Origin: Blastocatellia bacterium
GTDB lineage: Bacteria > Acidobacteriota > Blastocatellia > UBA7656
DNA: 64,000 nt
Assembly (NCBI GenBank): GCA_963765495.1
Contig: CAVXWP010000009.1
Span: 608,001 to 672,000 of the forward strand
Direction of reading: 5' to 3'
Shown piece by piece: positions 1 to 64,000 of the stretch (position 1 is the stretch's first letter; every line of letters begins with the position of its first letter). The notes below the pieces were generated by a model that saw nothing but the letters and a program-made list of their open reading frames with translations, ran no database searches and had not been told where the DNA came from. Both the position numbers and the translations under genes were made by a program.

Positions 1-1280
1 GGTGGACCCCCGAACGGCGGCAACTCGATTACCTCAGATATATAGGCGCAAGCGATGTGACGGCCAAAGAGGTTCAGCTTTTTGGCCTCGCGCCGTGGCT
101 TATCGAGCGTTACCGCGTGCTGGCAGATCGTTTTTATGAAGAGAACAAACGGCTCTCGATCCGAAAGAGCATCATCTCGACCGGGCTTTCAATGATAGGA
201 AGCGCGGGCTACTACGGCGCTTACGTAGTGATCCTTGCGCGCACCGTGCTCGGGAGCATCAGCATAGGTTCGCTGACCTTTCTGGCAGGTTCGTTTTCCA
301 GGAGCCGCGATCTGATACAGCGGTTGCTGCTCGGCGCAAGCGGCATCTATTATCAAAGCCTCTTCCTCAAAGACCTGTTCGAGTTTTTCGAGATGAGACC
401 CTCCATCACATCCCCGACCGAGGCAAAGACTTTCCCCGTTCCCGTGCGCGAAGGCTTTCGATTTGAAGATGTGGGCTTTCGCTATCCCGGCAGCGATAAA
501 TGGGCCGTGCGACACGTGAGTTTTCACCTGCGTCCCGGAGAGCGTATCGCATTCGTAGGCGAGAACGGCGCGGGCAAGACTACGCTCACAAAGTTGCTTG
601 CCCGGCTCTATGACCCGACCGAGGGGCGTATATTGCTCGATGGAGTTGACCTGCGCGAGTACGATCTGGCATCGCTGCGCCGCAACGTAGGCGTTATCTT
701 TCAGGACTTCGTTCGTTACGCGATGCGCTTTGATGAAAACATCGGTGTGGGCGAGATAGAAGAGGTGCAGTCATATCTGGACCTGAATAACAACGGAGCA
801 ACCGTTGATAAAAGGAGCGCATCAGAGGCAGCGAAATTGGAAAGCAGTGAAGTTCCGGAACCTATAGAAGCAGCCGCCGAAAAATCGCTGGCTGCTTCTC
901 TGTTGCCGCGATTGCCGGAAGGGTACAGGCAGATGCTCGGACGCCGATTCGAAGGCGGCATCGATCTGTCGGGCGGAGAATGGCAGAAGGTGGCGCTTGC
1001 CCGCGCTTACATGCGGGACGCCGAGGTGCTGATACTCGACGAGCCTACGGCGGCGCTCGATGCAAGAGCCGAGTATGAGGTCTTTGTAAGGTTTTCGGAA
1101 CTTGTCGCGGGGCGGATGGCCGTAATCATCTCGCACAGATTTTCGACCGTTCGCATGGCTGATCGCATAATCGTGCTGCACGACGGCAGCATTATCGAAG
1201 ACGGCTCGCACGACGAGCTTGTAAGGCGCGGCGGATTATATGCCGAATTATTTTCCTTACAGGCCGAAGGATACCGCTGA
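1..1280 (+). CDS. ABC transporter permease/ATP-binding protein (5' truncated by window)
   Basis: Walker A GENGAGKT, signature LSGGEWQK, Walker B LILDE and H-loop SHR, preceded by TM segments. Confidence 0.93.
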   Translation, partial: WTPERRQLDYLRYIGASDVTAKEVQLFGLAPWLIERYRVLADRFYEENKRLSIRKSIISTGLSMIGSAGYYGAYVVILARTVLGSISIGSLTFLAGSFSRSRDLIQRLLLGASGIYYQSLFLKDLFEFFEMRPSITSPTEAKTFPVPVREGFRFEDVGFRYPGSDKWAVRHVSFHLRPGERIAFVGENGAGKTTLTKLLARLYDPTEGRILLDGVDLREYDLASLRRNVGVIFQDFVRYAMRFDENIGVGEIEEVQSYLDLNNNGATVDKRSASEAAKLESSEVPEPIEAAAEKSLAASLLPRLPEGYRQMLGRRFEGGIDLSGGEWQKVALARAYMRDAEVLILDEPTAALDARAEYEVFVRFSELVAGRMAVIISHRFSTVRMADRIIVLHDGSIIEDGSHDELVRRGGLYAELFSLQAEGYR

Positions 1281-1295
1281 TCGGATTTGAAGATT

Positions 1296-1688
1296 ATGAA
1301 GATAAAATTGCTGACGGCTTCTTATATTTTGCTGCTGGCGACGATCATTTATATGGCCGACCACATGAGGTATCAATCTCTATTCTCGATCATCAGGAGC
1401 GTGCCCGGCGCCGATAAGCTCGGCCATTTCCTCCTGATGGGATTGCTCTCTTTCCTTCTCAACGTAAGCCTCGGTTGCCGCTCAATCAGGATTGCCGGAA
1501 AGCTCTTTCTGCTTGGCAGCGTTATTGTGATTGCGCTGGTCACTCTGGAAGAGTTCTCGCAGCTATTTATCCGATACAGGACTTTTGATCTGATCGATCT
1601 GGCAGCCGATTACACTGGCATATGGATATTCGGGCGTCTGGCTCGCCAAGTGATTGAAGGGATGAGGGATGAAAAGGACTCTCAGTGA
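1296..1688 (+). CDS. VanZ-like membrane protein
   Basis: DKLGHF...EEFSQ...RTFDLIDLAAD motifs in a small hydrophobic protein. Confidence 0.8.
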   Translation: MKIKLLTASYILLLATIIYMADHMRYQSLFSIIRSVPGADKLGHFLLMGLLSFLLNVSLGCRSIRIAGKLFLLGSVIVIALVTLEEFSQLFIRYRTFDLIDLAADYTGIWIFGRLARQVIEGMRDEKDSQ

Positions 1689-1773
1689 TTATCTTGATAA
1701 CTGGCAAGCCGCTTTTCACCGAGTTGTTACGCTACAGTCCTTTTCATCCCTCATCCCTCATCCCTCATCCCTT
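1657..1773. repeat. Inverted heptamer array element (GGGATGA)n-AAAGGACT...AGTCCTTT-(TCATCCC)n
   Basis: Lies between convergent genes; a second copy with the same arms is at 22106-22234. Confidence 0.85.
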
Positions 1774-4275
1774 TTAAGATATTCTGGCGATACGATGAGG
1801 CAATTTCGTGACCTGTCCACGCGATTTCACATTATCCTTTGAGCGATACATCTGCTTATCGGCATTCATCATTAATTCTTCAAAGCTCTGCCCATCGGCA
1901 GGAGCGGTCGCGGCCCCAATGCTGGCTGTCACAGATATTTGTTCATCTTCGGAGATTGTCAGAAAGGGTCGGTTTATCGCCGCTTGAAGCCGGTTGATCA
2001 CATAAAGAGCCTGCTGTTGATCGGTCATCGGCATCAGGGTTACGAATTCATCTCCGGCATAGCGCGCCACCACATCGCAATCGCGCAATTGATGGCGAAG
2101 CAGTTGAGCGAAGTCTTGCAGTACGCGGTCACCCACCACGTGCCCAAAGGTATCGTTGACGCGTTTGAAATCGTTGAGGTCAATCAAGAGAATCGAGAGC
2201 GGATGATTCGACCGATTCGCAGAGCTGATTTCCCGCTCGAAATGCAGCGCGAAGGCGCGCATATTCGGCAAGCCAGTGAGCGCATCGGTGAGCGCCGTCT
2301 GCTGGGTATTTTCAAAGAGCACGGCATTATGCAGCGCGTCAGATACGGGTTGCATAATCATTTCGAGCAATCGCAGATGCTCATCCGTGTACTGCGGCGT
2401 ATCGACAGAATAAAGCGCCACGGCTCCAAGCGATTCGCCATCCTTTATTACCGGAAAGACCGCCACTCCCTTAAATCGTTCGGCCGTCTCCACGCCCAGA
2501 AACGTAAGGTCCAGCATCGGGCTTGTATTGTAGAGAGGACGGTGATTGGCTATGACCCACCCGGTCACCCCTTCGCCTACGCCAATCTCGCGTTCCCGAA
2601 ACATCTCCATACACAGGCCGCTCGCATACTTGGCTCGAATCCGGGTCTTGCCCGCATCCAGCAGATAAATCACGCAGGTCGAATAAGGCACGAGATTGGC
2701 AATGCGGCTGGTGATTATCGCAAACGCATCCTGTAAGCTGAGCGTGCTGCTCAATACCCGGGCTATGTCGTGCAGCGTAGCCACTTCCTGATGAGCGGCG
2801 GCGATCCGGCTCAACGCGACTTCGCTCAGGGGTCTCTGTTCTTCCGCGTATCCGGCGGCCGGTACCGAATTGTTCCCGGCAAGGGCCGAAGACGGCGAAG
2901 ACGAATCAGGCTCCATCACGGCGGCCTGCTCTATTTCAGCATCAAGGCTTTTGAGGCTCTCAAGAAAAATCCTGACCAGCGAAGGATCGAAAAACGACCC
3001 GCTCAGTTTTTCAATCCGGGATATGACCTCGGCGCGGGTCAGCGCCCTGCGATACGGGCGATCCGAATGCAGCGCGTCGAAATGATCTACGAGCGCCAGA
3101 ATCCTCGCCCCGAGCGGTATCTGCTCTCCGCGCAGACCGTCGGGATACCCTGCGCCATCCCATCGCTCGTGATGGGCGCGAACATAGGCCGCGACAGGAA
3201 AATCGAATTTCACGTTCGATAATATCTCTCCCCCGATCACCGTGTGGGTCTTCATCTTTTCGAATTCGTAGGGGGTCAGCTTCCCGGGTTTGTTCAAAAT
3301 GTAGTCGGGCACGCCGAGCTTTCCAATGTCGTGAAGAAGCGAAGCGGCTTCGAGCGCCTGCAACTGTTTCCCGCCCATCCCCATCAACTCGCCCAGCCGC
3401 CGGGCATAAATCTGAACGCGGCGTATGTGCTTGTGCGTTGTCTGATCCTTTGCGTCAATGGCCATCGCGAGCGCCTCAAGCGTAGAGCGGTGCAGTTCAT
3501 TGACCTGATCGAGATGGCGGCGCTCTTCTTCCAGTTTCGCGTGATAGGTCTTGAATGTGTAGTAGATTATCAGCGGCATCGGAAGGGCCAGCACAAGGAC
3601 AAGCAGCGCAGCCTCTAACGAGTATTTTGAGAGCGCGTAGCCGGTCATCCCCGCAGCCGTCGCGCCTGCCAGATAGGTGACGGGTATCCAGGGGAAAGTC
3701 TCTTTCAATGTGGATATAAAACCGGCTGTGCCTACGGCCTTCGAGAATATCGCCGTCAGGCTGATATTGACCGCGTAATGCGTGAGAGCCAGGACCGTCA
3801 AAGGAAATACCAGCAACTCTAAGGAGCGCTGCTCGCCGCCCAGAATCGTATTGCTTTGCAGGTAGCTTTGAACAATCTGATACATGCGGGCCGAGGCAAA
3901 GGCGGAAAGCGCCAGGATCGAGGCATTGATAGCTACATAGATTCGCAGCTTGGCAAGCTTTCGCGCTTCAAAGCCATCGAGCGTGCCAAGCAGGAATGCC
4001 TGATAAGGGCCGAGTATGATCGCAGCCAGGAAAATAACCGACTCCGAAACCGACACCATGGTCTTGGTCGTTCCGGGCAGCCGTATAGGATGAGAGCCCG
4101 TCCACACGGCTACGACGACCGCAAGCCCAAAAAGCAATGCCTGGTCGCGCGCCGATGTGTGTAAGATGTGGTTGAACGACTCAATCAGAATTCCAACGGC
4201 CAGTGTAATCAGGGCAAAACATAACAATCTGGCCTTTAGATTCAAATCGCGCAGTTCCTGCACCAGGCGATTCAT
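1774..4275 (-). CDS. Membrane HD-GYP / GAF / GGDEF c-di-GMP signalling protein
   Basis: Multi-TM N-terminus; LHDIGK and HHERWDGAGYP (HD-GYP); GAF; DLNDFKRVNDTFGH; RxxD I-site (RDCD) and AGDEF active-site variant. Confidence 0.93.
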   Translation of the reverse strand: MNRLVQELRDLNLKARLLCFALITLAVGILIESFNHILHTSARDQALLFGLAVVVAVWTGSHPIRLPGTTKTMVSVSESVIFLAAIILGPYQAFLLGTLDGFEARKLAKLRIYVAINASILALSAFASARMYQIVQSYLQSNTILGGEQRSLELLVFPLTVLALTHYAVNISLTAIFSKAVGTAGFISTLKETFPWIPVTYLAGATAAGMTGYALSKYSLEAALLVLVLALPMPLIIYYTFKTYHAKLEEERRHLDQVNELHRSTLEALAMAIDAKDQTTHKHIRRVQIYARRLGELMGMGGKQLQALEAASLLHDIGKLGVPDYILNKPGKLTPYEFEKMKTHTVIGGEILSNVKFDFPVAAYVRAHHERWDGAGYPDGLRGEQIPLGARILALVDHFDALHSDRPYRRALTRAEVISRIEKLSGSFFDPSLVRIFLESLKSLDAEIEQAAVMEPDSSSPSSALAGNNSVPAAGYAEEQRPLSEVALSRIAAAHQEVATLHDIARVLSSTLSLQDAFAIITSRIANLVPYSTCVIYLLDAGKTRIRAKYASGLCMEMFREREIGVGEGVTGWVIANHRPLYNTSPMLDLTFLGVETAERFKGVAVFPVIKDGESLGAVALYSVDTPQYTDEHLRLLEMIMQPVSDALHNAVLFENTQQTALTDALTGLPNMRAFALHFEREISSANRSNHPLSILLIDLNDFKRVNDTFGHVVGDRVLQDFAQLLRHQLRDCDVVARYAGDEFVTLMPMTDQQQALYVINRLQAAINRPFLTISEDEQISVTASIGAATAPADGQSFEELMMNADKQMYRSKDNVKSRGQVTKLPHRIARIS

Positions 4276-4329
4276 ATATTGCCTCCATCCGCTCGATAGA
4301 AGGGGTTATTGGCTAAATCGAAATGCACA

Positions 4330-4491
4330 AGATTGGTACAAACGAAACTCCAAAGTAGGGTGAGTAGAAATAGACCACGGATTTACGCGGATGCGGCGGA
4401 TTTACGCGGATCAGTCCCTATTTGATCTAATCCGCGCTAATCCGCCGCCTATTTCAATTTGCCTTTCATTCAAATTCATTTGTACCAATCT
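4330..4491. repeat. REP/MITE-like palindromic element
   Basis: Terminal IR AGATTGGTACAAACGAA / TTCATTTGTACCAATCT enclosing 9-nt-period CGCGGATTT/AATCCGCG arrays. Confidence 0.7.
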
Positions 4492-4504
4492 CTTGCGGAA
4501 TGAT

Positions 4505-6592
4505 TTAAAGCCGGGGCCTTGGATAAAGGGCGTGTGACGAGTTGGGCACGACCGAGGCCGATACACCTGAGAACCCTTCACCCAGGGTCAATACACCAGC
4601 AGCCATTCCCACAGACGAACTCTGATCCAGCAATTTCGCCGACCAGACCGCCTCGTCGGCCCACTGACTGCTCGCCCGTAATTGATCGAGAACCAGAGAA
4701 TCCGAAACGCTCCCCGCAATCATCACTCCGCCTGCGATCATCACTCCGCCTGCGATCATCACTCCGCCTGCGATCATCACCCCGCTGGCGAGCATGTTTC
4801 TGTTCGCAAGAATCATACCAACATATGGCACCAGGCGCAGCCCTATGATCAGGTAGTTTGTATCGAGAACATAAAACAACCCAGCCGAACGGTGCAGGAA
4901 TACTATGCCGTCCGAATATATGCAATCCCCCCAACTCACGGTCTCGCCCGCTATGGCGCTCTGAAATTCAAACTGCGAATTGACCGGGCCTATGAGGTTC
5001 CTGCCGGAGAGCAGAACCTGAGACCCCCAGATTCTTGCAGGTGTAGATGCGATCTGACTCGCCACTCGAAGAGCCCCCTCCGCATTCAACAGCCCCGCGC
5101 CTTCGCTCACGAGCGCGAGCGTGAACGGCTCAGGGGCAAGCGAAGCGAGTCGCTGCGCCGAAAAGCGGAGCACGGCTTTGACCGTTCGTGGAGTAAGCGA
5201 TGGATTGGCTTGCAGCATGAGCGCGACCACGCCTGAGACTGCGGGCGCGGCGACCGAGGTTCCGCTCATTCTGAAATAGACCGCCCGCCCGCTTTCCGAA
5301 TAGACGACCGCTTCGGGATGATCGCGCACAAGCGCAGAATCGGGGGCGCACGTCGCTACGATGTAATTGGCGGGCGCGAGGAGGTCAGGCTTTGCAAACC
5401 CGTCAACGAGCGTGGGGCCGCGCGAGCTATAACTTGCCACCACATCATCGGATCGGACATCGGACCCCTGAGTTGCGGCAGCGCCGACGGTTATAACATT
5501 GGGTGAGTTGGCGGGCGAAAGTATCGAACCATACAGTGTATTGCCCGCATTGTCTTTGCCGAAATTCCCCGCCGCTACGACCACGACAACGCCCGAGGAG
5601 ACCGCGGCTTCGGCGGCCTGACACAAGGGATCGTTTGCGTAAGAATCGGTTACGAGAGTACCTACAGAGAGGTTCGCAACGCGGATGTTATATGCCTGCC
5701 GGTTGGCGACTACCCATCCGAGGGCCATTATCGAATCGCTGACGCGGCCCGTGCCGTCGCCCTTGATCACTCGCAGGTCGAGCAGGTTGGCGTTGAAGGC
5801 CATGCCGGGATAGGCCGCGCCCGCACCCGTCATCCGCATGGAATCGACTCCGGTCCCGGCTGCCACACCGGCAACGTGAGTCCCGTGGCCGTAAGGGTCA
5901 TACCCGTTTTGCAATTGCTCCGGGGTCAACTGCTCGTCGGATACGAAATTTCTGCGGTATGTGATGCGGCTGGCGCTCGGATTGGTCAGGGATCGCAAGT
6001 CGTTGTGAATAGAATCTCCGCTAAAGATTCCGCTGTCGAGCACGGCGATACTTATGCCTGAGCCATTGACGCCCGCCCCTTGAATGTACCCGGTCTGCTG
6101 GATCACGGGCGAGCCTCCACTCAACCCGTTCGTGCCTATCACCTGCGAGGCTCCCGATGTGGTGATAAAATGAAGAGGGCCGCCCGTCTGCGCCTCGGTG
6201 GTAAAGGTAACCGAATCGGGCGACATATAGAGCGCGCTATTGCTTTCAGCGACAGGGGCCAGTGAATTGGCAGGGACCTCTGCCACCACCGCATCAATCA
6301 AGTCAAGATAGCCAAGCGGGCTGCCGCCCCGGGCGACGATCTCGTTTTGCAGGTCGTTTATCATGCCCTTTTGAGCGCGAACTATAACGCGAACCGGTTT
6401 GTCGTCCTTAGAGGGGTTGCGCGCAAGGCTGACAAGTTCAGGCGAAAGGCGGGAAGCATAGCCAGGGCCGCCGCTCTCCCTTTGCACATACGCGGACGAG
6501 GGTCGGGCAAAAGTGAGATTGAGCAGCGAAAAAAGGACCAGACACATCGAGAGAAGCCGTAAGCGGTTTCTAAAAGTTTGGCGGTTAATCAT
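4505..6592 (-). CDS. Secreted S8 (subtilisin-like) serine peptidase with C-terminal GVMIAG repeats
   Basis: Signal peptide, propeptide, triad VLDSG / GHGTHVAG / MSGTSVAAP, oxyanion AAGN. Confidence 0.95.
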   Translation of the reverse strand: MINRQTFRNRLRLLSMCLVLFSLLNLTFARPSSAYVQRESGGPGYASRLSPELVSLARNPSKDDKPVRVIVRAQKGMINDLQNEIVARGGSPLGYLDLIDAVVAEVPANSLAPVAESNSALYMSPDSVTFTTEAQTGGPLHFITTSGASQVIGTNGLSGGSPVIQQTGYIQGAGVNGSGISIAVLDSGIFSGDSIHNDLRSLTNPSASRITYRRNFVSDEQLTPEQLQNGYDPYGHGTHVAGVAAGTGVDSMRMTGAGAAYPGMAFNANLLDLRVIKGDGTGRVSDSIMALGWVVANRQAYNIRVANLSVGTLVTDSYANDPLCQAAEAAVSSGVVVVVAAGNFGKDNAGNTLYGSILSPANSPNVITVGAAATQGSDVRSDDVVASYSSRGPTLVDGFAKPDLLAPANYIVATCAPDSALVRDHPEAVVYSESGRAVYFRMSGTSVAAPAVSGVVALMLQANPSLTPRTVKAVLRFSAQRLASLAPEPFTLALVSEGAGLLNAEGALRVASQIASTPARIWGSQVLLSGRNLIGPVNSQFEFQSAIAGETVSWGDCIYSDGIVFLHRSAGLFYVLDTNYLIIGLRLVPYVGMILANRNMLASGVMIAGGVMIAGGVMIAGGVMIAGSVSDSLVLDQLRASSQWADEAVWSAKLLDQSSSVGMAAGVLTLGEGFSGVSASVVPNSSHALYPRPRL
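4712..4783 (-). repeat. 18-bp tandem repeat x4 encoding GVMIAG
   Basis: Repeated CCTGCGATCATCACTCCG units on + strand, in frame within the S8 gene. Confidence 0.95.
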
Positions 6593-6719
6593 GGTTTCCT
6601 CCGATCAAGAAAACTTCTGGTCCGTGAGGTGAACGAAAGCTTCCCTAAACAAAAAGGATTCAACACCAATAGGCATGAAGTGAAGATGGTCCTGGCGGAG
6701 GTAAGGCGTAAACTGTGAC

Positions 6720-6818
6720 CTTCACTTCGGCAGTCGGGCCGCCTATTTGAATTCTCAAGGAGGCTCCGGCTTTGCGCCCATATCTTCTTAATCGAAGCGG
6801 TTGCCTTTATCGGTGAAG
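6720..6818 (-). ncRNA. c-di-GMP-I (GEMM-I) riboswitch
   Basis: Minus strand CTTCAC-CGATAAAGGCAACC...GGGCGCAAAGCC...GGCGGCCCGACTGCCGAA-GTGAAG matches GEMM-I landmarks; P1 CUUCAC/GUGAAG; G at the G20-equivalent position; sits in the 5' UTR of the S8 gene. Confidence 0.8.
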
Positions 6819-6892
6819 TAAATCCGTAAACATTCCCGGAAAAGATCATACTCTGCGGCTATCTGGTAAAGCCAAAAACGATAGCCGGATGG

Positions 6893-6922
6893 ATTCTACG
6901 CCCGCGCCCTCGAAAGTGTCAA
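6893..6922 (-). promoter_or_regulatory. sigma-70-type promoter for the riboswitch/S8 operon
   Basis: TTGACA-18 nt-TAGAAT on the minus strand, upstream of the riboswitch. Confidence 0.7.
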
Positions 6923-7010
6923 GATTTTTCAAGAAATTAAAGTAAGATCGCATACACCCCGAAATGGAATCATTCAGTTTTCCAAAATGTAAGATAGGGG
7001 AATAGAAATA

Positions 7011-7104
7011 GGCTGCGGATCGGACGTATCGGACGGATTTTCACGGACTAGCTTATATAGTGTCTGACCCGTGTTTATCCGTCCGATCCGCGTAATCCGT
7101 GGCC
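7011..7104. repeat. Palindromic CGGAT/ATCCG 9-nt-period repeat element
   Basis: GGCTGCGGATCGGACGTATCGGACGGAT...ATCCGTCCGATCCGCGTAATCCGTGGCC; related to the internal arrays at 4375-4450. Confidence 0.65.
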
Positions 7105-7143
7105 TGCTATAACGGTTTGCGATTGCGTTTAGCTGTATAGGGA

Positions 7144-8529
7144 TCAGGAATCGGCAATAACGGATTCCGCGACATAGCTACGCACATCGCGCGGCCAAAT
7201 TACCGTAAAGGTGGAGCCGTGACCGGGCGCGCTTGCCACCTTGATCCTGCCGCCCAATAACTCGACAAGCCTCTTGCTTATGGGAAGCCCCAACCCCGTG
7301 CCTCCTGTGTGATGAGGACTTCCTACATTGATCTGTCGGAACTCTTCAAAGATGAGAGGCACCTGTTCCTCCTGCATGCCTATGCCCGTATCGCTGACCT
7401 CGACATACCACATCTGATCGCCGTCGGGACCGGCCTTGAGAGTGACTGTGCCGCCCGCGGGAGTGAACTTGATGGCGTTGGATGAAAGGTTGGTAATGAC
7501 CTGTGTGACTTTGGTTGCGTCGCTCATGACAGAGCGCATGTGGGGCTCGACTTCGTAGGCGAAAATCACGTCCTTGTCTTTTGCGGTCTGGTTCAACCCG
7601 TTGTAGATCGAGTCAATCAACTCGGCGGGTTCGAATGACTCAAGCTTTATCTGCATGCGACCGGCCTGGAGCCGCGAAAGATCGAGCAGATCATTCACGA
7701 GTCTGACAAGCATCGCGGTAGATTTTTCAAGCCGCGCCACGGTATCGTGCTGGCGCGGCGTGAGCGGCTCTGCCCTGTCGCGCAGCAACACCTGCACCAG
7801 ACCGAGAATCGCATTTAGCGGCGTTCTGACTTCGTGCGCGATTGTAGAGATAAACTGTGATTTGATCTCGTCTACCTGTTTGAGTTGCTGGTTGGCCTGA
7901 TGAAGCTCGCGATTTATCTGTTCAAGTTCGTGGCGGCTCTGGGTCAACTCGCCGAGTACACCCACAAGCTCCTGATTTTGAGATTGAAGCTCTTCGACCA
8001 TCCCCGATTCGCTTGCCGAAAAGAACTCCTTGCGAATCTGTTCCAGGTCTTTGAGCTGTCGCTGATCTGGAGCGAACCACTTTATAGCCTGAATGCGCGT
8101 GCCGCGCCCGGGCGCGCTCGCTATATAAAACTCATCCATTAACCGGCGTGAGCCGGTGAGCCCTTTGCCCAGTCCCGTTCGCGATTTAAACTCACCGGCC
8201 ATGATCTTATCGAGATCCTTTATGCCCGGTCCCTGGTCTTCACATACTATCTCTATGCCTTTGCGCCCGACCCTCTCGATCAATGAAACGGTAATGCTCC
8301 CCATGCCCGCATATTCGTAGATGTTTCGCGTCAGTTCCGATATTGCGGTCGTGAGCTTTATCTGCGTAACGTTATCGAATCCGAGTTCGCGGGCCGCAAG
8401 CCTGACGCGGTCGCGCACGCGCACTATGTCTGATTCACGGCGAACGAAAATCGAACCGATCTTTTCACGGCGCGACATATCTGGGGCTGAATCGTGCAAT
8501 TCCGAGGTCAAAAGCTTAATCTCCCGCAA
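7144..8529 (-). CDS. Stressosome output histidine kinase (RsbT-like HATPase + coiled coil + HisKA + HATPase)
   Basis: N-terminal TAISELTRNI / DQGPGI / GLGKGL; HEVRTPL H-box; NAIKF, DTGIG and GGTGLGL boxes. Confidence 0.9.
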   Translation of the reverse strand: MREIKLLTSELHDSAPDMSRREKIGSIFVRRESDIVRVRDRVRLAARELGFDNVTQIKLTTAISELTRNIYEYAGMGSITVSLIERVGRKGIEIVCEDQGPGIKDLDKIMAGEFKSRTGLGKGLTGSRRLMDEFYIASAPGRGTRIQAIKWFAPDQRQLKDLEQIRKEFFSASESGMVEELQSQNQELVGVLGELTQSRHELEQINRELHQANQQLKQVDEIKSQFISTIAHEVRTPLNAILGLVQVLLRDRAEPLTPRQHDTVARLEKSTAMLVRLVNDLLDLSRLQAGRMQIKLESFEPAELIDSIYNGLNQTAKDKDVIFAYEVEPHMRSVMSDATKVTQVITNLSSNAIKFTPAGGTVTLKAGPDGDQMWYVEVSDTGIGMQEEQVPLIFEEFRQINVGSPHHTGGTGLGLPISKRLVELLGGRIKVASAPGHGSTFTVIWPRDVRSYVAESVIADS

Positions 8530-9560
8530 AGTATTGTCGCATCATCTTTCGGGCGATTGAAATCGCGCATCACAACCGAGCATATAAGCTGCGGGTGAAG
8601 CCCGAGCAGACCGGGGTAATTCTCAGGGTCCCAGTTTTCCGATATGCCGTCTGTCGTCATCACAATGGTGGCGACTCTTGGCAGTTGCTCTTTGAAAACC
8701 TTGATGCGGTTCAAACGGGAACCGAGCGTGCCGTTGAGCGAGATAAACCTTAAAGGGCGAGGGCCGCCATAGACCCGGAAATCGGTATTGCCTATTCCGG
8801 CATACTCTACGACGCCGGTCGCGCGGTCAATTGCGGCGAGCCCGAGGACCGCGCCACGGGTTTCGCGCAAGGCTTCGTGAGTGGTCTGAATTATAGTCTC
8901 GACCGGTTGCAAAGCCTGTCTGTCAATCACAGCCACGGCCTCTGTGGATGCCTCTTTTGCCCCCGCGCCGTGACCAAGTCCGTCTATGACGGCCAGAATC
9001 TGGCGATCACCTTTTCGGTTGATGATGTAGGAATCGCCGTTATCTTCCGCTCCATCGACCGGGCGGGAAAATGCGCCCCACAGCGATTGCTTTCTGGCGG
9101 AGAGTTCGCCATCGACCGGCAGGTGTTTGCGGATTACTATGACCGTGCCGTGAGTCGTGCGCCCGTATAGCGGGAGGCGGCGGGTCTGGCTCGCGATGGT
9201 AGAGTAAATATAGAACTCATCCATCATGCGCTTTATAGCCCCAAGCCCCGCGCCAAGTGTGCCTGTAGTCGTAAAGCCATCCGAGATTGCGAGCGCCGTA
9301 TCGGGTATTCCAGGCCCCTTATCAGCGTAGATCAATTCAAGCCCCGCATGTTCGAGCCGGGCGGTGGTTTCAGCAACAAAAATCCTGCCCGTACCGCGCG
9401 CGAACTTTACTGCGTTCGAGCCGATCTCTTTCACCGCTATATCTATTTCAGCGATCCTTTGCTCACCGAACTGCATATCTGTGGCGCGCCGCCGGATGAT
9501 CCTCCGGGCGTGACCTATGTGCGCTTCTTCGGTGAGCGGTATTGTCTCGTATTTTTTCAT
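8508..9560 (-). CDS. RsbX-like HATPase + SpoIIE/PP2C phosphatase
   Basis: EIGSNAVK / DKGPGI N-domain; NGD, IDGLGHG, TDGI and DDAT PP2C motifs; start moved to the ATG at 9560 because the upstream extension is a repeat array. Confidence 0.88.
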   Translation of the reverse strand: MKKYETIPLTEEAHIGHARRIIRRRATDMQFGEQRIAEIDIAVKEIGSNAVKFARGTGRIFVAETTARLEHAGLELIYADKGPGIPDTALAISDGFTTTGTLGAGLGAIKRMMDEFYIYSTIASQTRRLPLYGRTTHGTVIVIRKHLPVDGELSARKQSLWGAFSRPVDGAEDNGDSYIINRKGDRQILAVIDGLGHGAGAKEASTEAVAVIDRQALQPVETIIQTTHEALRETRGAVLGLAAIDRATGVVEYAGIGNTDFRVYGGPRPLRFISLNGTLGSRLNRIKVFKEQLPRVATIVMTTDGISENWDPENYPGLLGLHPQLICSVVMRDFNRPKDDATILCGRLSF

Positions 9561-9569
9561 GAAATTATG

Positions 9570-9629
9570 AGTTTTGAATTTTGAGTTACAGGAGTTTAAT
9601 TCAAAACTCAAAACTTAAAATTCAAAACT
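9570..9629. repeat. Inverted heptamer array (TTTTGAA/G)n...(TTCAAAA)n
   Basis: Visible directly between rsbT and the rsbX-like gene. Confidence 0.75.
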
Positions 9630-9631
9630 GA

Positions 9632-10036
9632 TTAAAGCCATTTGGTTATTATCACGGTAGTTCCCTTGCCTGCTTCGGATTCAATCTTGAAATCATCAAC
9701 CAGCCGGCGCGAGCCGGGAAGCCCTTTGCCAAGACCCCGGCTCGTGGTGTAGCCGTCTGTCATCGCCAGATTGATGTCGGATATACCCGGTCCCTGATCG
9801 CTAAAACTCACCTGCAACCCTCGGCGGCTCCCGTCTCTGACCCGGGTTACTTCCACGTGGCCGCGTTCGGCATAGAGCCTTATGTTGCGGGCCAGTTCGC
9901 TTGCAGCCGTCACCAGTCGGACCTGATCCACCTGATTGAATCCCAATCGAATCGCTGCGTCCCGCACGAGTGCGCGGACTCTAACCAGATCGTCATTTGT
10001 TTCTACGGATACTCGGTTAGCTTCCGGCTGCTGCAT
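9632..10036 (-). CDS. rsbT: Anti-sigma regulatory Ser/Thr kinase RsbT
   Basis: TAASELARNI, DQGPGI, DGYTTSRGLGKGLPGSRRLVD. Confidence 0.93.
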   Translation of the reverse strand: MQQPEANRVSVETNDDLVRVRALVRDAAIRLGFNQVDQVRLVTAASELARNIRLYAERGHVEVTRVRDGSRRGLQVSFSDQGPGISDINLAMTDGYTTSRGLGKGLPGSRRLVDDFKIESEAGKGTTVIITKWL

Positions 10037-10436
10037 GCCCGTCCGTGCCCAGAACGCGTCTTCGTTGCCGCTCTTTTATGCGATCTTTCAGGATTCTGAG
10101 TCCGTCATCAACATCGAGAGCCGTCGAGACCCCCTTCAATTCCAGACCCAGTTCGACAAGCGTGATCGCAACGGCGGGCTGAATGCCTACGACTACCGTC
10201 TCTGCATCCATGATCGAAGCCATCGAGGCGATGTCGGAAAGCATCCGCCCCGTAAACGAGTCAACCATCTCAAGCAGAGAGATGTCTATGAGGACCGCCC
10301 GCGCGTTTGTGGTCTCGATTTGCGAGAGCACCCGTTGCTGTAATTCGACCACGGTCCGGTCGTCGATGTCGGATTGAATCGAGACGAGCAACACGTCGCC
10401 GACTTTAAGGATGGGCACTTTGTACGCGCTCATCAA
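10017..10436 (-). CDS. rsbS: STAS protein RsbS
   Basis: VPILK, LIDIS..MVDSF, GIQPAVAITLVELG. Confidence 0.93.
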   Translation of the reverse strand: MMSAYKVPILKVGDVLLVSIQSDIDDRTVVELQQRVLSQIETTNARAVLIDISLLEMVDSFTGRMLSDIASMASIMDAETVVVGIQPAVAITLVELGLELKGVSTALDVDDGLRILKDRIKERQRRRVLGTDGHAAAGS

Positions 10437-11355
10437 ACTCTCCTCCCTCTCCGGTATTTTCCTGTTCTCCGACCGCGTTTATCGGCACAACCTTCTGGCG
10501 CGTCAACTCAAAAGCGAGCCGGATGCCGTCAGAGAGTTGATTGCGGGTGATAATGCCAGCCAGGTCTATGCCGAGGTGGACTATAGTTTGAGCTATCGAC
10601 GGGCCTACGCCTGTAATTATGCAGGTCGAGCCGAGAAGGCGGACGGCAGTAACGGTCTTTATCAGATAATTGGCTACCTGAGTGTCGACCGTGGGCACAC
10701 CCGTAATATCGAGAATCGCTACTTCGGCCCGCGAGCGCACTATGCGTTCGAGCAATCGCTCCATCATCAATTGAGTGCGGCGGCTGTCGAGCGTGCCTAT
10801 GAGCGGCAAACAGATTATCCGGTCCCAGATCTGGACGACCGGCGTAGAGAGTTCAAGCATATCCTGTTGCTGTTGACGAATCACACGCTCGCGGTTCTTG
10901 ATGGTTGAAACGAAGATAAATGATCCGAGTTTATCAAGCGCCTTCGACAGTTTGTTTACTTCTTCAAGCAGCAACTCGGGATCGTCGCCATATTCATCGC
11001 GCAGAAAGGGGATGAGCGTCTCTTTGAGGCTGAAGACATAAAAAGCGGTTTCGGAAGGAGAGAATGCCTGAGCCGCGCGCGCCTCTGACAGATCGAGCAG
11101 GAGCCGACGGATGGCGTTGTATTCTTTGCCGCGCATCTCGTCTACGTTGGAGTTTGCAGCCGCCGTGACAAAGGCGCGCAGGAAGGTCTGGGAATCGGCG
11201 CGCAACTCCTCGCCCGATATCAGCGTCTCTCGAAAGTCTGACGAGTTGATGCGGTTCTCGATCCAGGCTTCCTGTATTTCATTCTCCTTTTCGGTGAGTA
11301 CTTTGATGGTTCGCGGGTTTGGCGCGCCACTCGAACTGGCGTTGTCTGATGACAA
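10405..11355 (-). CDS. rsbR: Stressosome scaffold/sensor RsbR (N-terminal sensory domain + STAS)
   Basis: ELSTPV, LPLIGTLDSRRTQ, DITGVPTVDT; AAGGAGG RBS before a TTG start. Confidence 0.92.
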   Translation of the reverse strand: MSSDNASSSGAPNPRTIKVLTEKENEIQEAWIENRINSSDFRETLISGEELRADSQTFLRAFVTAAANSNVDEMRGKEYNAIRRLLLDLSEARAAQAFSPSETAFYVFSLKETLIPFLRDEYGDDPELLLEEVNKLSKALDKLGSFIFVSTIKNRERVIRQQQQDMLELSTPVVQIWDRIICLPLIGTLDSRRTQLMMERLLERIVRSRAEVAILDITGVPTVDTQVANYLIKTVTAVRLLGSTCIITGVGPSIAQTIVHLGIDLAGIITRNQLSDGIRLAFELTRQKVVPINAVGEQENTGEGGEFDERVQSAHP

Positions 11356-11371
11356 GACTCTTATCCTCCTT

Positions 11372-11405
11372 AGCTGTAAAGCATCCTCAGCTGTAAAGCA
11401 TCCTC
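11372..11405. repeat. Perfect 17-bp tandem duplication upstream of the rsbR RBS
   Basis: AGCTGTAAAGCATCCTC x2. Confidence 0.85.
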
Positions 11406-11663
11406 AGGCGATATATTTAATTACCACGAGAAAAGCGCCCCTGCAATCAGAGTGAAGATGGATGGTTTGCCGGACAGGATGCGGGATGATTATTTTCGGT
11501 ACGACGGATTTTACGATTTGTACCGATACCATCCTCAGCGCCACACCATCATTCTAACAAAGAAATACCCGATCAGGAATGCGAGAGAGCTTTTCCCCGT
11601 AAAATTCGCCGGACAGGTGTCCCGCCTACATCAATCGAGATCGCGCCCGCAGACAGAAAGCTC

Positions 11664-11678
11664 TGGCACGATTCTTGT
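11664..11678 (+). promoter_or_regulatory. Probable sigma-54 promoter upstream of csbD
   Basis: TGGCAC-GATTC-TTGT, one mismatch to the -24/-12 consensus TGGCAC-N5-TTGC. Confidence 0.55.
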
Positions 11679-11767
11679 ACTTATCAACAGATGGTAGAGA
11701 CGCCGGAACAGGCTCTAGTGGCTGGTTTCGGGTCATCATTTAAGATTCTTACAAGGAGGGTATTTGA

Positions 11768-11980
11768 ATGGGTATGCCAAACAAAGACGAGATGGAAGGA
11801 AAATTCGACCAGGCCAAAGGCTCGGTCAAAGAGAATATCGGTCGCGCTATTGATGACCCTGATATGGTTCAGGAAGGCCAGGCTGACAGAGCCGGAGGCA
11901 ACATTCAAGAAGGCTATGGCAAGACCAAGAGGAAGATAGGCGAGACCATAGAAGACATTGGCGAGGAAGTAAAGCGTTAG
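11768..11980 (+). CDS. csbD: CsbD family general stress protein
   Basis: DEMEGKFDQAKGSVKENIG...EGQAD...G pattern; AAGGAGG RBS. Confidence 0.9.
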   Translation: MGMPNKDEMEGKFDQAKGSVKENIGRAIDDPDMVQEGQADRAGGNIQEGYGKTKRKIGETIEDIGEEVKR

Positions 11981-12018
11981 CTTTGAGGCTTCCTCAACTG
12001 AAATTGATCAATCAAAGG

Positions 12019-12061
12019 AAAAGTGAGGCCGGGCCAGATGATTGCCCGGCCTCACTTTTTT
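12019..12061. terminator. Intrinsic (probably bidirectional) terminator
   Basis: AAAAGTGAGGCCGGGC...GCCCGGCCTCACTTTTT between convergent genes. Confidence 0.85.
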
Positions 12062-12062
12062 C

Positions 12063-12143
12063 TGATCCGTGATCCGTGATCTTCAGACAGGTCGCCTGTC
12101 AAAGACAAGCAGCAAGACTGCTAAATCACGCATCACGCATCAC
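12063..12143 (-). repeat. (GTGATGC)n-core-(TCACGCA)n dispersed element, copy 1 (inverted orientation)
   Basis: Core is similar to the copies at 14435 and 28501. Confidence 0.75.
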
Positions 12144-13048
12144 TATTCGCGCTTCTCTTCGTCCTTCGACGAGCCAAACGCCTGAGAGAAAAATCCTTTC
12201 AAGCTGCGGCCGAGCCCGGCCGGCTGGTCGCCGCTGCGAACGACCAGCACAGGGCACTCGGCGCGATTGACGATCTCGCGTGTGATGTTTCCCATGATGT
12301 AAGTTCTGAGCGTCCCCCGGTCGGGCGAAGAGCCGGTAACGACAAGATCATAATCGCCCCGGCGTATCTCTTTGAATATCTCGCTGATCACAAGCCCGTG
12401 GCGCAGGCGCACTTCGTTATCCACGCCCATTATTTCGAGCACTTCCTTCTCGCGCCGCAGGTTCTGTCCCAGACCCGAGTTTGAATGAAGCAGGAGATTT
12501 ATATCCTCCTCCATCTTTATCAAATCCGAATAGATCGGAGGCGGTTCGGCCATGACGTGAAAGACGGTCATCATGGCCGAGGTCGCCCGCGCTATCTCGC
12601 CCGTGAACTCTACGGCGCGGTCAATATATTTTTCGCCGCCGCTGCAAAGCAGCACCCGCTTGAGTTCCGTGCGGTTTCCTATGACCACAAGCACCGGCGG
12701 AGTCACGGCCTTGATTATCTTGTATGCCTTTGCCGACATCAGAAACGGCCCGCGCGTCCCCTTGCGCACCGCGCCGATCACGACCAGATCATACTCGGTC
12801 CCTTCCGTGCGTTTCACGATTTCCGGCAGAGGCTCGCCGGCCTTGGTTATCAATTCCGCGCTGAGTCCTCTCTGCTTGAGCATCTGTTGGCTTCGTCTGA
12901 GAGAATCGAAAATCTCGTCTTCCTGACCGGGATGTTCCGTGATGCCGAGTATAGTGGTTTCCGCCTGACACGCTTCGGCGATGATTCCGGCGAAGCGCGC
13001 CGCATTTTCTGCCTGACTCGATCCGTCGCTACATATTAATATTTTCAT
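12143..13048 (-). CDS. Universal stress protein (tandem USP domains)
   Basis: KILICSDGS start, DLVVIG / DLVVTG, CPVLVV. Confidence 0.92.
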   Translation of the reverse strand: MKILICSDGSSQAENAARFAGIIAEACQAETTILGITEHPGQEDEIFDSLRRSQQMLKQRGLSAELITKAGEPLPEIVKRTEGTEYDLVVIGAVRKGTRGPFLMSAKAYKIIKAVTPPVLVVIGNRTELKRVLLCSGGEKYIDRAVEFTGEIARATSAMMTVFHVMAEPPPIYSDLIKMEEDINLLLHSNSGLGQNLRREKEVLEIMGVDNEVRLRHGLVISEIFKEIRRGDYDLVVTGSSPDRGTLRTYIMGNITREIVNRAECPVLVVRSGDQPAGLGRSLKGFFSQAFGSSKDEEKRE

Positions 13049-13073
13049 CTCGGATTGTTCGCCCCGTTTCCCA

Positions 13074-14018
13074 TTACTTCAAATGATGTCCCGTCAGCAG
13101 GCTGTAGAGCAGTACGGCTGCGCCGATGAGCGGCAACGGCACAAAGGCCAGCCTTATCTTCGGCCCGGCAAAATACTGCGTGGATGAGGCCCCTATCTGT
13201 GCGCCAATGGCCGCTCCCGTTTGCATGACGAGCGCTATCAACACGTCTACGTTCCCTTTGATCGCATGAGTGAATGTGCCGTAACTCGCCGATATTACAA
13301 TCTCGAAGAGGTCGGTCCCGACCGCGATGTGCGTGGGAATGCCCAGCAAATATACCATCGAAGGCATACGGATGTAACCCGCCCCTCCGCCCAGGAAGCC
13401 GCTGAACACACCGCCGACATAGGACACGATCAGGATTACCCATACCGAAATTCGTTCGATGCCCGAGGCGGGAAGGCTTATCATCGGGGGGAGATTTATT
13501 TTATGAATCCTGCTTGCAATATGGCCGAACGCCGATTCGTCTTCACCGGGTTCGAGCTTTTTGAGGTAGATGCCGGATCGCTCGGCTTCGGCTTCGCGCT
13601 CGCGTTGCATCTTGATGGTCTGCCAGCTTTCCCATCCGACAAAGGCCGAAATCAGGATGAGAACGATGATAAAGGCTATACCCACGATAAAATCAATATC
13701 GGCCGTGCGTTTGAGATACTCTATCCCCTGCGCGCCGGTCTCGACCCCGGCCACGGTGCCCAGGACCATGAACATGCCCAGTTTGAGGTCTACATTGCCA
13801 AGAGCGCGATGCTTCTTTGCGGCCACGATAGATTTGCCGACGATGTGCGCCAGATCGGTCCCAACCACGAAATTCATTGGAACGCCCACGGCAAACAGCG
13901 CCGGTCCAGCCAGAAAGCTTCCCCCGACCCCGAAAAACCCTCCCAACAGACCGATCAGAAAACCGATCACTATAAGGTAGGCAGGGTTGATATGCTGGCC
14001 GGAAATCAGGAAATCCAT
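13074..14018 (-). CDS. Sulfite exporter TauE/SafE family protein
   Basis: GGFFGVGG...P, AVGTDL repeats, multi-TM. Confidence 0.9.
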   Translation of the reverse strand: MDFLISGQHINPAYLIVIGFLIGLLGGFFGVGGSFLAGPALFAVGVPMNFVVGTDLAHIVGKSIVAAKKHRALGNVDLKLGMFMVLGTVAGVETGAQGIEYLKRTADIDFIVGIAFIIVLILISAFVGWESWQTIKMQREREAEAERSGIYLKKLEPGEDESAFGHIASRIHKINLPPMISLPASGIERISVWVILIVSYVGGVFSGFLGGGAGYIRMPSMVYLLGIPTHIAVGTDLFEIVISASYGTFTHAIKGNVDVLIALVMQTGAAIGAQIGASSTQYFAGPKIRLAFVPLPLIGAAVLLYSLLTGHHLK

Positions 14019-14028
14019 TTGCGCTCCA

Positions 14029-14271
14029 TTATTCGGTCCTTGATCTGATCAGCTTCAACAAGAGAGTAGTCACCATCTCAAGCACCACCGCCTGACCTAT
14101 AATCAGCGCCAGCGCCGCGACGGCATACTCCCGCTTGCTATTTTCGAAGAGATGCTTCAGCCAGCCCACGAGAAAATAGAGCACGAAATAGACATACAGG
14201 CTTACCAGCAGCGAATAAACCGCCAGTTCGATAAGAAAAGACCTGAATGGATGGGAAGGTTTCTTGCCCAC
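14029..14271 (-). CDS. Small membrane protein
   Basis: Two hydrophobic helices; co-oriented 10 nt upstream of the TauE gene. Confidence 0.65.
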   Translation of the reverse strand: MGKKPSHPFRSFLIELAVYSLLVSLYVYFVLYFLVGWLKHLFENSKREYAVAALALIIGQAVVLEMVTTLLLKLIRSRTE

Positions 14272-14434
14272 AGTTCACCGATGTCCTCTTCGACTCTCTT
14301 CGCAATATTTCGATTGTTCCAGCGCCTGCTACAGACGCCCCGATTTGCCGGTTAGGCACAGATCATACAACAAAGCATATGGAATTGGCACGAGTGAATC
14401 CAAAAACTGATACGTGGTGCGCGTTGCGTGAAGA

Positions 14435-14515
14435 GTGATGCGTGATCCGTGATTTACCAGACTTGCAGTCTGTCTTTAACAAGGGATTGCCTGAAAGTCA
14501 CGCATCACGCATCAC
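14435..14515 (+). repeat. (GTGATGC)n-core-(TCACGCA)n dispersed element, copy 2
   Basis: Core GTGATTTACCAGACTTGCAGTCTGTCTTTAACAAGGGATTGCCTGAAAGTCAC is near-identical to the copy at 28501. Confidence 0.85.
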
Positions 14516-14523
14516 CTACCTGT

Positions 14524-16443
14524 CTACCTGAGGTCGTCTACATTATTTTGAGAAGGCACTTTCTCGACCTGCGGCGGGTCTTTCTTTTTTGGCTGATTCG
14601 AATTTACGGGTTTGTCGCCGCCCTTTACGGGGTCCATAACAGGAGGCTGGCTGCGCCGATTTGTATTGGCATTCTCTTGATTCTTCTTGTCAGCCTTATC
14701 CGCATCCTCGCTCTTGGTTCCTTCCTCATCGGTCGCTTCGGCATCCGAATCGGCCTTGTCAGACGTTTCTACATTCGCATTGGCCGGAGGCGGCGATACG
14801 GTCGAACTCGAAATTGGAGGAGAACTCGAAGAATTACTCGTCCCCTGCGCCTCGACTGCCGCGCGCGCCTGATTGGAAATGTCCTCGGCTCTCTCCTGAT
14901 ACCGCTCGGCTTTCGCTATGACCTGAGGGTCGTTATTGCCTACCTCTTGATACGCTCGCAATTCGCCCTGCCACTGCGCGAGTTGAGGCAGGTAATTGCG
15001 CAAAGAGTTATCTCTTGGCAGCGAGTCAACCCGCGCCATGGCATCCGTTATAGCCTGTTGCGCGTCGATTATAGGATCGCCCGATGAGCGAGGGCCAAAT
15101 AGCCGATCTCCAAACATTATGTAGACCGCTGCGCCCCCCACAAGCACCACGAGGGCTACGACGGCGATTATCCAGCCCGAACTGCTGCCCTGTCTGTACT
15201 CGCGTCGAGAGACATAAGAGACGCCTCGCGCAGGCGTGGCATAAGGCACGGTATTGGCTTCCTCTATCAACCCGCCGCTTTGATTTGAAAGCTGAGAGGC
15301 TGTGTCTGGCGGATTGATGTATCGAGTTTCAAGACGCTGATTTGCTGCCGGAACGGGGGTGACAATTGCGGACGTCTCTGACCGTTTGCGCACAATCGTC
15401 GCCTCGCCGTCGAGGTCGTCTTCCTCTGCCTGCTCGGACAAAGGCTTCTCTGCGCCAATCGGAACGCTTATGCGGGAGTAGGCGTTGCCGCGCTCTGCGC
15501 GCGCAGGCTGCCCAAGCCCTGCCGAGGCATCGAATTCCTGAGACAGTTCGCCCGCGCTCTGCGGACGTCGGGCCGGGTCTTTGTCTAGAGCCTTCATCAC
15601 TACTGCTTCGATTTCGGCGGGCAGATTAGGATTTCTCTCTCTCAGGGGCGGAGGCGGCTCTGAGGCGTGAGCCATCAGGAGCCGGGTCGAAGAGTTTCCG
15701 TCAAAGGGCGCTTCGCCCGACAGCATTTCGTAGAGGACTACGCCGAGAGAGTATATATCGCTGCGGGCGTCCACGGGTCTCTCATCGCACTGCTCGGGGG
15801 ACATATAACGCGGCGTGCCGACGATGAAGTGAGCGCCCGTGAGCGCGCCGCGACGGTTCAGGTCTTCCTGTATCTTGGCTACGCCAAAATCGACAAGCTT
15901 GACCCATTCGTTTCCGTCGTATTCGGTCACGAGTATGTTATCGGGTTTGATGTCGCGGTGGACCACGCCTTCGGCGTGCGCGGCATCGAGCGCGCTTGAT
16001 GCCTGGCGGAGAATATTTGAGGCTCGCTCTATTGAAAAGGCCCCGTCTTTGCGGAGCATTTCGCCAAGCGTCTGACCGTTTATAAGCTCCATCACTATGA
16101 ATGGGGTGCCGTCTTCAATACCATAATCGGTTACGTTGATGGCGTGTGGATGATGAATGCGACTGGCGGCGCGCGCCTCCTGCTCGAACCGCTCGGCGAT
16201 CTTGGGATCGACCGCAAGCTCCGGCCTCAGAACCTTCACGGCTACCCGCTTGTCCATAGCAATGTGACGCCCGCTGTAAACATCGCACATACCGCCTGAG
16301 CCGAGGTGCTCTTCAAGCAGGTATTTATCGGCGAAAGTAGCGCCGACCAGCCTGCCGCTTGTGCCTAAGAGTTGCCTGCCGCATTCCGCACAGTGTTCGT
16401 CCGCTTCTGGAACGGTCGAACCACATCCCGTACAAGTTTTCAT
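14524..16443 (-). CDS. Hanks-type Ser/Thr protein kinase with TM and extracytoplasmic tail
   Basis: N-terminal CxxC...CxxC, GSGGM, VAVK, HRDIKPDN, DFG, GTPRYMSPEQ; start MKTC with AAGGTGG RBS. Confidence 0.93.
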   Translation of the reverse strand: MKTCTGCGSTVPEADEHCAECGRQLLGTSGRLVGATFADKYLLEEHLGSGGMCDVYSGRHIAMDKRVAVKVLRPELAVDPKIAERFEQEARAASRIHHPHAINVTDYGIEDGTPFIVMELINGQTLGEMLRKDGAFSIERASNILRQASSALDAAHAEGVVHRDIKPDNILVTEYDGNEWVKLVDFGVAKIQEDLNRRGALTGAHFIVGTPRYMSPEQCDERPVDARSDIYSLGVVLYEMLSGEAPFDGNSSTRLLMAHASEPPPPLRERNPNLPAEIEAVVMKALDKDPARRPQSAGELSQEFDASAGLGQPARAERGNAYSRISVPIGAEKPLSEQAEEDDLDGEATIVRKRSETSAIVTPVPAANQRLETRYINPPDTASQLSNQSGGLIEEANTVPYATPARGVSYVSRREYRQGSSSGWIIAVVALVVLVGGAAVYIMFGDRLFGPRSSGDPIIDAQQAITDAMARVDSLPRDNSLRNYLPQLAQWQGELRAYQEVGNNDPQVIAKAERYQERAEDISNQARAAVEAQGTSNSSSSPPISSSTVSPPPANANVETSDKADSDAEATDEEGTKSEDADKADKKNQENANTNRRSQPPVMDPVKGGDKPVNSNQPKKKDPPQVEKVPSQNNVDDLR

Positions 16444-16471
16444 TTCATCCACCTTTAAGAAACAGATGGCT

Positions 16472-16667
16472 GTAGGCAGCAGGCAGCAGGCAGTTAATAG
16501 TTCTGGAATCACCAAAACCATAACAGCCTGCCGTCTGAATCTCTCTCGTCGCTAACTCCATTGACTTATGCCTTCAGCCTTTTGCTCTCGTATCATTTTA
16601 CCTTCTGCATATTCTGTCACCGCATTTATTTGCATATTCCGTACCGCTTGCTGCCTACTGCATACTG
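16472..16667. repeat. Degenerate inverted heptamer array (AGGCAGC)n...(CTGCCTA/CTGCCTT)n
   Basis: AGGCAGCAGGCAGCAGGCAG and complementary degenerate units at 16570-16667. Confidence 0.55.
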
Positions 16668-16669
16668 TA

Positions 16670-18037
16670 TTACATAAACTCAGAGAGGTTGTACTTTCTG
16701 ATCTTGCTGTAAAGGCGGGGCCGGTAGATACCCAGAGCAGTCGCCGCCGCCTGTTTATTGCCTTTTGTTCGCTGGAGCGTCTGATAGATCACTTCGCGTT
16801 CGATATCTTCCAGCTTCATATTTGGCGGCACGAGGAATTCCTTGCTCGGAGAGGCAGGCGCTTCTGTGGCGGTAAACGGCAGATCGGTTGCCTCTATCCG
16901 GTCGCTCTTTGACAGCAGGACTGCTCGCTCGATGGCCGATTCCAGTTCGCGCACGTTCCCCGGCCAGTGATAATTGTACATCACGTTTGTGGCCGATTGC
17001 GAAAATCCCTTGAGCGGCTTTGTATACTTGTCGGCAAACAATCTCAGGAAGTGATCGGCGAGCAGTTGAATGTCATCCGTGCGATCTCTGAGCGGCGGCA
17101 CCTCGATGGTAATCGTAGAGATTCTATAATAAAGGTCTTCGCGCAAAGAGCCGTCCCGAACCGCCTCGGGCGGGTTGCGATTCGTGGCGCAAATCAGGCG
17201 GAAATCGACTTCAATAGGCCGTTCACTGCCCAGCCTGTAATACTTGCGCTCCTGCAAAGCCCTGAGCAGTTTCGGTTGCAGTTCAAGCGGCATCTCGGCT
17301 ATCTCGTCAAGTAAGAGCGAGCCGCCGTTTGCCCTCGCGATCAGACCTTCCTTGTCCCGGGCCGCGCCGGTAAAGGCTCCCTTCGTGTGCCCGAACAATT
17401 CGGATTCGATCAACTCTTTGGGCAGGGCCGCGCAGTTGACCTTTACAAACGGGCCTTTCTCGCGGTGCGAGTTGTAGTGAATCGCGTTGCCGATCAACTC
17501 TTTACCCGTGCCCGACTCTCCGACGATCAATATGTTGGCATCGCTTTTGGCTACGGCCTCGATCATCTCAAAGATGTTCTGCATGGGTTTGGAACGGCCC
17601 ACTATGTCACCATAAGTCGTGCGTTGTCTGAGAGTGCGCCTCAACTCTTCGCCCTGCTCGATCAGCGACTTGCGCTCAAGCGCCCGCTCGATTAGCAATT
17701 GCAGTTCATCGAATTCAAAAGGCTTTTCAACAAAGTGAAAAGCCCCGGCCTTTGTGGCTTCGACCGCATTTGAAACCGACCCGTAGCCGCTTATGATTAT
17801 CACCTCGATTGAGGGACGATTCTCTTTCAACTTCTTCAGCACGGCAGTGCCGGCCATGTCGGGAAGTTGAAGGTCGCAAAGAACCAGATCGTAATCCTGA
17901 TTTTCAAACAGGGCCAGACCCTCTTCGCCGGTCTTGGCCGTTGAAACGGAAAAACCCGTTTGCTCAAGGTTGAGTCTCAGGGCGTCGAGTATATGCTCTT
18001 CATCATCGATAACTAGAATATTGAATCTTGCCTTCAC
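16670..18037 (-). CDS. Sigma-54-dependent response regulator (NtrC family)
   Basis: REC domain, [22 protein letters not shown], Fis-type HTH. Confidence 0.95.
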   Translation of the reverse strand: MKARFNILVIDDEEHILDALRLNLEQTGFSVSTAKTGEEGLALFENQDYDLVLCDLQLPDMAGTAVLKKLKENRPSIEVIIISGYGSVSNAVEATKAGAFHFVEKPFEFDELQLLIERALERKSLIEQGEELRRTLRQRTTYGDIVGRSKPMQNIFEMIEAVAKSDANILIVGESGTGKELIGNAIHYNSHREKGPFVKVNCAALPKELIESELFGHTKGAFTGAARDKEGLIARANGGSLLLDEIAEMPLELQPKLLRALQERKYYRLGSERPIEVDFRLICATNRNPPEAVRDGSLREDLYYRISTITIEVPPLRDRTDDIQLLADHFLRLFADKYTKPLKGFSQSATNVMYNYHWPGNVRELESAIERAVLLSKSDRIEATDLPFTATEAPASPSKEFLVPPNMKLEDIEREVIYQTLQRTKGNKQAAATALGIYRPRLYSKIRKYNLSEFM

Positions 18038-18600
18038 TGCGCTTCTCCTCTGCGAATTTTAGCCAGGTGCTCTATGAGCACATCAATACCTTTCAACATC
18101 TTTTCAACCGTCCTTAGCTCGTCCCCTTCGGTCAATTTTCTCTTCAGGAATGTAGCGTAGAGTTTTAGCCCGCCCAGATGGTTCTTTACATCGTGCCACT
18201 GTTCACGAGTAACCAGCGAATCGCCCTCGCCGACGGCGCAGACCATTCCGCCCACACCGCCGGGAAATAACTGAATGGCGTACTCTTGAATCTCGCTGTC
18301 GCTTTGCAAACTCTCAAGTCTTACAACCATCGCCCTTTTGCAGTCTCTCGATTCGTCGAGACAGAGTTCGGCGCTATGAGTTGGAAGCCTTCGAGCCTCG
18401 CTCATCTGTTCGGATAACCATTTGGTCAGCTTCGACTCGGAGCCGAACAGCTCCGCAAAATGCATCTGCTTGTGTCCCGCGCCCACAAGCCCGTTGTATG
18501 CCGCGCCCGAGGATGTGGCCTTGATTCTGCCGCCTGCATCACATATCAAGAGCGTGGTCGCGTCATCCGGCGGAGTCCAGCCCTGTTCTGCTTTACTCAT
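18034..18600 (-). CDS. Hypothetical protein (PAS-like start, HisKA-like HDVKNHL helix, no HATPase)
   Basis: Overlaps the start of the NtrC gene by 4 nt; WHDVKNHLGGLKLY resembles an H-box. Confidence 0.65.
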   Translation of the reverse strand: MSKAEQGWTPPDDATTLLICDAGGRIKATSSGAAYNGLVGAGHKQMHFAELFGSESKLTKWLSEQMSEARRLPTHSAELCLDESRDCKRAMVVRLESLQSDSEIQEYAIQLFPGGVGGMVCAVGEGDSLVTREQWHDVKNHLGGLKLYATFLKRKLTEGDELRTVEKMLKGIDVLIEHLAKIRRGEAQ

Positions 18601-18671
18601 AACTCTGCTTCCAATCGTGCTTCGATCAGCCCGGGGCTGAATAGTCGGATTCTCTAATATCCAAAGGTTAA

Positions 18672-18699
18672 GGCGGAAGGAACCGAGATTCCTTCCGCC
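18672..18699. terminator. Stem-loop downstream of 18716-20332
   Basis: GGCGGAAGGAA...TTCCTTCCGCC. Confidence 0.55.
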
Positions 18700-18715
18700 G
18701 GTTCTCAGTCGTCTC

Positions 18716-20332
18716 TTAGCGTTTGTACTCGCTATCGAGAAAGTCCAGATTGCTGTTGACGATTGTGATCTGAGTCAGCTCATTTCGCAACTGATCCCAA
18801 TCATTCCACACTGTGGAAGAGACAGTCTGTCTGTTGATTCGCTTGAATGCGCGATGGACAAACCGGGCCTGCCTCATCACGGCGTCCGCGGCACCCTTTA
18901 TCGCATCCTGATCGTTGACTCGCCCGACCATACGGTCATAAAGCGAGGTCGCCGATTGCAGTGCGTCAAGCTGGAACAGCAATTCGACTTCATTCTCTCT
19001 GAAATTGCGGCGGTTATCGAAAACTACCTGCCCGCGATTTCCTCGTATGTTCAGGTCTCGTTGATAGTCCTGCAAGATGCGATTTGAGAGAAAGGCTATC
19101 TGCCGCGCATTGCCGATACCATTTGAGTCGTTGTTTCCGCCGACATTGCCGGTGTCAATATCAACCGGAAGGTCCTGATTAATGCCGTGAAACACAACGC
19201 GAGTAACGCTGGCCGGAACGTTGTTGAATCTTTCGTCAATCGGATGATGTTCGATGACCTGCGCGCCCGGTCTTTGCGGAGCCACACCCCTCAAAAAGAC
19301 GTGCAGGGTATCGTTTCTCACGAAATGATCCGTAAATACAGTCCATCCCGATGATCGCGTTTCGGCGTCTACGACTACGCGAATCGTGTCGTTGTCAACG
19401 CGACGCGCGCGCGGGTTATTGATCTGCACAAGGCTGCCAACGTACCCGGTTTCGTTGATGATACCGAGCGCACGGGCGGTCCTGATGTCAAGGTCGCCGC
19501 TCACGGGTATGCTCTGCGCCTGCTGGTAACGACGAAGCGATATGCGCGTGTTGTAATCCATCTGGCCGTTTATCGGGCCGTCGTAATACCCGCTGGTTCT
19601 AAGCACGGTCTGAGCCGAGCGTATCGCATCGGCGGAATTCAAGTCCCTCTGCGGATAGCCGGGATAATTTCCCGCGTTACCTTCCGTTTCGACCGTGAAG
19701 GCTCGCTCGACCCTCATACCGAATTCGGTTCCGGGCTGTACCTCTGCCTTATCGCCTTTTGTCAAAAGCACGCCGAGCGTACCCAGAACAGCACCGAGAC
19801 CGGCCCCTACGGCCGCGCCTTTTCCGCCACCGGCAATCGCGCCAATAAGCGCGCCCGCGCCCGCGCCGCCGCCTATAAAGACCACTGCGCGCTTGGTGCG
19901 GTCGCCGCCTCCCACGTTATCTTCATCGCCTATATCTTCCAGCCTGCGGCGAGACTCTTCGTTGAGTGAGGTCAACGACCCGTCAACCGGCACTGTGCGA
20001 CCATCGCGTATAATAAGTCGGTCGAACCCAATGGCTATGGTTCCGGCGCGGCTGACACGCTCGGATTCGTTGACGCCCGTCACGTGCCCTTCTACCTTTG
20101 AGTTGTCTGGTATGACCACATATCCATTTACCAGCACATCTTGAAACACGGTGGCCGTGAAGCGGTCGCCTACTCTGGAATTACTGGAACTCAGATACGT
20201 ATCCATTTTGAGAGGAACTATTGTCCCAACCGGAACAGTCACCGCCTGATAGGCCCAGGCCGGTGCCGCCATTACAAAAATCATCGCCAGCGTTAGCAAG
20301 ATGCCCGCTGATCTTTTGACAGAATTATTCAT
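18716..20332 (-). CDS. Secreted protein with glycine zipper and peptidoglycan-binding domain
   Basis: Signal peptide, VPVGT...GDRF beta domain, GAGAGALIGAIAGGGKGAA, AQTVL..GYYDGPING...T...YQ PG-binding motif. Confidence 0.85.
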   Translation of the reverse strand: MNNSVKRSAGILLTLAMIFVMAAPAWAYQAVTVPVGTIVPLKMDTYLSSSNSRVGDRFTATVFQDVLVNGYVVIPDNSKVEGHVTGVNESERVSRAGTIAIGFDRLIIRDGRTVPVDGSLTSLNEESRRRLEDIGDEDNVGGGDRTKRAVVFIGGGAGAGALIGAIAGGGKGAAVGAGLGAVLGTLGVLLTKGDKAEVQPGTEFGMRVERAFTVETEGNAGNYPGYPQRDLNSADAIRSAQTVLRTSGYYDGPINGQMDYNTRISLRRYQQAQSIPVSGDLDIRTARALGIINETGYVGSLVQINNPRARRVDNDTIRVVVDAETRSSGWTVFTDHFVRNDTLHVFLRGVAPQRPGAQVIEHHPIDERFNNVPASVTRVVFHGINQDLPVDIDTGNVGGNNDSNGIGNARQIAFLSNRILQDYQRDLNIRGNRGQVVFDNRRNFRENEVELLFQLDALQSATSLYDRMVGRVNDQDAIKGAADAVMRQARFVHRAFKRINRQTVSSTVWNDWDQLRNELTQITIVNSNLDFLDSEYKR

Positions 20333-20443
20333 CGCTTTTACCCTCCTTCGAGTAAGTTGTTATCATTATTATTGCCTGTTCTCGATTGTGCATAACTTAG
20401 ACAGACCTCGCTGGTACAATCAGATTCTCTCAATAGTTAAGGG

Positions 20444-20458
20444 GCAACTACTGTGCCA
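20444..20458 (-). promoter_or_regulatory. Sigma-54 promoter
   Basis: Minus strand TGGCAC-AGTAG-TTGC, a perfect -24/-12 consensus about 110 nt upstream of the start at 20332. Confidence 0.75.
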
Positions 20459-20673
20459 GTCTTAAGGCTCCAATATATGGGGGAACCGGAGCTATGTCAG
20501 TTCAGATCGCGGTCGAAAACGGGACGCTGCTGCAAGCGCCTGCGACTCATTTGCGAACACAAATTTAGGATTCAAGGATTTGAGATTGCTCCGGCAGGCG
20601 GTTGAGCGCAGGAAAAGTAATATTTGGATTCTGATTGATAGCTGTTAAAATGCACCTTGTAGGTATAGAAAGA

Positions 20674-21066
20674 ATGGCAGAGCAAGAAATGGTAAATGAC
20701 TCCAGACGAGTGCTTTTGGTAGAAGATTTCGAAGACAGCAGGTTTTCGCTTTCGAAATTGCTTGAGATCGAAGGTTACGAAGTGTTGGAGGCCAGTGACG
20801 GCGAACAGGCGATAAAGATAGCCATAAACGATAGACCCGACCTGATACTGATGGATTTGTCATTGCCGATAGTTGACGGGCTCAACGCGACCAAACAGAT
20901 TCGCGAGCACATGGGCAGCGTGCCCATCATAGCTCTGACGGCTCACGACCTGACCGATTACCAGAACAAAGCCCGGGATGCGGGCTGCACAGACTACATT
21001 ACGAAACCGATTGACTTTGACAAACTTATAGACATTCTGTCGAAATATCTGCCCGCCTCATCCTGA
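20674..21066 (+). CDS. Single-domain response regulator (CheY/DivK-like)
   Basis: LLVED, PDLILMD, IIALTA, YITKP. Confidence 0.92.
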   Translation: MAEQEMVNDSRRVLLVEDFEDSRFSLSKLLEIEGYEVLEASDGEQAIKIAINDRPDLILMDLSLPIVDGLNATKQIREHMGSVPIIALTAHDLTDYQNKARDAGCTDYITKPIDFDKLIDILSKYLPASS

Positions 21067-21219
21067 CGAGGTTCTCTCTTATCATCTGATCTGAGAAGCC
21101 ACCTCGGCCAACAAACCCTCTTCTTCAAATCATCTCAGAGTATGGGTAACCGCTCTGTCGGTTGTGAATTAAACCTGCAAGACAGTAAAATACTAATGTT
21201 CAGTAACAGGAGATCACGG

Positions 21220-22107
21220 ATGTATAAAAGTATAAGCACTCTGATTCTTGCGCTGGCCCTATCGAGTCAGGCAGCGCTGGCCTTCCAGAATAATTCGACA
21301 CAGACAGCAAGACAGCTTCCGATTGACCAGGTCATTCAGAGGTTTGCCGCTGCCGAAAGTGAAAACAAGGTTGCGCGCAACAACTACACCTTCACGCAGG
21401 ATTTTGATGTGATGACGATGGGCGAAGCCGGCTCAATCACCGGGCGTTTCCACCGCATCTCAGACATTGTTTATGATGATCGTGGAAATCGGGTCGAGAG
21501 GATAACCTACTTCCCGCCTTCGACGCTACAGGCCGTCACCCTGACCCCGGAAGACATGCAGGATCTGGCCGGGATACAACCATTCGCGCTGACGACCGAA
21601 GACCTGTCGAAATATCAAGTGGATTACGTCGGAAAAGAGAAGCTTGACGAGTTGAGCACATACGTTTTCGACGTAAAGCCGAAACGTTTTGAAAAAGGCG
21701 AGCGATATCTTGAGGGGCGCGTTTGGGTCGACGACCAGGACCTGCAGATTGTGAAAGTGGCGGGCAAAGGCGTTCCCGAAACCGATAAAAGCAAGTACCC
21801 GCGATTTGAAACTTATCGCGAAAACATCGACGGCAAATACTGGTTTCCTACCTATACATATGCCGACGATGTGCTCGAGTTCAAGAATAATCCCGTTCGC
21901 CTGAAGATGGTCGTGCGTTATACGAAGTACAAGAAATTCACCACCGGCATCCGCCTCGCCGATGAAGGCGAAGCCGCAAGCGAAGAAGAAGTAAAATCGG
22001 GTGACAAGGAGATGAATAACAATAAGCCCGACATGACCAAAGAGAAGCAGGATGAACCGGATAATCCGGTCCTGAAAAAACCCAAACGCAAACCGAACGA
22101 CAAATAA
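21220..22107 (+). CDS. Exported protein, LolA/lipoprotein-sorting-like family, paralogue 1
   Basis: Signal peptide; DEL.TY.FD..P / GRVWVD..D.Q.VK / PxFETY motifs shared with the next two genes; the fold assignment is inference. Confidence 0.75.
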   Translation: MYKSISTLILALALSSQAALAFQNNSTQTARQLPIDQVIQRFAAAESENKVARNNYTFTQDFDVMTMGEAGSITGRFHRISDIVYDDRGNRVERITYFPPSTLQAVTLTPEDMQDLAGIQPFALTTEDLSKYQVDYVGKEKLDELSTYVFDVKPKRFEKGERYLEGRVWVDDQDLQIVKVAGKGVPETDKSKYPRFETYRENIDGKYWFPTYTYADDVLEFKNNPVRLKMVVRYTKYKKFTTGIRLADEGEAASEEEVKSGDKEMNNNKPDMTKEKQDEPDNPVLKKPKRKPNDK

Positions 22108-22234
22108 GGGATGAGGGATGAGGGATGAGGGATGAAAAGGACTGTCGGGGAACGCCCCGATATTTAGTTATCCCATTTCATCGAAATATTTCCCTGGACT
22201 CCTTTTCATCCCTCATCCTTCATCCTTCATCCTT
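22106..22234. repeat. Inverted heptamer array element (GGGATGA)n...(TCATCCC/T)n, copy 2
   Basis: Same arm GGGATGAAAAGGACT as 1657-1773. Confidence 0.85.
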
Positions 22235-22459
22235 TCTTTTTCTTACCCTCTGGCTTGCGCCGGTTTAACTTTGATTGCTTTAAGTAATTTTCATGGTATA
22301 GTGTCTGCGTTCGCAAACAGCGGTTTCCTTATCTTGCGGTCCCAGGTTTTCGCAGTCGCATAAGGAAATGAGGCAGGCTCCATCAGGAGCCGGTTGAAAC
22401 TCTTTCATTATTAAGAGCCGAACTGAAGCATCCACTGATGCTTCCAGTAAGAGTCAGCC

Positions 22460-23221
22460 ATGAAAATAAGCTACTTCTCTTTTTGCGGTATAGCTGCCGC
22501 TTTGCTTATGTCGGCATTTGTCTGCCCCGGAATCGGCATCCCTCCAAATAGGCAATCGAGCGTGTCCCCGGGTGAGGCGATCAGACGAGCGGCTGCAAAC
22601 GAAGAAAGGATGAGGGCTGCTGAACCAAATTTTTTCTATCGTCAAAAGATAGTCGTACAGGTCCCCGGAGAAGGCGGAAGCGTCAGAAGCCAGCTTCATC
22701 GCGTTTCTGAGATGGGCTATGACGATATGGGGAATCGCGTGGAGAAGATTATAGAGTTCCCGCCCTCGCGATTGATGACTACTCTTGGCGTCATGAAACC
22801 CGATTTCAAGAGCCTTTTAGGCATTGATCCATTCTTTCTTACGACCGATGCGCTCTCGCGTTACTCGATCAAATTCGTCGAGCGGCAAAAGATTGACGAG
22901 CTTAACACCTACGCCTTCGATCTGGAAGGCAAGCGGGGATCTGCGAAAGATATTGAAAAGGACGGCTGGCCCTTCAAAGGGCGCGTATGGGTTGAGGACC
23001 AGGATTTCGTGATAGTAAAGGTTGAGGGACGCGCCCTGACTACAAAAGATGATCGCCAGCGATTCCCGAAGTTCGAGTATTACAGAGAGAATGTTGAGAG
23101 TAATTTGTGGCTGCCGAGCTTCGCCTTCGGAGAAGACGTGCTCGATCTTCCACATTATGATTTGCCGGTTACGGTCAAGATCAACTATACAGAATATAAA
23201 CGGATTCAACCGAGGAAATAG
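22460..23221 (+). CDS. Exported protein, paralogue 2
   Basis: Signal peptide; KIDELNTYAFD, KGRVWVEDQD, RFPKFEYYRE. Confidence 0.75.
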   Translation: MKISYFSFCGIAAALLMSAFVCPGIGIPPNRQSSVSPGEAIRRAAANEERMRAAEPNFFYRQKIVVQVPGEGGSVRSQLHRVSEMGYDDMGNRVEKIIEFPPSRLMTTLGVMKPDFKSLLGIDPFFLTTDALSRYSIKFVERQKIDELNTYAFDLEGKRGSAKDIEKDGWPFKGRVWVEDQDFVIVKVEGRALTTKDDRQRFPKFEYYRENVESNLWLPSFAFGEDVLDLPHYDLPVTVKINYTEYKRIQPRK

Positions 23222-23225
23222 GAAA

Positions 23226-23996
23226 GTGAAATATATCGGTCGAGGACAGTCGAAATGTTTCGGGCTTACCATTGCGCGGTCATTGGCGATAGCCATTCTA
23301 GTCGCGCTCATCCCGGCAGCAGTTCCTGCCACCTTGAATCAACAGAAGCCTTCTCCGGCTGAGATACTCACGGCCACGACCGCTAACGGCAAACTGTTGC
23401 TCGACGCGATCCACAATTACACATACTATGCCGAGCTTACGCTCGAGGTCGTAAACGATGCCGACGTCATAGCCGGAAAGCTTTATCGCTTCTCGAAAAT
23501 CTCTTATGACCGCGACGGCACCAGACAGGAACGAGTCTTTGAGGATAAATCAGCCCTGCCCAAAGATGTCTACATCGGCACGAATGCCGTCAACAACCTT
23601 GTGCGCGTATACAGTTTCATGATCACGCCCGAAACGATCAATCAGTATGAGTTCAATTATGTAGGTCAGGAGCGGATTGATGAGTTGAATACATATGTAT
23701 TCGACGTGATGCCTTCGGTGAAGCTGCCCGACCCGCAAAAGAGCCGTGACCGATATCTGAAGGGACGAGTGTGGATTGATGACCGGGATTTTCAGGTTGT
23801 AAAAATTGAGGGTGAGGCGCTGCCTGAACAGAGCGCCCATCGAACTCCAAAGTTCGAGACTTATTTCCAGAACTATGCGAAGTACTGGTTCCCGGCCTTT
23901 ACAAAGGCGGATGATATTATTCGCGTGGGCAATCGCAAGATGCGCGTAGTTGTCGAGCTTCGCTTTACGAGCTACAAGAATGCCGATGAGCATTAA
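23226..23996 (+). CDS. Exported protein, paralogue 3
   Basis: GTG start inferred; RIDELNTYVFDV, KGRVWIDDRD, TPKFETY, YWFP. Confidence 0.72.
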   Translation: MKYIGRGQSKCFGLTIARSLAIAILVALIPAAVPATLNQQKPSPAEILTATTANGKLLLDAIHNYTYYAELTLEVVNDADVIAGKLYRFSKISYDRDGTRQERVFEDKSALPKDVYIGTNAVNNLVRVYSFMITPETINQYEFNYVGQERIDELNTYVFDVMPSVKLPDPQKSRDRYLKGRVWIDDRDFQVVKIEGEALPEQSAHRTPKFETYFQNYAKYWFPAFTKADDIIRVGNRKMRVVVELRFTSYKNADEH

Positions 23997-24098
23997 ATAA
24001 GAATCTGGTTGAATCTTTCAAATCCTGTCAATCCTGTCTAAAAATTTGGGTTTACCTGCTTGCGCAAAATATCGGTTTGACTACACCATGTCGGTTGA

Positions 24099-26300
24099 AT
24101 GTCTGACGCAAGAATCAAAGTCGAAAACCAATCCATTCCTGTCACAATTCTGCCCCGGACGGAGAAGGCTCTGATCGCAAGCTCTATCGCTGTCTTCGCC
24201 CTGTCGCTTGCGCTTTACGCGGTGACGCTTGCCCCGACGGTGACGCTCGTTGACAGCGGAGAATTGATCGTAGCGGCGCAAGGGCTTGGAGTCGCCCACC
24301 CGCCCGGCTTTCCTCTTTACGTATTGCTGGCTCACATTGCAACGCTTGTGCCCGTGGGCAACGTAGCGGAGCGGGTAAATTTCGCTTCGGCCCTCTTTGC
24401 CGCGCTCGCATCGGCGATGATCACTCTCGTCCTGGCCGAGATGCTGTTCACCCCTTCAAAAAACGAGAGAGGGGAGACCAGAGCAAAAAGACAGGCCGGG
24501 CGAAAAGGGAGAAGAAAACGATCCGTAAAATCGGCTTTCGAAGAAACGGTTTCGCCCCGGAACCCGCTACACGTCTTTGTACCGGCGCTTGTCGCGGGGC
24601 TCTTACTTGCTTTCTCGCGTACGCTCTGGTCATACGCCACGATAGCCGAAGTCTATACGCTCAACACCCTGCTCATCCTGATAATCTTCTTCCTCATGTT
24701 TCGCTGGCGGCGCAAAATAGTCGAAGCCGAAACCATACGAATAGTTGGTACCCGCCTCCCATCCGGCGGTGATACAGGCGACAATATCCAGGCGGAGACG
24801 CTTCCGGTCAAACCGCGCGCTTTCGAGAATCGCGACCGATTGCTTTACATCGCGGCGGCGGTCTTCGGGCTTGCTCTGGGGGTTCATCACGTCAGCGTAG
24901 CATTGATGCTGCCTGCTTTTGCGGCGCTCGTGCTCTTTACGGAGGGGCTCAAATTCTTCGCAAGCAAAAGGCTCCTCTACGCGGCATTGTTTGCCTTTGC
25001 GGGGCTTGCCATTTACGTGTACCTGCCGATTGCCGCGTCGCGTTCGCCCGTCATGAACTGGGGCAATCCCGAAACGCTGGAGCGATTGTGGTGGCACGTA
25101 ACCGGCAGGCAGTATCAGGTTTTCTTCTCTTTTTCAGCGTCGAGAATGGGTAATCAACTAGGAGAATTCTTCCGGCTCGTCGGTAGAGAGTTTGGCCCGT
25201 GGTGGCTGCCCCTGGGGCTTTTGCTTGCGGCGGCCGGAGTGGTCCGGCTGTTCAGGCGTGACCGCGTGATCTTCTGGTTTCTCGCTCTTGTCTTCGCAGC
25301 CGATCTTGCCTATGCCCTCAACTACGAAATAGCCGAAGACAAAGACGCTTATTACCTGCCTGCATTTCTTGCCCTGGCAATCGCTGCCGGGTACGGCGCT
25401 CTCTGGCTTATCAGGGCGGCAGGCTCCGCGAGACCTCCGGTAAACATCCTTGGCGGTCGGGGCGCAGTCGCGGTATTGCTCGTTCCTGCGGTGGCGTTTG
25501 CCACGAATCTGCCTTACAACAATCGAAGTCAATATTACATAGCTCACGATTACGTCGAAAACATTATGAGCACGATCGAGCCGCAGGGCATGTTGCTCAC
25601 GCTCGACTGGCAAGTACATTCGCCCATGCTTTATACGCGCGAGGTCGAAGATTTTCGCCCCGATGTTGTGACGATAGATGTAAACCTGCTCAGGCGCTCG
25701 TGGTACTTCGATTATCTTGAGCGCGCCTACCCCGAGGTGATGGCCGGATCGCGCGACAAGGTAGATGCATATCTTGAAGACCTCCTCAACTGGGAACAGA
25801 ACCCGGAAGCCTATATCAATCCTGCGCTCAATCAGAGGATCAACTCGCGGTTTTACGACATGATCACGACGTTTGTGAGCCGCCACATAGAGCACGCGCC
25901 GGTCTACATCACACAGGATATAGCGACTGCTTCGGGGCCTGACAGCGAGTTGACTACGGCTCTTTCAAACAAGTACCAACTCGTTCCGCAAGGGCTGGTA
26001 TTTCAGCTATTCGAAGATCGCCAGTTTCATCAACCGGCCTCGCCCGACCTGGCGACGCGCGGGCTCAACGACGGCACGATCAGGTTCGAGGGCGATGATG
26101 TTGTGAGGCAAAAAGTGCTGCCGGTTTATCTGAATATGTTGACGAACAGGGGGCGCTATCTGGCGGCTTTCAATCAGCATCAACAGGCCATAGAGGCGTG
26201 CAAACGGGCGCTCGAAATTGACCCTCATTATAGCTACGCCGAGCGGCAGATGGAGGCAAGCGCGAATGCCTTGCGCAACGCAGGAAGCAATAAGCCCTAA
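24099..26300 (+). CDS. DUF2723 / TMEM260-like GT-C membrane glycosyltransferase with C-terminal TPR
   Basis: TLAPTV..DSGEL....LGVAHPPGFPLY, AEVY, WGNP motifs; multi-TM. Confidence 0.85.
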   Translation: MSDARIKVENQSIPVTILPRTEKALIASSIAVFALSLALYAVTLAPTVTLVDSGELIVAAQGLGVAHPPGFPLYVLLAHIATLVPVGNVAERVNFASALFAALASAMITLVLAEMLFTPSKNERGETRAKRQAGRKGRRKRSVKSAFEETVSPRNPLHVFVPALVAGLLLAFSRTLWSYATIAEVYTLNTLLILIIFFLMFRWRRKIVEAETIRIVGTRLPSGGDTGDNIQAETLPVKPRAFENRDRLLYIAAAVFGLALGVHHVSVALMLPAFAALVLFTEGLKFFASKRLLYAALFAFAGLAIYVYLPIAASRSPVMNWGNPETLERLWWHVTGRQYQVFFSFSASRMGNQLGEFFRLVGREFGPWWLPLGLLLAAAGVVRLFRRDRVIFWFLALVFAADLAYALNYEIAEDKDAYYLPAFLALAIAAGYGALWLIRAAGSARPPVNILGGRGAVAVLLVPAVAFATNLPYNNRSQYYIAHDYVENIMSTIEPQGMLLTLDWQVHSPMLYTREVEDFRPDVVTIDVNLLRRSWYFDYLERAYPEVMAGSRDKVDAYLEDLLNWEQNPEAYINPALNQRINSRFYDMITTFVSRHIEHAPVYITQDIATASGPDSELTTALSNKYQLVPQGLVFQLFEDRQFHQPASPDLATRGLNDGTIRFEGDDVVRQKVLPVYLNMLTNRGRYLAAFNQHQQAIEACKRALEIDPHYSYAERQMEASANALRNAGSNKP

Positions 26301-26416
26301 ATCACACCGAAGGAGATAGGCACAATGTCAGGTTCAGACCCGTTTAGTTTTGTGGCTTGCTCTGATTCGAAGGGGGCTGGTAGGCTCAAATATTAAATTA
26401 ATTCAGGTATAAGAGA

Positions 26417-28498
26417 ATGAAAAGCTGTCCGCAATGTGGCAATTCATATAACGACGATTTCACGGTCTGTCCCGGCGACAAGACTGCGCTCATTCATATA
26501 GCGTCTTCGGGGGCCGACCCCATGCTTGGGAGGCTGCTCGCCGGTCGTTTCCTGCTCGTAGGGAAGCTGGGGCAGGGCGGTATGGGATCGGTCTACAAGG
26601 CGCTTCACACGCAGATGGACCGGGTCTGCGCCATCAAGGTGCTTTCGCCTATGGTGACCGATATCGAGGTGGGCATCGCTCGATTCAAACGCGAGGCGAA
26701 GATGGCCAGCCGCATAGATAATCCTCACGCCGTAACGATATATGATTTCGGCTCGGACGAGGGCGGCTTGCTCTATCTGGCCATGGAGTGCATAGACGGC
26801 AAGTCGTTGTCACAGATTCTCAAGCAACAGCATCCGCTTGAGATTTCCCGCATAGCTCACATCACAGAGCAGATTGCCTCGGCGCTCGCCGCCGCTCATC
26901 GCCTCGGGATAGTTCACCGCGACCTCAAACCGGATAATATCATGCTCACGAAAAAAGCCGGGGAAAGCGATTATGTAAAGGTGCTCGACTTCGGCATAGC
27001 CAAGACCATGGCCGATGATATGGGGGACCATGTGACGCAGACGGGCGCGGTGCTCGGAACTCCGCTTTACATGTCGCCTGAGCAATTATCGGGTGAGAAG
27101 CTTGACGGGCGGTCAGATACTTACGGGCTTGCGACGATGGTCTATGAGATGTTGAGCGGGCGGTTGCCTTTCGACGGAGAAAACACTCAGGCGATAATGA
27201 TAAAGCGGATAACGAATGATCCGATTCAGTTGGGTCTGGTCGCCCCTTCCGTAAGCGATTCAATCGCGCGGGCAGTCATGGACGGGCTTGCGCGCAATCG
27301 CGATGATCGGCCTCAAACGGTAGAGGGATTCGCGCACGCGCTAAGGGAGGCCGTAAAGATAAGCACGCATCCCATAGGTCCGCGCGCGGCAGACGAGAGG
27401 GGAGAGAGGGGATCGAGCCGCGAAACCGCTCCCTCATATAACGATAAGACGGTCACAGATGGCAGCCTCGGCTGGACGGGCGATAACGCAAACCTTTCAA
27501 CGGATTTCACGCGGGTGGATGGAGCCATCACGCCGACAACGCCTTTCAACCGCGAAGAGCATTCTGCGCCTGAAAGAATCGAGTATCCACCCGCCGCAAC
27601 CTATATAACAAAGCCATCGGTCGAGCCTGTAAAAATTCAGCCCGACCAGACGCAGCCGTCCGAACCCGGATGGGAGGCGACTAAAGATTTGCACAGCGCG
27701 CAGTCTGCCCCTACGGTCAAATCGAACGTGCCGCCGCCGCCTTATCCATCACCATATCCATCAGCGCCCGTGTCGGTTCAGGCTGCGCCGCAGAAATCCC
27801 GAAGCGCCGCCCTGATAATAACCGCCGTTGTCGTAGTGGCCTTCATAATCGTGGTCACAGTGGGCTATCTGATATTTCCACGACTCAGCGGGCAATCCCC
27901 TCCCCCGACAGTCCATCCTCCGACGATCAATACGCCTCCCGAAACAGGAAGGACAGTGGGGCCGTCCGAGCATTACGAGAATGCCAAGAAGCATCAGGAG
28001 CAGGCATATTTGCTTGCAAGTTCAGGGTCGAAAAGCGAGGCAACGGAAGAAAATCAGAAGGCCATACTCGAATATCGCATGGCGATCTCCGGGCGTCCGG
28101 TCTACCCGGAGGCTCACGAAAATCTAGGAGTAGCGCTTTATAATACGAGCCAGACCGAAGCCGCTCTGAGCGAATATCAGATAGCGATGAAGCAGTACAC
28201 AGAGCAATCGGGGCGACCCACGGCGCAGGTGTTGACCAATTACGGCCTGGCGCTCTATGACTTGAAACGCTACCGCGAGGCGGCCGATTCATTCGGGCAG
28301 GCGCTCGAAATTGATCCCAACGATTACGACCTTTACGCGCACAGAGGGTTTGCCCTGCAAAACGCCGGGAACCAGAGCGGCGCAAGGAGTGCTTATCAGC
28401 AATATTTGCGGCTCTCTCCTACGGGACAATACGCCGACTTTATACGCGAGATAATCGCGGGCCGCGCCCAACCTCCCACCGACAGCGGCAACCAGTAA
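26417..28498 (+). CDS. Ser/Thr protein kinase with TM and extracytoplasmic TPRs
   Basis: GQGGMG, HRDLKPDN, DFGIAK, GTPLYMSPEQ; TPR helices after the TM. Confidence 0.94.
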   Translation: MKSCPQCGNSYNDDFTVCPGDKTALIHIASSGADPMLGRLLAGRFLLVGKLGQGGMGSVYKALHTQMDRVCAIKVLSPMVTDIEVGIARFKREAKMASRIDNPHAVTIYDFGSDEGGLLYLAMECIDGKSLSQILKQQHPLEISRIAHITEQIASALAAAHRLGIVHRDLKPDNIMLTKKAGESDYVKVLDFGIAKTMADDMGDHVTQTGAVLGTPLYMSPEQLSGEKLDGRSDTYGLATMVYEMLSGRLPFDGENTQAIMIKRITNDPIQLGLVAPSVSDSIARAVMDGLARNRDDRPQTVEGFAHALREAVKISTHPIGPRAADERGERGSSRETAPSYNDKTVTDGSLGWTGDNANLSTDFTRVDGAITPTTPFNREEHSAPERIEYPPAATYITKPSVEPVKIQPDQTQPSEPGWEATKDLHSAQSAPTVKSNVPPPPYPSPYPSAPVSVQAAPQKSRSAALIITAVVVVAFIIVVTVGYLIFPRLSGQSPPPTVHPPTINTPPETGRTVGPSEHYENAKKHQEQAYLLASSGSKSEATEENQKAILEYRMAISGRPVYPEAHENLGVALYNTSQTEAALSEYQIAMKQYTEQSGRPTAQVLTNYGLALYDLKRYREAADSFGQALEIDPNDYDLYAHRGFALQNAGNQSGARSAYQQYLRLSPTGQYADFIREIIAGRAQPPTDSGNQ

Positions 28499-28500
28499 GA

Positions 28501-28605
28501 GTGATGCGTGATGCGTGATGCGTGATTTAGCAGACTTGCAATCTGTCTTTAACAAGAGACTGCCTGAAAATCACGCATCACGCATCACGTATCACGCATC
28601 ACGCA
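28501..28605 (+). repeat. (GTGATGC)n-core-(TCACGCA)n dispersed element, copy 3
   Basis: Lies between convergent genes; core matches the copy at 14435. Confidence 0.85.
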
Positions 28606-28609
28606 CCAC

Positions 28610-29926
28610 TCAACGATTAAACTGCGCGGGTCTGAGCTTCAACGTGAGCTTTGCCAGTTCGCCGCCTGCCGGGCCGGGGCTTGAAGACGGTACGCCGGTC
28701 GCGGGTTGCTTTCTAGGTCGCGGCTTGGGAGCTACGGCCAGATGCGGACGGACGGATTTTGCCTGTCCCGCCACGGCTTCGACTTCGATAACGTTTTCAG
28801 AGAAGGCCACCACGGGCGTCTTATAGGTCTTGCCTCCAACGACAAAACTCTGCTGATTGAACCACTCGTACAGTTCGAGATCATCCATGTCGGTTTCGAG
28901 CTTTAGGCGAGACGCGCCTCCGCTCATCCCCGTTCCGAGCGAAGCGGTCGCGCCCCTGCTCTTCAGCTTTTCAATCACAGCCTGCACGAGCGGCGCTTCT
29001 GCCGAATAGATGACAAGTGACAACTCTTCCTTCAACTGCGGCGTGTTATAGATCACGTCGCTGTCGGAATATATCGATTCGTAAAGCTGCGACATCGCGG
29101 TTCGAGCAATGACAGGCGCTACGGAATCGAGCGCGCGGTCGAATGCCAGCATGGGCGACGAGCCGCTGCCTCGCTCGCTTACGACCGACTCTCCGAGTAT
29201 CAACCCGCCGTTTGGTCGCAGGATGGTATAGATAAAATTTGCGTCCGAGATATAACCGCCCTGACTGAAGGGCTTCGTATCGACCTCGGCATCGATATAA
29301 ATCAGGTAATCAGCGCCGTACTGAGTCGCCTGACGTATCAGCGCCTTGCGCTCAACTTCGCCCTTCGTGATCTTTTCCGTCACCTTGAGATCGAGTGTCT
29401 GGCTCGTGCTTTCAAAAGCGACGGGGCGAAGCCCGGCCTCTTTGACTTGATCGTAGATCAGAGCGCGAAGCGTCTTGGCCGACTTCGGATCTTCGAAACG
29501 CGATGACGGCAAGACCATCACCTTTGGGGCCTCGCGCCCGAAACTGAGCACCTTGTTTTGAACAAGCGCCGTGATCATGGCGGAGAGGTCTATCTGGCCT
29601 TCGACGGTAAGTGTCACCTGCGTCTCGTCCTCGTTGGTTCGCTCGCTGACTACGTTGAAAGATGCGAGGTACTGATCGGGCGGATCGAGCGCGATGTCTA
29701 TGTCTTCGGAAAGCCGGTTGATGATTTCAGGGGAAAACTTCGCAGCCAGATAATCTTTTAGCAACTGCTTGCGCGCCTTTGTGATCGCAACCAGCGATGA
29801 TGCCTTGCGAGTGGTGCGGTCGTAAGGAAAAGTATACCGCTTGCGAATAGTTTCGGCCTGTGCCGTCAGGTGAACACAGGCAAACAGAACAAGCCCGGCA
29901 AGAGACAGTATAAATATTCTTTTCAC
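28610..29926 (-). CDS. Exported hypothetical protein
   Basis: 438-aa ORF with a signal peptide and AAGGAG RBS; co-oriented with the CsgG-like gene. Confidence 0.75.
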   Translation of the reverse strand: MKRIFILSLAGLVLFACVHLTAQAETIRKRYTFPYDRTTRKASSLVAITKARKQLLKDYLAAKFSPEIINRLSEDIDIALDPPDQYLASFNVVSERTNEDETQVTLTVEGQIDLSAMITALVQNKVLSFGREAPKVMVLPSSRFEDPKSAKTLRALIYDQVKEAGLRPVAFESTSQTLDLKVTEKITKGEVERKALIRQATQYGADYLIYIDAEVDTKPFSQGGYISDANFIYTILRPNGGLILGESVVSERGSGSSPMLAFDRALDSVAPVIARTAMSQLYESIYSDSDVIYNTPQLKEELSLVIYSAEAPLVQAVIEKLKSRGATASLGTGMSGGASRLKLETDMDDLELYEWFNQQSFVVGGKTYKTPVVAFSENVIEVEAVAGQAKSVRPHLAVAPKPRPRKQPATGVPSSSPGPAGGELAKLTLKLRPAQFNR

Positions 29927-30031
29927 GGCGAACTCCTTCTTTGCTACTCAGAGGCGGTGACGCAAAGACCGGTGTAACAGTCTCCGCCTCACCGCGTCGT
30001 TTTTCCGGGATTCTCTATTTAACGGGATTCT

Positions 30032-30982
30032 CTATTTAATCTGTTTGGCCGCGTAATTGACCTTGATGCGATCCGGCCTCGGCTGAGGGTCGGGCGTGCC
30101 GTTTTCGTTGTAGGTTTCCAGGATTGTAGCCCAGGAAAGTTTTGGCTCCACATCACTGATGCGAATGCGCGCATACTTTGTCGTCACGTAAGAGAGAATC
30201 TCACCGGCTGCATTCTTGATCGGATCATCCTGCGTGTAGATTTCGAATTCCTGCCCCGTCTGTATGGATTGATCGCTGCCAAGATCGAGGGCAACGCGCC
30301 CGCCTCGCACCAGTACCACGAGCCCTTCGACCGGAACAGAGGTTCCGATCTCTCCGGCAAACTGCGCGGCGATTTTGGCCATAGCCTTGCGATAACCTTC
30401 TTCGCGGATGTCGGATTCGCTCCGCGATTTCGTAAGCGTGTCTTTGCTGGTCTCTTCCTTATAAGTCTTTGACAGTTTCAGAACGCCGGTCTCTGAATCT
30501 ATCATCTGAATCTGCACCTGAGACTTCACATCGGCCGAAAACTCGCCCCCGGTGTCAATGCCTTTCCGACTGAGGAGTCCGCCGAGTTTGCCCGGCACCT
30601 TGCCCTTGGAAAGCGATACATCGAGGGCGTTTCCGACCACGATGTATTTGGCCGAAAGCAGCTTGCCCACTCGCGATGCCTGTTTCGGGTCAACAAGGTC
30701 CGAGTTGTTGAATCCCTGTTCGGACAGCAATTTGTCCCTCTGCGCGGCGGTAATCAATTCGAAACGTCCGCTTTGCGAGAGCGCGTCTTCGAGGGCCGCG
30801 GTTGTCATGTTAGTGGTCCAGCCTGTGTCGCCCGATCCGGTTGCGAGGACGACGACGCGAGGTTTCCCGCCCTGTGCAGCGGGAGCGTCTCCGCTTCGGC
30901 GCTGCGCATAGCCGGTTACAGAAAGAATCATCGCAATTGTGACGATAGCAAAACCCAAGAGATTGACCTTGATGCTCTTCAT
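30032..30982 (-). CDS. CsgG/HfaB family protein
   Basis: Signal peptide; GRFELI...LSEQ....S.LVD...A.RVGKLLSAKYIVVG; MIDSETG. Confidence 0.8.
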   Translation of the reverse strand: MKSIKVNLLGFAIVTIAMILSVTGYAQRRSGDAPAAQGGKPRVVVLATGSGDTGWTTNMTTAALEDALSQSGRFELITAAQRDKLLSEQGFNNSDLVDPKQASRVGKLLSAKYIVVGNALDVSLSKGKVPGKLGGLLSRKGIDTGGEFSADVKSQVQIQMIDSETGVLKLSKTYKEETSKDTLTKSRSESDIREEGYRKAMAKIAAQFAGEIGTSVPVEGLVVLVRGGRVALDLGSDQSIQTGQEFEIYTQDDPIKNAAGEILSYVTTKYARIRISDVEPKLSWATILETYNENGTPDPQPRPDRIKVNYAAKQIK

Positions 30983-31174
30983 AATCCCTCCAACTCAAGA
31001 CTACGAAAGGTAGCCGTGGCTAAAATCTGATAAGAATATTCCATCGGGGTCGAGGGCAAAGCCTGGCAACAGAGATATGAGGAAACACTCTTATCCTGCT
31101 TCAATAGTATCTGTTCTGACCGCCCTGTCCCTCTGTACGCTTAGTCTACATTAAGCAATTTTACATTAAATCAG

Positions 31175-31204
31175 ACTATAGGCGAGCCAGGCTCGGAGTG
31201 TCAA
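31175..31204 (-). promoter_or_regulatory. sigma-70-type promoter of the CsgG-like operon
   Basis: TTGACA-18 nt-TATAGT on the minus strand. Confidence 0.6.
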
Positions 31205-31271
31205 CGCTCGCTTCAATCTTCACCGAATGCATGGTCTTCGGCTATAATCGAATCTCTGGGAGCAAAATCTT

Positions 31272-31640
31272 ATGTCATCTACTCAGCAGGACAAACGGGC
31301 GAGAAGACGCCCGATGAACGGGTTTGAAATCTATATCGCAATGAAGAGGCGGCTCGAGCAGGGAGCGACAGCCGCCATGGCCACCATAGTCAAAACTCGC
31401 GGTTCCACTCCGCAACGAGCCGGGGCGAGACTCGTGGTATTTGATGACGGCAGTTTTATCGGCACAGTAGGCGGGGGATGCGTCGAGGCCGATATATACG
31501 CCGAAGCACAGGAAGTGCTGCGCTCGGGTAAGACGGGAATCTTTCATTTCGATCTGGCCGGGGATATGGAAGACGATGAAGGCATGATCTGCGGCGGACA
31601 GATGGATGTATTGATCGAGCGGTGGTCGCTGGACGAATAA
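31272..31640 (+). CDS. XdhC/CoxI N-terminal domain protein (stand-alone)
   Basis: ATIVKTRGSTP..AGA, GTVGGGCVE, GMICGG.M; the start may be 31314. Confidence 0.88.
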   Translation: MSSTQQDKRARRRPMNGFEIYIAMKRRLEQGATAAMATIVKTRGSTPQRAGARLVVFDDGSFIGTVGGGCVEADIYAEAQEVLRSGKTGIFHFDLAGDMEDDEGMICGGQMDVLIERWSLDE

Positions 31641-31648
31641 TTCTAAAC

Positions 31649-31688
31649 AAATAAATCGGGACGAATAAATCGGGACGAATAAATCGGG
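31649..31688 (+). repeat. 14-bp tandem repeat AATAAATCGGGACG x~3
   Basis: Seen directly. Confidence 0.8.
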
Positions 31689-31753
31689 CAGGAATCTCCT
31701 CACCTCATTCTGGCCGCTTGCCCTCACTTCGGGCTGTGCTAAACTCTGATGCT

Positions 31754-33133
31754 ATGGCGAATCAGCGCGTGCTTATCGTAGACGACGAAGAACCTGCTCG
31801 ACAGGGGCTGAGCGAGCTTGTGGCCGGATGGGGCTACGAGCCTGATACGGCCGCCGACGGGCGCGAAGCGCTCGACCGCGTGGATTCGTTCTCTCCGATG
31901 GTCGTAATCACAGACGTAGTGATGCCGCGTCTGGATGGATTTCAATTGCTCAGCCATCTGAAGCAGGAGCACCCGGAAACGGCCGTGATACTGCTGACCG
32001 GACAGGGGTCGGTTGACGCGGCTATCCGCTCGGTCAAAGAAGAAGGCGCTTTCTATTATTTCGAAAAGCCTATAGACATGCGCCGTCTTCAGCTCGTTTT
32101 GCGAAAGGCCATCGAATACAGCAGCGCGAGGCGCGAAAACGAATCGCTTCGCCGCCAGCTTCGCCAGTACGGCGCGTTTGGAGAGATGGTAGGCAACAGC
32201 GATGCGATGCGCGAGGTATACACCTTGATCGAACAGGTCGCGCCAAGCGCCGTTTCGGTCCTCGTCACGGGCGAATCGGGAACCGGCAAAGAGATGGTCG
32301 CGCGTTCGATTCATCAATTGAGCCCCCGCGCAAACAATTCGTTTATAGCAATCAACTGCGCGGCGATGCCTGAAACCCTGATGGAATCCGAATTATTCGG
32401 CCACGAAAAAGGCGCGTTTACGGGCGCATCCGACCGTCGCATAGGGTGTTTCGAACTGGCCAATAACGGCACTCTGCTCTTGGACGAAATAGCCGAGATG
32501 CCGGTCCTATTGCAGGCAAAACTCCTGCGCGTGCTCGAAGACAAAAAGGTGCGCCGGCTCGGATCGAGCCGAGAGATGGCCGTCGATGTGCGGGTAATCG
32601 CGGCGACCAATAAAGACCCCTATAAAGCTGTCCACGATGGATTGATGAGAGAGGACTTGCTGTACCGTCTGAACGTAATTACAATAAAACTGCCCCCGCT
32701 GCGCGAACACCGAGAAGATGTCCCGCTGCTCGCCCAGCATATGATTGAAGAATTGAGCCATCGCCACAACCGTTTGGCGCGAGTGATATCGATTGAGGCG
32801 ATGGAGGCGCTACTGAATCATCACTGGCCGGGCAATATCCGCGAGCTTCGCAACGTCATAGAGCGCGCGGTGGTCATCTGCGACGGAGAGCAGATTGAAA
32901 AGCGTCACCTTTCTCCGCATATAACAGGTCAGACACCCTCACCTAGCACAGACGCCGTGATGATACCCATAGGTATGCCGCTTGAAGAAGTCGAGCGGCG
33001 GATTATATTGAGCACGCTCGCGCGTACAGATAACAACAAAACGCGCACAGCCGAGACGCTGAACATAAGCCTGAAGACGCTACACAACAAACTGAAGGCT
33101 TATCGCAAGGCAGGCGAAGAGCAGCTTGATTGA
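31754..33133 (+). CDS. Sigma-54-dependent response regulator (NtrC family)
   Basis: [28 protein letters not shown]. Confidence 0.95.
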
Positions 33134-33212
33134 GCAGACAGGTTTTACGAGATAAGGGTCGAACCGTATCTTTCTAAAACTTGCAGATTCTGTTGGGATT
33201 TGTTTGGTATTT

Positions 33213-35153
33213 ATGGCGACCACCGTGAGGGCAGGCGAGCAGATCGCCGAGGAAGAGATACCGCGAGTGAGCAGAAATCGCTCGGGCAAATTGTCCTGGC
33301 CTAGGCCCGGTGTCCGCGCGCGGCAAATCGCGCTCATAACGCTGTTTGTCACGCTGGTGGTGGTGCTCACCACGATAGCCAACACCGCCTACCTGACCGG
33401 TGTGATAATCAACCGCATCAAGGAACAGGCGAGCCAGCTATCGTCTCAGGTCTCCTACGCCGTTCAGCAGGAGCTGGCTCACAACCTCACGCTCGATCAA
33501 CTGGATAATCCCTATCAGGCGCTTGCAAGCGAGCACTCAAGCGTGCGCGGATTGATGGAATCGACTATCGTCACATCGCGCGCCATCACTTATCTTTACC
33601 TGACCGATGTGAGCGGTCATATAATCACCGATGCCGAGGGCAAAAACGAGCTGGCGGCCAACCGCCATATGATCGGAGATGTGCCGTCGGATATGCCCGA
33701 CCTTGGCAAACTGGCAAAAGAGAGCGCCTATGTCCAGCTCTTTCGAGTCTTTCTGGGCGCGCCTATTTACGAGTTCCGCGACCGACTGACGGTCGATGGA
33801 GCCATTGAGAGCAATATTCATATAGGCGTATCGGCTACGGCGATACGAAGCGAATTGTTGTCGCCCATCACAACCAATCTATTCATAGGTGTGCTTGCCA
33901 TACTCGGAGCGGCCATAGTCGCGATCAGTTCAGCCAATCTGTTGCTAAAACCGCTCGAAGCAATCTCGACAAGCATAGATCGTCTGGGGCTTGCCGGTGA
34001 GGCAGATGCGATCAACAAAACGCACATGCCAAACGACGATATGATTACCGGCGTGACCACACGCATCAAACAATTGGGCGAGAGGCTTGCGGGCGAACGC
34101 ACGGAGCTTGAGTTGATGCGCGGCAGACTCAGACAGGTCGTAAGCCACCTCGAAGAACGTCTGCTTTTGATCAACCGTGAGGGACGCGTGATGCTGGCAA
34201 GCCCGGATGCGGGACAGATACTCGGCGTAGACGATCTTGAGATTACGGGTCTGCCCGTTGATGAGAGCCTCGGATTCGATCACCCGCTCGTCGTGCTCGT
34301 AGAGCGCGCATTTGCCGAGCGGAGTTCCATAGCGAGGACTACTCTAAACCTGTCGAGCGGTTCGCGCACGCGCCAGTTGCTCGCCTCAGTGCAATACATC
34401 GAGGACGCGGGCGAGCCTGTAGGGGCGCTTGTCAGTCTGCGCGATTACGAGTCGTTTCAGAAATTCGAATCGCAGTGGGATTTATCAAAGAAGCTGGCCG
34501 ATCTCGGACGCATCACAAGCGGCATAGCCCACGAAGTCAAGAACCCGTTAAACGCGATGGTAATCCATCTTGAGATACTGCGATCAAAACTGGAATCCGG
34601 CAGCGGCGACCCTTCGCCTCAAATCGAGATACTCGACTCCGAGATCAAGCGTCTCGACCGCGTCGTGCAGACGTTCCTCAATTTCACGCGGCCAATCGAG
34701 GTGCATCTGCAACCGCTCGACCTCAACGCCATAGTGAGCCAGGTGCTGGCGCTCGCATCAACAATAGCCGAAGAGCAGGGCGTCACGATAAAACGGGAAC
34801 TCACCTACGGCCAGTTGATCGTTAAAGGCGATGCTGACATGCTCAAACAGGGATTGCTGAATGTGATAATCAACGGCTGTCAGGCAATGCCCGAAGGCGG
34901 GCCGCTTTCGGTCAGCACGTCGCGAGTCTCGGACGGGTCGGCGCGCATAGTCGTAAGCGACCGTGGAATAGGAATCCCCCCCGAAGCCCGCGACCGTCTC
35001 TTCAACCTCTATTACACCACAAAGAAAGGCGGCTCAGGAATAGGGCTTGCCCAGGCATTCCGCGCGATCCAACTGCACAACGGATTGATAAAATTCGAAA
35101 GCAAGGTCGGTGTCGGCACTACATTCGAAATCATCCTGCCCGCCTCCAACTAA
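33213..35153 (+). CDS. Membrane sensor histidine kinase with PAS-like domain
   Basis: Two TMs, AHEVKNPL H-box, DRGIG, LYYTTK, GSGIGL. Confidence 0.93.
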   Translation: MATTVRAGEQIAEEEIPRVSRNRSGKLSWPRPGVRARQIALITLFVTLVVVLTTIANTAYLTGVIINRIKEQASQLSSQVSYAVQQELAHNLTLDQLDNPYQALASEHSSVRGLMESTIVTSRAITYLYLTDVSGHIITDAEGKNELAANRHMIGDVPSDMPDLGKLAKESAYVQLFRVFLGAPIYEFRDRLTVDGAIESNIHIGVSATAIRSELLSPITTNLFIGVLAILGAAIVAISSANLLLKPLEAISTSIDRLGLAGEADAINKTHMPNDDMITGVTTRIKQLGERLAGERTELELMRGRLRQVVSHLEERLLLINREGRVMLASPDAGQILGVDDLEITGLPVDESLGFDHPLVVLVERAFAERSSIARTTLNLSSGSRTRQLLASVQYIEDAGEPVGALVSLRDYESFQKFESQWDLSKKLADLGRITSGIAHEVKNPLNAMVIHLEILRSKLESGSGDPSPQIEILDSEIKRLDRVVQTFLNFTRPIEVHLQPLDLNAIVSQVLALASTIAEEQGVTIKRELTYGQLIVKGDADMLKQGLLNVIINGCQAMPEGGPLSVSTSRVSDGSARIVVSDRGIGIPPEARDRLFNLYYTTKKGGSGIGLAQAFRAIQLHNGLIKFESKVGVGTTFEIILPASN

Positions 35154-35306
35154 CCAGATTTGAGATTTGAGACTTGAGATTTCAACTCTTCGGATGTGCA
35201 GAGGTGAAAAGAGTCAAAAAAATTTCAAACGCGGCACACCATTCAGCCGTCTCGATACATCACACATCCGGGTGTGGGGTGAAACAGATGCAATTGCTGG
35301 AGAAAA

Positions 35307-36599
35307 ATGATGTATTCGCAATCCTTCAAACGGGCGGCTGCCGCCACCCTCACCGCGCTTCTTCTGACGGCCAGCCTGGTCGGCGCTCAGGGCACCGGCT
35401 CTCTTCTTAAAATTACCCGGCCTGACACAGTTACTGAACCTGCCAGGAAGCAAAGACAAACATCCACCGCGCAGATGGACCGCGCTGCCGCGTTTCAAAG
35501 AATCAACCCCAACGATGAACAGGCCTTCACGCTCGCGCTCAAACGAGCCGGGCGGCGAACATTGAAAATCAGTCGGACAGACGCGCTCAAACGCGCAAGA
35601 CAGGCCGCATCTGCCGCAACGGTTATAGACGCTGGCACGGGCGGCGGGGACATAAACGAAATCGAGCCAAATGACCAGATTGCTCAAGGTGTGTCGCTGC
35701 CGGTCAACATATTTGGAGAGATAAGCTTTAACGGCGATGTTGACTTTTTCGCCTTTGACGCGCTTGCCGGGCAGCAGATAACCATCGAGCCGTTTGCCGC
35801 GCGTCTGGCAGGCTCTTTACTTGTTCCCGACATCGCGCTCTTTGACACATCGGGCCAGCTTCTGGCCCGAGCAGTGGGCGATGAACTCAACGACCCTCTG
35901 ATTCGATATGTTTCATCGACAAATCAGGTGCTCGTAGTCGGGGTAGCCGACATCGAAGACCTTGGCGGAAGAGCATTCGATTATCTGCTCAATATAACGC
36001 GCGGTCTCGATGTTGACGAGGTCGAATCGAATGACACCCGGGCGCAAAGCCTGCCCGATCTGCCGGTTACGGTCTTTGGCGAAATCGAGAGCGAAGAGGA
36101 TGTTGATTTCTTTAGCTTTATTGCAGCCGCCGGACAAACACTCATTATGGATATCGATTCCGAAGTTTTCGGTTCGCACCTTGATCCCGAAATCAACCTC
36201 ATTGACCCCGAAACAGGCGTCGAGTATTTCTATAACGACCAGTATGACGGCGACGATTCTCGTTTCAATATAGTGTTGCCCTACACGGGCCGCTATGTCA
36301 TAGGCGTGGGGGCATATCGGAGCCGTTCAAACGGCTTTTACCGCCTGAATGCCTCGCTGGTCTCGGGCGAAGATGCGCCCGTCATAACCGGGCTGGAGCG
36401 ATTGTCGTTTAAGAAACTCCTCGTCACTGGCACCGGCTTTACAAATGGAGCCGTGGTCGAGATCAACGGCGTAGTGCGTAAGACAAAGCGCATAAACTCC
36501 GGCACGCTACGTGCAAAGATCAAGATGAAGGTCGGGGATGTCGTAACGGTGATAAACCCGCCTGATGAAAGGCGATCAAATCCTTTAATAGTACAATAG
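35307..36599 (+). CDS. Secreted protein with two PPC (pre-peptidase C-terminal-like) repeats and an Ig-like tail
   Basis: EIEPND / EVESND...DVDFF.F repeats; C-terminal PVIT...KKL.V.G..F domain. Confidence 0.82.
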   Translation: MMYSQSFKRAAAATLTALLLTASLVGAQGTGSLLKITRPDTVTEPARKQRQTSTAQMDRAAAFQRINPNDEQAFTLALKRAGRRTLKISRTDALKRARQAASAATVIDAGTGGGDINEIEPNDQIAQGVSLPVNIFGEISFNGDVDFFAFDALAGQQITIEPFAARLAGSLLVPDIALFDTSGQLLARAVGDELNDPLIRYVSSTNQVLVVGVADIEDLGGRAFDYLLNITRGLDVDEVESNDTRAQSLPDLPVTVFGEIESEEDVDFFSFIAAAGQTLIMDIDSEVFGSHLDPEINLIDPETGVEYFYNDQYDGDDSRFNIVLPYTGRYVIGVGAYRSRSNGFYRLNASLVSGEDAPVITGLERLSFKKLLVTGTGFTNGAVVEINGVVRKTKRINSGTLRAKIKMKVGDVVTVINPPDERRSNPLIVQ

Positions 36600-36818
36600 C
36601 AGGAGATTGCCACGGTTTCGAACATAGCTGTTTGAGTAATAACTACATCAGGGCAAGGTAAAAATTCCTGCTCTATTTGGGAGGGTGACTACCCGATATG
36701 GTTTGGACTTTCGCTCCGGCGGCGCCTTCCAAGATCGCAAATGCAGTTTGTGGCTGGTTTTCAAAACAGCGTTATGTATAAAAACAAGTCATAATGAAGC
36801 AAAGAGAGGAGAGGGGAG

Positions 36819-37661
36819 ATGTCAAGAAAGTTTTTAGCAGTGATGCTGGCCTCCGTATTGGGGGCGGCGGGTGTTCTGGCCATGACCGAACATCGGTCCG
36901 CAACCACAACGGCCACTCAGGCAAACGCGCCGGTTCCCATAACCGACACGGCTTATGCAGCAGAATCCGGGGGCTATTCGGAAGCATATCTGGGTGATTT
37001 CAAATCAGGATATGCGGATGGTTTCAATGCAGGTGTAAGCGGCTATAGTTTCCCCGATGATTCTTCAATGACGAGCAATGCGCGCGGATATCTGGACGGA
37101 TACTCGCAAGGATTTACCGACGGGCAGAGCCAGCAGGCGACTCTTCGCAACAGACTGTGCGATCAGGCCAGCGCAGCCGTAATATCGTCTGCGCCTGCCG
37201 TTTACGGCCAGCCGAGCAGATACGCGCGTTCTACGAGAACGGCCACGACCCGAACCCTCGGCGACCGCGCCTACAACAACAATTACAATTACAACCCTGC
37301 GCCGAGAGAAAATCTCGGGATCGGATCAACGGCTCGCAAGGCTCTGCTGATTGCAGGCGGCGCGGGCGCGGGCGCAGGGTTAGGCGGCGCCATCGGCGGT
37401 GGAAAAGGCGCGCTCATCGGGGCGCTCGTAGGCGGCGGAACGGGTACGGTTCTGGCAGTGAAGAAAAAACCGAGCCGCGCTTTTAATCGTCGCGTATCCA
37501 AGAAAAGCCTGCTGACCAAGACGGCGATAGGCGCGGGCGCAGGTGTGCTTGTTGGCGCACTCGCAGGTGGCAAACGAGGCGCGCTTGCCGGAGCGGCGCT
37601 TGGCGGCGGCGGCGGCGCGTTGTGGTCGCTTATGTCCGGCAAGAGATCGTCTCGACGTTAA
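36819..37661 (+). CDS. Exported glycine-zipper protein
   Basis: Signal peptide, GY.DGF repeats, two GAGAG...GGK.GAL.GA zippers. Confidence 0.8.
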   Translation: MSRKFLAVMLASVLGAAGVLAMTEHRSATTTATQANAPVPITDTAYAAESGGYSEAYLGDFKSGYADGFNAGVSGYSFPDDSSMTSNARGYLDGYSQGFTDGQSQQATLRNRLCDQASAAVISSAPAVYGQPSRYARSTRTATTRTLGDRAYNNNYNYNPAPRENLGIGSTARKALLIAGGAGAGAGLGGAIGGGKGALIGALVGGGTGTVLAVKKKPSRAFNRRVSKKSLLTKTAIGAGAGVLVGALAGGKRGALAGAALGGGGGALWSLMSGKRSSRR

Positions 37662-37692
37662 TAACAGACATCAACCCTGAGAATCATAACGC

Positions 37693-37729
37693 TTAATAGG
37701 GGCAGATCACCCGGGTCTGCTCCTATTAA
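37693..37729 (+). terminator. Stem-loop terminator
   Basis: TTAATAGGGGCAGA...TCTGCTCCTATTAA. Confidence 0.65.
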
Positions 37730-38102
37730 ATAGACTGTTTTAGCCCTGAATCCTCATGCCTGAGTTTGAACAAGCAATATATTAAAGAAAATTTCAGAAA
37801 GGCCCGCAGGCAAATTCTTGACTTGGTCATTCGTCTGTGATTGAATGCCCGGGAAGCTTTGCTGCAATAAACCATATACCAGAAGCCCCTTTGTTGACAG
37901 GTTCATTGTATCCAGACTCGCGACATGGGGACTTGAGCGAAGCATTAAAGCTGCTCTCAGACTGGTTTTGAATCTTCTGAAATCAATCCATCTGGCTTTT
38001 GTAAGATAAAGCGATTGGCCGTTATTTGATCTCTTACGACAGCCGGATTGGGGATAAAATTCAGATCCCCGGCGATCAAGGAAAAGGTAAGAGGAAAATC
38101 CA

Positions 38103-39953
38103 ATGAAACGACTTTGCAGGAAAGTCATCCAGCTGCTTCTACCGATTTTTGCACTCTCTTTGCTGGCACTACCCTCTAAAGCGACATCCGTAGTCATGCT
38201 GTCTGACGACGAGATGGTAGTGACATCGAGGTTCATCCTCACAGGCGAGGTACGCACTGTAACGAGCGCCTGGAACGATGAGCATACGATGATATGGACC
38301 TATGTCGAAATAAAACGCGACCGCCTGCTGAAAGGAAAATTGGGCGCGAAAACCATAGTGCTCAAGCAGCCCGGCGGAACAGTGGGTCAATCGGGGATTC
38401 GCGTCCTGGGCCAGCCCGAGTTTTCACCCGGCCAGCAGGTCTTGCTTTACCTGAATACTTCTCCCGAAGGCTATATCCATGTTGCTCACACCTTCATGGG
38501 CATGTTTTCCATAGTGGAAGACAAAGCGACAGGTAAAAAGATCGTCACTCGCCCGACCGGCAGCAGCGAAGTACAGATTCTATCTCGCAATGATGAACAG
38601 CCTGTGACGGATCGCGCTCCACTAAAAGAGTATCTCAACAAGATCGAAAAGACGCTCAAAGACAAAGCCGCGCGCATCCGAGAAGTCGAAGCCCAGCAGA
38701 GCCTTTATCCTCTAATCACAGAGCCCGATGAGTATTATGTCACCAAAAGAGGTCCGGCTGAGATATTCCCCAATTTCGCATTCATGGGCGACGGGGTGAG
38801 ATGGATGGAGCCGGACTCCGGTCAGCCGGTGGTCTATTATCTAAATCCTGACAGAGCGCCTGTCAGCGGAGGAGGCGCAGCAGAGATCGCTCGCGCTATG
38901 GCTGCATGGGCCGATCAAAGCGGGGCCAACATCCGCCTCGTGGTGAACGGACAGACTTCTAATTGCGGAAACGTGTCCGACGGCGTAAACACCATCTCTT
39001 TCGGAGATTGCCTGAATCAGCTTGACCCGCCGTCAGGCTGCGCCGGAGTAGTCGCCCAGACACAGGTTGCCTGGACTTTTGAATCAAAAACCGTGGGTGG
39101 CCGAACCTTCCAGCGTCTGGTCGAAACCGATCTGGTCTTTAACAAAGGCATGGATTGCTTCCTCGGCATCTCGTCTAATCTGGCCGAAGTGGCCTGTCAC
39201 GAACTCGGGCATTCAATAGGTCTGGCTCATTCGTCCGACAATGCAGCAATCATGAGAGCTTATGCCCATGGTGGAGGACGTGATGCGACACTTGGGGCTG
39301 ACGACATAGCCGGTGTGCTGGCCATATATCCTGCATCTTCGGGTAGCGGAGGAGGGGGCACAGGCGGCGGCGGCACTGGAGGAGGGGGCACTGGAGGAGG
39401 GGGCACTGGCGGCGGCGGAGGTGGTGGCGGCACTGTTACGATTACGAGCAACACCTTGCCCGACGGCGTTGTAGGCCAGTTTTATAACGCACAGTTGACG
39501 GCAAGCGGCGGGACGCCTCCATACAGATGGAGGGTAATCGGCGGCATTCTGCCGCCCGGCTTGCATGTTTCTTCAAACGGAGTGGTTGACGGGTACCCTA
39601 CCACAACCGGGCAGTATTCTGTCTCAGTTGATGTTTACGACAGCACAGGACAGAGCGCCAATTCGGCAGCAAAACGGCTGACCTTAAATGTAGTGAGCGG
39701 TGGCAGCAACTCGCAACCCACCCCCTTTATCACGCGGGTTAAGATAAAGAACTCCAAGAAATTATTCGTATTCGGCGAACATTTCAATGACACCTCTTTG
39801 ATTTTGCTAAACGGAGTTACATTGATCCCGAAATCTTTCAACAGTGAAATAGGCCGCCTTAAATACAAAGGCAGTCTCACTCTCAGGGCCGACGGAGCCA
39901 ATTCCGTGATAGTCATAAACAACGGCAAACAATCGGCTCCTTTCTTTTTCTGA
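38103..39953 (+). CDS. Secreted matrixin (M10-like) zinc metalloprotease with Gly-rich linker and Ig domains
   Basis: HELGHSIGLAH zinc motif, Met-turn AIM, GGGGT linker, LPDG.VG..Y...L.ASGGTPPY Ig domain. Confidence 0.9.
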   Translation: MKRLCRKVIQLLLPIFALSLLALPSKATSVVMLSDDEMVVTSRFILTGEVRTVTSAWNDEHTMIWTYVEIKRDRLLKGKLGAKTIVLKQPGGTVGQSGIRVLGQPEFSPGQQVLLYLNTSPEGYIHVAHTFMGMFSIVEDKATGKKIVTRPTGSSEVQILSRNDEQPVTDRAPLKEYLNKIEKTLKDKAARIREVEAQQSLYPLITEPDEYYVTKRGPAEIFPNFAFMGDGVRWMEPDSGQPVVYYLNPDRAPVSGGGAAEIARAMAAWADQSGANIRLVVNGQTSNCGNVSDGVNTISFGDCLNQLDPPSGCAGVVAQTQVAWTFESKTVGGRTFQRLVETDLVFNKGMDCFLGISSNLAEVACHELGHSIGLAHSSDNAAIMRAYAHGGGRDATLGADDIAGVLAIYPASSGSGGGGTGGGGTGGGGTGGGGTGGGGGGGGTVTITSNTLPDGVVGQFYNAQLTASGGTPPYRWRVIGGILPPGLHVSSNGVVDGYPTTTGQYSVSVDVYDSTGQSANSAAKRLTLNVVSGGSNSQPTPFITRVKIKNSKKLFVFGEHFNDTSLILLNGVTLIPKSFNSEIGRLKYKGSLTLRADGANSVIVINNGKQSAPFFF

Positions 39954-40075
39954 GCCGGTCTGAGAGGGGCCAAAACAGCCGTTGCAATCTCAGAACGGGA
40001 CCACAAAATCGCAGGTGGCCCCGTAAAACAAGGTGGAAATTCTTTCCCTTATCTGATAATGTTTCTGGTCTTGAA

Positions 40076-40148
40076 GGGCGCTTAGCTCAGTCGGTAGAGC
40101 ACTGTCTTCACACGGCAGGGGTCACTGGTTCGAGTCCAGTAGCGCCCA
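40076..40148 (+). tRNA. tRNA-Val (CAC); 3' CCA not encoded
   Basis: Acceptor GGGCGCT/AGCGCCC, D arm GCTC/GAGC, anticodon stem CTGTC-TTCACAC-GGCAG, T arm ACTGG-TTCGAGT-CCAGT. Confidence 0.97.
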
Positions 40149-40155
40149 CTTTTAG
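40107..40155 (+). repeat. attL core (49-bp direct repeat)
   Basis: Identical to 63925-63973. Confidence 0.95.
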
Positions 40156-40169
40156 AATCAATTAATTAC

Positions 40170-40191
40170 AGCCACCTGCGAGGTGGCTTTT
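40170..40191 (+). terminator. Terminator after the tRNA
   Basis: AGCCACCT-GCG-AGGTGGCT-TTT. Confidence 0.75.
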
Positions 40192-40357
40192 CTTATTTAG
40201 TCAACCATATAGTCAACCATTGGCCTTCATGTCTTAATTTGGATGGTCTAAGAGAAATACCTGCATTGTTGTGAGATTTCAATTTGTTGGAATTGATCGA
40301 GGGAATTCATCAATTCAACTATGAAGGCAGGTATTAGGCAAGCCAAACCCTTCTAAT

Positions 40358-40621
40358 TTACTGAACCATTGCTGATTCTACAACCTCAAACGATGAATCA
40401 AATATCAGTAGTTGCCCACAGTCGCCGCAATAGGCAAAGTGATGCATGCAAGCATTCACAAACGTAGCGCGCAATTCCCGCGCTCGTTCTTTTGCCTTAG
40501 CTTCGGCCGCACCGATCACCGGGCCGGATGGGTTGAAGACAACGAAGCGACAGCCGCATAAGCAACGCATGCTCCATTCGACAGGCACGCGGCCATCGTA
40601 TGCTGGAATACCTGTAAGCAT
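40358..40621 (-). CDS. Small Cys-rich (CxC...CxxC) hypothetical protein
   Basis: 87-aa ORF downstream of the repressor; RCLCGC and YCGDCG. Confidence 0.5.
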   Translation of the reverse strand: MLTGIPAYDGRVPVEWSMRCLCGCRFVVFNPSGPVIGAAEAKAKERARELRATFVNACMHHFAYCGDCGQLLIFDSSFEVVESAMVQ

Positions 40622-40769
40622 GTTCTAACCTGCCCGCCATCTGCCTCGCGTCGCGCTCGACCCATTGAGGGTTCGGCACGGTCGCAATCTCGGCTCCCTT
40701 TCGAGCCATTGGATGTGTGATGAGTTGAAGGCAGCCGACATCAAGCCTCGATCAAATAGACCAGACATA

Positions 40770-40997
40770 TCAAGTCTTTCTGCTCGTCGCACTTGCATCA
40801 ATCCACATCAAGAGCATGCCCGGTTGTACCTGTAGGGTCTGACATAACCGCTCAAGCGTATCTAATGCGGCCATCTTTGCTGTGCCGTTCCAGATGCGGT
40901 ATATGCTCGCGTAGGGTATGCCTGATCTGTCAGCCAAGTCTTTAGCGTTCCTGATGCCCTTCGCCTCTGCCACTTCCTGAACATTCCATTTCATCAT
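40770..40997 (-). CDS. Cro/CI-type (XRE) HTH repressor
   Basis: DLADRSGIPYASIYRI...LDTLERLCQTLQVQPGMLL; GGAGG RBS. Confidence 0.9.
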   Translation of the reverse strand: MMKWNVQEVAEAKGIRNAKDLADRSGIPYASIYRIWNGTAKMAALDTLERLCQTLQVQPGMLLMWIDASATSRKT

Positions 40998-41010
40998 AGC
41001 CTCCGCAGTC

Positions 41011-41188
41011 TATCACAACTTGCTTTCAGAGTATCACGAAGTTGAAATAATTACAAGAGAGTGATAAACAGAAGTTATAGCGAATTATCACGATAGAATA
41101 TATTTTATAGGTTTTGACCTTAAAAAAAGAAGGTAAATTTTCATCTTTGTGATATTTTTATCTTGATTGAATTTCACTTTCGTGATAA
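41011..41188. promoter_or_regulatory. Operator array in the divergent control region
   Basis: Repeated imperfect palindromes TATCAC-N4-GTGATA, e.g. TATCACGAAGTTGAAA, TTACAAGAGAGTGATA, TTTCATCTTTGTGATA, TTTCACTTTCGTGATA. Confidence 0.65.
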
Positions 41189-41207
41189 TATCTCCCTTGT
41201 CAGTTGA

Positions 41208-41219
41208 TGCTCTTTGACA
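41208..41219 (+). promoter_or_regulatory. boxA-like antitermination site
   Basis: TGCTCTTTGACA versus rrn boxA TGCTCTTTAACA, just downstream of the operator/promoter region. Confidence 0.6.
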
Positions 41220-41369
41220 ATCTAGCGCGAAGCTCTCAGGCCGGAGTTAAAGGAAGAACCCGGAAGAACGCGACGAGCGCAAAGGCAGGTCAAATATAGT
41301 AACCTGTCTGACAACACCGCAAACACTCACCTTAAACAATTCACCAATTCAAATCAGGAGGCTTTCACA

Positions 41370-41492
41370 ATGAAAGAGCAGCGCACACTTGAGCAAGTCA
41401 AGGCAGGTGACATACCGCAGGTTGAGTTTGAAATGACCGCCGAAGACTTTGACGAATGGTTGCACGAGGATGACCAAGATTATCCGTTCTAA
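41370..41492 (+). CDS. 40-aa acidic peptide ending DDQDYPF (absent from the ORF track)
   Basis: AGGAGG RBS; MKEQRTLEQVKAGDIPQVEFEMTAEDFDEWLHEDDQDYPF. Confidence 0.7.
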   Translation: MKEQRTLEQVKAGDIPQVEFEMTAEDFDEWLHEDDQDYPF

Positions 41493-41573
41493 CAGCGAAG
41501 AGGCTAGATGGCTGGAACCCATCTAGCCTCTCGAAACTTCCACCGATTAAACGATGAAAGGATTTACATTCAA

Positions 41574-41867
41574 ATGAAGACTAACACGGCACCGACCGAC
41601 ATTCAATCACTCACGAACGACTTTTACCCGACCGCTTACAGCCTTCAACTACAGGCCGAAGAATTAGCCGCAGCCGATGACTTTGAAGGCTACAGCGAAT
41701 GGAGCGAAGACATTGAAGCCATCCGATTGGCAGAAGAGGAAGCCAAAGCATGGGAAGGCGCGAAGCCGGTTGTTTTGGATGATGGCGCGCAAGTGCTTAT
41801 CAAGCGCGAATGCGATCATACAGAGTGCTGGGTCCAAGTGCAAGAGATCGGAGAATTGGAGGCATAG
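41574..41867 (+). CDS. Acidic phage-like hypothetical protein
   Basis: GAAAGGA RBS; D/E-rich 97 aa. Confidence 0.65.
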   Translation: MKTNTAPTDIQSLTNDFYPTAYSLQLQAEELAAADDFEGYSEWSEDIEAIRLAEEEAKAWEGAKPVVLDDGAQVLIKRECDHTECWVQVQEIGELEA

Positions 41868-41871
41868 AGAT

Positions 41872-42154
41872 ATGAATCTGATTTGTTTTTCTGCAATCAA
41901 GGCAATCGGGCCGGGTGATGTATCAATTTGCATCACCCGGTTTACCGCGCCAAGGAGGCAAGGAAATTGCGCCCGCTCACAAAGATTGCCATGTTGCTTA
42001 TCATTCTAACTCATGGCGACTTCCGCGCATTCGGCCGCATTGGCGGTCAGATCACGCGACAACAAAGCGATGGGCTTTCAATCTTCGCAATGTCCGAACC
42101 CATCCCGCTCACGAAATAAACCGGGCATTCTACACAGCCCATTATTCACACTGA
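41872..42154 (+). pseudogene. Frameshifted HNH-like protein
   Basis: Joining frames gives INLHHPVYR..QGGKEIAPAHKDCHVAYHS, an HNH-type pattern. Confidence 0.5.
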
Positions 42155-42201
42155 CCAAGCCGGGGCAGGCAATGAGCTTGCCCCACATTGGAGGAAAGAC
42201 C

Positions 42202-42561
42202 ATGAATATTCATCAGATACCAGCAGCAATTGAGAGCAAACAACAGGAGTTGATAACCGACAGTGAAGACCTCGCAATTGTGCGAGAGCAGATCAAAGAT
42301 GCAGAGCTTGAGGCAATCTGCGAAGCGTCCGACGCTCGCAACGAAGACGGAAAGCAAATGTACACAAACGATAAACAACGCGAGCGCGCCGCCCGGCAGA
42401 GCATGAGAGCAGTCGCGCAGTACCAGAGGGACCGTGAGACAGCCCGAATACTTGAGCGCCGGGTTGCCTTGCTCACAGCAGAGATCGAGCGAATGCGCCG
42501 AGATTATCGCATCGCATTGATTGACTACGAACGCGTGCAATTAGGCCAGCGCGCAGCATGA
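42202..42561 (+). CDS. Coiled-coil phage-like hypothetical protein
   Basis: GGAGG RBS before MNIHQ; followed by a terminator. Confidence 0.7.
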   Translation: MNIHQIPAAIESKQQELITDSEDLAIVREQIKDAELEAICEASDARNEDGKQMYTNDKQRERAARQSMRAVAQYQRDRETARILERRVALLTAEIERMRRDYRIALIDYERVQLGQRAA

Positions 42562-42568
42562 GGTATAA

Positions 42569-42605
42569 CGGGCCGGTTTCAACAAGTAGACCGGCCCGCC
42601 CTTTT
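42569..42605 (+). terminator. Intrinsic terminator ending the early operon
   Basis: CGGGCCGGT...ACCGGCCCG-CCCTTTT. Confidence 0.7.
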
Positions 42606-42640
42606 GGGTCAAAGATTACACCTACAACCCCATTCTTATG

Positions 42641-42669
42641 GTGACATAGACCGCCAAAAGTAGTATGCT
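42641..42669 (+). promoter_or_regulatory. Possible sigma-70-type promoter for the TPR gene
   Basis: GTGACA-17 nt-TATGCT. Confidence 0.4.
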
Positions 42670-42727
42670 CACCAAGCCATCCCCAGGTGGTTTCACTTGC
42701 ATTCGGTTTGCGAGTGAAAGTCTCAAG

Positions 42728-42973
42728 CTACAGATGGAGTCTGATGATTTCCGATAGTGTGCCGATCACAATCCAGACACTTCTCAAGGATGAAACTCCA
42801 CTATCTTCATCCTTATTGATTGGCTGACGACTTGGAGATGTCCCTGGCAGATTATGACCATCATCAGCTACGGCCACAGATTGAAAACTTACGCCTTGAT
42901 TGCTCATAGGCGTAGAAAGGAGGGGAACCGACAACGTGCAGCACAGAGCCGCTATCAAGAATTTTGCTTTCAT
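42728..42973 (-). CDS. 81-aa secreted/membrane peptide (signal peptide - DDGHNLPG - hydrophobic tail)
   Basis: GAGGT RBS; MKAKFLIAALCCTLSVPLL...SVAVA|DDGHNLPGTSPS...LRSVWIVIGTLSEIIRLHL. Confidence 0.6.
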   Translation of the reverse strand: MKAKFLIAALCCTLSVPLLSTPMSNQGVSFQSVAVADDGHNLPGTSPSRQPINKDEDSGVSSLRSVWIVIGTLSEIIRLHL

Positions 42974-43844
42974 ACTTACCTCTGTTAGTAGATTTTCGAG
43001 CTTATCTCTGCAAGACAGAGAGAAGCTGTTGCGTGGGTTGGTTTCTCTCGGAGACACAGCCTATGCACTCCGGCAATGGGACAGGCTGGAAGATGTTGGG
43101 AAAGCACTTGTCAGCCTGCCCCTGCCGGATTCAAAAAAGGCAATTGGATATTACTTCCAAGGACTCGCGGCCAATCCTAAAGCCAAAGGAGATAACCGCA
43201 AAGCCTGCTCGCTATTTGCTCGTGTTATAGACCAAGCCCCGCTTTACTTCCGAGCTAAAGCATTGGTTTCTATCGGCTGCCAAAATATTGCTGCGGGCAA
43301 CTGGCAGCAAGGCTATAACTACAATATCCAAGCTGCGTCATTAGCCACTCAATCGGAAGACTGGCTGACAGTAATCAATGCTCATAGCGCCATAGCAATC
43401 TTGCATTCGTTTGAAGGCGATCATCGCCGCGCCCTTGATAAATTGGAATCGCTATGGCCAATGGTGCGAGCGATCCACCGCGCCAATCCTGTTGCATACC
43501 TGGACTATCTCAACTCATTAGCCATTGAACTCAGCGAAGTAGGCCACACCGATCAGGCCCGCAACGCCATAAACATCGCTCTCAGTTCGTCTTTAGCCGT
43601 TCTCTATCCAGAATGGCACGAAACCGCCCGCGAGATTGAGCAAATCGCATCAGCGCCGGTTATTGTCATAGTTCCTGATCTTCAGCCGGAAACTCAATCT
43701 AAGCCGGAAAAAGTTCTTATCATCCTGCCTGTAGATACTTCGTCTCAGGCATCACCAAAGCTACTGCCCATAGCCTTTGCGATAGTCAGCATATCTGTGC
43801 TGATCTGTAAGAGTCGCCCTGCTCGCGCTCCACCTCTATTTTGA
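42936..43844 (+). CDS. TPR-like helical repeat protein ending in RAPP
   Basis: AAGGAGGGG RBS before GTG; TPR-like helices; C-terminus SRPARAPPLF. Confidence 0.75.
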   Translation: MQHRAAIKNFAFILTSVSRFSSLSLQDREKLLRGLVSLGDTAYALRQWDRLEDVGKALVSLPLPDSKKAIGYYFQGLAANPKAKGDNRKACSLFARVIDQAPLYFRAKALVSIGCQNIAAGNWQQGYNYNIQAASLATQSEDWLTVINAHSAIAILHSFEGDHRRALDKLESLWPMVRAIHRANPVAYLDYLNSLAIELSEVGHTDQARNAINIALSSSLAVLYPEWHETAREIEQIASAPVIVIVPDLQPETQSKPEKVLIILPVDTSSQASPKLLPIAFAIVSISVLICKSRPARAPPLF

Positions 43845-44008
43845 AACTTCCTCAAAAATCTAGCCGGTAATCCTGACCGGGCATACCTACACTTATCCCC
43901 GGATAAATATAGGTGTGCTTGATTGTAGAACCGGAGCGGGCCAGTTCCCTGGAAAGTTCTTGACCCGCTCCATCTGTCATAACCGCCAATTAAGGAGGAA
44001 ACGACTGT

Positions 44009-44467
44009 ATGAGTATAGTGGATAAACTTACTTTTGAAGAAACTGACTTGAGCAAATCTCTGTTGGAAACTAAATGTATAGCTGCGCTGGTTGCTCAAAT
44101 TATCGGGGATGAACCCGCAGCTAGTATTCTTACTGCGCCGGGTGATGAGCTTGCGGATTTGCTAATGACAATTCGCAGAGGTATCACTGGCTCACCCGAA
44201 GAAATCCAACGAGCAGTCACAACAATAGATGAGGCTATCGAGTTATGCTTTCTGCATTCTGAGGCATACACGGCCGCATTTGAGCTATTCAAGCTTGAGA
44301 AATCAGGCGAGTTAGTAAGCGACACAACGGCCAGAAGCATTATAAACGAGGCCATAGAACAAGTCGAAATCCACAGCGAAGTATCAGCGAGCAAGAGCGA
44401 ACAGAGCAAGATTGAATCTTTTGAACAGCACGAAGATCACAAAGAAAGGCAAAAAGGGCAAAATTGA
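44009..44467 (+). CDS. Acidic hypothetical protein
   Basis: AAGGAGG RBS, 152 aa, followed by a hairpin. Confidence 0.7.
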   Translation: MSIVDKLTFEETDLSKSLLETKCIAALVAQIIGDEPAASILTAPGDELADLLMTIRRGITGSPEEIQRAVTTIDEAIELCFLHSEAYTAAFELFKLEKSGELVSDTTARSIINEAIEQVEIHSEVSASKSEQSKIESFEQHEDHKERQKGQN

Positions 44468-44488
44468 ATCGAGCAGAAAGAAATGATC

Positions 44489-44515
44489 ATGGGGCAAGAA
44501 TTGTTCTTGCCCCAT
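44489..44515. terminator. Stem-loop between convergent genes
   Basis: ATGGGGCAAGAA-TTG-TTCTTGCCCCAT. Confidence 0.7.
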
Positions 44516-44766
44516 TATCATTTAATGAAATTCTCACGAATTTTGCCAGCCATATCGGTGTTTGCTTATCTGAGCCATACACCCTTATCACCAGGAGACG
44601 ATGGCTCTATGTCAAGAGTCAAACAAACGTGTAATCTTCAAGTGCTTGCCTCTTTACAGTAATACCAGCAGCACACTGTAAGGAAACAGTAATTGAAATG
44701 AATGCAATCAACTAAAAAAATCCGGGTAATGGTAGCAGCATAAGCCGAAAAGGAATCTTTTCGGCG

Positions 44767-46119
44767 CTATTTTTTCTTACCACAACCACCATCAAGACTA
44801 TCTCGCCATTGTCTGTGCTGCCATGAGAGTTTGCCTTTGTTGAATCTGACTTGCCAAAGATGGAATTGATCCTCTTGATTCTCGTGCTCCAAATCCCAAA
44901 AAGAATGAAGTCCTCCATCCTTCCAAAATTCGTAAACTCCTGCCATGCCATTTACGAACTCTTTCTGCTTAGCTAAGTTTTCAAATTGCTTTCCTATAGC
45001 CTCACGAGAAATGTCCGGGGAGGCTTTGGATAAAACTTGCTTTGCAATCAAAATGGCATCGTGTCCATATGCATAAAAAGAAGGTATATCAGCGTAAGAA
45101 CTATTTTCACGGCTAATGTTATAATAGAAATCTCGCGGTGCACCGAATGGAAATACTCCCCATACACATTCTGCATCATTACCTGCGTCATTAATAAACT
45201 CTTGAGTAGTGCTACCATCACTAACTATTACGATAGGTTTTCCCACAGGAAGTCTCAAACGCTTACGTAGCCTAGTAATTGTGCGAACTAATTGAATAGC
45301 TTTATCCGTCATACCAAAAAGGAGAATGGCATCCAGAGGCGTTTTTTTGTTTAAGAGCATTTGTTCCATCATGTAATCCAAATTGGCTTCATCAAAATCT
45401 TTAATTCTAGGCATGCAGCGGGTTCTTTTAGCTCCTTTCAGGGCTTTGTCAAACTCCCAACAAAGATTTTCTGAATATGCAGCATTATCCTTGTCCTTTA
45501 GAATTAGCAGATTGCATTCTTTGGTGGCGAAAGTATCCCCAAGCCCATTTACTATTTGCGCAGCTTGTTGGTAATTAGAAGGGGGAAGTCGAAGGATAGG
45601 GTAGTTCCAGTTGTCCTTGTTAGGTTTAGTCAAGTCTGTGCTTGTCGCTGCAATTAAGATAACAGGCATTTTATACCGATTGTAAACTGTGAGGGCTTTG
45701 GTCGCAACTTCGCTTTCGACAAAGCCCATCACCATAATATAATTCTCGTCTCTGCAAATGGTTTCAGCAATCTGCTGAGACATCTCTGGTACGTCCTTAT
45801 CGTCGTGTTGGATAAACTGAATATTAATATTCTTGCCCTTCAGTTCATTCAATAAGCCCGAATCTATTGCTGCATCAATACCGGCCTTAATCCCTGCCCA
45901 TGTCTGTTCTTCTTTACCTTTTACAGGGCCGACAAGTGCAATTTTGTATTCACTTAATTTTGGCGTGGGTTTTATGATCTCCCAAACCTTCACTCCGAGT
46001 ACAATGATTGAAGCAGCCAATATGAGAAAACTGAGTAAAGCAATGATCAGTGCCCAAGGCCGACGCTCCTTATATGCTCGCCTTGATTGCTCAAAATAGT
46101 CTTTTAGTTTATCTATCAT
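44767..46119 (-). CDS. Membrane-anchored type 1 periplasmic-binding (LivJ-like) protein
   Basis: N-terminal TM; KIALVGP, DDKD.PE, VMGFVES, LRLPPSN..QA, YAYGHDA. Confidence 0.8.
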   Translation of the reverse strand: MIDKLKDYFEQSRRAYKERRPWALIIALLSFLILAASIIVLGVKVWEIIKPTPKLSEYKIALVGPVKGKEEQTWAGIKAGIDAAIDSGLLNELKGKNINIQFIQHDDKDVPEMSQQIAETICRDENYIMVMGFVESEVATKALTVYNRYKMPVILIAATSTDLTKPNKDNWNYPILRLPPSNYQQAAQIVNGLGDTFATKECNLLILKDKDNAAYSENLCWEFDKALKGAKRTRCMPRIKDFDEANLDYMMEQMLLNKKTPLDAILLFGMTDKAIQLVRTITRLRKRLRLPVGKPIVIVSDGSTTQEFINDAGNDAECVWGVFPFGAPRDFYYNISRENSSYADIPSFYAYGHDAILIAKQVLSKASPDISREAIGKQFENLAKQKEFVNGMAGVYEFWKDGGLHSFWDLEHENQEDQFHLWQVRFNKGKLSWQHRQWRDSLDGGCGKKK

Positions 46120-46233
46120 CTATGCAACCCGATTGGCACAACTATATGTAGTTTCTACCGCAATAGATGAGCTAAGACAAGAGCAGACTCTTCCGAAACT
46201 TCTGAGTAAGGGCGCTTTTGATACTAAAGACTG

Positions 46234-46404
46234 CTAATTTGCTTGACGAGGCTCTTTCCTATTTGGCAAAACAGCCACGTTCTCTTGTCCAACTGGCAAC
46301 CAGATAACCTTCTTTTCTTTTTCGACAGTTGACTTGCTATTCTCTATTTGGCTACCAGCTTGTTGGCTTTGCTTAATTTTGTCTTCATCTTCTCTTGACA
46401 TCAT
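46234..46404 (-). CDS. 56-aa hypothetical peptide (absent from the ORF track)
   Basis: GAGG RBS; MMSREDEDKIKQSQQAGSQIENSKSTVEKEKKVIWLPVGQENVAVLPNRKEPRQAN. Confidence 0.45.
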   Translation of the reverse strand: MMSREDEDKIKQSQQAGSQIENSKSTVEKEKKVIWLPVGQENVAVLPNRKEPRQAN

Positions 46405-46458
46405 GAAAACCTCAAAGAAATGTTACTACTTTGTTATAGGAGCCGTAAACTGTCAAAC

Positions 46459-46560
46459 TACAGCGGGTTGCAATCGAATGAAGAGACAAGTATGGGAAAT
46501 GCCTGTATCCGTGCAATATGTTGTTGAATCAATCTACTCACTCGTCTGCAACCCGCTGTA
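46459..46560. mobile_element. ~100-bp MITE-like element
   Basis: Perfect 14-bp terminal IR TACAGCGGGTTGCA / TGCAACCCGCTGTA with TA at both ends (IS630-like). Confidence 0.6.
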
Positions 46561-46562
46561 AA

Positions 46563-48140
46563 TTAAGAAACTCCCAAAGCGAAAATTTCCGTTTCAAATT
46601 TCTGGATTAAATTAGTAGGCTTGGCTATATCTCCAAGTATTAGTGAAGCAGTCATCAATTCCTCCATCCTGCGATACCGTTTGTCAAGGGACAAAAGATC
46701 ATTAGTTCTTTCCAAAACTGAATAGGCAACATCAATTGGGCTTACATTTTGCTCCTCCCATAGGGATTCTAAAGTTTTCGGATAACAGTAGAAGAGTGTG
46801 AAGAGGCAATGTGCCATATACAGGAATTCTTTCCACTCAGGCTTTGGAACATACCGGGAGTGGAAGGGAAATAAGTCGGGACGTTGGTCCGCATAATCAT
46901 TCTTCTCGACAATATCAGGCACATCAAATAATAGTCTAGTTCGCAAATTATCGCTCTCTATTAGTGATTGATATGCAGCTTTAGCACCAGTGCGGTTGTA
47001 CAAAGTTAGTGTGTTTAGTCTAACTTCCGCCCCGCTGTTTCGAGCCTTCAATGCCATTCTTAGCGTCTCTACTATATCCCCCCCACAGGAATGAGATGGG
47101 GGACTTATCAGAAAAGCACAGGTCGGCAATATACCAGCTTCAGCACATTGGGTCAATTTATAATCAAGCTGTGTTGAATGTTGCAAAAAACTCTTTTGAA
47201 ACGCCTTTTGAGATGACTTGCCAACAGCATCAACACCTGTAAATACAGAGGAACAGCCAGCCCTGGCCATCCAATTTATGACTTTTGCTGTCAACTGAGG
47301 AAATGTTGCATAACAAGTCCAACTCATATCTAATCGAGCAGCTTCTAGTTCTCGGCAGAATTCAATGGCGGAAGAAGAATTATTCAAAAAATTATCTTCT
47401 ACAAAGAATAGGTGATTAATACCCAGTTTCTTAAGGCGATAAATCTCCTCAAGTTTTGTTTCCACATCGAAATCTCTAAAACCGCTATAGTGTGTGGGGC
47501 TATAACAAAAAGTACATTTATATCTACAACCTCGCCCCCCCTCAAAATTGAAAATTCTCAATGGATTTACTTGGAAATACGGCTTCAAATCAACCAAATC
47601 ATAGTCGATGAAAGGCAATTTGCGAAGTCCTATATTTTGCAATTGGCTAGTAAATAGGCTACCTCGACCTTGTAAACCAACTAGCTCTGATACTATATGC
47701 TTTTTGTTCTTAATATGGGCTTCAATTAATTCTTTGAAAGGGGTTTCTCCTTCTCCTTCAATGACGAAATCCACCCAAGGGTATGTGTCCAAGAGGTCGT
47801 TCGCAATGCTAGAGAAATGCGGTCCCCCAAAAACCGTGATGGTGTTTGCCTTCCCTTCTTTTACTAATCGAGCAAGTTCTAACCCTATATGAGAATCAAT
47901 CCCCATCGAAGTGAAGCCATATACATCTGCGTCATGCGCTAGTAATACCTCACTGGCCTTTTGATAAAACGATGAATCCTGAAACTCATCATCAAGGTGA
48001 TAAAGAAGGTTAAAATCCAGAATGCTAACTTCGACGCCCAGATTGCGTGCCACCGTTCCGAGTCTAAGCAACCCTAGTGGTGGACTCAATTCCGTCAAGT
48101 CATAAAGCGATCTGGGAGGATTTACTAAAACAACTTTCAT
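46563..48140 (-). CDS. Cobalamin-binding radical SAM enzyme
   Basis: N-terminal B12 domain (PPLGL, GGPH, GEGE) and CxxxCxxC (RGCRYKCTFC), FVEDNF. Confidence 0.92.
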   Translation of the reverse strand: MKVVLVNPPRSLYDLTELSPPLGLLRLGTVARNLGVEVSILDFNLLYHLDDEFQDSSFYQKASEVLLAHDADVYGFTSMGIDSHIGLELARLVKEGKANTITVFGGPHFSSIANDLLDTYPWVDFVIEGEGETPFKELIEAHIKNKKHIVSELVGLQGRGSLFTSQLQNIGLRKLPFIDYDLVDLKPYFQVNPLRIFNFEGGRGCRYKCTFCYSPTHYSGFRDFDVETKLEEIYRLKKLGINHLFFVEDNFLNNSSSAIEFCRELEAARLDMSWTCYATFPQLTAKVINWMARAGCSSVFTGVDAVGKSSQKAFQKSFLQHSTQLDYKLTQCAEAGILPTCAFLISPPSHSCGGDIVETLRMALKARNSGAEVRLNTLTLYNRTGAKAAYQSLIESDNLRTRLLFDVPDIVEKNDYADQRPDLFPFHSRYVPKPEWKEFLYMAHCLFTLFYCYPKTLESLWEEQNVSPIDVAYSVLERTNDLLSLDKRYRRMEELMTASLILGDIAKPTNLIQKFETEIFALGVS

Positions 48141-48214
48141 AGTATTAGACAGTCTAAGTTTGTTGAAATCCTGGTGGATTGTATCCCACCGTAGTCAACA
48201 TAGCAATAATCCAT
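48137..48214 (-). CDS. 25-aa peptide translationally coupled to the radical SAM gene
   Basis: GAAAGGGA RBS; MDYCYVDYGGIQSTRISTNLDCLIL; its stop overlaps the rSAM start (ATGA). Confidence 0.4.
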   Translation of the reverse strand: MDYCYVDYGGIQSTRISTNLDCLIL

Positions 48215-48243
48215 AATTGATCCCTTTCACATAGAATCTTTGT

Positions 48244-48780
48244 TCATTTACTTAATGAGCCGAAATCATCAAGCCTGGCTTCAAGATAACTACGTGTAAG
48301 ATTGCGGTAAGTTGTAGTACCCTTGGCTAACAACCTCAACGCCTCATCAGTAAGTTCCTTCTTTACTATTGCCGGTATACCTGCCGCTAGGAATCATCGC
48401 GGAATTCTTGTGCCCGGCCTGACTACGCTGCCTGCTGCAAGCATGGCTTGTTCTTCCACCACTGTGTTTTCCAGCACAATGGCGCCCATGCCAACAATTG
48501 CGCCTGATTCAATAGTGCAGCCTTCCAGGAGTGCGCCATGCCCAATTGTCACTTCGTCAGCTAATATGGTTGGGTACTCAGGAGAAGTATGGAGTACAGC
48601 ATTGTCTTGAATATTGCTATTGCGGCCTATAGTGATTTTGCCATCATCACCACGCAACACTGCGCCATGCCAAACACTTGAGCCATCGCCAATTACCACG
48701 TCCCCAATTATTACAGCAGTTGGGGCAATGAATACGCCTTTTCCTATTGATGGTCTTTTGCCTTCAAATTCGAAAATCAT
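48244..48780 (-). pseudogene. Gamma-carbonic anhydrase-like (YrdA/PaaY/CaiE) hexapeptide protein with an in-frame TGA
   Basis: IGDVVIG, LRGD, NIQDN..LH, TIGH; TGA at 48396-48394 is followed in frame by the expected FLAAGIPA.VKKEL and C-terminal helix. Confidence 0.8.
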
Positions 48781-49291
48781 ACGCACTCCTTAGTCACTGT
48801 CATTCTTAGCCTAGTATGCTTTGTGAGCAACCTTCGATGCAAGGTGAGAGCAAATAGAACTTAAAATCAAAATCGAACTGCTACAAACGCTTCAAAAGGT
48901 GCTTGGACCCTCTTGTGGGTATAGTATACGGTCAGCAATTTCCGACATTCAAGAATTAAGGTAACTCACTCAACCAGCAAACAATGCGAAATGCCCCTGA
49001 AGAATCCTATAGTCACTATTGATAGACGCATCAGCACACAGATTTTTTGCAAGTATTATTGTCTGGCGGACTCTATAGAGGCTTCAAAAAAGTATGAGAT
49101 GGGAAGGGCCGTTAGAAGATGGAAGGTTGTATTTACCCTGCTCAGATTCTTTGGTATGATGCGGAAGTCCTCGGTGTGTATTATCTCAGGGTATTCACAA
49201 CCTTCCGGTAATCGAGGCTTATTCAGCCACCATATCGGTGTATTGTGCAGATTTTGAAGGAAGCAGCTTACGGCCTGCCAGAGGCAAAAGT

Positions 49292-49420
49292 AAAGAACCC
49301 CGCCGCAAGCAGCGGGGCTTTGCAGCGGAGCCGGATTATTTATCTGTATCATCTTGGCGATGGCATCGAGCCTGCCGCCAAGATCGTTTATTCATCCCCG
49401 CCGCAAGCAGCGGGGATTTA
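49292..49420. mobile_element. IS200/IS605-like non-autonomous remnant (paired hairpins)
   Basis: Hairpin CCCCGCCGCAAGCAGCGGGG is directly repeated at 49298-49317 and 49396-49415. Confidence 0.6.
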
Positions 49421-49448
49421 AGCGTATTACTAAAACGGTGACTCAAGT

Positions 49449-51198
49449 ATGCCAAAGACTGATATTTCGGTTTCTGAGCTTGTGGAAATGATTTCCAGAG
49501 GGGAACTTCGTCTCCCCGAAATGCAACGGCGCTATGTCTGGACCTCGACTCGTGTGCGCGATCTGCTTGACTCGCTCTATCGCGCCTACCCTTCCGGCAG
49601 CATACTCGTTTGGGAGACGGATCAAGCACAGCCCAGTAGAAATCTGGCAGTGCAACAAGCTTTTAGCCCGTTCGCCGGTCACAAACTCTTGCTGGATGGT
49701 CAACAGCGCCTCACTTCCCTTTCCGCTGTATTAAGAGGCGAACCTGTTATTGTGAAGAATAGAAAGCGGCCTATTGATATAGCTTTCAATCTGGATCATC
49801 CCGATGGACCGCCCGCTGAAATCCTTGAGATTGAGGACGATTCTACTTCTATGAACGGTGATGACGAAACCATAATGGAAGGTGAAGACGATGAGTACAC
49901 GCCTTCGATTCAAGAACGCCTCAGACAGCGTACCTTTGTCGTAGCCAGCCGCGCACTGTTGTCCTCGCCATCCTGGGTTTGGTTTCGGATATTTTCAAGG
50001 GAGAGCGAGCGACTGGCAACTGGTAAAGGGTCTGGTCTCTTCGCCTGATGATCCTGGTTATGAAGTTTATACCCGCCGTCTTCAAGCAGTAAGAGCCATT
50101 CGCAATTATATGTATGTCATGCAAATCCTTCCGCGAGACTATTCCTATGAAGAGGTCACGGAAATATTTGTGCGCGTCAACTCTCTGGGCATCAAGCTTC
50201 GCGGTTCGGACTTGGCTCTGGCTCTCGTCACCGCAAAATGGCCTAATTCGTTAAAGCTATTCGAGGAGTTCATTGATGAGTGTGAGGAAAGCTGGTTTAC
50301 GCTCGACCTCGGCCTGATCGTTCGCACTCTGGTTGTTTTCGCAACTCAGCAGAGCCGCTTCCGCACCGTAAGCTCATTGTCAAAGGAAGTGCTGGAAACC
50401 GCATGGGAGAAAACAAAAGATGGATTGCGATTCTCGATCAATTACTTAAAGGCAAACGCGGGCATCGAAGATGAAACGCTTCTTTCTTCGCCGTTCCTGA
50501 TGATTCCTATCGCCGTCCTGAGCGTGTTACGCGATGAGCGGTTATCGAGTGAAGATGAGCGCAATCTGTTAAGGTGGCTATACATCGCTAATGCTCGCGC
50601 TCATTATTCCAGTTCGAGCGAAACAAAACTGGATGCGGATCTGAATCTTCTCTTTCGCGGAAACGGGCCTGAAAGCTTGATGGGGCCTTTGGAGAGCCAG
50701 TTTGCCCGATTGATTATCGAGCCATCCGATTTTACGGGCCGTGGAGCGCGTAGCGCCCTATTCTCATTAGCCTATCTGGCGCTCAAGCACGCGGGCGCAA
50801 AGGATTGGTTTTCGGGGCTTGGTCTATCGCTTACTCATCAGGGCAGATACCATTTCATTCAGTTCCATCATATCTTCCCAAAATCGCTGCTGCAAAAAGC
50901 CGGATATGAAAAGGCTGAGATTAACGAGATTGCCGACATGGCTTTCATCACCGGTCGAACGAATCGCCGTATATCCAACAAAGCCCCGATTGATTACTTC
51001 AAAGATATAATTGCTCAACGTGGCCAGAAAGCATTGATCCAACAGCAAATCCCTATGGATGAAAAGTTATGGAAAATAGAGAATTATCGGGAATTTCTTG
51101 AAGAACGCAGAAAGCTTCTGGCCTCAATAATCAATGAGTTTATAAACCGGGCCTATGAGACAGGGGCCGTAGCGATGATTCAAACTGACAAAGACTGA
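49449..51198 (+). pseudogene. DUF262 (GmrS-like) + HNH-like C-terminal domain, GmrSD-type restriction protein, frameshifted
   Basis: LPEMQRRYVW, LLDGQQRLT, IFVRVNS.G, HHIFPK...N; split between 49449-50048 and the 50110 frame. Confidence 0.8.
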
Positions 51199-51245
51199 AC
51201 CTTCAGTAGCTCTCAATTAAACAACCGGACCAAGAAAGGGTAGAG

Positions 51246-54200
51246 ATGCCGAGAAAGAAATCATCGAAGACTTCGGAAACTTCCGTAATAGATTATCGCC
51301 ACGAGGCAAAACGAAAGACAACCCGCCCGCAGGAATAGCTGCACGAGGCATGGTGCGCGAATCTCCAAAGGTCGTCTATGAGTATAATCCTCATCTGCCG
51401 CCTGTCTTGCGCTCGGACCCTACAGCAAGCTCAGATGTATTGCCCGAACTATTGAACATAGCGCGCACTCGCGCACTGACGGCCGAAGAGGCCGAGACGC
51501 TGGCCAATGCCCTACGTAACCACGAGCCGTGGCTTGAATGGGCAGGCAAGCGCGAGAAGAAAAGTTTTGAAGTTGATCCGGTTGCGCTCCACATCCACGA
51601 GCGCATCTCGACACAGGCAATCCTCAAGGTGGCAAAGCGCGAGGATGTTCAGCGGTCGCTGTTTGCCGACCCAGAGCAGGATTACCGCGAGGCCGTTCAG
51701 TTCTATCAGCACGATGTAGACTGGACAAACCGGATGATACTCGGAGATTCGCTGCAAGTAATGGCGAGCCTTGCGCGAAGAGAAGACCTCGCGGGCAAGG
51801 TGCAGATGATCTACATCGACCCGCCGTATGGGATCAAGTTCGCGTCAAACTTTCAGCCCGAAATAGGGAAGCGCGATGTTAAGGACAAAGAGAGCGACCT
51901 GACGCGCGAGCCTGAAACGGTGAAGGCATATCGAGATACTTGGACGCTCGGCGTGCATTCATATCTGGCGTATTTGCGTGATCGGTTTATTTTTGGCGAA
52001 AGAATTGCTCGCGGATACAGGTAGCATCTTCGTGCAGATTGGAGATGAGAATCTTCATCACGTCAGAGAGTTGCTGGATGAGATATTCGAAGCGCAAAAT
52101 TTTTGCAGTGTAATAACACTTGTTAAAACCGCTGGACAAAGTGCCGAGCTTGTTCCTAATGTATGTGATTATCTGCTCTGGTATGCAAAATCAAAAGAGG
52201 ATATAACATTCAATCAAACCTTTCGAGAAAAGATAGCTACCCCAGAAGAAGCTGGTCATTACAGTTGGGTGTTGTCGCCAAATGGAGAAATGCGAGGGCT
52301 TCGAAAAGAGGAACGTGAGGGAAAATCAGTTTTGCCAGAAGGCGCGAAGCTATACGCCCCTACCTCGCTTACCTCACAGGGTGGCAGTTCCGAAGGTCCA
52401 TTTCCGTTTGATTATGCAGGGCAGACATATACAATTCCTGTACGTGATCACTGGAAGACAAACTTACAAGGCATGGCGAGGCTGGCTCAAGCAGACAGAA
52501 TTCATATCGCTGCAAACAGTGTCCGATTTGTTCGATTCCTGGATGATTTTCCTGCGATACCACATACAAATTTTTGGGATGATACCGCTACCGGCAATTT
52601 TACAGAAACAAAAGTTTATGTCGTTCAAACAGCTACGAAAATCATCGAACGCTGCCTTCTAATGTCAACAGACCCAGGCGACCTTGTGCTTGATCCGACC
52701 TGCGGAAGTGGCACGACAGCTTTTGTTGCAGAACACTGGGGTAGACGATGGATCACGATTGATACCAGCCGCGTAGCTCTCGCTCTGGCTCGTCAAAGAT
52801 TGATGACCGCAACTTTTCCCTTCTACACGGTTAAAGATAGTAATGAGCAAACAGATGATACAGCCAATCCCGCCAAAGGCTTTGTCTATAAAACTGTCCC
52901 GCATATCACGCTCAAAAGCATTGCCCAGAACGTCGCCCTTGATTCCATTTTCGCAAAACATCAACCTCTGCTCGATGCGAAGCTCAATCATCTCAACCAC
53001 GCGCTGAAATCTGTATCATCAGAATTGCGTCAAAAGTTGCTGACAAAACTTAAAGAGAAAGAGAAACGCGACGGCAAGCGGTCTGTCACCGACGCCGACC
53101 GCAGACGTTGGATTTTGCCTAAAGGCGAGTGGATGGAGTGGGAAGTTCCATTCGATACGGATGAGGATTAGCCCGATCAACTCAAGACGGCTCTCGAAGA
53201 GTATCGCGCTGTCTGGCGCTCAAAGATGGATGAAGTTAATGATTGCATCGCCGCAAGCGCCGATCAGGAAGAACTCGTTGACCAACCCGAAATCGAGCGC
53301 AAGGTTGTGCGCGTCTCCGGCCCGTTCACAATGGAAGCCGTTATGCCCGCCGAAGAATCGCTCGAATGGGAATCGCCCATTGGCGGTCAACCCGACGAGC
53401 TTGAAACCTTTAATCAACAGGCCGAGGCCGAAGATGATCCCATCAATGCCGAAGCCTACCTCGACAAGATGCTCAGATTGCTCCGCGCCGATGGGGTCCG
53501 TTTTCCTAATAACAAAGTCGCCGAGTTTACTCGACTGGAAGCGATCAGCGGCGGCGAGTATCTTCACGCCGAAGGCGAATGGGAATCCGAAGACGGGCAG
53601 GCGCGAGCCGTCGCCGTATCCTTTGGCCCGCAATTCGGACCCGTGACCGCCTTTCAGGTTGAGAACGCATTGCGTATGGCCTACCGTAGAGGATTCGATG
53701 AACTGGTCTTTGCGGGGTTTAGTTTCGACGCCTCGGCTCAGGCTATAATTCAAGATGATACAAATCCGAATGTGCGATCTCATCTGGCTCACATTCGCCC
53801 CGATGTGAACATGGGCGATCTGCTGAAAGAGACTCCAAATAGCCAGATATTTACGGTGTTCGGCAGCCCGCGCACAAGTATTGACCAGACGGATGAAGGG
53901 CTATTCGTAATCGAGATGGAAGGCGTGGACATCTATAACCCCGTAGACAATACCCTCCTCCCCACGAACGCCGATAAAGTAGCCGCATGGTTTTTGGACG
54001 CCGATTATGATGGGCGGACGTTCTGCATCACTCAGGCATTCTTTCCAGACAAGAGCGCGTGGAAGAAACTGGAACGAGCCTTAAAGGGTGTGATTGACGA
54101 AGATCATTTCGATGTTTTCAGCGGCACTACATCCCTGCCCTTTCCGGCAGGCAAGCATAAACGAGCGGCGGTAAAAGTGATTGACCCGCGAGGCAACGAG

Positions 54201-54257
54201 GTCATGCGCGTTCACAGGTTATTCGGCAAAGGGGAGGCGCGATATGGTGACTCCTAA
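51246..54257 (+). pseudogene. mod: Type III R-M DNA methyltransferase, disrupted
   Basis: YIDPPY and VLDPTCGSGTT motifs; frameshifts near 51320 and 51990; in-frame TAG at 53169-53171 (DED*PD). Confidence 0.85.
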
Positions 54258-57200
54258 TCAGCTTGAAATACCCGTTCAACCTGTCAACAAGCCTATCCTC
54301 TGTAATCCTTATGATGAGCCGGACAAGCACTGGCTTTATGATACGGTCACAGGCGAAGCGAGGGAGGAACCGGGCAGGCGACCCGCGAGTTACTGGTTTA
54401 AAACACAGCGAACCGGCGCTGTGCAGGCGCAACTGTTTGCCGAAGAAGAACGCGACGATCTTCCTCTGGTCAATGCCTTGCGCGCCGACGTGGGCCGATG
54501 GCGAAGATCGAACTACGAAGGCGCGACACAGGTAACAAAGACTCTGCTCGCCTATTGGGCGCGCGAAGACCGCCCGCGCCGCTTCTTCTTTTGCCAGCGC
54601 GAGGCCGCAGAGACGATCATTTATTTGACGGAAATCTCTCGTCCGGTAAGCGATCCAGATGGAAACCCGATGTGAGTCTTGACGATTACCGGCGACTTCT
54701 CAAAGGCGAGCGACCTTCGTTTCTGGGGACGGGAGCACAGCTTAGAGTTTATCCCGCACTAATTGACCACCCGAACGAATCGGGGTTAGAGGCTCTAACT
54801 CGCTATGGCTCAAAGATGGCAACGGGCAGCGGAAAAACCGTTGTGATGGCAATGCTCGTTGCGTGGGCCTTCTGCAATCGTGGCCGTGTGCCGGGCGATG
54901 AGCGTTTCCATCGGCGGCGCTCGTAGTCTGCCCAAATCTGACAGTCAAGGAGCGGTTGCAGGTTTTGCGGCCTGATAACGAAGACAATTACTATTCGGCC
55001 TTTGATGTTGTGCCTTCGCAATTGATGCCTGAGCTAAAGAAGGGCAAAGTGCTTGTGACAAACTGGCATTTGTTCGCGCCCGAATCCGACATGTAGAAGG
55101 CGGCAAGAGTTATACGGTTGTCAACAAGGGGCCGGAAGGCCCCGATGCATTCGCCCGGCGAGTGCTCGGAGACCTTTACGACCGCGCGCCTGTGATGGTC
55201 TTAAACGACGAGGCGCGTCATGCCTACCGCCCCGCACCCGTAGAGGAAACCGAGCGACTAAACGCAGCCGAAAAGGCCGAACGCGAAGAGGCTACTGTCT
55301 GGGTGTCTGGATTGGACAAAATCAATCAGGCTTGCGGTGTGCGGTTCTGCGTAGACCTTTCGGCAACGCCATTTTACTTGCAGGGCAGCGGCTATATCGA
55401 AGGCTCGCCTTTACCCTGGCTGGTCAGCGATTTCGGGCTTGTTGATGCTATCGAGTCGGGCATAGTCAAAATTCCTCGCCTGCCTGTGAGCGACACAACG
55501 GGGCGACCTGAACCAAAATACTTTGCCCTCTGGAAACATATCACTGATCGTCTTCAACCGGGCGAGAAGCTCCCCGGTGGCAAACCTAAGCCTGAGATAG
55601 TATGGCGCGAAGCCGAAGACGCGCTCATCACTCTTGCCAGCCAGTGGAAGGAGCGATACGAGTACATCGAGCAAGCCTCATCTGAAAAGGAGAAGACGCC
55701 GCCCGTGATGATAATAGTCTGCGATAACACGGACATCGCGGAATTGTTTTACAAGAACATATCAGGCGAAGATGTTATAGAAGTTGTGCCGGAGGATGAC
55801 GACGAAGAGGATGAAGAAGACAGACCTCGACGCAGGCGAAAGAAGAAGGCCAAAACCAAAACCGTTTACGGGACAGGCAAGATATTCCCTGAACTCTTCT
55901 CGAATCGAGAGGGCTTTCGCGCTACGTTGCGAATAGATTCCAAGTTATTGGCCGAAGCTGAGAGCGAAGACCCGAAGGTCAGCCGTAGCGATGCCGCAGA
56001 AGAACTCCGCGAGATTGTCGCAACCGTGGGCAAACCGGGCAAGCCGGGCGAACAGGTGCGCTGTGTCGTGTCTGTGCAGATGTTGACCGAAGGCTGGGAT
56101 GCAAACAACGTAACTCACATTCTTGGGTTGCGAGCATTCGGCAGCCAGTTATTATGCGAGCAGGTTGTCGGGCGCGGATTGCGAAGGATGGATTACACGC
56201 CTGACCCTGAAACGGGAAGGCTCACCGAAGAGTATGTAGACGTTTACGGCATACCGTTTTCAGTCATTCCCTTCAAAGGAAGAAAGCCAAACAGCCTGCG
56301 CCCGAAGACAAACCAAAAAATCAGGTTCGAGCCATGCCTGAGCGAAGTCAATATGAAATGCGTTTTCCTGTCATCGAAAGATATGCCTTCGCCTTGCGCT
56401 CAAATCTTATTAAAGCGGACATCGGCAAAATGCAAATGCTTGTTTTGCAGCCATCGCACACGCCAACGGCCATATTCGTGAAACCACAGGTAGGCATTCA
56501 GATGGGAAGCCCGAATATTGGGGGCGGGTTTGAGTTTGACGAGCAAGACCGGGAAGCCTATTACACGAGTACGCATTTGCAGACCATCAAATTCGAGATA
56601 GCCCGGCAGGTAGTCTATGCTCTGACGGAGGGAGTCGGTGAGGCGCGGCCCCGGTTGCGGCTTCAATCGCGTCATCAGTTATTTCCACAGGTAATGCGAC
56701 TGGTCGAAGATTACGTTAGCCGAAAAGTTGATTTTCATGGATGTCATTCGTGCGAACTGGGATTGGAAACATACGTCAAGCGCACGGTCGAGCGATTGCT
56801 TGATGCCATCGAGCCGGATGATGAAAAAGGCGAGCCTCCGCTCCTGCCGATCCTCAATCGCTACAAACCAATCGGGTCAACGTCGTCGGTGGATTTCAAG
56901 ACCACACGGCCCTGTTACCACACAGCAAAGAGCCACATCAACTTGGTGGCTGCCGATACAGCGACGTGGGAACAATCTGCGGCATTTAGACTTGAGCAAT
57001 CGAAGAATGTCGCTTTCTATGCTCGCAATGACCATCTTGAATTTGTAATCCCGTATGAATACTTGGGAATCGGTCATGCCTACACTCCCGACTTCATAGT
57101 GCGGCTGGCTAACGGTGTGACTCTCGTGCTGGAAATTAAGGGCTACGAGGACGACCAGGACCGGGCCAAGCATCAATCCATGCAACGATGGATTTCAGCC

Positions 57201-57299
57201 GTCAATAATTGGGGCAAACTCGGTCGGTGGGCTTTTCATGTCTCGAAAGACCCAGATATGTTGGGGCGGGAATTGGAATGGATTGTCCGTGATACTTGA
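54244..57299 (+). pseudogene. res: Type III restriction endonuclease/helicase, multiply frameshifted
   Basis: KMATGSGKT, NDEARH (DEAH variant), LSATP, MLTEGWD, QVVGRGLR, YTPDF...LEIKG; split over at least 5 frame segments. Confidence 0.85.
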
Positions 57300-57349
57300 T
57301 ACCATTACCTCCTTCCAAAATTCATCTGCTACGGATTCTTGGCCACTCC

Positions 57350-58273
57350 TCATTTCGCCACTCTAAACCGCCGCGAGCCAGTAACTACTGATCCATCCTG
57401 TCGCTGACCCTTTACAGGCTCTATTCTTATACTTTCTTCTGGTGATTTCGGTGCAAGTTGCTTTGGCTCTGGTTTCGTTGCCCTTTTGCTGTGCTTGCGC
57501 CTGTTGACACTGTTAGACTCTTTCCTTGCCGGTTTCTTTCTCTGTTTATTCTTCTGCACATTTACCTGCTGCCCGCCATCGGCTGCGATATTTACCTGCT
57601 GCGGGTTATTGATCGTCACCGGCAGATTGTAGCGCCGTAAATCACGCAATTGGCGAAGAGTCCGCAGGAATAACCGATTATATCTATCTGCCATCTCAGT
57701 AGCCTGTTGCGCATCTGCATCCCCAGTCACAGAAACCGCTCTCCACTTGCCTCCTCTTTCTTTTATCTGATACGTCTCTTCTTGACATTCTATCGCCACT
57801 CGCTGCACCGAAAGCTCCATCCAGTGCTCATACGTCGTGTAGAGGTGCGCCATCATCTCGATCAGCCTCATCTCTATACTTCCTGTCGGCCTCCAATCAG
57901 TAATGAATGATTCGCGTAGTGCCAGATAGCGAGCCTTTATCCAGGGGCGCATCATCGAACTTGCAACGACATCGGCCGCTCGTTCCCCGCTTTCCAGGTC
58001 TTCACGAGCAAGCTGTTTGATATGGTCGTAAACCTCAAATCCCGTTCCCGGCTCAACCTGCTCCGCATAGGAAAGCTCACGCCATTCAATACCGGCAGGG
58101 GCAGCATCAAGGAGTTGTTGTTTGTCGTAGCGAGCATAACCAAGGCCACCAATGCGTCCTTCGGCATCAGCTTTCAATGCCCTCCAATAAGCATCCGCCA
58201 TGCGGTGGGCGAGTGGTTCGATTTCCATCTCGATTAAGGCAGTAGGTGTTTCAGTTTTTTTTCTTGCGGACAT
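57350..58273 (-). CDS. Hypothetical protein of the island core module
   Basis: GGAGG RBS before MSARK; helical, with QQVN repeats and a basic tail. Confidence 0.75.
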   Translation of the reverse strand: MSARKKTETPTALIEMEIEPLAHRMADAYWRALKADAEGRIGGLGYARYDKQQLLDAAPAGIEWRELSYAEQVEPGTGFEVYDHIKQLAREDLESGERAADVVASSMMRPWIKARYLALRESFITDWRPTGSIEMRLIEMMAHLYTTYEHWMELSVQRVAIECQEETYQIKERGGKWRAVSVTGDADAQQATEMADRYNRLFLRTLRQLRDLRRYNLPVTINNPQQVNIAADGGQQVNVQKNKQRKKPARKESNSVNRRKHSKRATKPEPKQLAPKSPEESIRIEPVKGQRQDGSVVTGSRRFRVAK

Positions 58274-58565
58274 AGGACTCAACCTCCCTGAGTTCGATTT
58301 GCAGATTTCTCCAAAGTTCAAAGTCAATATTTATCGTTTGCCTGATTCGGCGATTGGCTTGGCACAGATCACGAACGCGCTCAACATCACTCTTCCTGAC
58401 GTAAGCCTTGCGGAGTCTGCCGTCTTCGCGCCAGAAGCAATAGAAGTAGGGACCGTGAAGTTCGCCATTTGCACACTTGCATCCTGATTTGCCACATCGC
58501 ACGTATTGAGGGCAGAGGGCAGCAGGCAGATTCTTAGGTAACATTTCGGCTGTTTTTGTTTTCAA
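58251..58565 (-). CDS. DUF6788-like Cys/His protein
   Basis: VRCGKSGCKC..GELHGPYFY. Confidence 0.75.
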   Translation of the reverse strand: MKTKTAEMLPKNLPAALCPQYVRCGKSGCKCANGELHGPYFYCFWREDGRLRKAYVRKSDVERVRDLCQANRRIRQTINIDFELWRNLQIELREVESYVRKKKN

Positions 58566-58584
58566 TCCCGAACCTCATTTCTGG

Positions 58585-59004
58585 CTAACATCTTTTTTCA
58601 TCTCCCTCTTGATTCTTTGGATTGTCGTGTTGTCGTGACATTGCAAATTCAAGTGCTTGATTCGCGGCGCGGCTACAGGGAGTGCATTGGTAAGCGTCAC
58701 CGAAGTTCAATGGGTCGCCGCAACTCAGGCAGCATTCCTTCTGCGGCTCCACTGCTTCCCGCGCTACTAGAAATGGGATTGGTCCAACATCCGGTATCTG
58801 TGGCAGCATGGCTTTTACCCTCCAAGCTATATCAGTATCAGTAATAGCAATGAGCGCGATGACCTGAGACTTATGCTCTACCAGAGCTTCGCGTAATTCA
58901 GGTGTAACGGCTCCCCTTGGAGCATCAATCCGCAAGCGGTTGCCACTGGTTTCGATGAATATCCCCCGCTCGCGCAGTTCGGTTAACAACTCAACTGCGG
59001 TCAT
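58585..59004 (-). CDS. TubC-N-terminal-docking-like domain protein with C-terminal Zn finger
   Basis: LLTEL.ERGI.I...G.RLRI.AP.G..TPEL...L.EHK; CLSC...CTPC; 4-nt overlap with the primase gene. Confidence 0.7.
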   Translation of the reverse strand: MTAVELLTELRERGIFIETSGNRLRIDAPRGAVTPELREALVEHKSQVIALIAITDTDIAWRVKAMLPQIPDVGPIPFLVAREAVEPQKECCLSCGDPLNFGDAYQCTPCSRAANQALEFAMSRQHDNPKNQEGDEKRC

Positions 59005-61367
59005 ATTTCGAGCACCTCCCGCTCTACTTCCTCTTTTTGAGTCGCCACACTCGCCACAGACTTTGTTTTCAAAGAATTATCGCCATTTCCAGTCGCCACA
59101 GAATAGGCATCTTGTGGCGACTCAAATTCATTGTAAGTTGTTGATTTCAGGACTTGTGGCGAGTGTGGCGACTCGATCATCAGGTATCTGGCAAAGACAT
59201 CCTCAAAATCATTTCGCAAGTACCCTCGCTGTGTTTGGTCCCGCTCGCGCCATTTCGTAGGTTCGACTCCAAAAGGTTTAAGAAGGCGAGCTAATCCAAC
59301 TTTGCTTAAAGCCTTCCCGCTCTTATACTCTGCCCAAGGCCGTGATTCCATCTCGATGAGAGATTGAATTATTTCGTCTGATGTCAGCCGCTCCCGATCT
59401 TCAGCAAAGATTACTTTGAGGTCACCAAGCAACAATGTTCTGGCTGATTCCGAATCAGGCTTCTCACCGGCCATCGTTCGGGCGATAATGCGCGCTTCTC
59501 GCGGCCAGTCGCCACCAGCAGTATCGGCAATGGCAAACAATGGTCGCCAGTTGTCGCGTGCGCGGTCGTTAGTGATTTCAGAAGGGATATCAGGATCGGC
59601 CGCCCGAAGTTGTTTCTTCATTTCATCAACCCATCGAGCAGAGCGACGACGTAAGTGCTCAAACTCTCCCAGACGATCAAACCTTAGCCGCTCGATATTA
59701 TCGTTTGCGCGCTTGCGTTGTAAGCGAATGATAATGGCTCGATCTTCAAGTGTGCCGGGCAAGGCTCCTATTAAGGCTATCGCTTTCGGTGACCATGTAG
59801 TGAATCGCCGAGGTTCGTAATCTTCCCCTGTTGTACGAATGATGTAGCTGGTGGCTTTCCGATGTCCGCTATTGAGAATGCCTCTCAACTCCTCATTATC
59901 CGTTAAGAATGAATCCGCCTCATCAATCAGCAGGGTGGGTTGATATTTCTCTACGGTTCTAAATAGGGCGCTTGGAGTTATGTTTGCGACTGCGAGCGGA
60001 CGCGGGGCAAGCGCGTATAGCAGAGTCAAAAGCGTGGTCTTGCCGCATCTCTTCTCTGGACTGGTTATTGCGAGCAATGGAGAAATGTCGAATAGATCGA
60101 AAGCGTAGGTATAGACAATCCATAGAGCGATTGCCTTGAAAGTATGTTTGGAGGCCGAAAGGAAGCGGTTTACAACAGCAGTGATTTCGTCAAGCATGAT
60201 TGCGCCATCAACCGGCTCAGGCCACAGGGCAGGATCGCGCAAATCAAGCCCTTTTGATTCTTCCTCATCGCTCTCAAGTTTCGGCATTGCAACATCAATC
60301 AATCGAGCAGGACTTGAGAAGCCGCGCTCTTTGAGAATTTTTATAGCCTCCTCTCGCGCAATTCCTCGCGCAAGTTCATCAAGCGGTTTTACGGCATCAG
60401 CAAAGTCTCTGAATGCCTTCTCAATATCGGCAATCGTCGCGCCAACTTTGAGATTGCGAAGCGAAGCCAGGGCATCGTCGCTTAGATGTTTGCCGGGTTG
60501 AGAATGACCATGCTTGCCATTCGGTTGCTCAGGCAGTCCAAACGAATGAAGCAATGCTGCATGAAAGCACCCTTTCTGGCATCTGACTGCGCCTGTGGCC
60601 GGATTGAACATGATGCCCGCATCGCTTTTGGGAACATGGCAGCGCGCACGGCAGTGATAGAAGCCGTCACCATTTTGCTTCGCAGTCGGATCATACATGA
60701 TGCGCCGCCTGAGTTCAGCATTAAGCTCATCCCACGTCGAATAATTTGAATTGGTATCAGTATCTTTGCTCATCTGTTCAACCAATCGCGATGATTCTTG
60801 GGCAGTCTCGATAATTTTGCGCCAGTTCAGCGTCTTGCCGTCAAATAGGTGATACTCATAAGGCGCATCGGGTAAAGCCTTCGCTGGCATATAAAACATT
60901 CGAGATTCATCTTTTGCCTGCGGATCAATCTTGCCGCCTGAGACTTTGGCAGCCCATTGCCAAAGCCGCGAAAATAGCGAAGATGGGACAGGTTCAGATA
61001 AAGGGATGATGATGCGAAAACGCTCTTCCACTGTTGGATTTGAAATAACGACACGCCTATGCGAATGAGTCGTATAAACCCCGAAGCAAAAACCCAGATC
61101 AAGCCAGGGTTGTAGATCCTCATCAAGCGCGGCGTGATGGTCATAATCAAGCACCAGCATAGAAATCTCGGTGACATTTGCCTTTTTCCGCTCAGGTGGT
61201 TTGAAGGTCGCGGGTGAGAATAGCGGACCATCCTTTTCGGCGCGCACAACTGGACAAGCAAGATACCTGCATATAGCAGCCCAATCGTGATGAACGATCT
61301 GCGGGGATTTGTCATGCTTGCTCTTGAATAATGAAATTGCGTAGCTCAAGCGCCCTCCCATTCTCAA
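59001..61367 (-). CDS. Primase-like / DUF3631 replication protein
   Basis: N-terminal LVLDYD / YTTHSH / RFRIIIPL primase-like motifs; Walker A PEKRCGKT, LLIDEAD, DNWRPL.AIA. Confidence 0.8.
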   Translation of the reverse strand: MRMGGRLSYAISLFKSKHDKSPQIVHHDWAAICRYLACPVVRAEKDGPLFSPATFKPPERKKANVTEISMLVLDYDHHAALDEDLQPWLDLGFCFGVYTTHSHRRVVISNPTVEERFRIIIPLSEPVPSSLFSRLWQWAAKVSGGKIDPQAKDESRMFYMPAKALPDAPYEYHLFDGKTLNWRKIIETAQESSRLVEQMSKDTDTNSNYSTWDELNAELRRRIMYDPTAKQNGDGFYHCRARCHVPKSDAGIMFNPATGAVRCQKGCFHAALLHSFGLPEQPNGKHGHSQPGKHLSDDALASLRNLKVGATIADIEKAFRDFADAVKPLDELARGIAREEAIKILKERGFSSPARLIDVAMPKLESDEEESKGLDLRDPALWPEPVDGAIMLDEITAVVNRFLSASKHTFKAIALWIVYTYAFDLFDISPLLAITSPEKRCGKTTLLTLLYALAPRPLAVANITPSALFRTVEKYQPTLLIDEADSFLTDNEELRGILNSGHRKATSYIIRTTGEDYEPRRFTTWSPKAIALIGALPGTLEDRAIIIRLQRKRANDNIERLRFDRLGEFEHLRRRSARWVDEMKKQLRAADPDIPSEITNDRARDNWRPLFAIADTAGGDWPREARIIARTMAGEKPDSESARTLLLGDLKVIFAEDRERLTSDEIIQSLIEMESRPWAEYKSGKALSKVGLARLLKPFGVEPTKWRERDQTQRGYLRNDFEDVFARYLMIESPHSPQVLKSTTYNEFESPQDAYSVATGNGDNSLKTKSVASVATQKEEVEREVLEI
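59039..59174. promoter_or_regulatory. Candidate replication origin inside the 3' end of the primase gene
   Basis: Perfect 20-bp IR GAGTCGCCACACTCGCCACA; nested TCGCCACA iterons; IHF consensus at 59134-59146. Confidence 0.6.
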
Positions 61368-61370
61368 TCA

Positions 61371-61595
61371 TCACGACCGTACCTTTGCCTCGACGCGCCG
61401 AGCGCAGTTTGTCTTGAAGTCTTCAAGTGATTGAGAGTCGTAAAGAACCCTACGTCCGACTTTGAAATATGTGATGAGTTTCTTGGATTTGTAAATATTT
61501 AGCTGCGCTCGACTGATCTTAATTCTTTGCAGAAACTCACGTTCACTCATCAATCTGTCCATATCATCATTAAGTGCTGTGACTGCGGTGCTCAT
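61371..61595 (-). CDS. Excisionase/AlpA-like HTH protein
   Basis: LMSEREF...IKISR.......I.YFKVGRRVLY. Confidence 0.8.
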   Translation of the reverse strand: MSTAVTALNDDMDRLMSEREFLQRIKISRAQLNIYKSKKLITYFKVGRRVLYDSQSLEDFKTNCARRVEAKVRS

Positions 61596-61717
61596 AGTTC
61601 CCTCCAATAGATAAAAAATAGGCAGTGGCGTTATTGATGTTCACCACTGCCTACACATTACTATGGCTGTCGAGGACTAAATTACGAATTTAGTCCGGTG
61701 AGAATTCAATTGGTTCT

Positions 61718-62506
61718 TTAACTTCTCAGCCTCAAAAACTTAAAGATGATTCTGGGCCATCTCTGGCTGTCACCTTGTAATTCAGGGTAATAGCGATCTA
61801 ACTCCTTCCTTAGCTGGCGTTCGGTAAAACTTCCGTTCCCATTCCTTATGAGTCTATCAATCTCGTGTGCTACTCGCTCCTCATGAAAGGCGTTATCCGC
61901 TTGAGCCAAACCAAAAGCCGTTTGCAAAGTTCGTTCAAAGGCTTCTTTGCTGGTGAATAGCGGTGGACGACCACGTCTGGCTGTCTTTCGGCTACTCCGT
62001 TCAGATCCCGCAGCAATGTCAAGTTTGTTGATTGTGACCTCTACACGCCACGAATCGTTCTCTGGAGGAAAGGGGGATAGCCCGGTTATAAGCATGTCGT
62101 TGTCAGGATTGGTAGATACAGACGGGGCATCAAGCTTATGTTGGGATTGTCTGGTTTTGCTGACCCCTAATTCGAGATTGCAATACTCACCGCGATGCTT
62201 TGTTGAGAGCAATTCGTCATCTTCATTGGAAGCACACTCATATACTGCATTCGGATCAACAATCACAGCATGATGTGTTTCGGTGTCGGGCGGACCATAA
62301 TTGAGCGAAACACCTGCGTAATAGCTCTTTCCTGGGGTTGCCACACTCCCTGACTCTATCTGCCCGCTAATATCTTCAACAACAGCATCCCCTGGGCAGA
62401 TAGGCAACTTGGACGAGGCAGCCTTCTTTACAAACCTTATAAGGGGCGGCCCACCATGAAGGGATGCCAATAAATTGAGTCCTCCAATCTTCTCCTCCTT
62501 GTCCAT
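61718..62506 (-). CDS. Hypothetical protein, possible DNA binding (RRGRPP motif)
   Basis: AGGAGG RBS; lies between int and the xis-like gene. Confidence 0.65.
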   Translation of the reverse strand: MDKEEKIGGLNLLASLHGGPPLIRFVKKAASSKLPICPGDAVVEDISGQIESGSVATPGKSYYAGVSLNYGPPDTETHHAVIVDPNAVYECASNEDDELLSTKHRGEYCNLELGVSKTRQSQHKLDAPSVSTNPDNDMLITGLSPFPPENDSWRVEVTINKLDIAAGSERSSRKTARRGRPPLFTSKEAFERTLQTAFGLAQADNAFHEERVAHEIDRLIRNGNGSFTERQLRKELDRYYPELQGDSQRWPRIIFKFLRLRS

Positions 62507-62524
62507 AATGAGCCTCCTGATTCT

Positions 62525-63720
62525 TCAGCGGATTATTTCCTTTGGTTTTTGTGTTTCCTCTTTTGAATTGAACTCATCGAGTACCGCAGCAGCCCTCTTT
62601 GCAGTCTCTACATTAGCATTCACATAACGATAGGTCGTATTAGCCTGAGTATGCCCGAGAACTCGCCCTACCTCAGACAGAGGGACATGGCCAGATACAA
62701 GCCTTGTGGCGTGCGTGTGGCGCAGGTCGTGAAATCTCAGATCGGGAAGCCCTGCAACTATTCTAGCCTTGCTGAATGCTTTTTTGACGTTTGCTACCCC
62801 AAACACAAAACCATCAGGATTGAGGGGGGAGCTTTCCCACAACGCCTGTAGCTCTTGGGCCAGTCGTGAGGTAATTGCAACTTGGCGCTGCCTCATGGTC
62901 TTGGTATTGAATGCCTGTATGTTGACAAGCCCGTTCTCAAAATCAATATCTGACCATTTGAGCTTGAAAATTTCGCCTCGGCGCATCCCAGTATCCAAAG
63001 CCATGATGACGATGGGCCTTAAATGTGCCTTCGCTCCTGTGCATACAGCCAGCAGTTTTTCTTCTTCATCACGAGTCAATATCCGCTCCCGATGCCTTTC
63101 ATCGCCCGGATTGATGAGAGAGTTACCCATCACAAACGGGTTCTTGAGAATCCAGCCGTTTTGCTACGGCAACATTGAAGACTCGGCGAAGCAGGCTCAA
63201 CTCTTTATGAACGGTTCCGATGGATCTTTGTCGTTCTGTTTGATTTCCTGGCTTATCCGTTCCGCGTGTATTTTTCCCAAATACAACAGGAGTTTTAAGC
63301 CTGATGGATTTGAAGCGTTCCAAATCGCCATGCGTGATGGATTTTATTTTCTCCTTCGCAAAATAGTCTGTGAGGATGTTCAGGCGCAGTTGAAGTTCAT
63401 AGCGACTCCTATAGCCCGCAACTTTCCTGCCGTCCACATATTCAGGTTCTACAAGGTAGGTTCGCTGGTAGTAGTCGGCAAGCTGGGCGAATGTCATATT
63501 GGATGCGTCAATCGCCTTCTCTCCCTGTCCTTCGATCTCCCCAAGCATTTTCTTGGCAAGCTCACGCGCCGCTGTCTTCGTATTATCTTCGGGCTTCTGT
63601 AGCCATTGGCGCCGCTTGCCTTGTTTGTCTATAGGTTATGCAAGCAAACCATCGCTTGATCTTTTTGCCGTTTCTGACTTTCCATTTGTAGATCGCCGCA
63701 CCTGTTTTGGGCCTTGCCAT
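62525..63720 (-). pseudogene. int: Tyrosine recombinase/integrase with two frameshifts
   Basis: TGMRRGE, FHDLRH, LGH, TYRY catalytic motifs; AGGAGG RBS before MARPK; frame breaks near 63630 and 63160. Confidence 0.88.
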
Positions 63721-63924
63721 AGCATACCTCCTGCATAAAAGTGGGCTTGCGAACCATTGAAGTTTGACAGATTTGGTCAAACAAATGGTCAAACATTGAA
63801 GCCCGACATCAGCAGACAATGAATTGACATCACTAGACAATCATACTTGTAAACGCTCGCAAATAAAAGATTTTCTATACACGAGTAGGCGTTGCTAGAC
63901 ATCGAAACACAAGGTATTCCTGCA

Positions 63925-63973
63925 TTCACACGGCAGGGGTCACTGGTTCGAGTCCAGTAGCGCCCACTTTTAG
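63925..63973 (+). repeat. attR core (duplicated 3' part of tRNA-Val)
   Basis: Identical to 40107-40155; lacks the 5' half of the tRNA. Confidence 0.95.
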
Positions 63974-64000
63974 GATCAACAAATTACAGCCGCCCTTAGA

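What the first reader, a model, noticed from the sequence alone, without database searches (positions are those of the whole stretch)
42641..43844. Head-to-head overlapping secreted peptide and TPR protein on an island: candidate RRNPP/arbitrium-like peptide communication pair in a probable diderm host
Seen: an 81-aa minus-strand ORF has an RBS, a Sec-type signal (…VAVA|), a short polar core DDGHNLPGTSPS and a hydrophobic C-terminal helix. It overlaps by 38 nt, 5' to 5', with a ~302-aa TPR-like protein. Each RBS lies inside the other gene, so the two mRNAs would be mutually antisense. A promoter-like site at 42641-42669 would transcribe across the whole peptide gene. Established: TPR receptor plus exported propeptide is the Rap-Phr / AimR-AimP architecture, known mostly from Firmicutes and usually co-oriented. 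Inference: the peptide is processed and sensed by the TPR protein, and antisense overlap makes a mutually exclusive switch placed next to the island's repressor and early operon.
Basis: partly seen in the sequence, partly recalled or inferred. Interest (0 to 1): 0.8.

Follow-up and report, generated by a model that had tools for sequence, protein, structure and literature searches.

The report
Overlapping secreted-peptide and TPR gene pair
The small secreted-peptide gene and the TPR gene that overlap start-to-start here are a worn copy of a previously undescribed two-gene module that one group of soil Acidobacteria carries in up to two dozen copies, always with the same head-to-head overlap.

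Summary
An 81-aa minus-strand ORF (42973-42728) and a 302-aa TPR ORF (42936-43844) overlap 5'-to-5' by 38 nt, and each Shine-Dalgarno site lies inside the other gene. This is not a chance ORF. It belongs to a two-gene module found only in one family of Blastocatellia among the genomes searched, at 5-25 copies per genome.

In one near-complete relative, 22 of 24 TPR copies have the peptide gene facing them. The overlap is 29, 32, 35 or 38 nt, always in the same phase, in 21 of 22 measured loci.

Canonical peptides have a signal sequence, an A-G-H-T...CxCG..CxCDPGE core, a variable linker, and a C-terminal hydrophobic helix ending RxR. They are under purifying selection (dN/dS 0.30-0.45). The window peptide keeps the signal part and the GH motif but has lost the Cys core, so it may be decaying.

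The TPR protein is a generic TPR solenoid with no other domain. It is no closer to Rap, NprR or AimR than to any other TPR protein. RRNPP-like signalling is neither shown nor excluded. An antisense, face-to-face expression coupling is the best-supported inference.

This same stretch was also noted from another window of this genome (e1-6373524). No look-alike in other genomes was on record.

The parts
42728..42973 (-). 81-aa small ORF: a diverged member of the exported Cys-rich peptide family. It keeps the signal peptide and the GH motif, has lost the Cys core, and has a weak C-terminal helix.
   Evidence: (17.5 bits against the family HMM; best of 1000 shuffles 9.3; residues 1-44 aligned).
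42979..42982 (-). Shine-Dalgarno GAGG of the peptide ORF, 5 nt before its ATG and inside the TPR ORF.
42936..43844 (+). 302-aa all-TPR protein (P0001), GTG start.
42918..42923 (+). Shine-Dalgarno AGGAGG of the TPR ORF, 12 nt before the GTG and inside the peptide ORF.
42936..42973 (.). 38-nt head-to-head overlap of the two coding regions. In the family the overlap is 29/32/35/38 nt in the same phase.
   Evidence: Synonymous differences are lowered here in paralog pairs.
42641..42669 (+). Sigma-70-like site GTGACA-17-TATGCT, beyond the 3' end of the peptide gene and pointing at the TPR gene. Not above chance.
   Evidence: 4 sites found, 5.2 +/- 2.6 expected. (similar sites beyond the peptide stop in some paralogs; inconclusive).
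43824..43835 (+). Codons for R-A-P-P (TPR residues 297-300), two codons before the stop. An arrest-like motif conserved in 12 of 25 family TPR proteins.
   Evidence: Literature passages.
44009..44467 (+). Co-oriented 152-aa acidic protein (P0013), 164 nt after the TPR stop. Candidate output gene.
40770..40997 (-). XRE-type HTH protein of the island (HTH_26, 51.4 bits), 1.7 kb upstream of the pair.
40076..40176 (+). tRNA-Val (40076-40149) and the left copy of the 75-nt att-like direct repeat (40102-40176). The right copy is at 63920-63994.

Best explanation
**What it is (shown)**
The two ORFs are a diverged copy of a lineage-specific two-gene module. Gene 1 encodes a small exported protein with four parts:
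- a Sec-type signal;
- a conserved A-x-A-G-H-T...C-x-C-G-x3-C-x-C-D-P-G-E core;
- a variable Pro/Ser/Asp/Gly-rich linker;
- a C-terminal hydrophobic helix ending R-x-R.

Gene 2 encodes a cytoplasmic protein that is TPR repeats plus a tail. The two start codons face each other and overlap by 29-38 nt in a fixed phase.

**How it most likely works (inferred)**
- The peptide's SD, 5' leader and, in half of the loci, an extended -10 promoter lie inside the first ~35 TPR codons.
- The TPR SD lies inside the signal-peptide codons.
- The two genes are therefore transcribed face-to-face with mutually antisense 5' ends, so expression of one interferes with the other, as in an excludon.
- The peptide would act as a membrane-tethered extracytoplasmic element.
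- The TPR protein would be its cytoplasmic partner or adaptor. Its output would go to the gene downstream.
- In the RAPP-type copies, including the window's, that output may be coupled through ribosome stalling at the TPR protein's own C-terminus.

**The window copy**
Its peptide has lost the Cys core and has a weak anchor. It is probably decaying or repurposed. The TPR gene is intact.
For: **Pairing**
- Of 28 TPR copies in 27 loci, 23 have an intact peptide gene, 3 a degenerate one and 2 none.
- G015 census: 22 of 24 TPR matches have a peptide match directly upstream on the other strand. Of 25 peptide matches, 3 have no TPR beside them.
- G000: 3 of 5 TPR loci have a peptide match.
- G009, in the same family, has neither gene.

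**Distribution**
- TPR: 23 of 24 other genomes of family f1; 0 of 16 genomes in seven other families.
- Peptide: 0 of 248 Acidobacteriota genomes outside f1.

**Real coding genes**
- Peptide dN/dS is 0.30-0.45 in the five closest pairs. TPR dN/dS is 0.20-0.25.
- The peptide family has 304 clusters at 50% identity with E<=1e-3. The top 150 are all 69-126 aa.
- Of those 150, 134 have the GH motif and 124 have CxC..CxC.

**Overlap**
- In 22 loci the overlap is 29 nt (4 loci), 32 (4), 35 (11), 38 (2) and 50 (1). All are 2 mod 3 (starts picked by hand).

**DNA-level constraint in the TPR 5' end (11 pooled paralog pairs)**
- Synonymous differences are 0.33 in codons 2-12 and 0.41 in codons 13-36.
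- They are 0.69 further in.

**Embedded promoter**
- TGnTAnAAT ends 54-57 nt before the peptide start in 9 of 22 loci, and 27-30 nt before it in 2 more.

**TPR protein**
- TPR solenoid fold.
- Only helical-repeat Pfam families in 30 members, nearly all TPR.

**RAPP**
- 12 of 25 TPR proteins end in [RH]APP, 4-14 residues before the stop.
- 10 of 11 of those examined are followed by a co-oriented ORF within 13-165 nt.
Against: - No expression data of any kind.
- No promoter for the TPR gene could be located.
- The extended -10 is absent by my criteria in 11 of 22 loci, including the window.
- That -10 is the reverse complement of the conserved TPR codons G-F-Y-Q. Protein constraint could explain part of its conservation.
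- If both proteins must act together, mutual antisense repression is an odd design.
- Nothing shows that the two proteins touch.
- The peptide's cytoplasmic exposure would be only 3-4 residues.
- The window peptide aligns to the family only over residues 1-44.
- No DNA of its closest relatives (next to P0002-P0005) could be obtained, so selection on this Cys-less form is untested.
- Start codons for the overlap count were chosen by hand.
Confidence: 0.5

Rival explanations
1. RRNPP/arbitrium-like quorum sensing. The peptide is exported, cut to a short signal, re-imported, and bound in the groove of the TPR protein, which then changes gene expression.
For: - The generic five-point RRNPP signature is met (PMC10075063 passages).
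- There are many diverging paralogous pairs per genome, as with Rap-Phr.
- The best fold matches are peptide-binding TPR domains, LGN/Pins.
- Some loci carry a separate XRE-HTH gene abutting the TPR gene.
- The peptide's linker is the variable part.
Against: - The conserved peptide parts are a four- or six-Cys core and a C-terminal membrane helix, not a short C-terminal signal.
- There is no HTH or other effector domain in 30 TPR members.
- RapH and NprR are no closer than unrelated TPR proteins.
- The most conserved TPR surface, residues 160-235, is shared by all paralogs rather than being paralog-specific.
- The host is an Acidobacterium, i.e. diderm, where re-import needs two membranes. That last point is my own inference.
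Confidence: 0.1
2. In this window the 81-aa ORF is a non-functional relic. Only the TPR gene and its downstream gene still work here, and the overlap is inherited, not used.
For: - There is no Cys core in any frame.
- Only residues 1-44 align to the family.
- The C-terminal helix is weaker than in 92% of the family.
- The family HMM does not find it at E<=0.01 in the genome search.
- Other decayed copies exist: a truncated peptide at G000:C9:145 kb and a frameshifted TPR at G000:C8:216 kb.
- Only 4 of 150 family representatives lack Cys after the GH motif.
Against: - The frame stays open to an end (..IIRLHL) that matches the family's ..W.RLRA end in position.
- It keeps an ATG with GAGG 5 nt upstream.
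- The first 16 residues of the TPR protein, antisense to the signal peptide, are the best-kept N-terminal stretch among P0001-P0005.
Confidence: 0.35
3. The peptide is a cell-surface or envelope protein whose C-terminal helix plus RxR is a sorting signal of the exosortase type. The TPR gene is linked to it only through shared regulatory DNA, not through protein contact.
For: - The hydrophobic helix and basic end sit at the extreme C-terminus in most members: 107 of 150 have a basic C-terminus.
- Language-model neighbours include small PEP-CTERM and VPDSG-CTERM proteins. Scores are 0.84-0.85, so these are leads only.
- One exosortase-family match exists in the genome: 29.9 bits against a cut-off of 25.7.
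Against: - No PEP-CTERM or other sorting-signal model matches the peptides.
- The genome search for PF07589 found nothing, but it had no positive control.
- The exosortase match lies 15 kb from the nearest module and is not linked to the others.
Confidence: 0.1
4. Toxin-antitoxin or bacteriocin-immunity pair. The small membrane peptide is toxic, and either the antisense TPR transcript or the TPR protein restrains it.
For: - A small hydrophobic protein whose 5' end is covered by an antisense transcript resembles type I toxin-antitoxin layout. This resemblance is recalled, not tested.
- There are many scattered copies per genome.
Against: - The peptide has a cleavable-looking signal and a conserved Cys-rich ectodomain, unlike type I toxins.
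- There are no PADLOC hits.
- The modules are not on mobile elements as a rule: 0 integrases and 1 transposase among 104 flanking ORFs.
Confidence: 0.05

Closest known systems
RRNPP receptor-propeptide pairs (Rap-Phr, NprR-NprX, PlcR-PapR, AimR-AimP, Rgg-SHP)
   Same: - A small Sec-type exported peptide gene next to a 250-500-aa TPR protein gene.
- Many diverging paralogous pairs per genome.
- One copy lies on an integrated element.
   Different: - The host is an Acidobacterium.
- The peptide keeps a Cys-rich core and a C-terminal membrane helix.
- The TPR protein has no HTH.
- There is no specific sequence or fold link to Rap or NprR.
- The genes overlap head-to-head by 29-38 nt.
Excludons and face-to-face promoter switches. 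I recall these as described in Listeria and in phage 186; only a search listing was seen (PMC3377988).
   Same: Divergent genes whose 5' transcripts must be antisense to each other, which gives a means of reciprocal expression.
   Different: - Here the coding regions themselves overlap at the start codons, in a fixed phase.
- That arrangement is kept across hundreds of paralogs.
- No transcripts have been seen.
RAPP-type ribosome arrest peptides (ApdA, ApdP, RQH family). PMC10987492 passages read. PMC7897499, PMC10951233 and PMC12992588 seen in the search listing only.
   Same: - An R/H-A-P-P motif a few residues before the stop.
- It sits upstream of a co-oriented gene.
- It is conserved in 12 of 25 family TPR proteins.
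   Different: - It is carried by a 290-365-aa folded TPR protein without an N-terminal signal or TM, not by a short secreted uORF product.
- The downstream genes are not sec or yidC.
- Stalling is untested.
Small proteins with C-terminal sorting signals (PEP-CTERM, VPDSG-CTERM)
   Same: A signal peptide, a short passenger, and a C-terminal hydrophobic helix with a basic end.
   Different: - There is no PEP-type motif and no HMM match.
- There is always one and the same passenger.

Membership tests
RRNPP quorum-sensing pair | Propeptide is small, 10-100 aa (signature point 1, PMC10075063). | tested here: met
   81 aa in the window. Family representatives are 69-126 aa.
RRNPP quorum-sensing pair | Propeptide carries a Sec signal (signature point 2, by SignalP). 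| tested here: inconclusive
   SignalP was not available. [quoted passage not shown]
RRNPP quorum-sensing pair | Receptor is 250-500 aa and contains TPRs (signature points 3 and 4). | tested here: met
   302 aa. Pfam TPR_12 gives 27.6 bits, below the 30.1 cut-off. The AF2 solenoid and Foldseek give TPR hits. 14 of 30 members match TPR_12.
RRNPP quorum-sensing pair | Receptor and propeptide genes are direct neighbours (signature point 5). | tested here: met
   They overlap by 38 nt. In G015, 22 of 24 TPR copies are paired.
RRNPP quorum-sensing pair | The mature signal is a short peptide released from the propeptide, with no membrane anchor. | tested here: not met
   The family keeps a C-terminal hydrophobic helix ending RxR and a 4- or 6-Cys core. 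Cleavage itself is not testable here.
RRNPP quorum-sensing pair | The receptor has an effector part: an HTH or a Rap-type N-terminal bundle. | tested here: not met
   Only helical-repeat Pfam families (all TPR but two single-member matches) matched in 30 members, and no HTH. The N-terminal 24 residues are modelled at low confidence.
RRNPP quorum-sensing pair | Specific homology or fold likeness to Rap, NprR, PlcR, PrgX, Rgg or AimR. | tested here: not met
   RapH 3q15_B is rank 41 (E 3.9e-3, TMq 0.41), behind LGN, KLC and others. NprR 4gpk_A has E 0.056 by profile, far behind consensus TPRs.
RRNPP quorum-sensing pair | Peptide re-import and binding to the receptor. | not testable with these tools
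   Needs biochemistry and genetics.
Excludon-type antisense pair | Divergent genes whose transcripts overlap and oppose each other. | tested here: inconclusive
   The overlap of coding starts and the embedded SDs are shown. A conserved extended -10 for the peptide lies inside the TPR codons in 11 of 22 loci. No transcript data.
RAPP-type arrest peptides | An R/H/Q-A/G-P-P motif close to the C-terminus. | tested here: met
   RAPP at residues 297-300 of 302. 12 of 25 family TPR proteins carry it. The motif definition comes from PMC10987492 passages.
RAPP-type arrest peptides | Encoded just upstream of a co-oriented regulated gene. | tested here: met
   The window has a 164-nt spacer to 44009-44467. 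10 of 11 RAPP-type loci have a co-oriented ORF within 13-165 nt. Regulation itself is untested.
RAPP-type arrest peptides | A short monitoring substrate with an N-terminal signal or TM segment. | tested here: not met
   A 302-aa folded TPR protein. The N-terminal best 12-aa KD is 1.44, and no signal is seen.
RAPP-type arrest peptides | The ribosome stalls at the motif. | not testable with these tools
   Needs toeprinting or a reporter assay.
PEP-CTERM / exosortase substrates | A C-terminal PEP-type motif, TM helix and basic cluster recognised by the family models. | tested here: not met
   The helix and basic end are present. No Pfam or NCBIfam sorting-signal model matches.

The most novel reading that the evidence does not exclude
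The module is a new kind of envelope or export sensor.
- The TPR domain emerges fully from the ribosome because 72-111 tail residues separate it from the C-terminal RAPP stall site.
- While still tethered to the stalled ribosome, it engages the pre-peptide or the peptide's cytoplasmic end.
- Export or membrane insertion of the peptide then pulls on the nascent TPR chain and releases the stall.
- That sets translation of the downstream regulator.
- The phase-locked antisense overlap sets the ratio of the two partners.

A weaker form of the same reading is a diderm peptide-signalling family with a built-in antisense toggle.
Probability: 0.08. Interest if true: 0.9.

Novelty: new variant of a known kind. 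Interest (0 to 1): 0.62.

Why it matters
Head-to-head overlaps of two start codons are, as far as I recall, the rarest class of gene overlap in bacteria. I did not count them here. This one is kept in a fixed phase across a family with at least 304 peptide clusters at 50% identity, at up to 25 copies in one genome. That points to a regulatory device built into the overlap.

The module joins three things that are each of current interest:
- small unannotated exported proteins; the window peptide is not in the 15-billion-protein collection;
- TPR proteins paired with peptides outside Firmicutes;
- RAPP stall motifs on a large folded protein ahead of regulator-like genes.

If the peptide and the TPR protein do signal to each other, this would be the first such system in Acidobacteria, a dominant but poorly studied soil phylum. 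If they do not, the pair is still a clean natural model for antisense coupling of divergent genes.

For genome annotation, the peptide genes are often missed: 3 of the 4 peptide ORFs I looked up by exact sequence, in both start-codon versions for the window's, were not on record.

Tried and rejected
1. Complex prediction: L013 TPR residues 1-270 with the L013 peptide, both with alignments. The verdict was 'no answer' (score 0.00, mark 0.32, controls not folded). I count it neither for nor against binding.
2. The look-up of sequencing runs for window 41000-45000: none was listed, so no RNA or DNA run could be laid.
3. DNA around the closest relatives of the window TPR protein (P0002-P0005, 56-42% identical):
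   - The search for related loci in genome contigs gave 3 distant loci.
   - Two scans of metagenome contigs gave none.
   - A search of 53 genomes of the family gave no match better than 39%.
   - Whether the Cys-less peptide form is conserved therefore stays open.
4. The search for homologous proteins with 'longer' lengths covered only 883-2520 aa. It gave one unrelated multi-TPR protein, so fused forms of 550-880 aa were not examined.
5. No known family for the peptide:
   - Pfam and NCBIfam gave none; only ROK-family matches far below cut-off on the short-type peptide (E 0.021 and 0.056).
   - PADLOC gave none.
   - PDB by profile gave 0.
   - The Atlas neighbours are unnamed hypotheticals plus weak PEP-CTERM and VPDSG-CTERM leads.
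6. The AF2 model of a canonical peptide: pLDDT 71, pTM 0.28. Only the two terminal helices are defined, so it is too poor for a fold search, and none was run.
7. A promoter for the TPR gene: sigma-70-like sites lie beyond the peptide stop in about 9 of 22 loci, at varying distances. That is close to the number chance would give. Inconclusive.
8. Island association as a general rule is rejected. Among 104 ORFs flanking 22 non-window loci there were 0 integrases and 1 transposase. No integrase lies within 25 kb of the other four G000 copies.
9. A lipoprotein reading of the conserved Cys in the signal peptide is rejected. That Cys-Ile/Met pair is the reverse complement of the TPR ATG-CA.
10. Literature:
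    - (Acidobacteria, tetratricopeptide, cysteine-rich, small secreted, paralogous) returned 2 papers, both on plants or pathogens.
    - One search found no RRNPP work on Gram-negatives.
    - I found no description of this module in these searches.
The supplements of PMC10987492 and PMC10075063 could list such ORFs, and I could not see them.
Full report
**1. The observation**

The window holds two facing ORFs.
- The minus-strand ORF runs ATG 42973 to stop 42728-42730 and encodes 81 aa.
- The plus-strand ORF runs GTG 42936 to stop 43842-43844 and encodes 302 aa. The public protein collection calls it with the same start, as P0001.
- They overlap by 38 nt.
- GAGG lies 5 nt before the peptide ATG, at 42982-42979, inside the TPR ORF.
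- AGGAGG lies 12 nt before the TPR GTG, at 42918-42923, inside the peptide ORF.

The peptide has a hydrophobic N-terminal stretch (KD 2.5) and a weaker C-terminal one. The C-terminal KD is 1.49 against a family mean of 2.10.

The promoter-like site at 42641-42669 is one of 4 hits in 5 kb. Shuffles give 5.2 +/- 2.6, so by itself it means nothing.

The pair lies on a 23.8-kb integrated element.
- tRNA-Val is at 40076-40149.
- A 75-nt direct repeat of its 3' part lies at 40102-40176 and 63920-63994.
- An integrase lies at 62525-63133(-).
- An XRE-type HTH gene lies at 40770-40997(-).

**2. The pair is one copy of a multi-copy module**
- The TPR protein has relatives in 23 of 24 other genomes of the same taxonomic family (f1).
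- It has none in 16 genomes of seven other families of the class. There are up to 24 copies per genome and 5 in this genome.
- Record titles of related loci, and the name of P0012, place the group in Blastocatellia, Acidobacteriota.

I cut out 27 loci holding 28 TPR copies:
- 20 regions fetched;
- L003 and L008;
- five copies from the laid genome.

I oriented them all on the TPR gene.

Only two ORF clusters recur across these loci: the TPR gene and a small ORF on the other strand facing it. Read by eye:
- 23 of the 28 copies have an intact small ORF;
- 3 have a degenerate one: the window copy, L027 copy 1, and G000:C9:145 kb;
- 2 have none: L025 and L026.

I then took a census with profiles in two genomes.
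- In G015, 22 of 24 TPR matches have a peptide match directly upstream on the other strand.
- In G015, 3 of 25 peptide matches stand without a TPR match.
- In G000, 3 of 5 TPR loci have a peptide match. The window copy is one of the two that do not reach E<=0.01.

G009, a complete genome of the family, has neither gene. The peptide profile found nothing in 248 Acidobacteriota genomes outside f1.

**3. The peptide family**

The consensus of 124 sequences is:
MrkRLllaa.ciL.LP..fS...(about 10)...PfatvA.AGHt..Gg.yC.CG.pgCICDPGE.P...(variable linker)...DlgsgaLllaLAlllwlRlRa

A short form of 79-88 aa goes straight from the signal peptide to AGHT.

A profile search of 1.84 billion representatives gave:
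- 304 clusters with E<=1e-3 and 172 with E<=1e-10;
- a top 150 that are all 69-126 aa, so the domain was never seen fused to anything.

Of those 150:
- 134 have the GH motif and 124 have CxC..CxC;
- after the GH motif, 79 have four Cys, 43 have six, and 4 have none.

No Pfam, NCBIfam, PADLOC or PDB entry matches the family.

The AF2 model shows only an N-terminal and a C-terminal helix around a loop-rich middle (pLDDT 71).

Nei-Gojobori dN/dS for the five closest peptide pairs is 0.30-0.45, at dS 0.40-0.99. For the TPR genes of the same pairs it is 0.20-0.27. Both are therefore coding genes under purifying selection.

**4. The window's peptide is atypical**
- Against a family HMM built without it, it scores 17.5 bits. 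The best of 1000 shuffles scores 9.3.
- Only residues 1-44 align, from the signal peptide through ..SVAVAddGHnlpG.
- No frame of the region encodes the Cys core.
- The reading frame stays open to an end (..IIRLHL) that sits where the family ends (..W.RLRA).

The G-x-x-x-P-G idea is not what is conserved.

The TPR partner is intact. It has relatives at 56-42% identity in metagenomes (P0002-P0005). Their DNA could not be reached, so selection on the Cys-less form is untested.

**5. The overlap is a family trait**

I chose the TPR start as the ATG that aligns with the conserved N-terminus (MQTAA.., MxxQAN.., MSKQ..). I chose the peptide start as the one with a strong SD.

In 22 loci the two starts overlap by:

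| Overlap (nt) | Loci |
|---|---|
| 29 | 4 |
| 32 | 4 |
| 35 | 11 |
| 38 | 2 |
| 50 | 1 |

All are 2 mod 3. The copies are related, so this is one inherited arrangement that has been kept, not 22 independent events.

The conserved Cys-Ile/Met in the middle of the signal peptide is the reverse complement of the TPR ATG-CA. This explains an otherwise odd conserved Cys and argues that the TPR start is real.

The peptide SD is AGGAGG or GGAGG at 5-8 nt in most loci. The TPR SD is weaker (GGAAG or GGGAG).

Proportions of synonymous differences, pooled over 11 non-independent paralog pairs:

| Gene | Codons | pS |
|---|---|---|
| TPR | 2-12 | 0.33 |
| TPR | 13-36 | 0.41 |
| TPR | 37-100 | 0.69 |
| TPR | 101-250 | 0.69 |
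| Peptide | 2-12 | 0.41 |
| Peptide | further in | 0.55-0.64 |

The 5' ~100 nt of the TPR gene therefore carries a constraint beyond its own protein.

Part of that constraint is an extended -10 box on the minus strand, TGnTA(G/T/A)AAT.
- It ends 54-57 nt before the peptide start in 9 of 22 loci.
- It ends 27-30 nt before it in 2 short-form loci.
- It is the reverse complement of the TPR codons G-F-Y-Q.
- In L016 the protein reads A-L-Y-Q while the box reads TATAAT.
- By my criteria the other 11 loci, including the window and all RAPP-type copies, lack it.
- No consistent promoter for the TPR gene was found.

**6. The TPR protein**
- AF2 with 30 sequences gives pLDDT 84 and pTM 0.74. It shows a helical-repeat solenoid over residues 25-240 and a disordered tail.
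- The best Foldseek matches in the PDB are the peptide-binding TPR domains of LGN/Pins (E 1e-4, TMq 0.47-0.55). RapH is rank 41 (E 3.9e-3, TMq 0.41).
- By sequence profile the best PDB hits are consensus TPRs, Pins, kinesin light chain and LapB. NprR has E 0.056.
- In 30 members Pfam matched only helical-repeat families at E<=1e-3. All were TPR families except one HEAT_2 and one DHR-2 match in single members.
- The most conserved stretch is GDH..AL..LE.L.P.VR...P..Y.DYLNSLAVEL.E.GR..EA...S.I.LASP.A.AYPEW.ET..E. It is shared by all paralogs. The N-terminal repeats vary.

**7. Context**

Apart from the window copy, the modules sit among ordinary genes. Among 104 ORFs flanking 22 loci:
- Pfam found LptF/G, ATP synthase a, a class II tRNA synthetase (tRNA-synt_2b), dehydrogenases and the like;
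- it found no integrase and one transposase.

What follows the TPR gene depends on its tail.
- 12 of 25 TPR proteins end in [RH]APP, 4-14 residues before the stop.
- Of the 11 such loci examined, 10 are followed within 13-165 nt by a co-oriented ORF.
- That ORF comes from one of at least three families: a 150-aa protein; the acidic protein type of the window and L003; or, from its sequence motifs read by eye, a Crp-like protein. That last label was not tested.
- The other TPR proteins have a longer helical tail.
- In 5 of those loci a convergent XRE-HTH gene overlaps the TPR stop by 4 nt.

Passages of PMC10987492 report three things:
- R/Q/H-A/G-P-P motifs near the C-terminus stall ribosomes;
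- HAPP variants exist;
- such peptides are not limited to sec and yidC operons.

**8. What it most likely is and does**

Shown:
- a conserved, lineage-restricted, multi-copy pair of a small exported Cys-rich protein and an all-TPR protein;
- a phase-locked head-to-head overlap;
- translation signals of each gene, and in half of the loci a promoter for the peptide, embedded in the other gene.

Inferred:
- face-to-face transcription with mutually antisense 5' ends couples the two genes negatively;
- the peptide is tethered in the membrane with its Cys-rich part outside;
- the TPR protein is the cytoplasmic half of the unit;
- it passes its state to the downstream gene, in RAPP-type copies perhaps through stalling.

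I give this 0.5. The parts about what the genes are stand well above that. The mechanism stands below it.

The RRNPP reading gets 0.1. The generic signature quoted in PMC10075063 is met. The defining details are not: a released short peptide, an effector domain and specific homology.

For the window copy, the chance that its peptide is a relic is about 0.35.

**9. Novelty**

I found no family model, solved structure or paper for the peptide or the module. Supplements were closed.

It resembles known kinds in its parts: peptide plus TPR pairs, excludons, and RAPP arrest. It combines them in a way that I did not find described.

The window's own copy is the least informative member. The interest lies in the family.

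Noticed in passing
window 43824-43835 and 44009-44467; L011, L013, L028, L023, L022, L027, L003; G000:C1 and C9b copies: 12 of 25 family TPR proteins end in a conserved ..(I/L)L(E/D)R(L/M)..S(I/V)..[RH]APP, 4-14 residues before the stop. 10 of the 11 examined are followed by a co-oriented ORF within 13-165 nt. This is a RAPP-type arrest motif on a ~300-aa folded protein with no signal sequence.
   Followed up: partly
L012 4185-4625(-), L021, L017, L020; G000:C16 copy: In the non-RAPP type, a convergent XRE-HTH gene of 147-164 aa overlaps the TPR stop codon by 4 nt, tail to tail, in 5 of 5 loci that have it. This is a second fixed overlap in the same module. The HTH gene gives a weak capH / control-protein hit in PADLOC.
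   Followed up: partly
window 40102-40176 and 63920-63994: A 75-nt direct repeat (92% identical) of the tRNA-Val 3' part bounds a 23.8-kb element. The element holds an integrase (62525-63133, -), a DUF3631 protein (59001-61367, -), a TubC_N-like small protein (58585-59004, -), a DNA methylase (51978-53171), a split GmrSD (49449-51198), and an AT-rich B12-radical SAM cluster.
   Followed up: partly
G000:C8:215622-216651 and G000:C9:145635-146522 (outside the window): Decay of copies in the same genome. The C8 TPR gene is split into two frames beside an intact peptide gene. The C9b copy has an intact TPR gene beside a truncated 71-aa peptide ORF.
   Followed up: partly
G015:C2:888001-889020 and 1611858-1612877; L027 (two modules 3.5 kb apart): The module duplicates both as tandem copies and as distant copies with identical scores, which suggests recent segmental duplication.
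   Followed up: no
G000:C8:232108-232584 (outside the window): There is a single exosortase-family match (29.9 bits, cut-off 25.7). No canonical PEP-CTERM match was found in the genome, but that search had no positive control. The peptide's C-terminal helix plus RxR might be its substrate signal.
   Followed up: no
window 42566-42600: A G+C-rich hairpin (GGGCCGGT..ACCGGCCC) lies right after the stop of the upstream plus-strand ORF (42013-42561). It would separate that operon from the TPR gene. The terminator scan did not list it because the T-run is short.
   Followed up: no
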